A DNA stretch of 64,000 bases from Adineta vaga (lineage: Eukaryota > Animalia > Rotifera): contig CP075492.1 of assembly GCA_021613535.1 (NCBI GenBank), positions 16,120,001 to 16,184,000 of the forward strand, in the 5' to 3' direction. Below, in pieces: positions 1 to 64,000 of the stretch. The notes under the pieces were generated by a model that had not been told where the DNA came from, did not search any database, and saw only the letters and a program-made list of their open reading frames with translations. A program made the translations under genes and the position numbers. Every line of letters starts with the position of its first letter. The stretch's first letter is position 1.

Positions 1-559
1 TCGTTTTCAATGTGTTTTGCTTATGTGGCTTTGCTCTGGGTGAGTAGACGTGCGATGTAAGTGTGAGTGCTTCGCTTGGATGTTGCTGTATGCTTCTTTT
101 TTTCCATCATCCCCATCCAGTTAGCTTTCACAATGATCAATCTATTCATATTTTGATTTTTTTTTCATACAACTTTCATCATCAATTATGGCTCAATTAA
201 TTATTTCTTTTGAATACACTACAAAAAGGTCAGAATCTTGACGCCGTTTTATAAACACAATGAGAACTGGCGAACAGACTTTTGCGTATTATCATTGAAT
301 TCTCAATCAAGTTCGAGTCAGAGGGTGGGTATTCACTTCTTCTTCACCCACTCAAATCCATCAAAAACAGCTGTTAGCGCAATCCCTACAAGATTAAAAA
401 TGCGAAACACAATGTCGCTGCAGTGTCTGATATAAAACAGAAATATCATCATCAGCTGAGTTGTCAAATCAATAAAAATCTACTCTGAAAGAAAAAAAAG
501 GAGTCTTCCGCAACTTTTTATGGTTCTGCATCATTCACAGGACCAGAAAAAGTTCTGTC

Positions 560-1828
560 TGTCATATGACGAACCGTTCCACCCGCTCGATTCGACTAAT
601 TCATGTGTTTTACGGAGCGAGGCAAACGGTTCATTTTCAGAGTTCAAGATAATAATTTGTATTTTGGATTCGGTTCGAAACAAAACGTATATAGGAAATA
701 AAGCAGAATCGATGTTGCATGTATTTTACATGGAATGATGGACTACTAAATGAAATGTTTCCCAAAAAGGAGAATTTAGAGTCCTCAAAGAAGCTAGCCC
801 ACTAAATTACACCTGCAATACTTACCTAAACGAATATGGTCCCAACTTCACCTACGTCGCTGATTCCGAATCTGATATTGGTTTTGAGTCAAACGTATTT
901 TCCTAGTGAAACAATACTTGGAAAAGGTCTCACAATGCGCAAAAACTGTATTTTATTACCAAATTGCCTAAATACGTCTTATATGACCTTTAGTTTGGGA
1001 GTTTGCCAAATGCTTGGTTTTGTAGCTAGTCAGAAGGACTATCATAATCTCTTATATTAATATTTAAAATAAATTTACATAGACTTCGATTATGATACGT
1101 TTGTTGATGCTATAATGGAAAAATATTAGTAAACATCAGTTTTTTCATGTTTTACATCAACTACCATCCAATGTTATTTCGATAAGATTTCGGGCTCTAA
1201 ACAGTAGTTGGCACAGATACAGATTGATAAGTACGACATAGTTTTGATTGAAGAAGATGGAATCAATTCTTTCTCACATTGAAAGATCCAGGTATCAGAA
1301 GGCTCGATACATGCCAAGATCGCTCTGACGAAAATGTTTGAAGAACGCATCAGAAGTATCATCTGAATTATTTGACAAGTTCAAAAAATGAGGGTTTTAA
1401 TTACTATATTCTTAATGAAATATCTGTGGTGCTAAAGACTTTTATTTTTGACTCGATAGACACTGATATTGCATCATTCCTCGACTTTTAAACCAAACTT
1501 TTTTTCTAAAACATCTTTTGAGTCGAAATAATCGAAGCAAGAAAAAACACGGTAGAAATCCTTGTAAATTTTCCATGATGTACCTCAATAGAAAATGTAG
1601 GAACTCTTATTAGGTGATGGGTCTATAGTAAGTGCATCAGTGACTAATTTGTTTCGCATTCTAGCGACGCGAAGCAGGAAAAATATTAAATAGATATTTG
1701 GATTGTGCTATTTGTGAAATCTGTACTATGCTGAATTTCTTATTCAAATGACTATACCGTATTTTCAATAGAAATAAATTAGCTAAAAACAATAACCAAC
1801 CGAAACCGAACCGTGCCCAACTCTGCTC
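560..1828 (+). mobile_element. Decayed DNA transposon remnant (possibly hAT-like) with one terminal repeat
   Basis: AACCG/CGGTT subterminal motifs at ~570-680. Terminal-repeat-like AACCGAAACCGAACCGTGCCCAACTCTG at ~1798-1828. Broken peptide at ~860-1125 (LIPNLILVL...DFDYDTFVDAIMEK) faintly resembles a hAT dimerisation region. Confidence 0.3.
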
Positions 1829-1848
1829 TGTACACATTCATGATGCTC

Positions 1849-1881
1849 CTACCCCGCTGCACCCTCCTCGCACCCTCAAGA
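1849..1881. repeat. Telomere-like junction J0 (degenerate C-rich half ending CACCCTCAAGA)
   Basis: cctaccccgctgcaccctcctcgcaccctcaaga; ends in the same anchor as J1 and J4. Confidence 0.6.
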
Positions 1882-2023
1882 TTATATGTGCTCTTTGTAT
1901 TAATGAAAAACACGATCAACAAATTCAGTATAATATAGTGTTGAAGTGATGAGAGCATTTTCAAACATCATTTCTTTCCATATATAAAAAAATTCTTAAG
2001 TTAAAAAAAAGGAATTCATTTTT

Positions 2024-3081
2024 CTAACAAGAATTTTTATCTATAAGAAATTTTTGAACACGATTATTTAAAGTATCAGTAACATATAAATTTCCTTCGC
2101 GATCAAGAAATAAATCAGAGGGACCATGTAATTGATCTGAATTAGAACCTTCACCATTTCCTCCAGCAATTAATGTTCCATTCGTTGCATCTTTTAACCA
2201 ACGCATAATTCGATTATTTCCTTTATCTGCAATATAAATTGCACCTTGTTGATCAACATAGACACCTGATGGTTCATTGAATTGATCGTAACCATTGCCT
2301 GAAATACCTGATTGACCGGCAACAAGAATTGGTTCCTCATCATTTTCATTTATTTTAACAATTCGATGTGTTAAATATCCAGTTGAATAAATTGTTCGAT
2401 TTTGATCAATAAATATGAAATTTGATTGACGTAATTTCGATACAATAAACTCTCCATTAAATTGATCATCATTAAAATTCCATTTTGTAATTTGCCCATC
2501 AGCATATTCTGATATATATATATAACCTTGATTGTCTTGTGCAATTCCTACAGCTTGTATATTATCAATAAGAACGTCACATTGATCTTGATTTTGATAA
2601 CAACGAACAACTTGATGACGTCCACCATTAGTTATATAAACAGTACCATTTTTATCAACAATAATATCATATGGAATAAATAATGGAGAGTTATGATCAT
2701 TATCTGGGTATTTAACACCTGCAATCCATTGACCAATTGTTGCATTTTGTTCCCATTTAACAATTCGATCATTTACTTCATCAACAATATAAATATCATC
2801 ATTATCACCAAGAAATATTCCCTGGGGATGAATTAATTGATCAAGTTCATGTCCAGAATCTTTCCCTCCAGCAACTGTTATTCCAGTTTTCGACCATGTT
2901 GCTGTAGAACATATTTCCGAATCTATTTCAAAGAAATTTATATTTTAAAAAACAAAACATTTATTTTCATTTACTTGATAAACTAAAATAAAACAAGCGA
3001 TATGTAATTGATGAAAAACATAAAGTACAATAAAAAAACTCACTTGATAAGAAAAATAATGAAATAGAAAAAGAAAAACAT
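2024..3081 (-). CDS. Secreted NHL-repeat (beta-propeller) protein, 3 exons including an 8-nt micro-exon
   Basis: ATG at 3081, micro-exon 2975-2982 and main exon 2024-2922 splice in frame to MFFFFYFIIFLINLSNSEICSTATWSKTGITVAGG. NHL motifs such as AGGNGEGSNSDQLHGPSDLFLDREGNLYVTDTLNNRVQKF. Confidence 0.85.
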
Positions 3082-3849
3082 TTTTTAATGACGAAAAAAA
3101 TAAAATATTTTCTCTTTAAAACTATAATTTTTTTTATCTAGTCATCAATACATCGGCATTTTATTTTAATCTTCACATCGTCAGATATCAATTACATTAT
3201 TTTATTATTCTTTTCAAATTTTGATAAACTTTAAATAAATACTCAAGTGGATTTATCATATTAATATCAAAAGAGAAAAATCACACGATTTTTTGTCAAA
3301 TATTCATACTTTCAACAGACGTTGAATTGGAAATTATTTACATAGATGTATAGAAAGATTTCAGAGACATGTACAATTGTAACACTCTTGATTGTTTCAT
3401 TCTACGTATGTAGCAATTCGTACATATAGAAATAAACAAAAAAAAAACTTTTCTCTTCTATTCAATATTGTATTTGCATTCCGTTTTATTTACATATTTA
3501 TTAATAAAGTTCACTAGAATGTGGAGATAGGATCTAGAAAAGAAAATTGTTTTTAATATAACAAAAATAGTCAATATGTACAATTTTGTGTTCATCCAAG
3601 ATATATTCGAATAGGATCACCAACATTAGGTTTAGAAAAGACTATTATTGATTTCCAAACAGAATTTGTTTTTGGAATCTTTTATTTACGATAAACTGAG
3701 TGTGGTAGAAAACACTTTGTCTTATACAAGAGGAGATATATTATAAAACAGACATTGCATAATATCTATTTTTTGTAATGATAGGTACCTTTGCTTGAGT
3801 TTAAGAAGGACTTCTCAGAAATACTTCATCTTCAATTTACTTGTTCATT

Positions 3850-6800
3850 AAACAGATGTTCATTTTACAACTTTAGTTTGATGATCGTATATTGACTGAA
3901 CAATTTAATTTGTTTTAAAATTATAATGCAAAACTTTTCAGAATGATATTTCTCTTTTATCTAGTCAACCAGATGTCTTTTTCATGGTTATACTCATCAT
4001 ATTTTATATTCTTATTTCTATCTATTCTTCCTTTTATTCTAACAAGATCACTTGCTTTTACATCAATTCAAATAATAACACTTCAACATCCAATACTTGA
4101 ACAGTTTAATAACAAGTTACAATGTTTATGTTCGAATACAACAATTTCATCCAATTTGTTCAAGTGATTTTGTATCTAATAAGTGGATTCAATTTCTCAG
4201 TCGACGTCATTCTAATATTTCCTATTTACCGATTGATTTTCGTACATCAGCTAGTATGCAATTTCAAGCACTTGCTTCTTTATGTAACATTTCACAAACA
4301 ATCGTCGAGAAAAATTTGAATGAATTTCTTCGTAAAAAACTTATCGTTTTGAAACCAATATCAGCATCGTCTCTTCTATCTCAAATACAAGCGATTGTTG
4401 CTGATTTTCAAACTCATCGATTAGATATATTTTATCATGAATTACAACTTATTCAACAAATGATTATAAGTAATCAACTTCTTTCTGGTTTAGAAACAAA
4501 TTTTGTTCCTTATATCGGTGTTTTTTCCAATGGTTTATCTCTTAAAATGGGTAGACTTGTTTATCAACAAACAAAATATGTTAGTTCATGTTCCTGTCGT
4601 CTTGCAAATTGTCAACTCTTGTCAGGTATTTATGATGTGACAAATAATTCTGATATTTATCCTAATTCTGCATATATGCAACCTTATTTATATGATATAC
4701 AAATGATTATACCAGGTTTAGTGATTTCATGTTATCCAATGCAATCAATACTTCGTTCAACATTAGAATGTTTTTATAATTAAACATGTGTCGATACTAT
4801 CATTTCAATCATTGATGATACAACTCGTTGGAATTTTACGGTATTAACACAAATAGTATCATTAAATGTAACAGTGGAAGATCTTTTTCGTAATTTAATG
4901 ATTGAAACATGGACCTCGATGAATTTTTCCTATGAACAATATTATAGTGCATGTGCACCATTCTCATGTTCATATGCAATCGTAAAACAAAATGATTTCT
5001 TTGATATATTTCGCATATTTATTAGTTTCTATGGTGGTTTAACTATTGTTCTTCGTTTTATGATACCTTGAATTATAAAATGGTTTCGACGACGACGAGT
5101 ACAACAGTTACATATTCTAAAAAAATTGAAGAATAAAGTCATTATCAAAAATATCCGACAATCTCTTATCAATATGAATATCTATCGTAAATATTATGAT
5201 GATCCAAATGATCTTCAACGTATTGCCAATCAACATATGACTACACGATTATTTTTTGTTATCTTTACAGTTGTTCTAAATATTCTAAGTATTTATGTAT
5301 CGAGTACATTTGAAATTCGACAAGAAACTATCTATCAACCTAACGAAAATCAAGTAAATCAATTTCGACAAATGTATCCAATCTCTCTTTCTTGTTCTTG
5401 TACAGAAATATCAGTACCATACAATGCATTTGTTTCTCTTCAGCCACATTATCATCAAATATGCTCAAGTATTTTTGTTACTGAATCATGGATAACATTT
5501 ATTACGTTTTATAATGTATCAGTTGGCCCTTTGGCCGCTAGTGACATTCGAGTATCAGCTAGTAGTTTCTTTCGAATGTTACAGACATTGTGCAGATTTG
5601 CTCAACAAACTATTGTTGATAGTGAATATATTTTTTTACAAACACAATTAATCAGTGTTGAACTCTTAGAAAAATCATTATTTGAATTACAAGTACGAGC
5701 AGATATTCATGATTGGCAAGCAGCAACGATCAATGCATTTGCTCGTGATCAGCAACTTATTCGGAATATTATACAAGGAAATCAAATAATGGCTGGATTT
5801 CTTTTGAATTTTTATTTCGTAAGATTGAATGAAAATCAATTACAAAATAGATCTTTGTTTTCATTGATAATCTTTTTAGAGTTTAGAACTCAATAATCAA
5901 TTGAAACCATTCTCTAATCCTATTAGTATGCAAAATAATGGAGCAATAGTATAAATTCATCTGTTAACATATCATAACTAGATAAAAACGATTTTCTTTT
6001 AGACTTATTCTCGATGTTTATGTGCTGTTGATCAAACATGTGCTTGGCAATCATTTATTACAGGCGACAATATTTCACCCCGTAGGTTTATTCCTGGTAT
6101 GTTTGGAGGATGTTATCCAATAAATAGTGTATTACAATCGGCATTGGAATGTTTTTATAATCAAACATGTATGAATATATTGCAAGTTGGTTTTGGAGGA
6201 TCACCTAATGAAACAAGGTTTCCTATTCTTAATTCGTCATTAAATTCAAAAGATGAAACAGTATGAAAAAGATATTTCTTTTTCTTTTTTATTACAGATG
6301 TTTGTTTTAAGATTGAAAATATTGTCAAACGATTAATGGTCGATAATTGGCAAGTTAATGTCAATTATTCTGCTTATTTTAATGCATGTGCCTTAACATT
6401 TTGCACTTATGAATATACTCAACGACATAGTTTTTCTTATCTAATTACTATGATTATTGGTATTTTTGGAGTATTAATAAAGGGATTATATTTTTTTATT
6501 CCCATTTCTGTCAAATTGTTTTAAAAAATCAGACAAAGTCTTCATAATGAAAAGAATATCAATTGATTTGATTTATTTCTATATAGGTTGCCATTCAACC
6601 GCACCAAGGAAAACAATGAGACAACATTTTCAAGCTATTCGAGATCGTATTTATTCTTTTAATCTATTTCGTCAAGTCAATTCTGATGATATAAAAGTAC
6701 AAATACAACGTCAATTGACTCGATTCTTTGCGTTTATTCTTTTGACAACGTTTACAATTGTTTTTCTCAATATGGCTCTTCAATTTAATAAAGAAATAAT

Positions 6801-7767
6801 TCAATATCATCACCTTCGCTTGTTGAATATCAACATCTCTACAACCGTATGAATCTTCAATGTTCTTGTTCTCGCGTAGCTATTCCTTATTCATCATTTT
6901 TATCACTAAAATTACCTACATATCATCAGATTTTGTAAGACAAAAATGGATCACACTGATGTTTACACCAAATATTAATCAATACTTCAATGATACGATT
7001 TATCGAGGTTCACCATATTATAATCTAAGACAATATCCTGCAACTGATTATCGATCAATAGCTACATACCATTTTCAAATTCTTGCTGCATTTTGTTATT
7101 TATCGAACTCAACTATCGTTGCGGCATTAAAACAGTTAAAAACACAAAATTTCGTTAATTCTTTTCTTCTTGCACCACACGATTTTGACATGCAAATTAC
7201 ACTCTTAACGGATCAGTTAATATTGACTGTATCCAATGCATTTATTCAAAGTCTTCGTTTGATTCAAATAGCAATGCATACTAATGCTCTTTTCACTATC
7301 ACGACAAGTAATTGGCAATTTTATCCAAGTGATCTCAAACCTTTTCTAACTGTTCGTACGCAACCTGTCATTTATAATAAATCTACAAGTAGTTGCTCTT
7401 GTGCTTTAACACCATTATGTGTACAATCAGCTACTATGGATAATGTTACTCTACCTGGTCTAATGGTAGGTTGTTTTCCACTCGAATCGCTTCTTCAATC
7501 GACACTTGAATTATTATATAATCGAACACTTGTCAATTTCTTATCAAAAAACATCAATGAGACATTTAATGCATTAGATGAATCACTCATAAGTCAGTAT
7601 AAACCAACAATTACAACAGTCGAATCGATCCTCTCTCAACTCATGGTAGAACAGTGGGAATCAGTAATAAATGAAACATCTTATGCTATGTATTATGCTC
7701 AATGTTCACCTTCATCATGTGCATTTACATATATTAAACGACAAAATTTAATAGTTAGTATAACATA
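3850..7767 (+). pseudogene. Large multi-module Cys-rich membrane protein (three similar modules), disrupted and 3'-truncated
   Basis: Three repeats of motifs C-C-S..S.PY/HQICSS.F, GC.P..S.L.STLEC.YN and CAP..C.Y.Y followed by TM segments. In-frame stops (e.g. 4781-4783, 5069-5071) and frameshifts. The reading frame runs into junction J1 where the last TM helix would be expected. Confidence 0.75.
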
Positions 7768-7849
7768 TCTTGAGGGTGGGTGTGGGTATGGATCTTCAGG
7801 GTGAAAAATGAGTATCACACCCACACCCATCCCACCCACACCCTCAAGA
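7768..7849. repeat. Telomere-like head-to-head junction J1
   Basis: TCTTGAGGGTGGGTGTGGG...unique spacer...CACACCCACACCCATCCCACCCACACCCTCAAGA. Confidence 0.9.
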
Positions 7850-8250
7850 TACAATTGTATTTGCTCATCCATTAGATGGAAAAGCACTGTTACATCTAGA
7901 GGATGCTGATGATACAGGTTCAATTGTGCGTGAAATCTTAGAAAATCCAGAAAAATCTATTGGCCAAGATATTTGTATTTGTGGAGAAGAAATTCGGTTT
8001 GAAGATGTTCAAAAATTTTCACAGAAGTTACTGGTATTCCATCAATTTCAAAAACATTAACCGAAGAAGAATTTCGAGGAGCGACAAGTTTTCTATCAAA
8101 ACTGATACAAGATGATCTTTTCTATATGTATAAATGGTTTGAACAATTTGGTTGTTTCGGCAAAGAGAAAGATTAGACAACAGGAAAATAATTAACACAT
8201 TTGAATACATTTGAAGAATGATTAAAGAAAACAGAATGGAAAGGTGAGTA
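7850..8250 (+). pseudogene. 5'-truncated NmrA-like (atypical SDR) gene fragment
   Basis: TIVFAHPLDGKALLHLEDADDTGSIVREILENPEKSIGQDICICGEEIRFEDV...VTGIP...YMYKWFEQFG matches the C-terminal half of NmrA-like proteins. Frameshifts and stops are present, and the Rossmann N-terminus is missing. Confidence 0.7.
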
Positions 8251-8659
8251 AGAAGGATGAATATGTATCATTTTATTTTCTTAATTTATAATACAGACAA
8301 CTAGAGGACTAAGATCCTTATTATCCTGAAGAAACATGCTTCTAGACTTGTTTGTTCTTTACCTACAAGAAAGTACAGTTTTATGATTACTTAAACGTAT
8401 AACTTCATGTGGATAAAAGTTCTTACTCACCTTTTAGTTTCTTTTGTTTTAAAGATTTGATAAAGGAGATTATTCGTATCCTTCTCAATAATTTATTTAA
8501 TGTTTATGATTTTGATCATTCCTGTATTAAGGATATATTTTCTTTATTTCAAATTAATTTCATATGTAAAGAAACTGAGTCAAACTATACCAGTAACTTT
8601 ATACTTTAAATTGTCAAGTACCGAAATCTTATTTTTTAACAAACACGAATATAATGTTA

Positions 8660-10941
8660 TTAGCATAATCGATGATCTTCTTTTTGTAGTTGTTTATGAA
8701 GCGAACCGAGAATGTTATTCTGATAGAAGATCGATAATTCTTGAAGTGTCTGAAAATGAAATAAAATAAAGTATTAAAGATATATATTAAGAAGAAATAA
8801 GGATGATTACCGTGCTCTCGCGTAAGGAGTCAGCGAGATGTTGAGCTCCAACAGATCCGATATGATTATCCTCAAGAAACAATGAGGTGAGTATCTATAA
8901 ATAGTAATCACGATGATTATAAAGAAAATAAAAAGCAAGTGAAAATTACCTGATTACGTCGTAGAGCATCAGCAAGATGCCGTGCCCCATCAAGTCCAAT
9001 TTTATTACGATCAAGATACAGTGTAGTTAGAGCCTTTGAAAAGAAATCAAGATAAATATGATTGAGATGGAAAATAAAATAAAGATGATTACCATATTAT
9101 ATCGTAGTGCATAAGCTAGATGTTCTATTCCAAAATCCCCAATTTGATTTCCTCCAAGATACAACATACTGAGTATCTGTAAAGATATACGTATGATAAC
9201 GATGTATATATATATATGAATGAAATGAAAGAAAAATACAAACGATTACCTTATTCTCTCTTAAGGTTTCAGCAATAAACTGCAGACCAGTATCTTCGAT
9301 TTGATTCTCGTTAAGATTTAGTGAGGTAAGTGTCTATCAAAGAAGATGATGACATAATAATGTTGTAAGAATCATAGAAAAAAAATTAAAACCTCGTTGG
9401 AACATAGAGCGTCGGCAAGATACTGTGCACCAACATTACTAATGTGATTTCTACTAATGTTCAGTTTTTTGAGTGTCTATTAACAGAGAGCAATATGTAT
9501 ATAGATAAGCGAATAATAAAACGAGAACTACTGTGTTATTTCGTAGTGCATCAGCGAGATATTGAAGTCCAATATCGCCGATTTGGTTCTCCAATAACGT
9601 TAACTCAGTAAGTTTCTGTAAATAGAATACACAATAAATATGAAAGATAGAAATCAAATGAAAGTAATCACTGTGTGACTTCGTAATGCAGCAGCAAGAT
9701 ATTCGCTTCCAAGGTTTCCAATTTGATTATTTTTAAGGTTTAATTGAGTAATTGACTGAGTAGAAGTATGTCAAAGAATATGTAAAGTATAAAGAAATAT
9801 AGATGATTACCTTGTTACCTATTAGTCCATTGGCAAGATATTGAGCACCAATATCTCCGATTTGATTGTTGTCAAAATTTAACATCGTAAGTGTCTGTGA
9901 AGCAAAGATAGAAATAATTATGATATGAATAAACAGAAATCGAATATTATACCTCATTTTCTCGTAAAAGATCAGTAAAATGCTGCATACCGGTATCTCC
10001 AATTTTGTTTTTACCAAGACTCAACACAATTAGAGTCTATTGAACAAATGAGATTCTAGACACATAAATAAAATAAATGGAAAATAATATGATTACTTTG
10101 TTGTTTCGTAAACCTTCAACGAGATATTGTATTCCAATAGGTCCAATCTCATTTGCCCGGAGACCAATCATGAGAAGTTTCTATGAAGAAAGATGACGAA
10201 GAATATTATAGTAATAAAAAGAAAATGAAAATCACTTTGTTATATCGTAACATATTAGCTAAATGCTGCATCTCAGCATCTCCAATTTGAGTGCCATGAA
10301 GACAGAGTGCAACAAGTGCCTGTAAATTGAAGATGAAGATAGACATTAAAGAAAATGAGGATTACCTTATTATCTACCAAAGCTTCAGCAATATACTGCG
10401 TTCCAGTGGTTCCAATCTGGTTTTCATCAAGGTACAACGTATTGAGAGTCTATGAGTAAAGATAAAATCACAGAAAATAAAACTTAGATAAAGATCACTT
10501 ACCTCGTTATCTCGTAGTGCATCAGCAAGATGTTGTATTCCCGCCTCTTCTATTCCAGTATTAATAAGATTTAGCGACAAAAGTGTCTTTAAATATAACG
10601 ATGAAAAAATTAATTATTAAAAAATCAAAATGTGTACCTTGTTATGTCGTAGAGCATTGCCGATATATTGAGCTCCGATATCTCCAATTTGATTCCCACT
10701 AAGATCTAGTTCAGTTAATGCCTAGAGACAAGAAAAGAAACAATTAGCTCGATATTATCCGACATGTCTTAATAAGGATGGAAAAGAATAAGATTGATCT
10801 TACCGTATATCTTGAATAGGTGCCCAAAATTTCGTTTAGTCGTTTACAAACGTTTTGCACTGAGCATAAAAGATTAATTTCATCGAGATGGTCAAAAATG
10901 CGATAGAGAAATTCTATAGGTAATTCATGGAGAGGATGCAT
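8660..10941 (-). CDS. F-box + ribonuclease-inhibitor-type LRR protein (NLRC3-like repeats), one LRR per exon
   Basis: First exon MHPLHELPIEFLYRIFDHLD...VCKRLN (F-box). Then 14 phase-0 exons of ~84 nt (e.g. ALTELDLSGNQIGDIGAQYIGNALRHNK) and a terminal exon ending TAA at 8660-8662. Confidence 0.85.
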
Positions 10942-11415
10942 GCTGCTGCTTGATACCGACAAAACTGTTCAACTGAAAAAACACATATCTGTTACATTTT
11001 ATTTAACTTCGGCCTTTAAACTACAAAAACAAGAAAAAAGACTACCTACATGCGTATACAACCTTCGCTTTGTATGACTGCAATCACGTTGGTTTACCGC
11101 ACTGTTTTATTTACGCTCGAAGCAATCACTTCCTTCTTTACCTACCTAAGGTACATATTTTTTTTGATGATATCAGTGTTGGTAGAAAGCAAATTTGAGT
11201 TCTACAAACGTTTCTAGAAGAAGTCTATGTCGAAACAATTGGACATACATCGTCTGATGATTGATGTAATGTTTTTCTGGTAACTATTTTAGGCAACAGC
11301 AGTACCTCTTCAAAGAAAAGAAATGGTTTCTTAAACTAAGTAATGATCATTATTAACATTTTTTTGTAAAGTATACACTAAATTATATTCGATATTACAA
11401 AAAATAATTATTTTA

Positions 11416-11823
11416 CTATAGTCTTTCACGACCATCGAACACAAGTTGATCAAGTTCCATAAAAAGTTCATTATCTGGATCTTTTATTATTTCAGGCATT
11501 ACGGGAACAAAAGCTGGAGCAGGAGTCGAATCAGAGTCATTATTGGAATCAGAATTTTTCCGTGGAAGTATAGCCAATCGTACAAGGAAAACCCATCGAT
11601 CATCTTTTTCGTGTCCTATACATACGTAATGCATAGGATTTTCCTCGCAATCGTCCTCTGACGTCACACAATGAAAAAACCAACCAGCTGCTTCGTTAAC
11701 ATGTTGACCAACTTCTTCTCGAATTTGATTGTCTAGTAATATAAGCTGCTGCACAGGCGTTGATTTCACTACCAATCTAGACCACATAGTGAACAATTTT
11801 TTCCTTGGCTGTTCTAAATCCAT
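11416..11823 (-). CDS. Uncharacterised 135-aa protein
   Basis: Single open frame with protein-like composition in AT-rich surroundings; no domain recognised. Confidence 0.5.
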   Translation of the reverse strand: MDLEQPRKKLFTMWSRLVVKSTPVQQLILLDNQIREEVGQHVNEAAGWFFHCVTSEDDCEENPMHYVCIGHEKDDRWVFLVRLAILPRKNSDSNNDSDSTPAPAFVPVMPEIIKDPDNELFMELDQLVFDGRERL

Positions 11824-12389
11824 TTTCTGACTAGTGTTGTCGAAAATTTAATCTAGCAATCAACGCACGTATTCTATTTATATGAAGAATTAAATGAGAA
11901 AAATGCTTACATGACATAGTATTACTCAATGTTTGACTCATTCGAAGCAATATTTTCTCTTTTCAAGCGTATCCGAATAAAGAGAAAAAAAACATGATAG
12001 ACAAACAAAATATAATGCGATGAAAACAGAAGAGGATCGAAAAAGAAAACAAGGTAAATACAGCATATTTGTATAATTACAATGCATATCACAGGTATTT
12101 TAAACATTAAGAGGAAGAAGAAAGCTCTAATGCTTCGATTACATCGCTTTGTAAATCAACTGGAAGATTGTTTTGCTACAGACAAAAGTGTTGCGGGTTC
12201 GATTTCAGTCGAAGCATCACATAAATCGAACATGCAATCTTTCTCTCTATTTTTGCTATAATATTTACTATCAGGAGAGTAACATGTCAAAACGTTGCCT
12301 CGTCAGTGCATGTATTAAAAATTAATTGTTCACAAAAATGAATATTTCTAAGAAAAGTAAATCGAGATACAAATCGGTTTAAAGAAATA

Positions 12390-13176
12390 ATTGTCAAGTT
12401 CGAATAAATAATAAATGTTTAAGGCATATATTTTCTTGATGGTTTTCTTCTTCAACTTGAAATTGTACTAAATTTTTTTGAATAATTTTATAAATATAAA
12501 TATACTTGAACAAAATGGTAGATGATGAATAAAATTTAAAATAGAAAAAATAAAATTAGCAATTGTTTGTTCGAATTCTGTTTTCATAATCATTTTTTGT
12601 CATATGACGAATTTCTTTTCGTGAATGTTGACGTGGACTGGAACGACTACGTCGAATATTTTTAAAAGCTAATATTATTAACATAATCATCGTGATACTA
12701 AATATTGTTATTAAGACCATTGATGAATAAGATACAAAATCAAGATAAGTTGGTATTTGATCAAAATAACATATAAAATATGATGGTTACACTTCAATAA
12801 AATTCACTCGAATTAATATATGTAGAAAAAATGTTAACCAAAAGAAAGTATTTATACAACATAAGAAATAAGCAAAACGTTTTGAACTATATAAACGTGT
12901 ATCAACATTCTGTGATGATATTAATAGACGATCAATTGATGCTAAAATAAGAAATGTTGGTAATAATGTTGAAAAATAAAATCCAACATAAAATAATAAA
13001 CATATTAAGAAATAAAATACACATACATTTTTTCGCCAAGATTTTTTCAAAAATATAAATATACTGAAGAAATTTTCAATATTTCCAATGATAAATATTA
13101 TTGGAGCAATGTATTTAAATAAGTAAAGGTTCACTTGATTTAGAAATTCGATGGTATTATTCGATGTTGCATTCAT
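12390..13176 (-). pseudogene. Rhodopsin-class GPCR pseudogene
   Basis: MNATSNN N-glycosylation site, TM1 'IGNIEN', 'LASIDR' (DRY-equivalent). Stop at 12787-12789 and apparent internal deletions (TM2-3 and TM6 regions). Confidence 0.75.
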
Positions 13177-13799
13177 TTTTGTTTTGTTTATTATGCAGAT
13201 ATCGAGTTTAACTTTCACTGTTCTTTTTAAAAATGTTTTGTTGACAGGAAAAATAATAGAAATTTTTTGATTGGCTATGACAAGTCAATTTTAATTCAAC
13301 AGAAATGAATAGACTAATATGATATGAATGTTTTTGATTATTTTATTAGTTATTTTAAGCTAAGTTAATGCTCAATGAAATGGAAAATTATTCGACATAA
13401 AACTATGATCAACATAAAGATAAAGGTTATTGAGGTCATATTTTTTAAAAATCAGTAGATATTTTATGAAAAATCAACCAGAAAGATCATGTAATCTGTA
13501 AATATAAGCTATACAATGTTTAGTTTCCTATTAATCAATATATATATAACCTAAAAAAATAAAAACAATCCATGTTAGTTTTAAAGTATTTAATCAGCTG
13601 TATCACAATTACTTGATTTATGTCAACTTCTTGTATGAGTGAATCAGTATCATTACAAAGATTTATTTTTAACAAAGAACATATTTTATAACTGTGTATT
13701 ATCAAGATTTGGATCGATATTTCAATATAAATTAGATTGATTATCATCAGAATTACTCATCATTGTATGAAATACTTCAGAGTTATTATAGAAAATGTC

Positions 13800-14063
13800 A
13801 TCGTGATTTTTGCATCAATATGTTTAGATTAAATGGAATGTTCTTATTATACTGATGAAAATATTTATGCAAATACGAATCTCGAGTTATTTAAACGACT
13901 AAAACATAGATATCTTCCTTGTGCAGCAATTCAAAATGGTAATTATGCTTGTGGAAACATCGACGAATTCTTGTATGGAGATGAAAATGAGTGTGAACCT
14001 CTTACTCGAAAGACGATATTTTTCAGAAAAGGAATTGAAGCTACACAAACAAATACATCTTGA
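13800..14063 (+). pseudogene. Fragment of an LDLa-like Cys-rich gene
   Basis: CAAIQNGNYACG...LYGDENEC resembles a degenerate LDL-receptor class A repeat; no complete gene is visible. Confidence 0.3.
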
Positions 14064-16065
14064 AGTACTATGTCGGCTGCTCATGTCTATAACATATTAT
14101 TATAACTACCGATACCTATATTACTAATTATGCAGTCGTCCAACTCTATACTGGATCACATAATCCTCACCAACATTCTCACAATAATTTAAAGTTTTCA
14201 TAAGATGTGCTAAAAGGATGAAGTGAAAGAAATACAAAGTTGATACACTTTAGTCCTTTTTTTTATCTCTGCGAATCTTTATATTCTTGTTTCGTTATTT
14301 ACATGCAGTCTGAGTATGTCATCAAGTAACGTTTTAGGTTGTTTCCAACAGATTTATCTGGTAACAAAAATAGAGATGGCTTTTTACCTTCAATGATTCA
14401 TATGTGGACAAAAAGAGATATAAAAGAGTAATTCTAGAGGGTGAGACATTACATCTTCAGCACACAGATAAAGTTCATTTACGACTCAAGTGATAGATCA
14501 AGCGGTAATAAAGAGAAAATTTTTTATATTTCACATTTATGAAAGAAACTACAGTGATTTAACTAGATCCTTAGACTTTATAGAATGTTATAAAATTCAT
14601 AGAGTTCGACTAGGCATCAGAATTGAGTAGTAAGAATATAATGTTGATTGGAAGAACAAGAGTATCGGGAAATCATGTATCGTAACATTATTAGCCGATT
14701 CAACGAGAATACCCGATGAATTAACTTATGGCAAAATGTGAAGTGGAAACTTATGTGAACAGGATGATTTATTTCGCTGTACCGGTCAGGAAAATAAGAA
14801 ATCTCTAATAAGACGGAAACATTTTATTCATCAAATGATCCAAAAAAATCTGTAGAATCTAAGAACACAGGATTCGCTTTTTCCTCACTGAATAGAATGG
14901 AATAACTCCACGGCATTTAGTGACATCGTGCGTCTGTAAAAGTACAGAAGTATTTGTTAGAGGACAAAAAAAAATAGAGATGTCAGAGGATCATGAATAA
15001 ATGATGTTGAACATGCTTTATTTTATTTCCTTCTTTTTTTTTGTAGCTGATAAGGTATGCACTTACTTTCTTCTATTTAATTTGTTGTTATCACTAAAAT
15101 CTTTTATCTAACTATTTCTAGAAATTGATGTTTTCATGGTAGTTCAAGAAAGTATTTATATATAAATAAATTGAAGTAGTAAGTATTTGTTCAAAAAAAG
15201 AAGTGAAGCTATTTTCTTTGGATATCTATAAATCTATTTGGAAAATTACTGTTCGTTTCAAGTTCAAAATTTACAAGCCAAATGTTGTTCATAATTGTTG
15301 ATAGTTTAGTGCTCCATATGGTGTTTTTAAATGTCTGCGTAAAATGATGTGAAGAGTTTTATAAATTTATGTGATCTTTTTTACTCTTTTGTTTATGAAT
15401 TTAGGATGTTTCAAAACATTCACGCTCCCATTTTTATCCTAAAATCAAACGATCTGATTAAGAATTTTATACCAAATTGTAGCGCGTAAAAAGAATTCAT
15501 GAGTGAGTGCGGAATCACGTAGTCATGATTAACAATGGAAGAAAGAAATAAAGAGAAGAAAAAAAAGGAAACAATGCATGCACATGTTGCACGTACAGAT
15601 AAGAGAAGAGTGGAGAAAAAGAGAATAAATAGTCAGCAGCATTTTTTCAACATTCTTTTTGTTCCTTCCGTTTCTTAAGTGTTTATTACTTGTAAAGATA
15701 ATTTTTTTCGTTACGTTAAAACTAGAACTAATAATCCTTAAATGGCGATAGTTATTTCACATATTTGGCACATCATAGTACAAGATCTTTTAATTATGTA
15801 ACAGGAAATATTTCGTCTAATTAGGGTTATTGATGAAACTGTTTATGCACTTCGATTTGGTATAAAATTGTAAATGAAATCATTTGACCTTATTATAGAA
15901 TCAGCGGAGAGGGATGTAAAGATTTTGAACCATTCTGTATTCATCGGTGCCAAATAGCTAGTTACAGGACAATTTGTCGCGGATAGTTCGTCGTCTCATG
16001 AAAAAGAAAAATTCTATGTGTAACGATGAATTTTCCTGATACCAGATTTATTATTTGTAGAATTA

Positions 16066-19000
16066 ATGGCAGAAACAATGAACACAACTGGAATGACAAA
16101 GGAAGAACTATTGATCATGACGACAGGAACTCACAAAAGGTATTTCTATTCTTGTTTTGTATGAATAAATACAATCTTTATATTTATCTAACAGATGGTC
16201 CAACACAGTATTTCGTAAATATTTCATTCAGTTTTATGTCAGATTTTGCTCTTTTTAAAAAGTTATCCATATAAGTTTCGACGGATTCATATAAGAAAGC
16301 ATTTTTTTATACTATATTACAAATCTAGAGAAGCCTAATAAGTAGTAATCTGAACTATATCATTTGCCTTCAAGAGTTGTTTGTAAGTCTTTATTGAAAG
16401 AAAGAAATCTTGAATAAATGGCGTTGTATTTGATTTTGCCGCGAATTGAATGGAATATTTATGAAATACTGAAATCATCACTTATATGTCATCAATTAGT
16501 TTATCAGTTCTTGAATATTGGTTTGATTTAGAGAACTTTTGTTCTTCTTTTTCTTTATAGAATCAATGAGGAGACCATAGATGGATACATAATCTTCAGC
16601 ATTCTCTATGGTTTGGGTAAGTGATGTTCGATTTGAATTCATTTGTTCGTCTGATCAGTTATGATAGACAGATGAATTTGTCTTTGGTTATTATAAACGT
16701 GATAATTGTTTAGTTGTCTTCTTGGGTGGTGTGGCTTTTTCAGTTTCCTATGCCATTGTACAAGGAGAAAGAGCCGAAATTATCAAACTTTTGGCTAGGG
16801 TGAAGATGTTATCCTAGGAAGAACTGAGACTTATTATTAACATCAATTTCACTTTATTGTAGAGCTACTTCATCTATCTGTATTGGGTATCCATCATTTG
16901 GATTACGTTTTGTATGATTGATATCCATCGACATCAACGCACTTCAAACAAATTAGATTCAAACCATATAAACTTGGCTGCGAATGATCATCTCACTCGA
17001 AACAAATGTAAATTAGCATCGACAGAAGCAAATAGAAAATCATCAATGGCAACTTATACTGATTTGCAAGCACCTTATGCGTCTGAAGAAGATCAATCAG
17101 ATAATAATGAAGATATACCTACTTCTAATAATCATCGCAATAAATTAAACTCTTTGAAAGATTTTTCACATCTATCATTGACAAAGAAACTGCCGACAGA
17201 TGTAACAGAAGATGTTGAGAATCGTGAGAATGCTCTCAATGCAATCGAACAACATGATTCTAGAATCTATTTACGTGATCGAAAGGACAACATTGTTAAA
17301 CACACTATCGGCTACAATTATGATGATAATTCTACCGTTGGTGGTCTCTATACTCGCATAGGCATCGGAAGTAAGTTGAACAAAAAAAGAAAAAAGGGGG
17401 CCTCTAATATTTAACAAAGATGGGATCACCTTGTATTCTTCCGAATCGAACCGAATAGACGATTTAAACAGGATACCATCGTTTGTTTTAGTTTTTTGTC
17501 TTGGTACAGTGATTCATTCAGCTCTATCGATTCTAAGTAATTTGGAAAATCATTTATGTATACGATGGATATCTGTCATTGATAATTCTTCGCGATTGCT
17601 CTTCAGCTTCATTCAATTCTTCTTTATTTTCAAACACTCGAACGTACGTTATTTTGAAATAATATAGGTTTAACATTGAGTATATTCTTTAGCTCATCAT
17701 TCGGTCTCATCAGAGTTCAGCTCGGTTGGCAATCATGCATATAGTGGTCACTAATTTGTGTGTATGGTAAGTTTACCGTTACTTAAATGAGAAAGACTTT
17801 TTATTTCATTTTCATATTTCGATACAAACATAATGTTTGAAAATAAAAATGTGAAATATTTTAATTCGTTTGATTTTTTTGTAATTTCTCTCGAATTGAC
17901 ATGTGGATGTATCGATTCTAGTTGATTATTTATTTGTAATCATAAACGATCTTTATTCCATATTGAACACTAATTTTTCGATATTTATGATTATCATAAG
18001 ATAATATTTTATAACGTATTTTAATAGGTTTCGCATGGTCGTCGTTGAAACTAAGTCGCAGATCTTGGAAATGAGAGAACATGGAGTAGGTTTAGCACAA
18101 CACAGTAGTACTGTTAATCACTTGACTAATGGTGAGTATTCTTTATCATATTTCTTTTATTCGCCTTTAACAAATTTCTCCAAATTGAAATAGCCAATCA
18201 AAGCATAATCTATCCTTCTCGTCATTTATTGAGCTTCAATCGGGAGTGTTTCAAGTTACGCGCCACTGGTTTACCAATTAGTACATTCATCTACGAAGGA
18301 TACATGAGATTGACACCAATTCTATATCCATGTACAATCGAATTTAGTCTCATGTGTCTCACAGTAAGTTCTCCTAGTTTTTAAACTCATTGCTATACAT
18401 TCTAACTGACTCTATCTAGTTGTTCTGTCTGATTTGGAAAAATATCGATAAAATATTTCTCCGTAAAATATCAGATAATGCATCGACAAAAAATGTTTTC
18501 TTGGTAAATTGTCATGCATCGTCAAAAGGTCTCTTTGCTGGATTGATCGTTTTCTCCTGTACAATGCTTTCGATCATTCTTTATGGTGTTTTACGACACA
18601 AATCGGATGATTCTGTCCATACGACACAACCTTCATTGGTTCATACGCATTCCAATGCACATATAGCAACAATATCGGATCCAACATTCTACGCTAATGC
18701 CATTCTTGAAATTGCTAATCTGTGTCTGTTGACGCTTTCGTTATGTGCCACTGTGTGGTCATTAATTCAAGTTCGCAAATTGAACTATCATCGCACAACA
18801 TCACGTGAGATAGAAAAGTAACAAAAAAAAAAGATGTTCCAATGTTATTTTGTCGAATAGGTTTCGATGATGTTCTCATGATTGTATCATTGACAGGCAT
18901 CTATTTGTATTCGGTCTTCAGTGCTTTCGCTATCATAAGCAACTTATCTTCATCAACATGGATTGCCCATGTCAAATTAGCAGTGATTATTTTAGGTATG

Positions 19001-19397
19001 ATACATAATTTTGCACGAGAGAATTGATAGATTAATTACCGACTAATCCTTTGTAGAATTCGTTGAAGGTACCGTGCACGCATTGTTCATTCTTATTGTG
19101 TTGCGCAAACGTATGAGACCAACTAGTAAACATGAATATCCAGCGCGCGAAATGATCGCTCTCTTAATTATACTTGATTTGAGTCTCTGGATTCAAAAAA
19201 CGACAACTACGACTAAATTTGAAGCTAATACAACTCAGCTGAACTTCTACAATGTTATTCCATGGTCGATCATTGCTGCAACCGCTACACCTCTTCAAAT
19301 ATTTTTTCGTTTTCATGCATCTGTTTGTCTTTCAAGTGTTTGGGGAGATATGTACAAATTACCGGTGTACGACCCAGTATCTTCTAGTGATTTGTGA
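16066..19397 (+). CDS. otop: Otopetrin-family proton channel (multi-exon)
   Basis: Family motifs GGLYTRIGIG.FCLGT, QFFFIFKHS, HIVVTNLCVWF..VV.ET, LYPCTIEFSL, VNCHASSKGLFAG, FDDVLMIVSLTG and PLQIFFRFHASVCL, with GT-AG introns between them. Confidence 0.92.
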
Positions 19398-20116
19398 TCT
19401 TTTTTTTAGTGCATGTTATTCTTTTTTGTATCCGTCTTGTAAATCATACATATATAGATGTAGAATGACTTTTGTTGCCCATTTTCAATACAAATGCAAT
19501 GATAAAGAAGAACAGCTATTTTGGGTTTCGGCTCTACTATAATCACAACGTGGTAACATACATTAGCTGTCTCATTTATATTTCAAAAGAATCAAACTTT
19601 TTCATTTTTATGTCTTTCCTGCTATAAAAACTAACTTTTTGTCGTTTGCATAAGATTTTCAAGAATGATTTGTTTTCATAGAAAAGTCAAACAAAATGAA
19701 GAGAATGTGATATGAAAGAGATGTTTATCTGTCACAAATATAGCAGTATTATATGCCTTCTTAATCATGTATCACGAATAATTATCTATATCAAGTGTGT
19801 AGTGAACATAATCAAACAGAATTCTATATTTTTATTTTCATTCTATCCATCAAACATCGTGCACAAAAGTTCTTATGGTTATATAAATAAATTAAATACA
19901 ATTGTAAGGTTTCTCTTAAGGATAATACAACACTTCCAATTTCATAGGAATGTGCTATAAAACACAGAATTGCAGTGATAATATCATTTTTCCCTTAATG
20001 TATCTGAAGATTTGAGTATTGACAATGCAGTCAATTCTTGACAAATACAGTTATGTGCTTGGTCTTATCAATTATTTTATTTGTTGAAAACTGACCTACA
20101 GTAATCAGTTAATCAA

Positions 20117-20197
20117 GTGCGTGTGGGTGTTGGTGTGAGACTCATGTGTTAATATGTTATCCCCACACCTACCCAAACCCTCAACACACCCACACCC
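20117..20197. repeat. Degenerate telomere-like junction J2
   Basis: gtgcgtgtgggtgttggtgtgag / spacer / ccccacacctacccaaaccctcaacacacccacaccc. Confidence 0.6.
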
Positions 20198-20299
20198 TTT
20201 TAAATGTACTTCAATTTTCTTTCAAAATCTTATGAAATTTCTATATTATTTCCATATTTTAATATCAATATTCACGTTTTTTAACTACACCAGTTTTTC

Positions 20300-20384
20300 T
20301 TTTGTACTTGGTTGTAATCCAATTGAATCATTATTTCGATCAACTTTATCTTGTCTTTACAATGAAACATGTTTACAATCATAA
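20300..20384 (+). pseudogene. Isolated fragment of the same Cys-rich membrane-protein family as 3850-7767
   Basis: VLGCNPIESLFRSTLSCLYNETCLQS matches the GC.P..S...STL.C.YN motif. Confidence 0.65.
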
Positions 20385-20407
20385 CAAGAAAAAAACACGA
20401 AGTTATT

Positions 20408-23400
20408 TTATGGATCTTGATCTTGTCCTAATCGTTTAACTGTAACATTTGAATCGACACGATTTCTATGTTTTTTCTTTTTTTTCTTTGTTGAATTGTT
20501 TGATGTTCCGATATTCATATTATTTTCTGTATTGGATTTTTCAATTGAAACATGATCAACACGAATAGTATTTCTTGATTCATTTCTTGATTTATCCGCA
20601 AGAGGAGAAAATGAAATATTTGATATCCAATGATTGGAATCTTTTTCAGGTAGTGCATGAATAATACGAATTGAATGTGATGATTTATGTGAGACAGGAG
20701 AATTGTTATCGTTATGTAAATGAAGAGTTTGTTTAGTAGATGATATACGATCAACACGAATGTTATTATGGGATTCATTTCCAGTTTGATTTGATATGGG
20801 AGAAACAAATGATGGAACTTTTATTATACGAATAGGAGATGATAAAGAATGATGTGATTCTTTTAAAGATTGAGATGATAATAAATTATTTATACGAGTA
20901 ATCTGAACATTATCTGTATTTTGAGATGTTGATCGTTCTTCTTCTTCTATAATATTATTCTTCTTTTGATTTGAATTTACTCGTGATATTTTTCTATTAT
21001 CATTATTTAATGTTTTTATAATTGGTAATTCATTATTCGGTGATTTCATTAAATGTTTATTTCTTGATTCATTTATTCTTTCATTAAGTTTTACTTTTTG
21101 AACAGAAACACCAGATATTGATGTTGGTGTTGTTTGATTATAATCATCATTTATTGAAAGTGAACTATCTCTTCCTAAATCAATTAATTCAGTTTCTTCA
21201 ACATTTGCAGTAACACAATCTTTTGTATCACTTAATGAACTTGATAATGTATTTGGACTTTCATTTGATCGACGAAAATGAAAATATTTCTTTCGTGGAA
21301 TTGTAAACATATCTGGTGAGATTGATTCGTGTAACCAAATACAATCAGGATTAATACAATGATCAATATGATATAGTTCATTATTTCCTTCTTTTTCAAA
21401 TCCATATAAACGATTACCAAGTAAACTATGAAATATTATAAAACAATCAATGTTTTTTCTTATTATTATTTGAAAATATACATACCAACAATAACGACAA
21501 CAAAAACAACAAATTAAACTTAAAGCAAGAAGACTTAAAACACCGATAATACTTCCAATCAATGGCCAATTGATTGGATCAGCTAAAATTATAAAATTAA
21601 ATTTTATATTGATAAGAAAAAAGAAGAAAATAAACGTTTTTTTGTTGTAGTTGTTGCCGTTGTTGAGGTTGTAGATGTTGTTGAAGTTGTTGTACTTGTT
21701 GTAGATGTTGTGGATGTTGTTGATGTCGTCGATGTTGTTGATGTTGTCGATGTTGTTGATCTGAAATAGTATAGTTACGAATTTATATAAATATATATAT
21801 ATATATCAAGTTTGTTTTTACGTAGTGCTACTTGTTGAAGATGTAGATGACGTAGAACTAAAAGTAAATAAGAAATTTATTCGAAGAGAAAAAGTTTTGT
21901 GAAAGATTACGTCGTAGCTGACGTGCTTGTTGTTGATGTACTACTTGTACTAGTTGAACTTGTGCTTGTTGAACTTGTCGAGGTGCTATAATGAAGTTAA
22001 TTTCAAAGTTATCAAAGAATATTTTTTCATATCGTCTTTAACCTGCTACTACTTGTCGAGGTTGTTCTAATTAAAATAAAATCATAGACAGAGTTATAAA
22101 ATCGAATATACTTACGACGTTGTTGTCGAACGACATGGTTCACCTGGACATGAACAAATAGGTTTATCAGATACAAAGAATTTAAAACAATATTGGGCTG
22201 ATTGAGATTTTTTACTACAACAACGAAAAAAAAACAATTTTTTCCTTTGTTCAAGATACTATTCTAATTCTCAACTTGTCAATAGCCATTGTACACATTA
22301 CTTGATAACCCAGTTGGGCATTCGTCGGTGACCATGTTAGATTTCGATAGTATAGTGTGGAACTCTGTTGAACAAGATTTCCTTTGATCATTCCAGTAAA
22401 CGAAAGTGTGGAAATATCGGAAATACTACTGGGCTGAGGACAACTATTCACTGCGTAAACTTGTGATTGATATGTTTGACCAAGACCAACAGCAATACAT
22501 TCTTGTTCTTGAGGAATACCAATGATTTCAGGTGGTGTTGGGCATGTTGGTGAAGGAACAACATGAGCAAGAAACTGAACAGGTACTGAACTTAATGGTG
22601 TTGAACTTGATGAACTTGTAAAATCTTCAACCTAGAAGTAACAGACAAAAATATTACTGCGAACAAAAAAGACCGAAACATAACTGACCACAACTGCGAC
22701 AGCGTACCACGCGTCATTTATTGTACCAGTAATAATCATTGTACAATTAGGAAAGATTTGTGTGCCGGATGGGAGTGAACCGGGTGGACAAACATCACCA
22801 CATTCATTAACTCCAGCACTGTTTGTTGCCCATCGACATCTCAAATTATCACCATCAGCATCACCTACTGGAATTTGAATGACTGTACGTACATTCCTAG
22901 GAATATTAATAGGTGACATCATCGTAGCAACAGGTGCGTTATTATAGAGACCAGTATCTGGTCTTTTTTTTAAATTGATACGTGCTGAAATGGCCCAATT
23001 GGCAGAAGAATCTGTTTGTAGGTCACGCCAAGCCCAGCCTTCATAAGCCACTGAAAAATCATCATTTACAGCTAAGTAACGTATGTCTGTACGTTGACCA
23101 ATAGAAACATCACCAACAGTTGAAAAATCAGTACAATATGGAATAACAGGAATATTAGAATATCCAGTTGAACCAGAACCACAATTGTATATACATACGA
23201 GTCTTTCAGCCGCAACGTCCCTGTCATCAACGTCGACGATCAATCCACTCCCGGAAATTAAACTATTCGTACATTTCATTTCAGTATAAGTCCAGGAGTA
23301 CGTTTGAGTAATAGCAACAGCAATTGGCGATCCTGTAGCTGATGCATTTACGGGCTTCCATGTTATCGTACCACCAAGAAAATGTTCACTATTTACGAAT

Positions 23401-23444
23401 AAAATTCTCCAAAAACATATATAAACTAGGAATATCTTTTTCAT
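20408..23444 (-). CDS. Type I membrane/adhesion-like protein: signal peptide, 'HF.GGTITW' ectodomain, Ser/Thr mucin stalk, TM, low-complexity tail
   Basis: Signal peptide, then SEHFLGGTITWKP...NNAPVATMMSP...DADGDNLRCRW (integrin-beta-like/Sib-type ectodomain, from memory). S/T-rich small exons at ~21636-22066. TM GSIIGVLSLLALSLICCFCC. Confidence 0.75.
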
Positions 23445-24240
23445 TGGGAAGAAAATGTTATCGATGTTTCATGCAAATATAGAATAAAACTGACAGAAAA
23501 AATTCAAATATTCATTATGTTTTGTCTGTATTTGTATGAAATGAAAAACAGAACAGAATTTTTTTTTATTTTGTATTCAATTGAATATGTTATTTCTAAG
23601 GTTTACAGTTGAAGCTCTAGCATCGCTCATTTTTACTCATTATTTTATACTGGCATACTTTCTTCTAATTAGATTTCTGTTTTTTCTAATTAAATTAAAG
23701 CGAAAGTCATACCGATGACTTCTTTTGTTAGATATGAAAAAGAATTCATATTCATAGATCTAACGAACAAAGAGAACATTTGTCAAAAATGAATTATGGT
23801 TTTAGAAGAGTATTTTCAGTATATACGCTAGAGATTCATTGAAATAATATCAAAAAGAACTTTTCATTACTTTATTAGATATTTTCAAAAGTATGTTGTC
23901 AACAGTAATGCACTTGATGTGATCATTATGTATTCAAATGGTGTATTTCTTTCATAAAAAGACTGTAGGATGAAAATGAATTTGCACTTGTGTTTCATTC
24001 TTTGTGAACAATGCAGAGTATATCGTAAAAACGAACTACAAGTTCTTTATTTTGAATAAATTGGTTTGATTAACGAGAAAAAAGAAAGGATTTTTTTCGT
24101 TTGACTTTCTCATTTGTGAGTCGAATTCAAATCGATAAGTCACTTTCATTCCTGCATGAAAAATCTCATCTTTATTTTATCAAGTTTTACTTGAGCTGAT
24201 TTCATTTCCATCAAATCATAAAGATTTTATACTGCCTATT

Positions 24241-24320
24241 TCTTGAGGGTGGGTGTGGGTGTGGGTGTAGGGTGTGGGGTTAGTGCGGATGTATCTTCCT
24301 CAACCACACTCACCTTCAAC
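24241..24320. repeat. Telomere-like head-to-head junction J3
   Basis: TCTTGAGGGTGGGTGTGGGTGTGGGTGTAGGGTGTGGGG / spacer / cctcaaccacactcaccttcaac. Confidence 0.85.
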
Positions 24321-25880
24321 TTCTAATACTTTTTTTAATTGTTCATTGGTAAAATGTTGAAATGGACCAATTAAACGAAATAAGGATTGAGAAATCAATG
24401 ATTTTCCATCACCAGTTCTTTCGAAGACAACGATTTTATTTCGTGGAATAATTTTGAAATTAATTCTTTTTAGAACTGGTTCAAATTCTGATTCTTCCTT
24501 AGTAACAATTCTTTTCTTCGAGCAAATATAAAGATTCATCACTTGTCGTAAAATTTTCCGCTTCTATCGATTGTCGAATAGTCCATTGAAAAATTTCAGT
24601 TCAATTTATAGATTAAGATAAAGCTCAAGCAACTGCTGAAAAATACTAATTTAACGATCTGTATAAATAAAAAAGAAAGAAAATATGTGAATTTGCATTG
24701 ATTTTTGTTGAAGAAATAAAGTGAAAAATTCAGTTGAATCTGAAACCATAGTAAATGATTGTATTTGTATCATAAAATTTCATAGAATCTTAATAAAATA
24801 TATAAAATACCTTTAAATATATTATTATGTAATACAGATTCACCACGTAACAGATTAAATGAAAGAAATATTTAATCAACTACCAATGACTAAACCAAAA
24901 TAAACATAAGCATAACGAACTTCACGTTGATTTGTTGTTTTCTATAAATCGTTCGATGAATCTTATTTTTCAATTTGACCATTATTTAGTAAAATACAAT
25001 GATCAAATTCGATTTGATGTATACCTAACATTCGACTTTTGTTTTTCTTACAATTCATTCATTAAAATCGATCATCAAATAAATAAATATTTTTATCAGT
25101 ATATAAAAGCACGTGTAAGAGATAAACGTGATGTTTGTCCGCTACTTAAATTCACATCTTTTTCACCAATATTTGTATTAAATCTGCAAATAATTGAGAA
25201 AATAGAATATTCTGACGAATTGTTCCATAAAAGCTCTAAGTAGTTTGACTTGTATCTTTCATTAACAAAATTTCATCAAGAATCGCTGCTAAACGTGAAG
25301 ATTTACATGAACCTATCGCACTGATAATTCCAATTAATATCAACCAATTTTCAGCAAATAAAGGTAAAACAAACAAATAAAATATCCATATTAATCGCAC
25401 AAATTTGCTTCACTTTAAGATTTATTTAATTATTTTCACATGTTTATCTGATTATTTAATTGTATAAGAGAACAAGAAAAAGTCATCAGCGGATCAAATT
25501 AAGATAAAAACAATGATTTCTTCAAATAGTGTTTCTCATATTTGGTGTAAACTAACATTTAATTCTTTCAATTTCTCCACATTATTCGAAATGAAATTAA
25601 CAATTTGATCTGTCGTTGTTTTGATTAATAAACTTGTTCATAATCTTTTATAAATTATCGAAGAAAATCCAAATTCGTATATGTAAACCAACACGAGTTA
25701 ATAAAAAGAAATATTATTGATTTGAAATTACTTGAATAACATTTAACAATCCTTAACCATCCATAGTATCAATATACCGAGTTATTTGAAGAGATTTCTT
25801 TTGTTTTTTTCTTTCGTCGTGTTTGAAGAATAAAAATTACCTTTGTTTGTTCTTTTACTTGGAGAATCAAAAAGTGATGT
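24321..25880 (-). pseudogene. Heavily decayed ABCC (MRP4-like) transporter pseudogene
   Basis: Collinear relics KTTTDQIVNFISNNVEK, GSCKSSRLAAILDEI (Walker A), GTIRQNILF, IYLFDD, FQWTIRQSIEAENF, VLKRINFKI...RTGDGKS...LFRL and PFQHFTNEQL. Recognisable homology ends at J3. Confidence 0.8.
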
Positions 25881-26179
25881 CATTTCTTGGGGATGTGTAA
25901 TTTTATTCTAAATTGATTTGATGGTTTTTATCAATGATGAAATAAAAGCTTTTTCATTCAAAAGATTTCAAATTCAACTTATATTTTTTACGTTCCTTTC
26001 ATTGATTTGATAGGAGAAAAATACGAATTAGGTAGTGATGGCAGTTCGGCACCTTTTCAAATCTTACATACCAACTTGTTTTCGTGTTCAAGTTCCTAGA
26101 TTTTTCGCTTGATGATTTGACTATAGTGAAGAAAGAGAAAAAATCATTTCATTATATCAAACAAAAATATATTTTCTAA

Positions 26180-27947
26180 TTATTTTTCTACCGAAATTTT
26201 ATTTATCTTAAAAAACAACTTTTCTTTTTCTTTTTCTCTTTCGAAATCAAATCGAACGATTCGATAATTCCAACAATCTGAAACATAAAGATTTCCTTCA
26301 AAATCAAATGATAAACCAACGGGACTATTCAATTGATTTGATTCTCTTCTTGGACTATTTCCACCAACAGCAATCGAACCTTCTCCATCTCCTTCATACC
26401 ATCGCATTATTCGATGATTATTACAATCTGCCACAAAGATTTGATTCCATTCATCAACAAACAATCCTTGAGGAGAATTCAATTGATTGAGACTGTTTCC
26501 TTGACCATTTCCTCCAGCCACAACAATTCCTTCATTCGCATCTTTCCTCCATTTCATCACACGATGATTACCCGAATCTGAAACATAAAGAGATTGATCT
26601 TCATCAACAAAGATGAACGAAGGACAATTGAGTTGATTTCGGTGATTCCCTCTTCCATTCCCACCTGCAACTAATGTTCCTTCTTTGTTTTCATTAATGT
26701 TTTCTAACTTCCATTTTCTCACTTCATTCTTCTCTCGATCAGAAACATAAAGAAATCCATGTTGATCCATTGTTAAACCATAACAAAGAATATTTTCGAT
26801 GAGAATCTGTTGCTTTTGATCTCTTGACCATCGCATTACTTGTCTATTCTCTTGATCAGCAATGATGATTGAATGATTTTGTTGATCAAGAATCACATCT
26901 GTTGGTCTCTTCAATTGATCCATTCTATTTCCTTGTCCATCTCCACCTGCAAGGATGTGTCCTTGTTCTTCATCACATTTCCATTCAACAATACGATAGT
27001 TCCAGCAATCAGCAACGGCAATCGTTTTGCTTTCATCTATAAAGATTCCATGAGGACCATTGAGTTGATTTAATTGACTTCCTTGTCCATTTCCTCCCGC
27101 AACAATCGTTCCATTTTGTTGAAACGTTGATTCTAGAAAAAAAAGAGAAAAATTCTCTTTTGATTAATAAAAACGACTTTTCGAAGAAAAATGAAAGAAC
27201 TCCATTTTTTTTGTTAAATTCATGAAATTTTCGTTGTTCAATTCAATTGTTAAAATGATTTGTTGATAATAGTTGTGAATTATATAGCGCAGAAAGAAAT
27301 TCAAAGAAAAGTTTTTGTTAACAAATTATCAAAAATTTTGAACAGAAAAATCGATTTAGAGAATGATTAAATGGAAAATATTTATCGAACTGAAACATAA
27401 AGATTCAATGATTTTATTTTCACTTACTCTTTGATAAAACAATTGAAATTGAATTAATAAGTCCTTGACGATGTTCTTCAATTGAAATATTTGATGGATT
27501 ATTCAGTTGCCCATTAATTTTATTTAAGTATCCTCTTAAATCATTCAAATCAATTTCATTAAATTCATTTTCTCGTTGAATTGCTTTGATTTGTTCACTT
27601 AGTTCGTTTAACCTTTTTTCGGTGTCTTTAAAAGATATTTTGGAACATTTAACAACAATTTGTCGACATTTTTTAGCTGTTTGTTGAATTGTTTGAATTG
27701 AATTTGTTTCCCATTGATTAATTTGTTTGATCAATGAATGATTTTGTATATTTGATTTCAGTTCGTTTATTCTTTGTCTAAATTGATCATAATCATTGAC
27801 AACAACATTTAATTCTTCATTTAATAATTGTTGATGTTCATTGAAATCTTTTTGACAAAATTCTTTTGAACAACCTTGGCATTGAGTTATAAATTTTTTA
27901 TATTTCAGACATTTGAAACATTTTTTTGTATTATTTGCCATAGCCAT
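26180..27947 (-). CDS. B-box/coiled-coil + NHL-repeat protein (TRIM-NHL-like), copy 1
   Basis: Exon 1 has CFKC...CQGCSKEFC..DF.EH plus a coiled coil. Exon 2 (~27132-26180) has NHL repeats. Confidence 0.85.
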
Positions 27948-28869
27948 TTGTAAGAAAGAGACGTTGTAAAACTGAAAATGAAAGGATTCATGATGACGAA
28001 GATAAGAATAAAACGTCTCAAAGTAAATAATGATAAGATATGAAATATGTTGGAAAATAAAGATAGACGTGTCATATTTTAATATTATTTGATTCTATTC
28101 GTTTTGGTTGAGAATACATTTACATTAGCTGTTGAAAAATCATCTGAAAGAAAAGAATGTATATTCGATCATTTTCGACATATAGATATAGTGATAGAGG
28201 ACAAACCTCTTACAATATCTCTTTGAATCATAAATATTCAATTACGAAGAGTTTTATGCATAACTGAAAATTAAATTCTACAACTCGTCCATTTCTACGG
28301 GAATAAAAGAAACGTGATGTAATTGTTATTTCGAATACCTCGAGTCACACAGTCGAATCGACATTCTCAAGTTTTTGAGCCTATAAGTCCAGGTTGATAA
28401 TGTATCTTTTATGTCCTAATAATTACAGAAATTGACCGATTTCAACGCTCTTCCATATATTAAAATGATTTTATCTCAATAAAAATCATTTTTTAATGAA
28501 TTAATCGTAAACAGATTCTACCTATAACAATGTCACATTGGTTTACTTCTAAATGAAACAGACAAGATTTCTTTTTATATAATAATAATTTTAATACTTA
28601 ACAAAAGATAATTTCATCTTAAGACGATAATCATTTGAAAGATATACGAAACCATTGTTCGCAAACCTCAAAGAAAAATGAAAATAAATACAAAAAAACA
28701 GCATCATTTATACTGGCTTGTAGTCTCTCTCTCTACCTATGCTATAATCTTTCATAAGCAAGAAAAAAATCACGTAATCTGGACATAAAAGAAATTCCTT
28801 CTAAAAAATACCAGATTCGTCTCTGCTCGATTTACGCAGTTGCATTTAGTTACGTCGAAGTTAAAATTT

Positions 28870-29428
28870 GATTTGATGATATAACAGACTGTATTCAATG
28901 CATTTTCTCCTATGAAAAAAGCATTCCATGGACTTTGCCCTTATAAAACGATGTATGCTGGAATTTTTCCCATTAAAAACACACCGTTTCCCATAAAATT
29001 CAGTCACGTAAGCCACCACATTTCTCTCTCTTTGTTCAGCCTATATAAGACACCACTTTTCTTCACTGCCCATATCACTCAAGCAAGCTATTCTACAAAC
29101 CCATTATCGCCAATACTGCTATTCCTTATTACATTTATTCTTCACAAACAATATGGCTTCAAAACCCAAGCTTCCGCTGCAACAGCTACAATTTAACGAA
29201 CGTAAATTCCTACTTACAACTCCATAAAGGTTACTACACAACAGTTCATATCTGTTGATATATAACTTTTGTCATTAACATCAGTTTATAACCATGTATT
29301 TTGCTTGAATTTACTTAGATTTAGTTTTCGCTTATTTTAAGCTGAAAGTGATTGAATTTGATCATTTTTAAGCAAGCAACCATCTGATGAGAACTGCAGT
29401 AGGTTCGAAACGCGTCAAGGCTGCTTGT
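28870..29428 (+). mobile_element. 3'-terminal fragment (pLTR-like) of an Athena/Terminon Penelope-like retroelement
   Basis: Ends in a hammerhead ribozyme directly followed by CACACCCACACCCA, the known 3'-end architecture of bdelloid Athena/Terminon elements. The left boundary is approximate and no RT ORF is present. Confidence 0.65.
29373..29427 (+). ncRNA. Minimal type I hammerhead ribozyme
   Basis: Stem I CAAGCAACC/GGCTGCTTG. Core CTGATGA (29384-29390). Stem II GAAC/GTTC, then GAAA (29407-29410). Palindromic mini stem III ACGCGT and GUC cleavage triplet ending at 29416. Confidence 0.9.
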
Positions 29429-30496
29429 CACACCCACACCCACCCATGCAGACATATTAACGCCAAAAACGGTGTTTTAACGCGTTTATGTGCAAAAACA
29501 TTGAAAAAAACGCTGTAAAACAGATTAATATGATTTTTAAAAGGCTTAACGTGTTTAAACCAGTTTTTTTAATTTTAACAGGCTTTAACGCACTGAGTCC
29601 ACGAAAATTATGATTTGATGCGGTTTAACGTAAAAATCAAATCGTTTTCAATGCGTTTGTACATAAGACATAGAACCGATAACAAGTGTCTCGGTCAAAT
29701 GCATTTTTGTTTTTATCCTGCAGAAACAACGCATTTTAATGAGTTGATAGAATGTCATATAACTTTATTAGAATGTGTTATTTATTTTGTCAAAGAAAGA
29801 CGACAAACTTTTATGTGCTAGAATATAGATTTGAAAATTAATAAAAAAATATTGAGTCAATAAGTGGAGGAAGATTTGTATTTGTGCCAAATCTAAAGGC
29901 AAGTTTTTGTATCAAATATTCGTAATAAACAGGTTCGATGGATGATCCACGATTGAAATCCTTAATTTTCACTAACATAAACTATGATTTTACTAACTTC
30001 ACATTTAATAACTGTTCGTAGACATATCGAGCATAGAGCATATACTTTAGATAATCTATTATAAAGCAACTAAAGTAAAACGCGTTTCCATTAGATATTG
30101 GCCCATTTCTATTAGTATTTTTATCGACCAATGACGTCACTCTTCTTTGTTTTCGGTTAGTATAAAAGAAAAGACGGAGATGCAATAAATCATTTGTTTC
30201 GTTTCACACTCAATTGATCGGTGTATTATATACATATTCATATTTATTATCTTTGCTCATACAAAAATATTCATACGCTATCTAATTATATATAACAAGA
30301 TAATTTATATTTCTCATATTCTTTGTTGCATCAGTTTTTATTTAATGATATTTTCTATAACAAGTCCGTTAGTCGAGTCAAACTGATTTCTAAAATACGC
30401 AATATTAATATTATCTGACGAAAGAGAATATCCAAGACATAAGCATTTTTTTTCTCTTGAAATAATCCAATTGAGTTTTTATACAGATTGAGGTCA

Positions 30497-30588
30497 ATAT
30501 ATATCGTAGGACAGATTAAAATTAAGTTCAATTTAAAACTGAACTAGTGCAGATCAAAATATTTCAATCTGTCCTACAACATATATAT
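30497..30588. repeat. Small inverted repeat (MITE-like)
   Basis: atatatcgtaggacagatt ... aatctgtcctacaacatatat. Confidence 0.55.
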
Positions 30589-30805
30589 GAATACATTATG
30601 ATTACCGAGATAAGAGGAAACATCAAATAACCTTGATAGAGAAAGTAGTACAGAGAGAATTTCTTCGTTAGATGTTTGAATCGTTAAGTTATCTATCTAG
30701 TCGACGAGTACCGAGCGAGAATATCCACTACACTATTTTTTCATGACAACAGATTTCGACACTACAAAAATTCAATGGAGTAGATTCAAAGTAAGAATAA
30801 GTGAG

Positions 30806-31350
30806 AAATGAATAGCATACCGATAAACTCATACAACAAATATGAATAGTATTTAGTATCAGTTAGACGATATCATGTAACACTGCTTCGTATATTAAAT
30901 CAAATATTGACAGTGTAAGGATTCGAATAATATTATTCTCATTTGTAGAAAGACTGTAAATATTGACAAAGTCATAATATTTTAGCGAATATCTCGAAGT
31001 TTTCTTGAACATTTTGTCTTTAATAACCAAACAAATCTCACATAATAATGGGGCTAATGATGAATTTCTTAAAGTCTAGGTTGTCATTTGTTTTATATTA
31101 AGTATTTTGGCATTATGTAAGACTGGTTTGGTTATTAAAGACAAAATGTTCAAGAAAACTACGAGATATTCGCTAAAATATTATGACTTTGTCAATATTT
31201 ACAGTCTTTCTACAAATGAGAATAATATTATTCGAATCCTTACACTGTCAATATTTGATTTAATATACGAAGCAGTGTGACATGATATCGTCTAACTGAT
31301 ACTAAATACTATTCATTTGTTGCATGAGTTTATCGATATCCTACTCATTT
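30806..31350. repeat. Long near-perfect inverted repeat (fold-back), arms ~240 bp, loop ~65 bp
   Basis: 30806-31046 is the reverse complement of 31112-31350 with few mismatches. Confidence 0.9.
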
Positions 31351-32067
31351 TTAATGTGTCCAACGCATTACGATTCTTATCAAAACGGTTTGAATTACTC
31401 AGTTTCAATATGCTGTTAAAGCAATGCAAAAAATGAATTGCAGGATAAATGCATTAGAATGGGTTTTTTTACTCAAATATAGTTGTACACCATCAAAAAT
31501 GTCCGAAATCATGCGTTTTAATGCATTAATATGATAAACTCAAAAAATTGTTTAGTTCACAAATAGTCAAAACTAGTTTAAAATAGGAAACCAATGCGAT
31601 TGTTAAAACGCACAATTCCGGACCTTTTTGACTGAGCGAAACGCATTAAGTGAAAGAAAAGGAGCATTTATTAAAACGTGTCAGTCTCATATTTTTGACT
31701 GCATGGGCATCCTCAACCACACCCACATCCATCCACACCATCCTCACACCCACATCCACCCTCACCCTCACCCACCCTCACCCACTCTCACCCTCAAGAG
31801 GATCCGCTTTCTCCCCTTGGGAATACTGCTTCCCGGAACCATCGTCCTGAAAATACGGTAATGTAAAATGGTATTTTTTCCTGTTCTCTCTGCTATTGTT
31901 GGATTTTTCTTCTGTTCTTTTTTTTAATGTTGGATTTTTCCTTTATGTTTATTTTACCTCTTAAGAATTTTTTATCATTTATTTCAAGTATTTACTCACA
32001 AGTGTTGTTATCAGCTGAATATAAAAGAAAGTTTTTTTTTCAGATAAAACATACTTTTTAGTGCAAT

Positions 32068-33474
32068 ATGGCCTTGCCGATTGTTCTGGCTGGCTTAGCA
32101 GGGTTTGGAATGGGTGGAGGTATCATTTGGAATAAATATTTGAGAGCTTCAAAAGATACTCCTTATGATATTGTTATTCGTCTAAACAGCCTTCTTGCAC
32201 TAAGAACAACTGGTTGGGAAATTGCACTCAGTGAAAATGCAATAAGATTTGGACAAACAGAACCAACTTCGGAAGGGACTCGTGGTTTAGTTGTTGCAGT
32301 TCTTGGTTCATACAATCGTGGAAAATCATTTTTGCTTAATTTACTCTGTGATACAAAGCTACCAAGTGGAAATTTAGTTAGTACAGAAGGTATTTCTATT
32401 ACAATACCAAAAAATACTGCTGAAAACATCATTTTTATTGATACTGCTGGCACTGATACAGCTATACCAAAGAATGAACTCGATGATAAAAAAGCAACGG
32501 AAGCTCTTTTAAGAGAAGTAGCACTTCATTTATCTTCATTCATAATAATTGTGGTCAATCGTTTACGAGCAACAGATCAAACATATATTCGCCAAGTATT
32601 AACACGGGTCAAAGAGTCTAAACAAGATAAAGATATAATTATTGTTCATAACTTAATGGATATTGAAACAAAGAAAGATATTCAAGACGTAATTAATAGA
32701 GAATTGATAAACCTTTTTGAAGCTAAACCAGAAACAATGAAAATACGATCCATATCAGAACCAGTGAAATTTTACCGTTCTGAAAATTATGGTATTGCCC
32801 TTCGTCATTTTATTTTGGCTAAAATTGATTCACCTGCAGCAGAAATGTGGAATCGTCAAACTATTGATGCAATTATGATTATTTTGCAAGGTGCGACAAA
32901 CTCAAAACGAAATCTTAATGTTATAGGTGAAACAATAAGCTTTGTTAATACTAAACTTTCACAAATACTTATTAATGAGAATAGTCAAGACAATAAAGTT
33001 CAGACCGAACAAGATCCTAATACACTTAATATTGTGCTTTCGGAGCGAGTAGTAATGGAAGATCTTAAAGCAAATCCTACTCCATTAAAACTATCATTAA
33101 AACTTGCGTATGATGAAGCTGGTTATTTTATGGGATTTGATTCGATGGATACTGGACAATGGCAACCTCTTTATAGTGTATATGAGTATAACGATGAGAT
33201 CTGTGCTATCATTGAACTTGGTGGAGTTAAAAGCGAATCTACTAGAGTAACAGTTATCGCAAAAGGTATTTGTGTTGAAGGTGAAAGAGAAGATTTTAAA
33301 TTATCAGAACAAAGACCAACTGTTCATCACGAAAAAATTCCATATGGACGTTTTAAACTAAATATTGCATTGAATTGTGAAGTTAATCAAGAACAAGCAA
33401 AATTAGAACGCGATATAGGGATGTATAAAATAAGATGTCCGAAAAGAAAAGATACACCAACAGTTCTTCAATGA
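32068..33474 (+). CDS. P-loop GTPase (dynamin/GBP-like) fused to a C-terminal HSP20/alpha-crystallin domain, intronless
   Basis: G1 GSYNRGKS, G2 TEG, G3 DTAG, G4-like VHN. C-terminal IELGGV....RVTV..KGICVEGERE...YGRFKLNIAL...IGMYKIRCPK fits the HSP20 pattern. N-terminal hydrophobic anchor. Confidence 0.85.
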   Translation: MALPIVLAGLAGFGMGGGIIWNKYLRASKDTPYDIVIRLNSLLALRTTGWEIALSENAIRFGQTEPTSEGTRGLVVAVLGSYNRGKSFLLNLLCDTKLPSGNLVSTEGISITIPKNTAENIIFIDTAGTDTAIPKNELDDKKATEALLREVALHLSSFIIIVVNRLRATDQTYIRQVLTRVKESKQDKDIIIVHNLMDIETKKDIQDVINRELINLFEAKPETMKIRSISEPVKFYRSENYGIALRHFILAKIDSPAAEMWNRQTIDAIMIILQGATNSKRNLNVIGETISFVNTKLSQILINENSQDNKVQTEQDPNTLNIVLSERVVMEDLKANPTPLKLSLKLAYDEAGYFMGFDSMDTGQWQPLYSVYEYNDEICAIIELGGVKSESTRVTVIAKGICVEGEREDFKLSEQRPTVHHEKIPYGRFKLNIALNCEVNQEQAKLERDIGMYKIRCPKRKDTPTVLQ

Positions 33475-33727
33475 AAAGCACCTATTTTGGTTCAATTAAT
33501 TAAAACACATACAATTTTTTAATTCTGATTCTTGTGAGACCATTTATTCTTGAAGTACTAATAAAATATCACTTAATTGAAAACATATTTTGAAAATACT
33601 TTCGCCAAAACAGTATTATGTATAATTAATGTTCTATGTTAACCTTTGTTTAAGGATGTGAGTGCGAATTAGACCAGTGTGGAAAGCGATACTTGTGTAC
33701 TTCCAAGTAGGATATGAGAGTACGATG

Positions 33728-33842
33728 CACTGTAAAAAAAAGAGCAGAATAATCAACCCTTTTTAGGGGTTTATTAGCCTTATGATTTATAAGGAGAGTA
33801 TGTTATACGTTGCACTTTCATATACCCTTAAAGGGCTTATTA
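33728..33842 (+). mobile_element. Truncated CACTA/EnSpm-type left end
   Basis: Starts CACTGTAAAAAAAAG, followed by aaccct/aggggtt/aaagggc subterminal motifs; stops at J5. Confidence 0.5.
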
Positions 33843-33920
33843 ACTTGAGAGTGTGGGTTGTAGGTTAAATTCAATTACCACACACTCATACCCACACCCA
33901 CCCTCACCCACACCCACACC
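33843..33920. repeat. Telomere-like head-to-head junction J5
   Basis: ACTTGAGAGTGTGGGTTG / spacer / ccacacactcatacccacacccaccctcacccacacccacacc. Confidence 0.8.
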
Positions 33921-34476
33921 ATCTAATTTGAAAAGTTGTCGATATGTATTACTTACTTCGTAGATAAATATCCTATTTTAATAAATTCATATTCGCATCG
34001 TTGTTTTTATCAGAGGAAACGAATTTTTTTCTATAGGATGCACATAAGTAAGGGAAGAAAAGAGACACCCATATCTTCGGGTTATTTGAGACAATAATTA
34101 CAAAACATTTAGTTTACTTCAGAAAAAACTGATGAACTTTATAGAAATGAATTTCCAAGTATACGCAACTTTCTTCGTAATTGAATATTTATGATTTAAA
34201 GAGATATTTCAAGAGATTCTCTTTAATCTCTTTATTCATACGCCGGAAATGATTGAAAATACATTCGTTTGTTTTTCAGTTTCTTTTCTAATGGTACATA
34301 TGTGTATATTTATAATAAAAAGGGAAAGAACGAAATAGTATAAAGACTATGACTCGACCATCTTTATTTTCCAACGTATTTCGTTTCTTATCATTATTGA
34401 CTTTCGAGCATTTTATTCTTATCTTCATCAACATGAATCTTCCCATTTTCAGTTTTAAAATTTCTCTTTCCTACCG

Positions 34477-36392
34477 ATGGATATGGCAAACAGCACAAAA
34501 CAATGTTTCAAATGTCTGAAATATAAAAAAATTACAGTCCTTTGTAGAGGATGTTCAAAAGAATTTTGTCTCGCAGATTTACATGAACATCAACAATTAT
34601 TAAATGAAGAATTAAATGTTGTTATCAATGATTATGATCAATTTAGACAAGGAATAAACGATCGAAAACAAAATCCATTAAATCATTCGTTGATCGAACA
34701 AATTGGTCAATGGGAAACAAATTCAATTCAAATTATTCGACAAACAGCTGAAAAATGTCGACAAAATGCTATTGAATATTCGAGAATACATTTAAAAGAG
34801 ATCGAACACACGTTAACCGAATTAGGTGAACAAATCAAAGCAATTCAACGAGAAAATGAATTCAATGAAATTGATTTGAAGGATTTAAAAAGAAAATTAA
34901 ATAAAATGACCGAAGAACTGAATCATCCATCAAATATTTCAATTGAAGAATATAATCAAGGATTTATTATTGAAATTTCAGTAATTTCAAGAAGGAGTAA
35001 GTTGAAAGTTTTGAATTCTTATTTTATTGAAAAGAAAAATTGATTTTAAACTCATGCCTAAACATTTAAATTTTCTAATGAAAAACAAAAAGACAAGTGA
35101 AATTAATATAACATGAAATTCATAACGACATTCAATTATTTTCTCTGTGATTCAATGTAGTTTTATGTTCTTCATTCGAACGAATAAGAGAAACTTCGAT
35201 ATTTCGTATCCAAAATGGCAAAATAACTAAAAAAACATCATTTTTAGAGAGATTAATTTAGTCTTTGTTATTTAATTCAACGAGTAAAACTAATTTCTAA
35301 TCTTTTAACATTTGTCTTTATCCTTAGAATTTAGTTCAATTAGACATTTATAAGATGATGGAGAATTAAGTAAAGAGAGAATTAATAGATATGCTAATGT
35401 GCACTTATAAATGCAAAAGAGAATCTTTGATTTGTTCCATCAATTTCAAATTTTCGTTTGATTAAAAAACGAACTTTTCCTTTTCTTTGTTTAGAAACGA
35501 AATTTCAACAAAATGGAAGAATTGTTGCTGGAGGAAATGGACAAGGAAGTCAATTAAATCAACACTCTAGTCCTCTCAGAACCTTTGTTGATGAAAAAAA
35601 AACCATTTTCATTGCTGATTGTTCGAATCATCGTATTGTTCAATGGAAATGTAATGAAAACAAGGACAAATCATTGCAGGTGGAAATGGAAAAGGAAATA
35701 GAATGGATCAATTGACTTATCCGACAGATGTGATTGTTAATCAACAAAATCATTCAATCATCATTGCTGATTGTATGAATAGACGAGTGATGCGATGGTC
35801 ACGAGATCAAAAACAACAAATTCTCATTCAAAATATTCGTTGTTATGGTTTAACAATGGATCAACATGGATTTCTTTATGTTTCTGATCATGAGAAGAAT
35901 GAAGTGAGAAAATGGAAGTTAGAAAACATTAATGAGAACAAAGAAGGAACATTAGTTGCAGGTGGAAATGGAAGAGGAAATCAACGAAATCAACTCGACT
36001 GTCCTACTTTCATCTTTGTTGATAAAGTTCAATCTGTTTATGTTTCAGATCGAGATAATCATCGTGTGATGAAATGGAGAAAAGATGCGAATGAAGGAAT
36101 TGTTGTGGCTGGAGGAGATGGTCAAGGAAATAATCTCAATCAATTGAATTCTCCTCATGGATTGTTTGTTGATGAATGGAATCAAATCTATGTGGCAGAT
36201 TGTGGGAATCATCGAATAATGCGATGGTATGAAGGAGATAAAGAAGGTTCAGTTATTGTTGGTGGAAATGGTCAAGGAAGTGAATCAAATCAATTGAATA
36301 GGCCCACTGGTTTATCATTTGATTTTGAAGGAAATCTTTATGTTTCAGATTCTGGAAATAATCGAATCGTTCGATTTGATAAAATTTATTGA
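34477..36392 (+). pseudogene. B-box/coiled-coil + NHL gene, copy 2 (frameshifted)
   Basis: Exon 1 34477-34996, exon 2 ~35495-36392. One A is missing at ~35660 relative to copy 3 (gaaaacaagg vs gaaaaacaagg), splitting the ORF. Confidence 0.8.
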
Positions 36393-37079
36393 GATGAACT
36401 TTGCATTTCAATGGAAAAGATTTGATGAAAAACGATTTTTGTTAAATTTAAATGGAATTAGGTGGAAGAAATGTTTTGATTTGAATTCAAAGTTCATGTC
36501 AATGAATTTTATCAAATCGAACGCTTCGACTCCTCAGTGAAAATAACTTCCTTTTGAACGTTGAGAATAACAACTTCATTCGGTTCAAGGCACATTAATG
36601 CTAATATAGTACTGTGTACTCACAGCGGGATTAGTAGAAATATATATGTAGTTACATCATCTTGAAATTCCTCAGGAATGACTAACAATTCTAAGTGGTC
36701 TGGTAATATCATTCTCAACGTTTCAATACAAAAGTCCGTCCTTAGTTTTATTCTAAAACTTAAGTGTAATAAATCATACTTTTTCTATAAACATTGACTG
36801 ATATAAACGAGCATTTTTTTATAATATACATACGAGATGTATAGATATTCTTATACAACATAAATCGCTAAAAAGTGTACATTTCCTTGTTAGCTTTCTT
36901 GCAATTAAGAAATCTGTGACATAAAACATAATTATAAACCGATTTCTTTCCATAAAAACCATTCTGAATTTTCTGCTTGAAAAGGGTCAGTGAATCCCTC
37001 GGATAAGCGTTACTTGTCATCTATTCATTTGTGACAAATTCTTATAGCTTCTTGTTTATCCTTTGTATAGTCTACGCTG

Positions 37080-37934
37080 CCTACGAAACACCGTTTTTTA
37101 GCAAAAGCACTGATATCAGCGGTTTTTTTATGACACCGCGGTTTTTATGCAGCACACCGCGCCGCGATTTCAATAACCGGTGTTAGTGCCGGTTTTTTAG
37201 GACAGCGGTAATAGCAAACCGCGATGTACCAACTATTGACCGCTGTTTCATATATTGTGGTTATGAGCGGTTTGGTATTCCGCGGTGTAGCTGCCAGAAA
37301 CTGCGATTTCCTTGTACTGCGTCTTTTAGCGTTTTTTCAGAATCGCGGTGTGTATGTCAATAACCGCGTTTTGATTAAACCGCGATGTACTAATATATGA
37401 ACGCGGTATATCAATCAAAAACTGAATATGCAGTGACTTATAGGATGTCGTGCCTTGCTTTTTCGTAACTTTTTGCACAAATTTTTTTGTGCGGCTGTCA
37501 GTAAAAAATGAAAGGAGTCCAATGGGACTTGTGAATGTTCCTACATCACCCCTCGAAGAACAACTCCTTTTGGAGAAGTGTGACCGGGTCGCCACAATCG
37601 GATTCTATGTGTATCTGGTTGTTTATGAAAAGTGGTGTTTTGAAGTGGTTTTTAAAAATGCGGTTTTCTTGAGCAGCGCTAATCAAACCATTAAAGAAAA
37701 TGTCAAATACCGCCTCAAACCGCGGTTCTCGTTAACTGCGGTTACTGACGGTTTTTTCTCATCGCGGAAGTCAAACCATGAATGAAGGTGCGAAAAACTG
37801 CAGAAAACCGTGGTTTGAGGTGGTATTCGACACCTTCATTAATGGTCTGACTTCCGCGATGAGAAAAAACCGTCGATAACTGCGGTCTCAAAAACCGCCG
37901 AATAGCAGCGGTTTTTGCCTTTTTTTCTCGTGGG
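37080..37934. mobile_element. Non-autonomous DNA transposon rich in AAACCGCG/CGCGGTTT motifs
   Basis: Sharp GC/CpG rise and many (A)ACCGC(G) motifs in both orientations. Imperfect ends CCTACGAAA / TTCTCGTGGG. Internal hairpin ~37735-37890. Confidence 0.6.
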
Positions 37935-38354
37935 ATAACGTGCAGTCAATGTTTTCCGCTCTCAACAACTCAACGACAGTTGCCTTTTGTTCGAATAAAC
38001 GTTGTGAAAGTTTCATTTGATTCTCAACGTGTTCGTTGATGTGATGCTGTTTCGCTTGTATTTTTATTTTTTGTTTCCTCGCATTAACAGTGAGCGAGAA
38101 ATAAGTTTGCTACTCGCTTCGTGCATCAGCGAAAAGAAAAGGACAACATTCTTTTGTTTCACTATTCACCATAGTTACTTATGAATAAAGGTGTGCTTCG
38201 CTCGCTTCTTTATTCACCTTATAATGAAACAAAGACATTTTAGCAAGAGAGCATTGAGTTCAAAATTTCTAATTCTAATGTGACAGAAGTGATGATCTGC
38301 GCGAATGGTACGTCTGACAGCAATTATATTAATAATTTGTAGACGTTACTTTTC

Positions 38355-38729
38355 ATGTATCTGTGTAGAGAATTGATGCGAATGATCGCTAACTACCTTC
38401 ATAAAATTTCACCGTCTTCAGACGTTTCTTACATGCTCTACAAAGTGCTTGACTACACCCGACAAAAAATTCACAAGCATGTGAACATACGAGTAATTTC
38501 AGATAATGAAGTCGTTTTAATTCTAAGAAAATATGAACCAGTTGTCAGCTTAAATGATGCTTCATCTAAAAACGCTCTATTGCCTGTCATATATGAAATT
38601 CACCACTGGGAATATTTGTGTCGAAAAGCGTCATGGCATGAAAGTAGTGAGAAAAAACATTGCACCACAACATTGGAAGGAATGTGCGTTTTTAAGTTTA
38701 TTCGTTCTCTTGCTTTTGGCGAGAGGTGA
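38355..38729 (+). CDS. Uncharacterised ORF/exon upstream of the nuclease gene
   Basis: 124-aa open frame preceded by a TAG acceptor-like site; no domain recognised. Confidence 0.35.
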   Translation: MYLCRELMRMIANYLHKISPSSDVSYMLYKVLDYTRQKIHKHVNIRVISDNEVVLILRKYEPVVSLNDASSKNALLPVIYEIHHWEYLCRKASWHESSEKKHCTTTLEGMCVFKFIRSLAFGER

Positions 38730-38836
38730 GGGTGTATATATACTTTAACATATCGCAACAAAACTCATCTCATTCTCTTTGATAAACACAGAAATAGTTT
38801 TATACAAAATCTCGATTCTCAACAGCAATCAATACA

Positions 38837-40752
38837 ATGGCCACTGGTAAGGAAAATAATATTGATATGGATGCTGATGACTACGAACACTTTTTACCGT
38901 ACTATCTCTACGTCGGAAATCATTTGGAACAGTACTATCAGGAATACGTAAAGAATCACGGGGATCCTCAAACAGCAGTTTCGTTACAAGAGACCGAACC
39001 TCAGGACGAGCTCTCTCAACCTTCTTCCGAAACATCAGAAGGTCATCCCACACCACGTCAATTCGAAAAGATGTGTTACGCCACTGCAGGTCCAGCCTGT
39101 GAACGTCTTGCAGCTGAGACTCGCCAGAATGTCAAACTGATCGAGCCAAGAACAATACATACGTACCGTTATAAGGATGCGAAGACAGGAGAAATGGTGG
39201 AGAAAGGTATTAAACCTGACATGATTATAGCGTTCAGCCATGATGGCGTTAGGGGTAAGAATGTCGTTGTCGATGCAAAATCACACAAGGGCGCTATACA
39301 AATGTCAGACTATCGCAAACTAGACCGAGATCGAAAAGTGACAAAGGTAAGCAAGTTTGAAATATCCGGGGAAGACAGTCGGCTTTGATGTTCTGTGGTA
39401 GAATAATTTTCATGAACTATTTGTTTTAGTCCTCACATGCTATTCTTTTTATCAACACAAACAGTAAATTACCAAAGTCCGTAGAGGAAGCAGTTGAAGC
39501 CGATCCACATATGAATATCATTCGGTACAACGGTGAACAGCCCAATGCTACTTCAAGAGAATTTGTCGACAAAGTTGGTCCTCATGTAAGTGGTTCCGAA
39601 TTCCGAGCAGACGATCAGCGTTACGAAAATAACAAACAGTACGTTGATCAGTCTGATCTTAAGAAACAAAAATATCCGAATCCTCTCGGTAAACAGAACA
39701 GTGAACTAACTAAGAACACACATCGCCATTTCACTGGTTACGACTTTCGGCATCCCCGCAAGCCAGATGGCTCGCTAGATAGAGATCAGGCGGTGAACGA
39801 AGGTTTGAAAGAAGATGGAACGCTAGACATGCGTCTCAACGAAAACAAGAATGTTGAACAAGTGGAACAGCATCTCACACAGGCAGGTGAGCCAGATATG
39901 CGTTTTGCTGAAAACAAGAATGTTGAACAAGTGGAACAGCATCTCACACAGGCAGGTGAGCCAGATATGCGTTTTGCTGAAAACAAGAATGTTGAAGAAG
40001 TGGAACAGCATCTTACACAGGCAGGTGAGCCAGATATGCGTTTTGCTGAAAACAAGAATGTTGAACAAGTGGAACAGCATCTCACACAGGCAGGTGAGCC
40101 AGATATGCGTTTTGCTGAAAACAAGAATGTTGAAGAAGTGGAACAGCATCTTACACAGGCAGGTGAGCCAGATATGCGTTTTGCTGAAAACAAGAATGTT
40201 GAACAAGTGGAACAGCATCTCACACAGGCAGGTGAGCCAGATATGCGTTTTGCTGAAAACAAGAATGTTGAAGAAGTGGAACAGCATCTTACACAGGCAG
40301 GTGAACCAGATATGCGCTTTAAGGAAAATCAGGAGGCAGTGGCATCTGCGGAAGCTCAAACAATCGATAGTGGTGGTGAGTTTTCCTCTGATATGTTTTA
40401 AATGTATGACAAGATAGTTTTTTTCCGTTAAATTAGAAGAAACTGTAGCTGAAGTTGGAATATCGTCTGGTAGTGGAGAAGGGGACGAACACCTTAAAGC
40501 CGATGGTACTCCTGATATGCGATATAGCTCCAACAGAGAAGATATAGCAGAGATGGAAGAAACTGAAGATATACCAGAAATGAATGAAGGTTTGTACAGT
40601 TTTGTTTTTGAAATTCTCTCAAAACCGCAAAACCTCTCTGTTTCATAGGTATGAGTACAATGAGCCTTGACGATGGCGGTGCGGATAGTGCTGGTGATGG
40701 ACCATTAAAAGCAGATGGTACACCTGATATGCGCTTCAGTGCTAACCAGTGA
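38837..40752 (+). CDS. PD-(D/E)XK (Mrr/restriction-endonuclease-like) nuclease with C-terminal GxPDMR repeats, 4 exons
   Basis: Introns 39347-39429, 40376-40436 and 40590-40648 splice in frame; TGA at 40750-40752. Motifs QFEKMC, KPDMII, VVVDAK, then a helix and HAILFINT strand. Seven 23-aa repeats plus KPDGSLDR, KEDGTLDMR and two KADGTPDMR motifs. Confidence 0.75.
39826..40320 (+). repeat. Coding tandem repeat, 7 x 69 nt, with 138-nt higher-order period
   Basis: gaaaacaaga recurs every 69 nt (39841, 39910, ...). Variants run Q,Q,E,Q,E,Q,E with linked synonymous ctc/ctt changes. Confidence 0.95.
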
Positions 40753-40992
40753 AGGAGCCGCTTTGTCGTGATAATCTTTTGCTGTTGGTTCTAGCATTCT
40801 TCATTCGAGAAATAAATTTTTAAGCTTATATATTGTAATTTATCTAATAAGTAAAATCTTTTTCAGTGTCTAAACGTGTGTGGGCCTGATTTTGCTAGGA
40901 AAAAAGGTAAACCGTCCAGAAGCCATACAGTTTCACTATCAATTTAACGAGGAGACTTACACAAGCGTTCTAACCGTTCAGACCGCATCGTT

Positions 40993-41079
40993 TCTTGAGG
41001 GTGGGTGAGGGTGTGAGTGTGGGTGTGGATGTGGGTGCTAGACAGTTGCAGTACACCCACACCCACACCCTCACACCAC
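40993..41079. repeat. Telomere-like head-to-head junction J6
   Basis: TCTTGAGGGTGGGTGAGGGTGTGAGTGTGGGTGTGGATGTGGGTG / ctagacagttgcagta / CACCCACACCCACACCCTCACACCAC. Confidence 0.9.
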
Positions 41080-41914
41080 GCTTTTGATTCATAGTGTTAA
41101 ACTAAGTTCACATTAGATTTTTTTCTTTTTTAGTTTATTAAATTGTGTTCAATCTATTTAAGAGATTTATTTATCGATATTCCAATGTTTTCTTTTTTTA
41201 AATATATTAAGGAATATTGAAAAAGAACAAAAAAATATTTGAATTCGTTTTCAATCTATCAGTGTGAATCAGAATGATCATAAATATCAAAGAAGAAATA
41301 AATTCATCGATTAAATGTCAAGATTTTGACACAACAGAGTTTACAAAAAAAAGATTTTTATTGTGATAAAATCATTTTAATATATGGAAGAGTGTTGAAA
41401 TCGGTCAATTAGTGTAAGGATTAGGGCATGAAAGATACACTCTCAACCTGGACTTAGGCTCAAAAACTTGAGAATGTCGATTCGACCGTGTGACTCGAGT
41501 TATTCGAAACAATAATTACAAAACGTTTCTTTTATTCCCGTAAAAATAGGCGAGTTGTAAAATTTAATTATCACTTATGCACAACCCTCTTCGTTTAAAT
41601 TGAATATTTGTAATTCAAAGAGATTTTTCAAGCGGTTGTTCCCCCCATCGCTATATCTATATGTGGAAAATGATCGAATAAGTCTATTAAGTCGAATTTG
41701 CATTTTATTTTGTTTCAGATAATTTTTCAACAGTGAAGATATGTTTTCATGATAAAAAGGAAAAGAATCAAATAATAGTAAAAAATATGACTCAACCATC
41801 TTTATTTTCCAACATATTTCGTTTCTTATCATTATTGACTTTCGAGCATTTTATTCTTATCTTCATCAACATGAATCTTCCCATTTTCAGTTTTAAAATT
41901 TCTCTTTCCTACCG

Positions 41915-43791
41915 ATGGATATGGCAAACAGCACAAAACAATGTTTCAAATGTCTGAAATATAAAAAAATTACAGTCCTTTGTAGAGGATGTTCAAAAGA
42001 ATTTTGTCTCGCAGATTTACATGAACATCAACAATTATTAAATGAAGAATTAAATGTTGTTATCAATGATTATGATCAATTTAGACATTCGATAAACGAT
42101 CAAAAACAAAATCCACAAAACCATTCATTGATCAAACAAATTAATCAATGGGAAATAAATTCAATTCAAAGAATTCAACAAACATCTGAAAAATGTCGAC
42201 AAAATATTATTGAGCATTTCAAAACATCTCTTAGAGAGATCGAACAAAAATTAAAGGAACTAAGTGAACAGATCAAAGCAATTCAACGAGAAAATGAATT
42301 TAACGAAATTGATTTGAATGGTTTAAGAGAAAAACTAAGTAAAATGACTGAAGAACTGAATCATCCATCAAATATTTCAATTGAAGGACATAATCAAGGA
42401 TTTATTAAGGAAATTTCAATTGTTTTATCAGATAGTAAGTAAAAATAAAATCATCGAATCTTTATGTTTTGAAAACTTATTAATAAAAATTTTCTTTGAA
42501 TTACTTTCTACATTAGATAATTCGCAATTATCATCAACAAATCATTTTAACAATTTAAAAACGAAAACTTCACCTGTTCAACAAAAAAGTAAAGTTTCTT
42601 TATTTTTCTTGGAAGCGAAAACGAATTCTTAAATCAAATGTTTCAATGAAATAATGAAGAAATCTCTCAATTTCATTTCTTTTTCAATTTGATCACGAAG
42701 ATTTTCTCATTCTCATTATCTTTTTGTATAAATTTCTTTCGAAAAACGTTTCAACCCTTAGTTTTCATTTCCATCTTTTGAAATCACAAATCACTTATTA
42801 TTCAGAACAAAATTCGTTTCTATTAAAACAACCCTTATCAATTTTTCCTTTTTCCCTATAGAAATTTTTGTATTTTTCTCTTCATTTTCTAGAATCAATA
42901 TTTCAACAACATGGAAGAATTGTTGCGGGAGGAAATGGAGATGGAAGGCAATTAAATCAGCTCTCCAATCCTTATGGAATCTTTGTTGATGAAAACAAAA
43001 TCATTTTCATTGCTGATTGTTCGAATCATCGTATTGTTCAATGGAAATATGATGAAAAACAAGGACAAATCATTGCAGGTGGAAATGGAAAAGGAAATAG
43101 AATGGATCAATTGACTTATCCGACAGATGTGATTGTTAATCAACAAAATCATTCAATCATCATTGCTGATTGTATGAATAGACGAGTGATGCGATGGTCA
43201 CGAGATCAAAAACAACAAATTCTCATTCAAAATATTCGTTGTTATGGTTTAACAATGGATCAACATGGATTTCTTTATGTTTCTGATCATGAGAAGAATG
43301 AAGTGAGAAAATGGAAGTTAGAAAACATTAATGAGAACAAAGAAGGAACATTAGTTGCAGGTGGAAATGGAAGAGGAAATCAACGAAATCAACTCGACTG
43401 TCCTACTTTCATCTTTGTTGATAAAGTTCAATCTGTTTATGTTTCAGATCGAGATAATCATCGTGTGATGAAATGGAGAAAAGATGCGAATGAAGGAATT
43501 GTTGTGGCTGGAGGAGATGGTCAAGGAAATAATCTCAATCAATTGAATTCTCCTCATGGATTGTTTGTTGATGAATGGAATCAAATCTATGTGGCAGATT
43601 GTGGGAATCATCGAATAATGCGATGGTATGAAGGAGATAAAGAAGGTTTAGTTATTGTTGGTGGAAATGGTCAAGGAAGTGAATCAAATCAATTGAATAG
43701 GCCCACTGGTTTATCATTTGATTTTGAAGGAAATCTTTATGTTTCAGATTCTGGAAATAATCGAATCGTTCGATTTGATAAAATTTATTGA
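41915..43791 (+). CDS. B-box/coiled-coil + NHL-repeat protein, copy 3 (intact)
   Basis: Exon 1 41915-42434 and exon 2 42893-43791 are in frame. Confidence 0.88.
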
Positions 43792-44222
43792 GATGAACTT
43801 TGCATTTTAAACGTAAGGATTTGATGAAAAACGATTTTTGTCAAATTGAAATGAAATTTGGTAGAAGAAATGTTTGTTAAATCAAAGATTTTGTTTTGTT
43901 TTCAAATCAAATCTTGAAAATTTCTCAAAATTTGTCAATAAACAAATGAAGTGAAATTGATTTTCGAAGATCTTGAAAAAGAAAAACAAAACAATCGAAG
44001 AAAAAAAAAATTAAAAATGTTGTTTTCTTCGAATCAAAAATCCAGAATAGAATTTGAATTTATTTTCTCAATTAGTTAATTGATCATTTTTATCGAGAAA
44101 TCATTGAATCCGTTTAACAAGAACAAAAGAAATTGTCTCATCTTCAGAGATTCTTTGTTGATGAAAAGAAGAAGAATTTTGATATCTGGACAATAAAAAT
44201 GCAATTAAAGCACAATTAACCA

Positions 44223-44272
44223 TCTTGAGAGTGGGTGCGAGTCAATTTCTCTATCCACCCACACCCTCAACA
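44223..44272. repeat. Short telomere-like head-to-head junction J7
   Basis: TCTTGAGAGTGGGTG / cgagtcaatttctctat / CCACCCACACCCTCAACA. Confidence 0.8.
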
Positions 44273-44828
44273 CGAAAAATATGATCCTATTGATCAGAAT
44301 CAAGAGTAAAACATTGAATACTATGTTGAATTCTAGATAAAATTAAACGACAGAATCTGTTGAGTATTGTATTATCATGTTCATTTGATAGATGGTGTAA
44401 AAGTAATGTGTCGAGCCAATCTGTCAAGTTTTCTATTAACCCTCAACTAAAAGGAGGATCCTATGAAAAAAAATTGTTAGTAAACAATAGAAACCAAGAG
44501 TAGAGCGAGAAAATATTGCTTGGCCCTTTCTCAACGCAGATTATTGGGGTATGATATTAAAATCAGTCGGGGGTTATTGATTTTTATAATTCTCAAATAA
44601 ATATTCTACATTGAAAGGATATGTATGAATGTCTATACTCATTCATCACTCCCAGTTCCGTTCTACCCATGACGTTAATTATACTGGTCCAAAAAAATAT
44701 TTCAATAATCAAACCTCCTTTCATTTACCTTTTTTCTTCCTTTATAGAAATTTGTATTGCGAAGGTCTAGAAATCTACGCCTATTTCTTTCTCTTTTGAC
44801 ATCGTTATTTGAATTCAACTAAATCCTG

Positions 44829-46101
44829 ATGATTCACAACTATCGAGCAATAGTCAGTTCAATTATCGTGATTGTTTTCGTTGAAGCAATCTATTATATG
44901 TACAAAACTGATAATAGAATATGGTTCAACAATGATTTCAATCTCTTCAAACAATCGACATCAACAAATAGAACTTTTGTCACTTCAATAAAACATATCA
45001 TTCATGTGAGTAGGTAATTTTAAAGTTTCACTTATTCATTATGTTTTTATTCAATTTTATTAATAGATCAAAGTAACGTGAAGAATACTACTTCTACTAA
45101 TGGAAGCATGATGTCGAAGCCAAATACAAATGAAGAATCTTATCAAACATCTACCTTGTCATCTGTCTCCCCACACTGTAAAACTTCTTCAATAAACAAT
45201 AATTTGAATATAACATCGAACTATCGAGTTAATGTAACAAAAATTCTGTATTCATTTGATGAATTAGAGAGCCAACATGGTTCTGATATACATATTGGTG
45301 GTCATTGGTATCCATTGAATTGTCTTGCTAATCAACGTCTTGCTCTCATTATTTGTTATCGTCAACGTGATCAACATTTACGAATCTTTTTAAATCATAT
45401 TCATCCCTTTTTAAAAGAACAACAACTTGATTATACAATCATTGTTGTTAATCAAAATGGAAAAGAAAAATTCAATCGAGGAGCTTTATTCAATGTTGGA
45501 TATATTGAAGCAATTAAACTCTATTCATTTAATTGTTTTATATTTCATGATGTAGATTTATTACCTGAAGATTCAAGAAATATTTATCAGTGTCATTCTC
45601 TTCCACGACATATGTGAGTAAAACTTATCGATCAAACATTTTCCATACGGATTTATTAGGTCAGTAGCAGTGGATAAATTCAATTATAGATTGTTGTATC
45701 CGACATTATTTGGTGGTGTAACTTCTTTTCATATCGATGATTTTGTTCATGCTAATGGTTTTCCAAATGTCTATTGGGGATGGGGAAATGAAGACGATGA
45801 TATGTACTTACGTGTTACGAAGAGATTGAAGAAGAATATCACTCGTTATCCAATCGAAATCGCTCGTTATCAAATGATTCGAACACATGGTCATAAATCA
45901 GGTATGGTGAATCCTTATCGAGATAAACTTCTTCGTTCAAATTATGATTTCGATCTCGATGGTTTGAATACAATACGTTATAATCTTCATCAAGTAACAT
46001 TACATCGTTTATTTACTCTTATTAACGTTACACTTTTCGAAGAGACGTACGAACAAATTCTTATTCGACTGAATATTACACGTAAAGAGAAACGAACATG
46101 A
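44829..46101 (+). CDS. Beta-1,4-galactosyltransferase / GalNAc-transferase (GT7)
   Basis: Type II TM anchor. Motifs YRQR.QHL, FNRGALFNVG, FHDVDLLP, FGGV and NGFPNVYWGWGNEDDD. Two introns. Confidence 0.93.
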
Positions 46102-46509
46102 TGTTTTTTTATATCAATAAGATTGTAAACCTTCGTCTTTGGTTGAAGATCTTTTTTTTTTGTCTTTTATTTATAGTATTTTTAATTCATACTGTGCATA
46201 CTCGGATGAATGGATCTTATTAGAATCTTTCTATAGGAAAATAAATAATTTCTTTTCATTTTTGTTTAATCACGAAAGAACATTGAAAAATCAATCATGT
46301 CATCTCGGCTTTTTCTTTAGTATCAAACGTACTTCCACACACCTTTCTCTTTTCTTCAATAAATAGTGAGTATTTTATTGTCGTACCTTGGAATTGACGA
46401 TATCAACTCAATCATTATTATTAGAAAAAGGAAACAACGATATTATCTTTGTGCATTTCAATACGTTAGATCGATCAATCAAATAATATCAATTTTTTCT
46501 TTTTTCAAG

Positions 46510-47616
46510 ATGTATGATAAACGCAGAGAAAAACGTTGGATATCTTCGATTAAAAGAAATATATCTTTAATGATCTTTACTATTCAATTAATTCTCATTT
46601 CAACGATTTATCTTCATATTTGGATAATTACTGATTTATCCAAATCATCTCAAATGAATACAGTATCTTCAAAAATCTAAAATCTAAATGATTATTCCAA
46701 ACGTTCACCAATTGTTTTCAAGTGTAATGAAAAACGTAAAATAGCCTTTACATTCGATGATGGCCCTCATCCAATCTACACTTCTTCAATCGTCAAAACA
46801 TTAAATCGACAACAAGTAAAAGCCGGGTTCTTCCTTTCTGGAACATCAATTCAAAGTTTTCTCAATGCTCATAATAATCTTACTGTTCATACATTTGAAA
46901 GACCACGAATAGGATATTTACTCTTACAAGATTATACATTAATTGTAAATCTATTTCAAGGACATGAAATTTATCTTCATGGTTGGTTACATGAAAAAAT
47001 AACTGAAATGGAAATACAAACAGTTGTGGATAATATTTCTACACAATTATTAGAAATAGGTCTTTTGAAAGGATTTAAACCAATCTATCGAGCACCATGG
47101 GGAATTGGTACAGCACCGGTTCATGTCAATAGAAAAGCTTTACTTCCACAAATTTTAGATCAAATGGGAATTCTTCCTGTGTTTTGGAATATCGATACAA
47201 AAGATTATCTAGTTAATGTCGATGAAGATACAGTAATTAATAATACGGTACGTATGATCTGTATGAGACAAGGTGGACATATATTAATGCATGATAATCG
47301 ACCAACAACAGCTTTTTTTCTTGATCGACTTATTCGTTCGATTCGTGCCAGTGGCCATATTATCGTAAGTCCAAATGAGATCGATAGGAAATGGAATGAT
47401 CAAAGTCGAATGAATAGAACAAGAAAATATATCGAACTTCTACGAGAACGAGCTTGGAATATACAAAATAATCGAACACTTCAAACGAGTAATTATCGCC
47501 CTGTACAAATTATTTTATCATCACGACAAGGAAAAATTGAACCTTTACATTGTATTACTCCACTTGCACAATATCAAGGAAAAATTCGAGTTTATCCAAG
47601 TATAAGCGATGTTTAA
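46510..47616 (+). pseudogene. Polysaccharide deacetylase (CE4/NodB-type), intronless, one in-frame TAA at 46678-46680
   Basis: Motifs FTFDDGP, HGWLH, YRAPWG, WNIDTKDY and ILMHD. The N-terminal TM anchor is in the same frame but separated by a single stop codon. Confidence 0.8.
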
Positions 47617-47726
47617 TTCTTTGATTTTCTAGCACGATCCTCGTATATTCATTGTGATTCTTTATTCGCAGTTAATAAATAACAGATGATATGTGTATAA
47701 GTAAATATGAGCAATAAACAAATGAT

Positions 47727-49196
47727 TTAAAAGCGTAATGTCACGATTTCTTCAATCATACGAAGTAAATTACGTATTGTACCATTACATAATTCTTCGA
47801 GATTACTTGAAGACATTGTTGGTAACGAACCCATACAAGCAATTGTTAAAACACCATTGACACTTTGTACAAATATAAATGGAACAACAGTTAAAATAAG
47901 ATTCAGAAAAGGCGTAGTATCTAAAAGTTCCCATCGTCCATATCGTTCTTGAAAAGGTAAACGACCCCAATTTGATATAAGACAAGTTGGAAGATCGTCA
48001 ATGTTTGGTTCATGAATATTCTTTTGATAAATCCATCCTAACATCATTGCAAGCGCATGAGTATGACCAGCATCGAGAGATTTTTTAATATGAATTCCAA
48101 ATGTTGATGCAAGCTGCCACATACCTTCGGATGTTGTTGGTACATCTCTTTTAGGTGTTGAAAATGCCATTGTAGCTGATGCATGAAAACTAAGATCATG
48201 AGTTGGTACTTGTGGATTACATCGTTGACGAGTATCAGCGACAACACCCAATACTAATCGTGCTCGTTGATCTTTTTCTGTATTGACTATTGTAGAAAGA
48301 GCACAGAGAACAGCACTACTTACAGCTGATGTTATTGTTACACCTTCACGTCGACATTTTTCTAATAAATCTCGTGAAATTTCTTTTGTTAATCGACCAT
48401 AAAAAGCTTCTGTTTGACAATATTGTGCCATATCAGTTAATGGAACATCAACAGGTGTTAGAGGAATTCGTGCAGTACGTCGACTACTTGCTGCACGCCA
48501 ATATAATGCAATAGGGATAAATTTACCAAATGTAACAACACGATTCCATGTGGAAAGTGTTCGTCGAACGGCTCCTTCTAATGTAATTGGCCAATTTAAT
48601 GATGTTTCAAATATATTTGTATTATCTTCACTTAATGATAAAAGAAGTTCATGTGCAACAGTACTAAGAGATAATCCATCACAAATACTATGTTCACATA
48701 TAATAACGATTTCACGTGGACTATTTTCATCATTATCATCATCTATATCCTATGTAGAAAATTAATAAGAGAACAAAAGAAGTGAATTTCGTACTTGTAA
48801 AAGCCAAAATTCTGCAAGTCCTTGTCCAAGAATTGCTGGTTCTTTCTCTCTCTTTTTCCATTCTTCTTGCCAGAAATGAACATGATCAGAACGATTTCGT
48901 AAGATTTCAACGATTTTAAGTTCCAATGAAAAGTCTTCTTCCATCAGAAATGTTCCCGGTTTTGCTGGATTCGTTTGTAATCGACTTCGAAGAAAAGGAT
49001 GACGAAGTTGTAAACGATGAACTGCAAAGATTAAGGCTTCCAGTTTAATATAAGGTCCTTGTAAATGTAAAACTTCACCAACTTTCATATAACCAAGATG
49101 TTTTTGTGATGTCGCGACTAATGCATTTTCTGCCGAACCCATTATTCGCTGTTTTAATTGTTTTAAAGATGGTCTTCGATGTGTTCCTGTTGTCAT
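47727..49196 (-). CDS. Condensation-domain / alcohol-acetyltransferase (PapA5-like) acyltransferase
   Basis: RHPFLRS, catalytic EHSICDG (HxxxDG), CRREGVTITSA and ISNWG motifs. One intron, 48750-48794. Confidence 0.82.
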
Positions 49197-49947
49197 TGTA
49201 GATCAAATCAACTAGATATTAGAACAACTAATGGATTAGTTCTATTCAAATATTACTCTTTGTCAAATATCAAACATTTACGCTCTAATACCGGTACGAA
49301 ATATTTTATATTCTACTTTATGTTTATTACGTTTTAATTGATCAATATCGGATGTATGAAGAGATAAGAAGGAAAAAACAGAGTGAATAGGTAAAACAAT
49401 ATTGTCATTTTCAATTGAGAAAGAAAAATCAAGCGAGAAATGACGTTCTCTATTATGTATGATTGCATGCATTGATTAACAATATACTCTATTAATATAT
49501 GAAGAAAAACAAACACCCACACACGTAGTTCACTTTATTTGAAAAATAAATCATTTTTCTCTCTTGTTTCTTTTTTTCTATAAGAAAGAAAAAATGAACA
49601 AAATTAAAAACGTGTTCGTCATGAAAACGAATATTTGTTTTTATTTTATATAACTGATTAAAATCAAATACAAAAGTAACGGTTAGTTTTTTTCTTTCCT
49701 TTGATAATTATATCAATGTTTAAGAACGAAAGAGAAATATTTATTCTATATATAAACATCAGTTAGATAAGGACAAATATTAATCGATTTGGATTAATTT
49801 TATTTTGTTTAATAAACAAGATTTTTTCGAAAAGTGTCGAATTTCAATGAACAATTGTGTACATTTGTCCTCCTTTCTCTTTGTATCGTTCGATAAGCTT
49901 TCAGACGTTGAAGGTATATTTTTATTGTGTAAAACTACTTGAAGAAT

Positions 49948-51774
49948 ATGATTCATTCGATGTTGCTAAAACAATCCACGTTTCTTCCTTTTCTTTCTTG
50001 TTTATTGTTGGAAAAAAGCGTTGTTTTAGTTTCGAATTCCATCATGTTAAATCGTGAATCTTGTTCATCATTAATATTACGTATTCGTAATCAATATCAT
50101 CGAGAAACACGTGATAAACATTTAAAATCTCTTCGAAATATGTGTTCTAGTTTCTTATATCCAGCTGTGATTCTAATTACATTTTATTATACAAATCAAA
50201 TATATAATGCATGGCAAGGTCCTTTTCCAATGAATTTTACCGAATTTCGTACGTATATAGAAACTCCTATTAATAGTTTGGATGATTATGGTGCAATGGA
50301 TTTCTTACGTCAACTTTTCTTTCCATCGGAATATGTTCAAATTGAATTAGGTGAAAATCTTATTGATGAAAGCATGAAAAATACATTTCATCTCTATGAA
50401 AATGATCAATCTGAGGGACAATTAATATCAGTCTTCAATCAAATTGTCGAACCATCGATGAATACTAAAAGTTTCAATGTACTTGTAAAATTTTCAGCAT
50501 ATGATCAACCCTATTGGAAAATTCATTATCCATATAAGTTTCAATCATTTCATTTGAATACATTACAATGTATCGTTCAACAATTGAATATTTCATCAAT
50601 ACAATATGAACAATGGTCGGATAAATCCCTATATATTAATCATATTGAACAAATTTATAATGAAAATATCGAAATATTTAATAAGAAAGTAATTAGAAAA
50701 TGTGGAATTCTCATTGGATATCGTTATCGACCTGCGAATGAAAAAATCTTTCGAATCAATACGAATAAATCTTATTATTTGGATAAAAATAATGTTCGAT
50801 TATTCGATGCTTCATGTGCTTATACATGTTACATTGCTTACATTGTTATTTGTATTTCTATATGTTATTCATTGAAAAATCTTGTAGAATTTGTTACATT
50901 ACTCAATCAATTCTTTTCTCTAACAATTTCACCAATGGAATATGTTTTTGAAAAAGAGAAAAAGATGATTTCTTCAGAAAATTTTGATCTTATTTTATAT
51001 GAAACAAATTTTAGAAATAATTATCATGATCGATTATTTATTATCTATGATAAGTATTTAGTTATGTTAATGATTGATTTCGAAGAAAAAAATGAAAAAA
51101 TCCTCGAAAAATTTTATGAAAAATCACCAGTGATTATTCTTCCGATTGAGAAGATATTTTATGTAGCATATGATCGAATTTTACTTGATATTTATCATAG
51201 AGAATTGATTGATTTACCTCAATGTGTAAATAGTATTCATTTTAATCCATCGAATTGGTTACATGAACGATTAATGATTCTTAACGAACAATATCGATTA
51301 AAGTAAAAGAATTTAAAAATGAGAAAATGCATTTTGAACTACTTTTTTTTGTTCTTTAGTTGGGAAAAACTAACGTTTCAACAAGTTTTAATAGAAGAAA
51401 ATAGATCGTTTCTTGAAACGTTAATTAGAGAAGAAATTCAATATCAATTAAATCAAAATCGAAATGATATTAATCGTATATCAACAGCAGCATCTCCTCA
51501 TCTCATTGCACAATTTCGTTTAGCTGATCAATACATCGTTACTCAAGATTTAGTTGGTACAACTTGTACAATTTGTCTAGTAGATTTTCAATTAGATCAA
51601 TATTTTGTTTATTGGCCATGTATAGCTCAACATAGATTTCATTTTCATTGTACGTTAAATGCTTTACGAACAATGAATACATGTCCATTATGCCGACAAC
51701 CAGTTCCACCTGTAAATTTACTCTTTTATAACAAAGTATCATTGACACGTGTTCAATCAATTAACAATACATAA
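49948..51774 (+). CDS. Membrane-associated RING-H2 E3 ubiquitin ligase
   Basis: C-terminal CTIC...PC...HRFHFHC...CPLCR. Two hydrophobic segments. Intron 51303-51359; start codon uncertain. Confidence 0.8.
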
Positions 51775-52374
51775 ACCAGACACAATCTTTTTCTTTTAAT
51801 ATATTCTTATCGAACAATATTGATTACATTTACTGTTCCTCGTCTTTTGATTTTTGTTGTGTATGAAATAAAATATTTACAGATATTACACGATGTTTCA
51901 TTTGTTTAACATATTTAATATGATCTATAAATAAATATAGGATAAAAATATTAACAAGATTTGACTTTGTCGAGGTTGCCAGTAGAAACGAGTAGGATAA
52001 GATCACCACGGATTATTACTAAAAATAATAATGAAATTATGGTAGTCATTGTAGAAAATATAAGTATTAAAATATCGATTAGAATGTGCCATGATTCAAG
52101 TATGAGTTTAGATGAAACGTTCAAACTTTTTTACATTAGTAATTGCGATGCCACTTTGAAAATTATAAAAACATTTATGGAAATCTTCACGTCAAGAATA
52201 GAAGACCTTCGATTACATTTTTACTGTGCAACTGACTTTTTCATCGGAATTCTTTACCATTCTGTCGAATAAAATATTTGTTCTTACGTCGATAAGACAT
52301 GTGAGAAACAACAGAAAAAATGAAGAAATAGTGGATTATTTTTAAAATTCTTTGTCTTTTGTTAGCGATGTTTT

Positions 52375-54262
52375 ATGGCTTCTGATCAAAATATATTTGC
52401 GTGTATTTGGCTCGATAGTACTGCCGATTCAACTGAAGAAAATAGAAATATTCAACAGAAACTTCGGCAAATAATCGAAAATCTACATACATTCATTGAT
52501 GTTGAAGCATGTGAAAAATATCTTCGAAAAAACAGGAAAGAAACGATCATTCTAATCGTCTCTGGTAGTTTTGGTCGACAAATTATTCCTCTCGTTCATG
52601 ATTATTCACAATTAATTATATTCTACGTTTTTTGTCAAGATAGAAAGGCCAATGAAGAATGGGCAAAGAAATATCACAAAGTAATTTGAATTCTATACTG
52701 ATAAGAAAAGAAAAATCGTTATAATTATCTTCTAGCTTGGTTGTGTTTGTACAACTGGTTCGGATTTAATTGATCGTATTTTTCAAGATCATAATACTCG
52801 AATAGGAACAGAAGATAATCCATTAATTTCAGTAATTAGTTCAAACTGTGATAATCTCGAATCTCGAAATGCTAGTTTTATGTGGTTTCAATTGTTTATC
52901 GAAGTTCTTCTACGAATGCATCATAAAGTTAGTGATCGGAAAGAATTGATCCATATCTGTAGGAAAACCTATTCTAATAATGTCGAAGTTTTACAAATCA
53001 TTGATGAATTTGAGAAGGACTATTCTGCACACAAAGCAATCTGGTGGTATACTCGTGATACGTGTTTCTATCGGATGATAAATAGCGCATTGCGTTCACA
53101 AGATTTCGATATGTTATTTATCTTTCGATCTTTTATTACTGATATTGCTAAACAAATTCAAGAAGGTTATGAATATTTTATTCGAACAAATGGAAGTCGA
53201 AGTAAAATTGAAGTCTATCGAGGACAGATGATAAGTATGGCAGAATTGGAATTAATGCAGAATAATATCGGAGGATTTTTATCGATGAATTCATTTTTAT
53301 CAACGAGTCGAGATCGAACCGTTGCTCTTGAATTTGCACGAGGAAGAAGTCCAATGCGACCTATTGTCTTCGAAATTAAAATTGATCCTCGATTACGAAC
53401 AAAAGCTTTCGCTAGTATTAGTAAAAAGAGTGCTTTTCAAAGTGAACGTGAAGTATTAATTATGCTCGGAGCTTTGTTTTTTATTAAAAAAGTGACCGAA
53501 GATTCAAAAGATAAACTTTGGGTGGTACGTGTAAGTCTTGCTAGTGATGATGATTATCATTTGAAAGAATTGTTTGCTCATATGAAAAGTAAAATTGGTG
53601 ATGATACAAATCTTGATACTCTTGGCAAACTTTTACTTCGAATGGATGAAAATGAACAGGCACGAAAATGTTACAGACGAATGTTAAATGAAACGGAATT
53701 AGCTATGGGAAATGCTCAATTAGGACTTGGATGGGCATCATCACGATGTAATGATCTTCAGGCAAGTCTCGAACATTTTCAAGTATCATTGGAAATACGG
53801 CAACGTCTTCTGGGAGAAGATCATCCCGATGTGGCAGAAATCTATAGTTTTCTCGGAGAAATCTACCGAAAAATGCATGATTATGATGAAGCTTTAAGAT
53901 ATTTAGTCAAAGCAATGGAAATTGAAGAAAAAACACTTCCTCCGAATTCTCTCAATCTTGCCGCGACGTATGATACGATAGGAATAATCTATACAACGAT
54001 CGATACATACGATACAGCTTTGACTTATTATGAAAAAGTTTTGAAAATTCGTCAAACAGTTTTACCATCAAATCATCCTCAGATTGCTTCAATCAACATG
54101 AGTTTTGGATGGTTATTCGAACGACAAGAAGATTATTCCAAAGCTCTCGATTATTATCAAAAATCATTAGATATTGCAAGAAAAACTTTATCGCCCACAC
54201 ATCGTCTTGTCGTTAATGCACAAGATAATATTCGAAAATTAGAAGCGAAAATGAAAGAATAA
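52375..54262 (+). CDS. Receiver-like + ADP-ribosyltransferase (R-S-E) + TPR protein
   Basis: IWLD/ILIVSG N-terminal domain, WWYTRD, YRGQ, FLSTS, EREVL and 42-aa TPRs. One intron, 52681-~52735. Confidence 0.88.
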
Positions 54263-54270
54263 TTCTTTTA

Positions 54271-55204
54271 TTATTTCATCTGTTTAATTGAAAAATTATC
54301 ATAATAAATATAATCGTCAGTATTTGATTTCCAATGTTCTTCACTTCCACCACGAAATCTAAATTTGAAAATAAAATCAGAATAAATAATAATAAAATCA
54401 TCAAATTTACGTATGAAAAGATAAATTATCAATTAATCGTTTATTTGGTTGCGTTGTCCAACGAATTTTTTGATTAAGTAATATTTCATTATTGATTTTG
54501 ATTTGAACATGTCCATCCTCGTTTTGACCTGTATTAGATTTCATGTACATATGTACACGATACCATTTTCCTTTTTCAATACTATCTAAACAAAAATCAG
54601 ATTGTTTTTATGTCAAACAAAACAAGCCAGATAAATCGAACTCGTTTTTGGATAAGTTTTAGTAAAATTATTTCCACATTTTGGTGTCATATCAGCATAA
54701 TAAATGTATGGAATAAAATAAACTCTGTTTTTAGTATTATACCACATCAAACGTAATGATCCACCTTCACCATCTTTCGGCATACGACATCCAGTATTAT
54801 GATCACCAACGCCTAAACCAAATCCAATTTTTCCACCACGACTCCAATTAAATTTACTATGAAATTTTACGGAGAAATCTAATTGATATTCCGATGCAGC
54901 GGGTATTTTTGTATTCGACACAATTCCACAGTGATTTGATAAAGCATTTTTTCTTAATGTTATTCGTAAAGTTCCATTGGAAATCATTGCACGATCATTT
55001 TGCCAGCCAGTAACTGAACCAAAGTCTGATTTTGCTAATGTTTCAGAATATTCACCATCTTTAGTATATTTATTCCAATTCAATGACTTTTCATAAAGTT
55101 CACTTTCTGCTAATTCGAAGAAAAGAATGATTGTTAAAACTAAAATTTATAGGAATGATTAATTTATTGAAGATAGGACAAATCAGACCTGATATGAACT
55201 TCAT
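54271..55204 (-). CDS. Secreted polysaccharide lyase (PL14-like alginate lyase), 4 exons
   Basis: Splices to a signal peptide plus VKFHSKFNWSRGGKIG, SLRLMW, YIYYAD, GKWYRV, DGHVQIKIN and FHTFRGG; three GT-AG introns. Confidence 0.78.
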
Positions 55205-55767
55205 TTTTTTTTATGAGAAAGTTTTTCATACACGAAATATTTATTACAAAGTTTTCTAATCTCTTAGATTAAAATTTTAATTACTATTTTCATCGTAAAT
55301 ATTTTTTTTCCTTTTCTCTCGTCCTTGTAAATATATGATATTGATCCTTTATAATTGACCTATTTCTATTTTTATATTTTTTTGTTAGATAAATACAAGA
55401 TTTTACTTTTTCATTGTTTATGTATGAAAATAAACACATGAGCATACCTAATTTGAGGGGAACGGATAGTTGCTCGCCAAGAAACGTTTCGAGTTAAATA
55501 AGACAAAGATATTCTTTATTGACAATAAATACCAGATAAAGAAAACAAAAGAAATCTGTATGGATAATAAAACTCTGATGTGTTTTAATTGATCCTGAAC
55601 ATTTGTTTGTGGACTTTGAACTAAATTGTATCATCGTTTGTTCAATGATTCATTTTTTCGCTTCGGTGATTGACGACCAGCCATAACGTTAATAGTATCC
55701 GAATATACATGATTAAATGTCACTAATCATTATAAAAATAATGATCATCAATCGTCTATACATGAGC

Positions 55768-55924
55768 GGTATCACATATCCTGCAGATAGGAGATGCGAG
55801 AGATTTTCCGTCTCCTAGTACCAATAAACTCCAAATACCCAAGAAAATTTTTCATCATTTTTGGAGTCTGGAGGTACTGGAAGATGCATCTCCAGCATCT
55901 GCTATCTGCTGGAGATGTGACACT
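55768..55924. mobile_element. Palindromic MITE-like element
   Basis: atcacatatcctgcagataggagatgc ... gcatctgctatctgctggagatgtgac inverted ends. Confidence 0.55.
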
Positions 55925-56973
55925 GTTGGTTGTGAGTATATCATACTACGTGATACATTATATATGAGTATGTTGAGAGTATGAATCTGAATGGGAGAGG
56001 AAATAGCTGATAATGTTTGTTTTTCTTCTTCCTACTCACCCAGACCCGTAGAGTCGAAATGCTTCACAGTTTGCTTCATTCACTCACATTCACTCTCAAA
56101 AAAATAAAGATATAAATTGAAAGCATATAGTTTTTTCTCGTCCTGTTCTCTTTCTTATTTTTTTTTCTTTGCTTATTTGTATGGAAATATTGTTACCTTC
56201 ATCAATCCAGCATGTGCTTCAGCACAAATCGCTGGTAGGATTTGTTAACTTACAATTCAAAATAGTGTCTGTCAAAGCAGATTGTCATTATGCTAGTCAT
56301 ATACCTATTTTCTTTGCAAATGTACTTCAGAGTGTCGCATCAGAGAATAAAATAGTAAAAAGCTATGTTGGAAAAAACCGTCGTAGCGTTTGATTTGTAA
56401 TCAGAATAGTTGAGACTGAATAGGGTTGTTTTGATAGTGAAAGAAGAGTCTAATTTTCGGCATAAATCAGATAAAGGAATTCACGTCTTATAATGACAAC
56501 ATAGAAATGGGTTTACGACAGTTGCTGCTCGCTAACAGTGAACATTTCTTTTCAAATTATCATTAGTCGTTAATTGGACATGTAGTGCATCTTGATCATC
56601 TATATTTGCTTGTGCAAAAATATTATGTGGATCGGCTTCATCTTCAAAGATTCTTGTCATAATCGATCATAATATATCCGAACTAATCTATTAATCAGGA
56701 ATGTGACTCACCAACGGTTTTATCAAATATATAGTTTAAATTAATATGTAACCGGCTACGGCATTTAAATTTTCTGAAAAACTTGCATTTTCATAGCATC
56801 TTCTTGATTCGTCGATCAATGATATGCGAATATCCATTATGAGTGAGTAAAGGAGAATTTTTCGAAATAGTTGAAAGAATACTTGACATGACTGTTTTTG
56901 TAAATGTGCAGTTTTGCGACTAATAGATCTTTCACTAATCTTGCAGAACTGATTTTTATTTTAGATAGATTTA

Positions 56974-59900
56974 TGATGACGTCCCATAGTTCAAAAGTGT
57001 CTACGACACCATTCGACTTATCAAACAGCATTATCAATAATCAAGCGGATGGCACACAGACATTCTGTACTCTCGAAAGTAGCAATGAACATGCAACAAA
57101 TATTCGCAGTTTATCACCTGTCAAACGAGCACAGATCACTGAGAATTTTATTGTTATTTGGGCAGATTCTAGCATCGATGAATCTAACAATTCAGTTCAA
57201 AGTCATATCGATAATTTTCTACATATTAATATTTCAATAAAAACCTTTAGTGATCCTGATCAATGTGTCGATTATATTACAAAGATAAAGGAAAAAACAG
57301 TTTTCTTGATAATTTCTGGTGATCTTATTCAACAAGTCGTTCCTGCTGTTCAACGTCTAATACAACTTGACTCTATATATGTATTTTGTGATCATAAATC
57401 ACAGTATGAGCAATGCAAAGGTCAATGGAAGAAAGTGAAAGGTATTTTCACTCAAATTGAATCCATTCTTCATGCACTAAAACAAGATATTCGACATTCC
57501 AATAGCACTCTGATACCGATTAGTATTGTTAAACCGACATCTGTCAATGGTTTGAATGAGCTTGATCAATCATTTATGTACTCACAGTTACTAAAAGAGA
57601 TTCTTCTCAAGATACTACATACCGATGAGGCAAAAAAAGAATTCGTTGAATTTTGTCGTACTTCCTATGCTAAGAACGATAATGAATTACGAAAACTTGA
57701 TGAATTTGAGCAGCAATATGAGTGTTCATCATCCATTTGGTGGTATACTCGTGAGTATTTTATTTATTTCATGTTAAATCAAGCTCTAAGAACGCAAGAC
57801 ACCGAGCTTATTTTGAAGATGAGCTTTTTTCTGCACGATATTCATCATCAAATCCATCAATTGTATTCACAAGTGAATGATCGCAATTTATTCGATGTTT
57901 TCCGAGGACAGGGTGTGTCACAAGCTGAATTGGAAAAGCTGAAAACGAGCATAGGTGGTCTAATATCATTCAATAATTTCTTATCCACAAGTAGAGACTA
58001 TGGAGTTTCCTATATGTATGCAGAAACCGCACGAGACAATCATAATCTAATTGGAGTCATCTTTCAAATGGAAATTAATCCTTTGATCGCTTCAACCCCT
58101 TTCGTCTCTCTAGATAATATCAGTTGCTTCAAAGAAACAGAGGAAGAAGTTTTATTTTCCATGCACACCGTCTTTCGTATCAATGATATCGAAGAAATTG
58201 CTGATCGACTATGGTATGTACGTCTGACACTGACGAGTGACAATGATCAACAACTGACAAGTCTTACAAAACGCATGAGGCAAGACATAGAAGGACCAAC
58301 GGAGTCACACCGGATGGCTCGACTAATGATAAAAATGGGCAAGTTTGACAGAGCCGAGAAAATCTACACTACACTACACTCAACAGTGTATGAGGATAAT
58401 TCGAAAGAGGACGCATATCTGAGCCTTCAGTTAGGATCTATCAAAGCAGACAAAGGTGATCTTACGAGCTCACTCGCATTCCTTCAAAGAACCCTTGAGC
58501 TTATACGTACATCTCTTCCAGCTAACCATCCATCATTGGCTGTTGTCTACATCAATATCGGTTCGGTATATGCTCTAATGGGGAAATATGCGGAAGCGAT
58601 ATTGTATTACGACAAATCACTAAAAATACAAGATGCATCTCCATTATTTGATTATTTAGATCTCGCTGATACATATATAAATATTGGTTCAGTGTATTAT
58701 ATTATGGGAGCTTGTTCGAAAGCGCTTTCATATTTTGAGAAGACGCTTGAAATTCAAGAGAAATTTCTTCCATCAATACATCCATCACTAGGTACGACTT
58801 GCAGCAAAATTGGTATGGTACATTACTCTATGAGAGAGCCTTCGAAGGCACTATCATACTACGAGAGAGCATTAGAAATACAGCACAAGTCTCTTCCATC
58901 CAATCATCCAAACTTTGCTAAGACATACAACAGTATTGGGTCATTACATGATCTAATGGGTAAATATTCTGAGGCACTTTCAAATTATGAGAAAGCATTA
59001 GAAATCACGACAACTGCTCTTCCATCTGATCGTCCAGATCTGGCCGCCATCTATGATAATATTGGTTTAGTATATGATTCTATGGGACAATACTCAATCG
59101 CACTGTCAAACTATAAGAAATCACTTGAAATACAGCACAAATTATTTTCCTTGAACCATCCAGACGTTGCTAGTACATACAGTCATATTGGTGCAGTATA
59201 TTATGCCAAGACAGATTATTCAAATGCCCTGGTATATCATGAGAAGGCACTCGAAATACGACAAAAATCGCTTCCATCCGATCATCCAGATCTGGCTATA
59301 ACCTATAACAATATTGGTTTGGTGTATAATTCAACGGGAGAATATGTTAAGGCACTTTCATACTATGAGAAAGCGCTCGAAATACAACACAGAATACTTC
59401 CATCTCATCATTCAGATTTGGCTGCAACTTATAATAACATCGGTTTCTTACATTTTTCAATGGAAGACTATTTAAAATCACTATCATATCATGAAAAAGC
59501 ACTTGAGATAAAACGAAAATCGCTTCCAGACAATCATCCGGATTTTACTACGACGTACAATAATATCGGCTTGTCACATAAACTAATGGGAAAATATTCT
59601 GAAGCATTGTCATATTATGAGAGAACATTGGAAATTATGAAGAATTCTGTTCCACCCAATCATCCAAATTTGTTTTCAGTCTATAACAATATTGCTTCGG
59701 TATATAATGAAATGGAAGAGTACGCAAAGGCACTATCATACTATCAGAACGCGCTTGAAATACAACGAGAATCACTTCCATCGAACCATCCAGATCTGGC
59801 TATTACCAATAACAACATAGGTTCTATGTATTACTCCATAGGAGAATACTTGCAAGCACTTCCATACTATCAAAAGACACTTGATATTCTAGAAATATCT

Positions 59901-61109
59901 TTGCCACCTTATCATCCAGATCTGGTTGAAGTTTGTTATAGTATTGGTATAATTCACGAGTCATTGGGGAAGTATTCGACCGCATTGTCAAATTACGAGA
60001 AGGTCCTTCAAATACAACAAAACTCACTTTCATCCTACCATCTAGATTTGGCTGCCACAAATAGTACGATAGGATCCATGTATCATTCAATGGGAGAATA
60101 TCGTCAAGCGCTTTCATACTATGAGAAGGCACTTGATATAAAACGACAATCACTTCCATTCAACCATTCGGATCTGGCCACTACCATCAGCAATATAGGT
60201 TCTATGTACTACTTATTAGGAGAATATTTGCAGGCAGTTTCATACTATGAAGAAGCACTCGGCATTCTACTAATATCTTTATCATCCGATCATCCAGATC
60301 TGGTAGCAGTTTATAAAAATATTAGCTCAGCCTATAAATCAATGCAAGAGTTTGAGCAAGCGTTGTCATATTATGAAAAACTGCTTGTTATACAATTAAA
60401 ATCACTTCCATCTCATCATCAGGATCTGATTAGAACCTACAATGATATTGCGTTTATTTATGAATCAATGAAAGACTATTCCAAAGCATTACTATTTTAC
60501 AAGAAGATACTAGAATTACAGCAGAAACCACATCCATGTAGCTATTCTGATCTTGCTATTACCAATACTAATATAGGTTCGATATATTACTCTATGAAGG
60601 ATTACTTAGAAGCACTTTCATATTATAACAAGACAGTTGAAAATATGGATGAATCACTTTCGTTAAATTATCCGTCACTGGTCACAGGCTACAACAATAT
60701 TGTTTTGGTGTATAATTCAATTGGACAATATTCGGAAGCTCTTGTTTACTATGAAAAAGCGCTTGAGTTAAAAAAAAAATTATCTTCAATCAACAGTCTA
60801 GATACAGTTCTGATATGCTATAGTATAGGTCTCATGCATCGTTCAATGGGGAATTACTTGAAATCACTTTCGTTTTATGAGAAAACGCATGAGATAATGA
60901 CTACGTTCCTAACATCAAGTCATCTGCTATTCGCTATCGTATATGGCAACATTGGTTTGATGTATAAATTAATAGGCAAGCATCGGATAGCATTACAGCA
61001 TTATTATAAATCGTTTCACGTCTTGCGTGAATTTCTATCGCCAGATTACCCGTTGCTCACTATGATTCATATAAATCTCGATATAATGCGTAAATCGACA
61101 AAAGAATGA
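56974..61109 (+). CDS. Receiver-like + ADP-ribosyltransferase + ~21-22 TPR protein, single ORF
   Basis: IWAD/FLIISG, WWYTRE, FRGQ, FLSTS and EEEVL motifs, then 42-aa HP.LA..YNNIG repeats. Confidence 0.92.
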
Positions 61110-61813
61110 GAAAACCTGTTCGTTCGTTGGGAAATTTCAGTTCGCTACTGCAAAAATATACTGTAACTAAAATGCTGTAGTGTTATGGACAAATTTTCGT
61201 ATGAAATCACGATAAATAAAATAATCTTGAATATTAAAAGTATTTGTGTGCCGAATAATGGAGTTTTGCCTATAATAGGGTTGTGTCTGTAAGGGAGGGC
61301 AGGGTCAAGGGGACTGGACCCAATTTTCGACTTAAAACTTACACTCGCATATTTTTCTTCGAAAAGTATATGGGGGAGTTCCACAAAAAGGGGAGCGAAT
61401 TCAAGGAATGAGCGTCACTTGCTACTATTGATCTTCTTAATTTACTCGACGAAATATCGATTAATATTTTGAATAAACTTCATATATTATTGAAGTATTC
61501 TATTCATTGATTGACATTCATGACGTGCTTGATATAATCGCATGTGATATCAACGTTAATAGACTCGTTGACCTAATAAAACTCTCGTTGAATGATGGAA
61601 ATGATTCATTAAACAAATCTATTTTTAACCGATTTCAAAATTGCATATTACCTTGAATTTATAAAGATATGAAAGTTTTATTTTTCATCAGATATAATAA
61701 ACATATCTATTGTTTGTTATACGTTATCTTTTTTCATTCTTATTATCGTTATAAAAGAAAAAAAAACGTGAAAGAGCAAAAGATTTTTTGTTTTCAAAAC
61801 ACAAAGTGCAATA

Positions 61814-63301
61814 ATGAATGATCCTTCACTTGTCTTTCCATCAAAATCATTAAATCCATCTGTTTATGTTGTTTATCGTCAACGATTTTACATTCTTGGT
61901 GTATTTTCCTTTCTTGCATTTAATCAATGTGCATTTTGGTTAACATTTTCTCCAGTATCTCCAAGTACTCAACTATATTACGGAATACCATCATCAACTG
62001 TTGATCTCCTTCTTAACTGGGGACCCATTATGTTTATTCCTTGTCTTCCATTTATTTATCTTCTTTTAAATCGAAAAAATGGTCTTCGATTAATCGTACG
62101 TATTCTATCTATTTCTTGTTTTATATCCACATTACTTCGCATCATCCCATCAATTGTCACATCTCCTTCCAGTCCACATTTCAAGTCGATATCATTACCA
62201 TTTATTCATGCTGGTCAAATAATCAATGCCGCTTGTGGTCCATTAGTAATGGCACCCGTATCCCAATTATCATGTTTATGGTTTGCTGCTAATGAAAGAA
62301 CACGAGCAACAACAATCGCTATAATGGCAAATACATTTGGTGGAACAATTAGTTTTCTAATCAATCCTGCAATTGTTTCTCAACCATCTAACGTTCCTTA
62401 TTTACTTTATTTTCATCTTGCTCTAGCTTTTTTAGCTGGACTTTTAGCATTGATATATTTTCCTGCTCATCCTCCAACAGCTTCATCAGCAGCAGGTGAA
62501 CTTCTAATGAAAGAAGATAACGAAAATTCTCTCTCAACTTTCAAATCTTATAAAGATGGTCTTAAACAATGTTTTACAAATTTTCCATTTATTTTACTTT
62601 CAACAGCAGGTGGAATCATGAGTGGAACATTTGCAGTATGGACTGGATTATTCGCGACAATTCTTTCATTTGAAAACTATTCCGAAACACAAGCGGGTAA
62701 AATTTCTATCATAAAAACCCTTTTTTTCTAAACTATATATGATAAAATAGGTTGGTTTGGTTTTGCTTCATCCTTATTAGGAATTCTTGGTGCTCTAGGT
62801 TTAAGTGCATTAGTTGATACCAAACGTTTTCGACGTTCTCATAAAATCTTTATTCTTATTTGTTTTCTTGCTTGTTTTCTCTCCGTTTTTTTCTTTGAAT
62901 TATCTGTTCGTACAATATTTTATGACAAACCATTGATAAAATCGACAACATTCACTATTGGATTGTTTCTTTCACTTGCTGGTTTATTTCAAGGATCTGC
63001 CTTGCCATTAATCTATGAAAGTTCCGCTGAAATCATGTATCCATTACCTGAATCACTTTCAGCATCGATTCTTGTTCAATGGAATAATATTGCATGTGTT
63101 ATTCTTCTTTTTATTGCATCAAAACAATATCAAGTTATCAATCTACTTGTTCTCGTCGTCATCGCATTATCGATTCTAATGATTGCATTCGCTCGTTTCA
63201 CATATAAAAGACAAGAAGAAGATGAAAGAAAATGTGCAATACCATCACAATCACTTGAACTTCACGATCAAGTTTCTAATTCGACCGAACCCATGACATA
63301 G
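61814..63301 (+). CDS. MFS transporter, FLVCR/SLC49 (DIRC2-like)
   Basis: YRQRFYIL, GQIINA, SCLWF..NERTRAT and PLIYESSAEIMYPLPES motifs. Intron 62697-62750. Confidence 0.88.
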
Positions 63302-64000
63302 ATGTTTTTGAAATATTAATAAAATTCGGTCAATTTTGACAAAGGAAATCTTATGTATAATTTAAAAAATATTGTATCATTAATGAGAGAAGAAGAAAAT
63401 CAAGAGAATTGCAAGTAGTAAATTCAACCAAGGTCGAGATTGAGATAGGCTTAATCAGAGATGCATCGAGGGAACATAAAGTTACTGCGCCATAAATCAT
63501 ACAACAATTCATCTTACAAATAAGAATATATATACTTGAAAGAAGAAGAATAAGAAGCACTCGTCATCGATAGCAGGTATCATTTAATGAATTTTAAGTT
63601 TGCGAATGTAGCTGTTATCAAATGCACGCGTACGATAGCGACACATCACAGCGTATGAATATTGTCTACTATTGTACATTTTGCGACATCGAAGAGGGTT
63701 AGATATCACACACAATGGTGATATATTGTTTCATTAAGGAGGTCAATTTACTCGAAATAAAACATAAATGCCTTACGTTCCTCTATCTGTTTGAAACGTA
63801 GGATAAGAACGCAAGAAAAAAATTCGATCCTATAAATAATATGATGTTTCGTTTGAATATATATCATATTTTTTTTTCATCGAATCTCCGAAAAGCAAAA
63901 GCCGACATCATTGTGAGGTTGAAAACATGGCCGGTATTCAGAAGGAAAAAAAACCGGTAAGTTATTTTGTACGTCTAAAAATTCAATATTTTCCAATGCG

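Follow-up and report, generated by a model that had tools for sequence, protein, structure and literature searches.

The closest described systems are the Athena/Terminon retroelements of Adineta vaga. They have the same 3' end as the element described here, and their RNA pairs with G-rich overhangs (PMC6431247 section 8; PMC8557442 introduction). In the published copies, which are 5'-truncated, short stretches of telomere repeats and captured host genes lie between one copy and the next (PMC6431247; PMC8557442). The work of Gladyshev and Arkhipova (2007) and Arkhipova et al. (2017) on Athena/Terminon is cited according to the summaries in these two papers. Telomere repeats and Athena fragments were also found at fresh deletion breakpoints in A. 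vaga lines, and EU643487 was the Athena reference sequence in that study (PMC13564844). For hammerhead ribozymes of Penelope-like elements with a palindromic helix III, dimer formation and the need for a second copy or a helper have been proposed (Cervera and De la Pena, 2014; PMC4209133), in a paper that also mentions rotifer examples. A third system bears on the sequence beside telomere repeats. In the vertebrate TERC-ITS, telomerase RNA sequence flanks interstitial telomere repeats at repaired breaks (PMC2246262; PMC8537989).

The locus was analysed in a window of 64 000 nt (C3:16120001-16184000) of the A. vaga genome. According to the initial annotation of this window, a hammerhead ribozyme joined to a C-rich telomere tract marks a former chromosome end, now internal, that had been capped by an Athena/Terminon element. 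As in Athena/Terminon, reverse-complement telomere repeats stand right after the 3' hammerhead (29430-29442 and 31708-31794), the family is 5'-truncated, subtelomeric and found in head-to-tail arrays with telomere repeats, and the host species is the same. Unlike Athena/Terminon, the window copy measures only about 960 bp and lacks a reverse transcriptase, and its identity to its nearest relatives is about 75%. At its 5' end it adjoins a host gene block, with no telomere repeats in between. A distance of 4.17 Mb separates it from the chromosome end, and it is oriented away from that end. The hammerhead shares with those of Penelope-like elements (PMC4209133) its type I form, full core, short palindromic helix III and location in a terminal repeat. 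It differs from them in stem II, which has 5 bp, a 6-nt loop and no bulged base. A bulged stem II is present in sister ribozyme subfamilies of the genome.

Experimental procedures

The chromosome-level assembly of A. vaga (PMC8494291) was searched (100.8 Mb, six contigs; telomere repeat (TGTGGG)n). Positions preceded by a contig name (C1, C3, C4 or C6) refer to this assembly and all others to the window. A covariance model was made from the alignment of 21 genomic ribozyme copies, and genome matches with E up to 0.01 were counted as family copies. Assignment of the element to Athena/Terminon was based on its genomic relatives and on published descriptions of the 3' end. The order of events at the locus was deduced from the anatomy of the locus and the published mechanism.

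Results

A hammerhead ribozyme family with telomere-repeat tails

The type I hammerhead ribozyme with palindromic helix III lies at 29370-29429 on the + strand. All its core bases are intact: CTGATGA at 29384-29390, GAAA at 29407-29410 and GTC at 29414-29416. The two strands of stem I were read at 29372-29383 (5' strand) and 29417-29429 (3' strand), stem II (GAACT/GGTTC, closed by the 6-nt loop) at 29391-29406 and helix III, the palindrome ACGCGT, at 29410-29415. Cleavage is predicted after C17 (C29416). The reverse-complement telomere repeats ACACCCACACCCA follow directly at 29430-29442 (+) and form both the tail of the element and the start of the tract. The complete minimal hammerhead with a C-rich tract immediately 3' that the initial annotation had described is therefore present.

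The strict hammerhead pattern had one match in the window for 0.04 expected. With helix III fixed as ACGCGT (GAAACGCGTC), 26 matches were obtained in the genome and none in the reversed control. On the window, the ribozyme copy reached 60.2 bits with the covariance model (E 5e-15), and no other match exceeded 13.8 bits; by this model, the copy at 29370-29429 is the sole family member in the window. A scan with hammerhead models had been proposed in the initial annotation. The Rfam hammerhead models gave no match on the window, whether at the gathering score or with E relaxed to 10, as expected of models that require a helix III loop, which is absent here.

At least 129 family copies were detected in the genome with the covariance model, among which the window copy ranks 24th. 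In the 21-copy alignment, 81% of the cells of stems I and II were paired, versus 21-42% with slid partners. Compensatory changes on both sides were counted in 32 cells of these stems, and the observed values were matched in none of 500 shuffles. Eight of the 11 stem pairs vary on both sides, and the ACGCGT helix III is invariant (21/21 copies). Among the distinct copies with an exact core, about 21 of 25 carry (A/T)CACCC repeats 12-16 nt past the cut site. The telomere-repeat tail is a trait of the ribozyme family, and the initial annotation's concern that other copies might stand apart from telomeric repeats was not borne out.

The motif could in principle have arisen by chance, or it could belong to an endonuclease-bearing Penelope element that inserts anywhere, the adjacent telomere-like repeats being coincidental. 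The silence of the Rfam models would fit such an origin, as would the folding of a single RNA, in which the hammerhead (-12.7 kcal/mol) is less stable than the minimum-energy alternative (-17.7 kcal/mol). However, this explanation is refuted by the counts of 26 against none in the control, the 60-bit model score, the covarying stems and the tail shared by the family, and we regard it as scarcely tenable. The preference of the modelled monomer for a non-hammerhead fold agrees with the published need for a second copy or a helper (PMC4209133). As helix III (ACGCGU) has no loop, it would form only between two copies or with help; the dimerisation attributed to the palindromic stem III in the initial annotation corresponds to this published idea. 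Two of the six stem I pairs closest to the core are mismatched in the window copy, which has therefore probably decayed and become inactive.

Apart from about two, the 129 model matches are all located no more than about 5 Mb from a contig end. Tandem copies with a period of 216 nt were found at C3:20.277 Mb and at the left end of C4. Inner units of these arrays end in ACACACAC, and a long tract follows the last unit only. Each 216-nt hammerhead unit (C3:20277170-20277662; C4:2693-2984) starts at a TGCTCAAGC motif, which in longer copies stands about 30-35 nt past a TATA box. This arrangement suggests that each unit was copied from a short transcript that extends from a TGCTCAAGC-type start to the ribozyme tail. 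They resemble serial additions of such a transcript, possibly a non-autonomous derivative of Athena.

A truncated element joined to a telomere tract

The ribozyme is preceded on the same strand by the 5'-truncated 3' region of an Athena/Terminon-like element (pLTR-like, without reverse transcriptase; 28485-29369, +). This region is colinear with the copy at C4:2693-3839, which in window order runs from C4:3839 to C4:2693. Identity was 75% over 612 nt for 28485-29089 and 78% for 29267-29443. The C4 copy sits in a head-to-tail array with units separated by (GGGTGT)n at C4:2550-2687 and C4:5502-5519. The true left telomere, at about C4:1-125, is 2.5 kb away from this array, and a telomere-repeat cap is present at the 5' truncation of the related C4 copy. 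A lack of similarity to the pLTRs of Penelope-like elements had been named in the initial annotation as an argument against the element; the 960 bp upstream proved colinear with an array copy near the end of C4. At the same chromosome end (C4:1-5700), a terminal block of 2.5 kb is bordered by C-rich repeats on the outside and by G-rich ones on the inside. The neighbouring Athena copies there point toward the telomere, the opposite of a simple accretion model.

A TATA box (29042-29049, +) and, about 30-35 nt after it, the motif CTCAAGCAAGC (29078-29088, +) are both conserved in the C4 copy, and the related 216-nt units start at the matching TGCTCAAGC. To judge from these positions, the two elements are likely to be an internal promoter and a transcript start. 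No reverse transcriptase ORF was found in the window copy and no notable + strand ORF in the fragment. In the sister copy C1:16343817, two RVT_1-like ORFs with hundreds of bdelloid homologues are located on the same strand, 0.7-3.2 kb upstream; against solved structures they gave weak matches only. No telomere tract was found at the 5' junction of the window fragment (28400-28500), although a simple accretion model predicts one. The fragment is an old, 5'-truncated copy. It is most probably the fossil 3' end of an endonuclease-less Penelope-like retroelement of the Athena/Terminon type, joined to the telomere tract that primed it.

The tract is interrupted by a 2,265-bp non-coding transposon (29443-31707, +) bounded by terminal inverted repeats of 9-12 nt (CCCATGCAG/CTGCATGGG). 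A full copy, 94% identical, was found at C3:6169113-6171370 and partial copies at C3:2455225-2456939 and C3:1856505-1857319. Since copies 94-95% identical are present elsewhere on C3, 29443-31707 is a later insertion. The transposon holds an inner inverted repeat of 205 nt, and all four copies found are on C3. The copy at C3:1856505 is truncated internally, and a C-rich telomere tract adjoins the cut directly.

Past the transposon, the C-rich tract resumes with degenerate repeats (31708-31794, +). At its inner end it reaches CACCCTCAAGA (31789-31799, +), the constant flank that had been called the anchor in the initial annotation. With the transposon removed, ACACCCACACCCA is joined to CATCCTCAACCACACCC...CACCCTCAAGA in one continuous tract of about 100 nt that ends at 31799; the annotated continuation of the tract beyond the insertion, up to the anchor, was thus recovered. 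Contigs from four independent DNA data sets (four studies) span both transposon junctions with no difference, and no empty-site form was seen in these contigs. The locus was absent from the RNA data sets searched. A joint of 29425 to 31763 in one run was considered as an empty site and rejected, as it most likely comes from the paralogue C3:20338874.

An Athena cDNA might also have been captured during repair of a break inside a pre-existing interstitial tract, the resected G strand serving as primer with neither telomerase healing nor a free end. Interstitial tracts are very common in the genome, a tract truncates one of the copies of the inserted transposon (C3:1856505) and Athena fragments occur at breakpoints (PMC13564844), all of which would suit this course of events. 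However, an exposed G-rich 3' end is still needed, which makes the capture a variant of the reading as a primed tract rather than an alternative to it, and nothing at the locus separates the two. We consider it improbable that the junction arose by this route.

The constant flank of the telomere tracts

The flank reads CTCAAGA at the window locus, and its genome-wide consensus is CTCAAGATGG(T). The 15-mer CCCWCACCCTCAAGA had 644 genomic matches, split 323 to 321 between the two strands, versus 0 for the control. CAAGA is followed by T in 28 of 30 sites and then by G in 19 of 30; T follows CAAGATGG in 62 of 100 sites and GGT in 33 of 52. Conservation fades outward, and the DNA further out differs at every site. 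Behind other Athena tails the flank is shortened to C, CAA or CAAGA. The copies C1:16343817, C3:20338874 and C6:3846801, like the window copy, run into the full CTCAAGA flank and then into unrelated DNA. With these three further copies, in which tail, tract and CTCAAGA are followed by unrelated flanks, this type of junction occurs repeatedly and is not a single locus that was duplicated.

Many tracts consist of just one to two repeats and occur in pairs of G-tract, spacer and C-tract. In the window, the constant flank TCTTGAGGGTG / CACCCTCAAGA was found at inner tract ends at 7768-7849, 24241-24320, 40993-41074 and 31789-31799. Head-to-head pairs of tracts (7773-7844, 20122-20198, 24246-24317 and 40998-41074) enclose 15-55 nt of unrelated spacer, with the flank on their outer sides. 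Such pairs resemble breaks whose two ends had each been seeded with repeats by the time of rejoining.

A fixed sequence that decays outward is the expectation for copying of one template with a variable starting point. We tentatively propose, while holding it to be somewhat doubtful, that the flank is not target DNA and may have been copied from the telomerase RNA just 3' of the template, roughly CACCCACACCCUCAAGAUGGU. The nearest precedent, by analogy, is that of the vertebrate TERC-ITS. Similarity is limited to the flank: a short non-telomeric sequence at one end of the tract, head-to-head pairs and the look of a repaired break. Unlike the vertebrate sequences, the candidate rotifer flank measures about 7-14 nt (25-98 nt in vertebrates) and is present hundreds of times per genome, not a handful of times.

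A genome search for candidate loci of the telomerase RNA gene found none that held up. The site C6:5988373 shares 16 nt with the extended flank, but it reads like protein-coding sequence (exon). C4:9674843, like two further sites, proved to be an ordinary tract or tract pair. Two other origins of the flank were rejected. The ATG in the flank is not a start codon, since a stop was met within about 20 codons (hand translation, three of 30 sites). Nor is the flank a spliced leader or the 5' end of some retro-copied RNA, as the DNA beyond it differs at every site.

If the flank does come from telomerase RNA, each of the more than 640 tracts would represent telomerase starting anew on a broken end. 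The flank would give a first view of the rotifer telomerase template, in which the bases 3' of the template would read UCAAGAUGGU, and TGAGGG variant repeats would be explained by realignment on UCA. The pairs of G-tract, spacer and C-tract would be breaks seeded at both ends before rejoining, and the Athena tail would independently show that the seeded end had a usable G overhang. On the same condition, the initial annotation's view that the anchored tracts were once open ends gains support from the Athena tail on the anchored tract in the window and from the three other copies with tail, tract and CTCAAGA.

Neighbouring gene blocks and position on the chromosome

C3 is 20,354,754 bp long, which places the locus at the stated 4.17 Mb from its right end. 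The left neighbour of the fragment is a B-box/coiled-coil/NHL-repeat gene block (26180-28494, -; NHL 5.5e-26; inverted pairs I1-I8 and I12). It is the inverted paralogue of the blocks at 34139-36380 (+) and 41346-43779 (+). Homology of the NHL block ends at 28494, where the Athena fragment begins (28485). The absence of a 5' telomere tract, together with the abutting NHL paralogue, indicates that the Athena-capped end was joined to other DNA without a telomere seed.

The two direct NHL blocks are 7.4 kb apart and almost identical (99-100% over 300-nt reference stretches, 86% over a third), and a C-tract stands about 220-270 nt upstream of each. The inverted block (26246-28494, -) is older, at 83-91% identity. 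Elsewhere in the window, seven tandem copies of a 69-nt unit (39753-40397) lie within a gene and are 94-96% identical in the middle of the array.

To the right of the tract, a block with one intronless GTPase-HSP20 gene (31800-33890, +; ORF 32068-33474) bore the tract on its left end. The domains detected in the ORF were MMR_HSR1 (2.5e-08) and, just under the cut-off, the C-terminal HSP20 (5.9e-04). C-rich tracts are present on both sides of this block (right tract, 33891-33918), and the constant flank is on its left side only.

Beyond 15 Mb of C3, the minus strand carries 12 family copies and the plus strand 10; with such mixed orientation, the arm is not a simple outward stack. The element in the window does not point outward either, and both features together indicate that the region has been rearranged and that the order of events cannot be read from it directly. 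This bears on the possibility that the junction formed at a normal terminus, in a subtelomeric Athena array, and that an inversion or translocation then moved the block inward, without healing of an internal break. The window is within the 5-Mb outer zone of C3 in which copies cluster, the mixed copy orientation points to much rearrangement and the neighbourhood contains both inverted and direct duplications of gene blocks. On the other side, the constant flank at inner ends marks more than 640 mostly short interstitial tracts, many of them far from termini, and the flanking block is a single gene between tracts, which looks more like piecewise capture and healing. We therefore find a relocated terminus unlikely. 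It differs from the healing of an end at an internal break only in the place of that end; in both, the tract is a former end.

Discussion

The reading that we prefer is that of a free end extended by telomerase and then capped by Athena. The left end of the DNA that now starts at 31800 would have been free, and telomerase would have added about 100 nt of repeats to it, the constant flank first. An Athena-family RNA, with a 3' end made of the hammerhead fold and a short (ACACCC)n tail, would then have paired with the G-rich overhang. Reverse transcription from this overhang as primer would have added at least 28485-29442. Next, an inverted paralogue of a neighbouring NHL-gene block would have become attached to the new end with no telomere repeats in between, which would have placed the junction inside the chromosome. 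Last, the DNA transposon would have inserted into the tract.

That the tract was once an exposed end capped by Athena, the central claim of the initial annotation, is supported by the tail as a family trait, by the colinearity with the C4 copy and by the published mechanism. We infer a former chromosome end in this sense, and it may have been a short-lived healed break instead of a stable terminus.

The locus, although real, is an ordinary case of a mechanism already published, and both the observation and its interpretation are known for A. vaga. What it adds is a clean and dated fossil, about 75% identical to its relatives, into which a transposon still 94% identical to its own relatives inserted later. 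The DNA end that was capped is now 4 Mb inside a chromosome. The locus shows that an 'anchored' tract once bore a free G overhang, and it ties the constant flank of interstitial tracts throughout the genome to ends that were truly open. This is of relevance to the healing and rejoining of broken chromosomes in bdelloids, and perhaps to their capture of foreign genes.

Follow-up and report, generated by a model that had tools for sequence, protein, structure and literature searches.

The gene described here, which occupies positions 38,837 to 40,752 of the window (the whole stretch of 64,000 nucleotides that we analysed, whose source is given in GenBank as Adineta vaga, a bdelloid rotifer), is spliced and expressed. 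According to our analysis, it is probably (at about 0.62) a single-copy, expressed bdelloid gene for an Mrr_cat-type nuclease that would be aimed or regulated through a tail of short repeated motifs, the tail docking to a conserved partner or ligand. Bdelloids survive massive DNA breakage and use bacterial-type DNA methylation, and animals, to our knowledge, seldom have a standalone nuclease of the Mrr type. Because the gene is expressed, strongly constrained and diversified in a lineage with these traits, we consider this intron-bearing and paralogue-rich bdelloid member of the Mrr type a candidate DNA-processing or defence enzyme.

Gene structure and transcript

The coding exons sum to 1713 nt, that is, 570 codons and the TGA. 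The features of the gene, of its product and of its surroundings are the following.

38837-40752, plus strand: gene, four exons, 570 aa
38674-38836, plus strand: 5' UTR, approximate start; spliced transcript-type contigs of three runs start at 38674, 38695 and 38719, and the ATG is at 38837
38837-39346, plus strand: exon 1, aa 1-170; variable N-terminus (1-69), then the Mrr_cat-like domain up to two thirds of its length, including E77, D128 and D146-A-K148
39044-39540, plus strand: predicted Mrr_cat-like PD-(D/E)xK nuclease domain, aa ~70-207, split by intron 1 (hhalign, Pfam, fold of the paralogue)
39347-39429, plus strand: intron 1, 83 nt, GT..AG, phase 0; joint in contigs of runs X1, X10 and X13
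39430-40375, plus strand: exon 2, aa 171-486; remainder of the nuclease domain, conserved linker, motif tail
39841-40320, plus strand: tandem array, 69 bp x 7, 23-aa unit NKNVE(Q/E)VEQHLTQAGEPDMRFAE (Tandem Repeats Finder, 97% matches)
40376-40436, plus strand: intron 2, 61 nt, GT..AG, phase 1; joint in three runs, retained in the DNA run X8
40437-40589, plus strand: exon 3, acidic linker and one motif copy HLKADGTPDMRYSSNR
40590-40648, plus strand: intron 3, 59 nt, GT..AG, phase 1; joint in three runs, retained in the DNA run X8
40649-40752, plus strand: exon 4, terminal motif copy GPLKADGTPDMRFSANQ, then TGA
40753-40881, plus strand: 3' UTR, AATAAA at 40811-40816; transcript-type contigs extend past the stop codon as far as 40810, 40819 and 40881
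40993-41077, no strand assigned, outside the gene: TCTTGAG anchor, G-rich telomere-like tract (40999-41039), 13-nt spacer, C-rich tract (41053-41077)

Three spliceosomal introns had been read from the sequence alone, with a proposal to look for their splice junctions in transcript data. Transcript-type contigs from three runs, which belong to three studies, lack exactly 83, 61 and 59 nt at the predicted borders, and each of the three joints is present in the contigs of all three runs. The gene also differs from its surroundings in composition, as the sequence-only reading had stated: its GC content is 0.42-0.49 and its GC3 0.24-0.41, compared with 0.30-0.34 and 0.17-0.18 in four neighbouring open reading frames, so that its GC3 is about twice that of the neighbouring genes. 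The genome contains one copy of the gene and one divergent paralogue, about 30% identical, on chromosome 5.

The nuclease domain and its relation to Mrr_cat

The proposal of an Mrr-type PD-(D/E)xK domain, first made from the order and spacing of a few residues, is upheld by profile-profile comparison, by the Pfam score of one family member, by the predicted fold and by strong purifying selection, which support the assignment of aa ~70-207 to a divergent Mrr_cat PD-(D/E)xK domain with retained catalytic residues. When the family profile (A7) was aligned by hhalign to a profile of 21 bacterial Mrr_cat segments, each of them over the Pfam cut-off (A8), the match had a probability of 94.4% and an E value of 8.4e-8 over 110 columns, spanning template positions 3-114 of 119. 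In the window's product the residues follow the order E77 ... P127-D128 ... D146-A147-K148, and in the hhalign comparison (FE, D and x-K aligned) E77, D128 and K148 fall on the invariant E, D and K of Mrr_cat. Alignments A3 and A5 were left out because MAFFT misplaced the exon-2 fragments entered as separate rows.

Mrr_cat (Pfam PF04471, gathering threshold 21 bits) is the best Pfam match for every family member tested. For P0033:60-240, the public model of the window's product, the score stays below the cut-off (15.9 bits, E 0.015), and for the family member P0024 it lies above (30.4 bits, E 4.6e-7). Searches of Pfam and NCBIfam with single exons, exon 1 included, returned no nuclease family, a six-frame scan of the genome for Mrr_cat gave no match, and a PDB sequence search with the full-domain profile returned nothing significant. 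The ESM feature search of the domain gave weak leads only (0.88-0.91), all of them in the PD-(D/E)xK clan. PDB matches of an exon-1 profile to designer PPR proteins were discarded as chance, due to the string EMVEKGIKPD.

The restriction-endonuclease core that a structural comparison was expected to reveal was found on the complete domain of the chromosome-5 paralogue, which is 30% identical to the window's domain (BLASTP E 3e-23). AF2 gave a poor model for the window's exon 1 alone (pLDDT 49) and a good one for the paralogue's domain (P0016:50-215; pLDDT 85.4, pTM 0.82), with the arrangement alpha-beta-beta-beta-alpha-beta, in which the E is on helix 1, the D opens strand 2 and the (D/E/Q)-x-K lies on strand 3, as expected. 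Nearly all the top Foldseek matches of this model have a restriction-endonuclease-like fold, as do 50 of the 50 matches listed in a second look (VIA), with Z scores of 8-11 and a maximum of 11.3; AF1548, MspJI, AspBHI, McrC, Can2 and Hjc are among the structural matches. From its residues and fold, the domain would be a Mg2+-dependent DNA endonuclease.

The Mrr_cat domain of E. coli Mrr and of the Type IV restriction enzymes related to it shares with the rotifer domain the PD-(D/E)xK core, the C-terminal strand-helix-strand, and the way in which E ... D ... x-K are ordered and spaced; the rotifer domain differs in having D-A-K where Mrr has Q-x-K. Unlike Mrr, the rotifer gene is eukaryotic and intron-bearing and encodes a long motif tail. 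E. coli Mrr reads modified DNA through the winged helix Mrr_N, which is absent from the rotifer protein: family searches of aa 1-69 (Pfam and others) gave no match, Mrr_N included, and this N-terminal part, for which the predicted structure is of low confidence, has 46% identity and a dN/dS of 0.28 with respect to the orthologue at locus L005. MspJI, AspBHI and AF1548 (PDB 4f0p, 4oc8 and 1y88), which are among the best matches of the paralogue model (E 2.5e-4 to 7.5e-3 in Foldseek, Z 8.5-10.0 in the second look) at an identity of 6-17%, likewise have an SRA-like or other DNA-reader domain that the rotifer protein lacks. The effector domains of Can2/Card1, Cdn1, Cap4 and Avs3/Avs4 have the same fold and the top Z scores (maximum 11.3); in these prokaryotic immune sensors the sensing parts are CARF, SAVED or STAND NTPase, whereas the rotifer protein has an array of short linear motifs instead. 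By analogy, the rotifer protein may share with them the logic of a generic PD-(D/E)xK effector combined with a separate targeting or sensing part.

The motif tail and its occurrence in other organisms

After a linker in exon 2 with the conserved stretches F-x-x-D-D-Q-R-Y-E and P-N-P-x-G, the protein has a tail of about 300 residues. The sequence-only reading counted about 11 motifs in it, seven of them in a homogenised array, and we found ten copies of G-x-(P/L)-D-M-R, one degenerate copy (DGSLDRD) and the array of 69 bp x 7 with 97% matching. The full motif has 17-18 residues, (H)L(K)xDG(T/S)PDMR(F/Y)xxN(K/R/Q), and one copy is at the very C-terminus; the orthologues and the 30%-identical paralogue have exactly this terminal copy as well. 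The strict coding pattern DG[ST]PDMR[FY] occurs three times in the 100.8-Mb genome, always in the gene or its paralogue, and the motif is therefore not a product of chance. The repeat produces above-threshold Pfam matches to FdsD and DUF7618 that are spurious, which is of practical concern for annotation, and a match to Psb34 is likewise false. The ESM feature search of the tail returned nothing.

The units of the array follow the pattern A-A-B-A-B-A-B' and differ from each other by 0-2 bases, with 7 differences in the last unit; their number is taken from one assembly alone, because the short-read contigs break within the array. Orthologues have one or two such 69-bp-type units in place of the seven, which identifies the array as a recent, lineage-specific expansion. 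The size of the array, 7 x 69 bp in this gene, 3 x 171 nt at L005 and 26 units at L008, changes rapidly between lineages by tandem duplication, while the motif itself stays constant.

Neither Pfam nor NCBIfam contains the motif, GPLK(K/A)DGTPDMR(F/Y)xxN(K/R), and our literature search found neither the motif strings nor a link between bdelloids and Mrr. The motif is, nevertheless, present in BTB-BACK proteins of corals (Porites evermanni, P0061), in kinases of hemichordates (P0032 of Ptychodera flava) and another kinase (P0073), and in one WWE protein (P0098). These invertebrate proteins carry 2-10 copies of the same 17-18 residues in low-complexity tails, usually with one copy at the C-terminus; their catalytic or adaptor domains are others, and none has a nuclease domain, unlike the rotifer family. 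Altogether, 67 of the 75 motif matches end with a copy of the motif. In Bacteroidota, where about one locus was expected, at least 120 loci encode small secreted proteins with KKDGTPDMRYKxNK repeats that are near-identical to the rotifer motif, down to the G-P and K-x-N-K on its flanks. The bacterial proteins are unannotated and have ~90-160 aa, a signal-peptide-like N-terminus, 1-5 copies and K/T-rich linkers, and they lack an enzyme domain. No conserved neighbours of their genes were found, the best cluster comprising 12 of the 120 loci. Secretion of these bacterial carriers, with their signal peptides, fits uneasily with docking inside the cell. Phage virion-type open reading frames also contain the motif. 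At L098, a C-terminus looks HNH-like by eye, which Pfam did not confirm. Judged by its sequence, then, the tail is an array of a motif that crosses kingdoms, an unannotated one that secreted proteins of Bacteroidota, proteins of phages and signalling proteins of invertebrates have in common almost letter for letter.

A comparable case of a very short module on differing enzymes is the PBCV-specific basic adaptor domain (Pfam PF08789), which is found together with the KDGTPDMR motif in L046 and L048, open reading frames of Bacteroidales. Its sequence, TGPRGGxYYxxxxGxKxY, is different and has no match to the rotifer tail. We rejected it as the identity of the motif because the peptide that it matches in L048 is another one.

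The nuclease is probably targeted or regulated by its tail, given that the winged-helix reader of bacterial Mrr is absent. The tail, which is likely of low complexity and disordered, would be a multivalent handle by which the enzyme docks to a conserved partner or ligand; in other invertebrates the same motif decorates kinases, BTB-BACK proteins of the Cul3-adaptor type and a WWE protein. A more general form of this idea, which we regard as tentative and on the whole doubtful, is that the KDGTPDMR motif is a hitherto undescribed, portable adaptor peptide that docks disparate effectors of several kingdoms to one conserved ligand or hub. In bdelloids the effector would be the Mrr-type nuclease; cnidarians and hemichordates would have the motif on kinases, BTB-BACK adaptors of the Cul3 type and WWE proteins, and Bacteroidota with their phages on secreted and virion proteins. 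If this were true, the bdelloid family would represent a novel type of nuclease effector in eukaryotes, with a role in immunity or in the processing of DNA, and the rapid tandem growth of its motif array would adjust the dosage of docking sites. With a census of its occurrence and a known binding partner, the motif could come to stand for a short adaptor module of a new type.

The tail might instead bind the substrate itself, its basic/acidic DGxPDMR motifs contacting DNA, RNA or poly-ADP-ribose directly and so providing avidity, as the sequence-only reading had partly suggested. The nuclease has no recognisable DNA-reader domain, the motif stands beside a poly-ADP-ribose-binding WWE domain in P0098, and it occurs in K-rich bacterial and phage virion-type proteins, all of which would suit such a role. 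We nevertheless consider it unlikely: the rotifer tails are net acidic to neutral, not basic, with units rich in E, D, Q and N, family searches gave no nucleic-acid-binding match, the bacterial carriers have signal peptides, and kinases and BTB-BACK adaptors have the motif with no need of nucleic-acid binding.

Conservation, family range and genomic surroundings

The residues E77, D128 and D146-A147-K148 are invariant between paralogues that have only 29-35% identity, and in a set of 18 family sequences, which represent three or more paralogue groups, each is either invariant or conserved to 90% or more, in agreement with the E...PD...DAK order reported from the sequence. In the comparison with the L005 orthologue, aa 70-170 have a dN/dS of 0.05. 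These values bear on whether the domain is an enzyme at all, since the restriction-endonuclease fold is also known in non-enzymatic form, in the inactive REase domains associated with NACHT and in the N-terminal domain of Rpb5. The domain could thus be a scaffold or binding module, and the protein an adaptor, a reading consistent with its large sequence divergence from Mrr_cat, with the presence of Rpb5-type non-catalytic folds among the structural matches and with a weak second Pfam match of P0024 to NA-iREase1 (PF22722; E 0.01, 16.3 bits, cut-off 27). Against it, all the paralogue groups have the E...D...D-x-K set complete and with no or almost no variation, its E, D and K align with the invariant residues of Mrr_cat, and the low dN/dS is consistent with a constrained active site; we judge an inactive domain to be quite improbable.

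The tail-directed nuclease that we favour belongs to a family with a narrow range. An exhaustive HMMER profile search of 1.84 billion (1.84e9) representatives gave 10 matches at E <= 1e-3, and every named source among them is a bdelloid rotifer; the same search yielded no bacterial donor or family member, and bacterial Mrr_cat was reached only by profile-profile comparison. The family is carried by Adineta, Rotaria and Didymodactylos and is divided into at least three paralogue groups. The position of intron 1 is common to every family locus examined, with the boundary after ...T(K/Q/R) in L002, L005, L006, L008, L009 and L010. The family is thus known so far from bdelloids only, and it is old within them. 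Mrr_cat has a general prokaryotic bias, and since the search gave no bacterial donor and the family is old in bdelloids, a foreign ancestry of the gene is plausible only through this bias and the raised GC3.

The stop codon ends at 40752 and the TCTTGAG anchor begins at 40993, which confirms the reported distance of 240 bp between the gene and the junction. A link between the two, which the sequence-only reading had offered as speculation, finds no support, as neither the 17 kb of the orthologous locus L005 nor the 10 kb on either side of the paralogue contains an anchor or a telomere tract. Their closeness looks incidental, and the junction would be a lineage-specific rearrangement scar and not a functional partner. 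It is very improbable that the gene is a cargo or accessory open reading frame of an Athena/Terminon retroelement or is functionally tied to these junctions, for example in making or processing breaks, even though the telomere-like tract is so near, the window has 10 anchor-like sites against 0.43 expected and Penelope-like elements are known to retain introns. Membership of such an element is largely refuted: the gene is not multicopy but has one copy and one 30%-identical paralogue, positions 40860-40999 are unique in the genome, the transcript has its own AATAAA and stops 110-180 bp short of the anchor, and the other Adineta-like genome (L005) keeps the gene and the nearby GT7 gene at a locus that is free of anchor and tract. 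The Rfam search of positions 38000-45000 found no hammerhead ribozyme, only sub-threshold miRNA-like matches on the telomere-tract hairpin.

We give scarcely any credence to the GenBank model in which the gene is the 5' half of a fusion with the downstream beta-1,4-galactosyltransferase-like (GT7) gene, uniting aa 1-570 with a Glyco_transf_7N/7C part in a protein of 842 aa (I4U23_016071, P0033), because contigs of three runs cross the TGA and continue 60-130 nt into the 3' UTR without a joint, an AATAAA lies 3' of the stop codon, the paralogue and all the orthologues terminate in ...PDMRFSANQ-stop, and at L005 an actin gene separates the nuclease gene from the GT7 gene, which has the inverse orientation. 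In practical terms, the current GenBank model wrongly fuses the gene to the glycosyltransferase gene next to it.

Structure, splicing and annotation of the nuclease gene

The nuclease gene proves to be real: it is spliced, expressed and conserved. Four exons, placed from the sequence, are separated by introns that all follow the GT..AG rule:

38837-39346, + strand, exon 1
39430-40375, + strand, exon 2
40437-40589, + strand, exon 3
40649-40752, + strand, exon 4

The coding length of 1713 nt corresponds to 570 amino acids followed by TGA. Four public runs were aligned over 38600-41000 in contig form, which reports on presence and splicing and not on expression level. In three of the runs, each from a different study, the contigs lack exactly the 83, 61 and 59 nt between the predicted splice borders, so that all three spliceosomal introns proposed in the sequence-only reading are matched by spliced contigs; introns 2 and 3 are retained in a DNA run. 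The spliced contigs cover approximately 38674 to 40810-40881, including a 3'UTR with AATAAA, and therefore run through the stop codon into the 3'UTR. The higher GC noted earlier is also borne out, with values of 0.42-0.49 (GC3 0.24-0.41) in the nuclease gene against 0.30-0.34 (GC3 0.17-0.18) in four adjacent ORFs.

In GenBank, the 842-aa model I4U23_016071 merges the nuclease gene (38837-40752) with a downstream beta-1,4-galactosyltransferase-like gene (Glyco_transf_7N/7C, 45078-46076; hereafter GT7). This fusion looks like an annotation artefact, given the transcript contigs that pass the stop, the polyadenylation signal, the inverted synteny at L005, the locus of the orthologue in an Adineta-like genome, and the conserved stop after ...SANQ.

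A divergent Mrr_cat domain in a bdelloid family

Products of the window have identical counterparts among public proteins labelled Adineta vaga, a bdelloid rotifer. The 100.8-Mb, six-contig genome contains one second family member, located on contig C5 at 3.52 Mb, with 29-37% identity to the window gene. It has the same exon-1 boundary and PD...VDAK, and its tail consists of divergent DGxxDMR motifs. When exons 1 and 2 were used in word searches, the only matches were exon-wise ORFs of 65-80% identity, drawn from rotifer assemblies and metagenomes. With a profile of the exon-1 domain, an exhaustive HMMER search of 1.84 billion representatives found 10 proteins at E <= 1e-3, and those with a named source are all from bdelloids: A. 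vaga, A. steineri, A. ricciae, Rotaria sp. Silwood1 and Silwood2, and Didymodactylos carnosus (assembly GCA_905250885.1; Table 1, PMC7943196). The intron after ...T(K/Q/R) occupies an identical position in every readable family locus. From its spread over bdelloid genera and this common intron position, the family is old within bdelloids, and its paralogue groups number at least three. Plain sequence search reached no bacterial relative and, with all named HMMER matches being bdelloid, the foreign origin proposed earlier for the gene stays putative.

The domain of the window gene is a divergent member of Mrr_cat, the catalytic domain of Mrr-type restriction enzymes, with an intact catalytic set. 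For this analysis we used the public spliced models P0016 (the C5 paralogue, I4U23_022847), P0024 (another family member) and P0033 (I4U23_016071, whose residues 1-570 are the exact product of the window gene). Mrr_cat is the best Pfam match in each family member tested. The 21-bit cut-off is exceeded by P0024 (30.4 bits, E 4.6e-7), whereas the window's own domain (15.9 bits) and the other members (14-18 bits) fall below it. A profile of seven spliced family domains compared with one of 21 bacterial Mrr_cat segments from genomes gave 94.4% probability (E 8.4e-8) over 110 columns spanning the entire Mrr_cat model, with the invariant E, D and K matched by the family FE(K), (P)D and x-K. Mrr_N, the DNA-reading domain of Mrr-type enzymes, is absent from the rotifer nuclease protein.

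Exon 1 by itself was modelled poorly by AF2 (pLDDT 49), whereas the complete domain of the C5 paralogue reached pLDDT 85.4 and pTM 0.82, with the topology helix, three strands, helix, strand, helix, strand, helix. The best Foldseek matches of this model were MspJI, EcoT38I, Cdn1, AF1548, PaqCI, FokI, AspBHI, Avs3 and Hjc, and a second-look aligner gave Z values of 8-11.3 to Can2/Card1-type proteins, PaqCI, AF1548, McrC, AspBHI and MspJI. The window domain aligns with the folded paralogue domain over 165 residues (30% identity, E 3e-23), and E77, D128 and D146-A-K148 are kept in all paralogue groups. The PD-(D/E)XK assignment of the sequence-only reading stands: we checked for a different fold and for unconserved catalytic residues and found neither. 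Relative to the L005 orthologue, dN/dS is 0.05 in the domain, 0.28 in the N-terminus and 0.20 in non-array exon 2 (dS about 1). The domain is predicted to have metal-dependent nuclease activity.

The segment EMVEKGIKPD (39170-39210, aa 119-128) resembles the designer pentatricopeptide repeat consensus by chance, and this similarity is the source of misleading PDB matches (E 1e-21) and weak Pfam PPR matches.

The tail motif within and beyond rotifers

The tail is an array that evolves quickly, made up of copies of a motif that is conserved, unannotated and present across kingdoms. Counted exon by exon, it contains 10 G-x-(P/L)-D-M-R motifs and one degenerate DGSLDRD, in agreement with the earlier estimate of about 11 motifs with seven in an array; this array spans 39841-40320 (Tandem Repeats Finder: 69 bp x 7.0, 97% matches). 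Its units, taken in register, follow the order A-A-B-A-B-A-B', with A and B two bases apart and seven differences in the last unit. The consensus of 29 distinct copies from five loci is (Q/E)-H-L-(K/N)-x-D-G-(T/S)-P-D-M-R-(F/Y)-x-(E)-N-(K/R/Q), and the strict coding pattern DG[ST]PDMR[FY] has three sites in the whole genome, two in the window gene and one in the paralogue. Array size varies by lineage: the orthologues of the window gene have one or two such 69-bp units, and the one at L005 has three motif copies at 171-nt spacing instead of the array. In a third paralogue, from an Adineta-like environmental contig (L008:4557-6800), 26 tandem 22-residue units, DGSPDMRT(A/T)ENRD(A/D)QLPPGENV, represent an independent and far larger expansion of the same motif. 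The final 17 residues, GPLKADGTPDMRFSANQ, are identical across paralogues that share ~30% identity elsewhere.

Neither Pfam nor NCBIfam has a model for the motif, and its strings do not occur in the papers searched. The above-threshold Pfam matches to FdsD (55 bits) and DUF7618 are spurious, generated by the seven-unit array at 39841-40320; the public protein has inherited the FdsD match in its precomputed annotation.

Searching with the paralogue tail brought up many BTB-BACK proteins of 777 aa that carry the motif, one of them labelled Porites evermanni, as well as two kinases (one a protein kinase of Ptychodera flava) and a protein with a WWE domain. In 67 of 75 matches a copy closes the protein. 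In species-representative bacterial genomes, a degenerate DNA pattern for KDGTPDMR[FY] matched at least 120 loci, where ~1 is expected by chance (estimated from pattern degeneracy, 596 Gb and two strands). Among the matches listed, titles are nearly all Bacteroidota, the ORFs are short (median open frame 116 aa), 114 of 120 loci have a signal-peptide-like N-terminus, 94 of 120 have at least two copies (the typical form being GP(L/T)KKDGTPDMRYKxNK), and there is no conserved neighbour gene. The products of these loci (e.g. L014, L020, L039) are small, look secreted and contain 1-5 copies; no Pfam or NCBIfam family was found for them. The animal carriers, by contrast, are proteins of cytosolic type. 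In two ORFs from Bacteroidales (L046:6087-6635:+ and L048:2692-3168:+), a signal peptide and a single KDGTPDMR motif are accompanied by a peptide at the C-terminus that matches Pfam PBCV_basic_adap (23.6 bits in L048, cut-off 20.4), so that two distinct short adaptor-type peptides share one protein. The motif also occurs in 11 IMG/VR contigs, several with virion-type ORFs of 550-2200 aa, one of which resembles the T5 tail-completion protein p143; two membrane-protein-like ORFs in this set end in RLKKDGTPDMRYYNGKN.

Nucleic-acid binding, previously suggested for the tail, is a putative function. Multivalent docking of the motif would putatively target or regulate the nuclease.

The telomere-like junction

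The window has 10 anchors of the TCTTGAG(G)GTG type, where 0.43 would be expected, as well as several telomere-like tracts; 110-180 bp separate the transcript end from the downstream TCTTGAG anchor. The segment 40860-40999 occurs once in the genome. Neither anchor nor tract is present in the 17 kb read around the L005 orthologue (130-kb contig), where the GT7 gene is still nearby, inverted and with an actin gene between, and no tract lies within +/-10 kb of the C5 paralogue. The link to the TCTTGAG junctions, a speculation of the sequence-only reading, is not upheld by these loci, nor is any other role of the gene at telomere junctions; its proximity to the junction is best explained as the scar of a rearrangement specific to this lineage.

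The interval corresponding to the L005 actin gene is, in the window, a block whose borders are anchor-like sites (40993 and 44223/44262). NHL-repeat ORFs with very similar Pfam match patterns lie on either side of the nuclease gene (35703-36389 and 42868-43788), the second inside this block. At 40999-41077, opposed G-rich and C-rich telomere-like tracts with a 13-nt spacer could form a hairpin, to which Rfam gave miRNA-like matches, all sub-threshold; Rfam found no hammerhead in 38000-45000. In a 2013 DNA run, contig ends with telomere-like letters abut 40868 (C-rich, before it) and 40960 (G-rich, behind it), and may represent the structure of another haplotype or strain at the junction.
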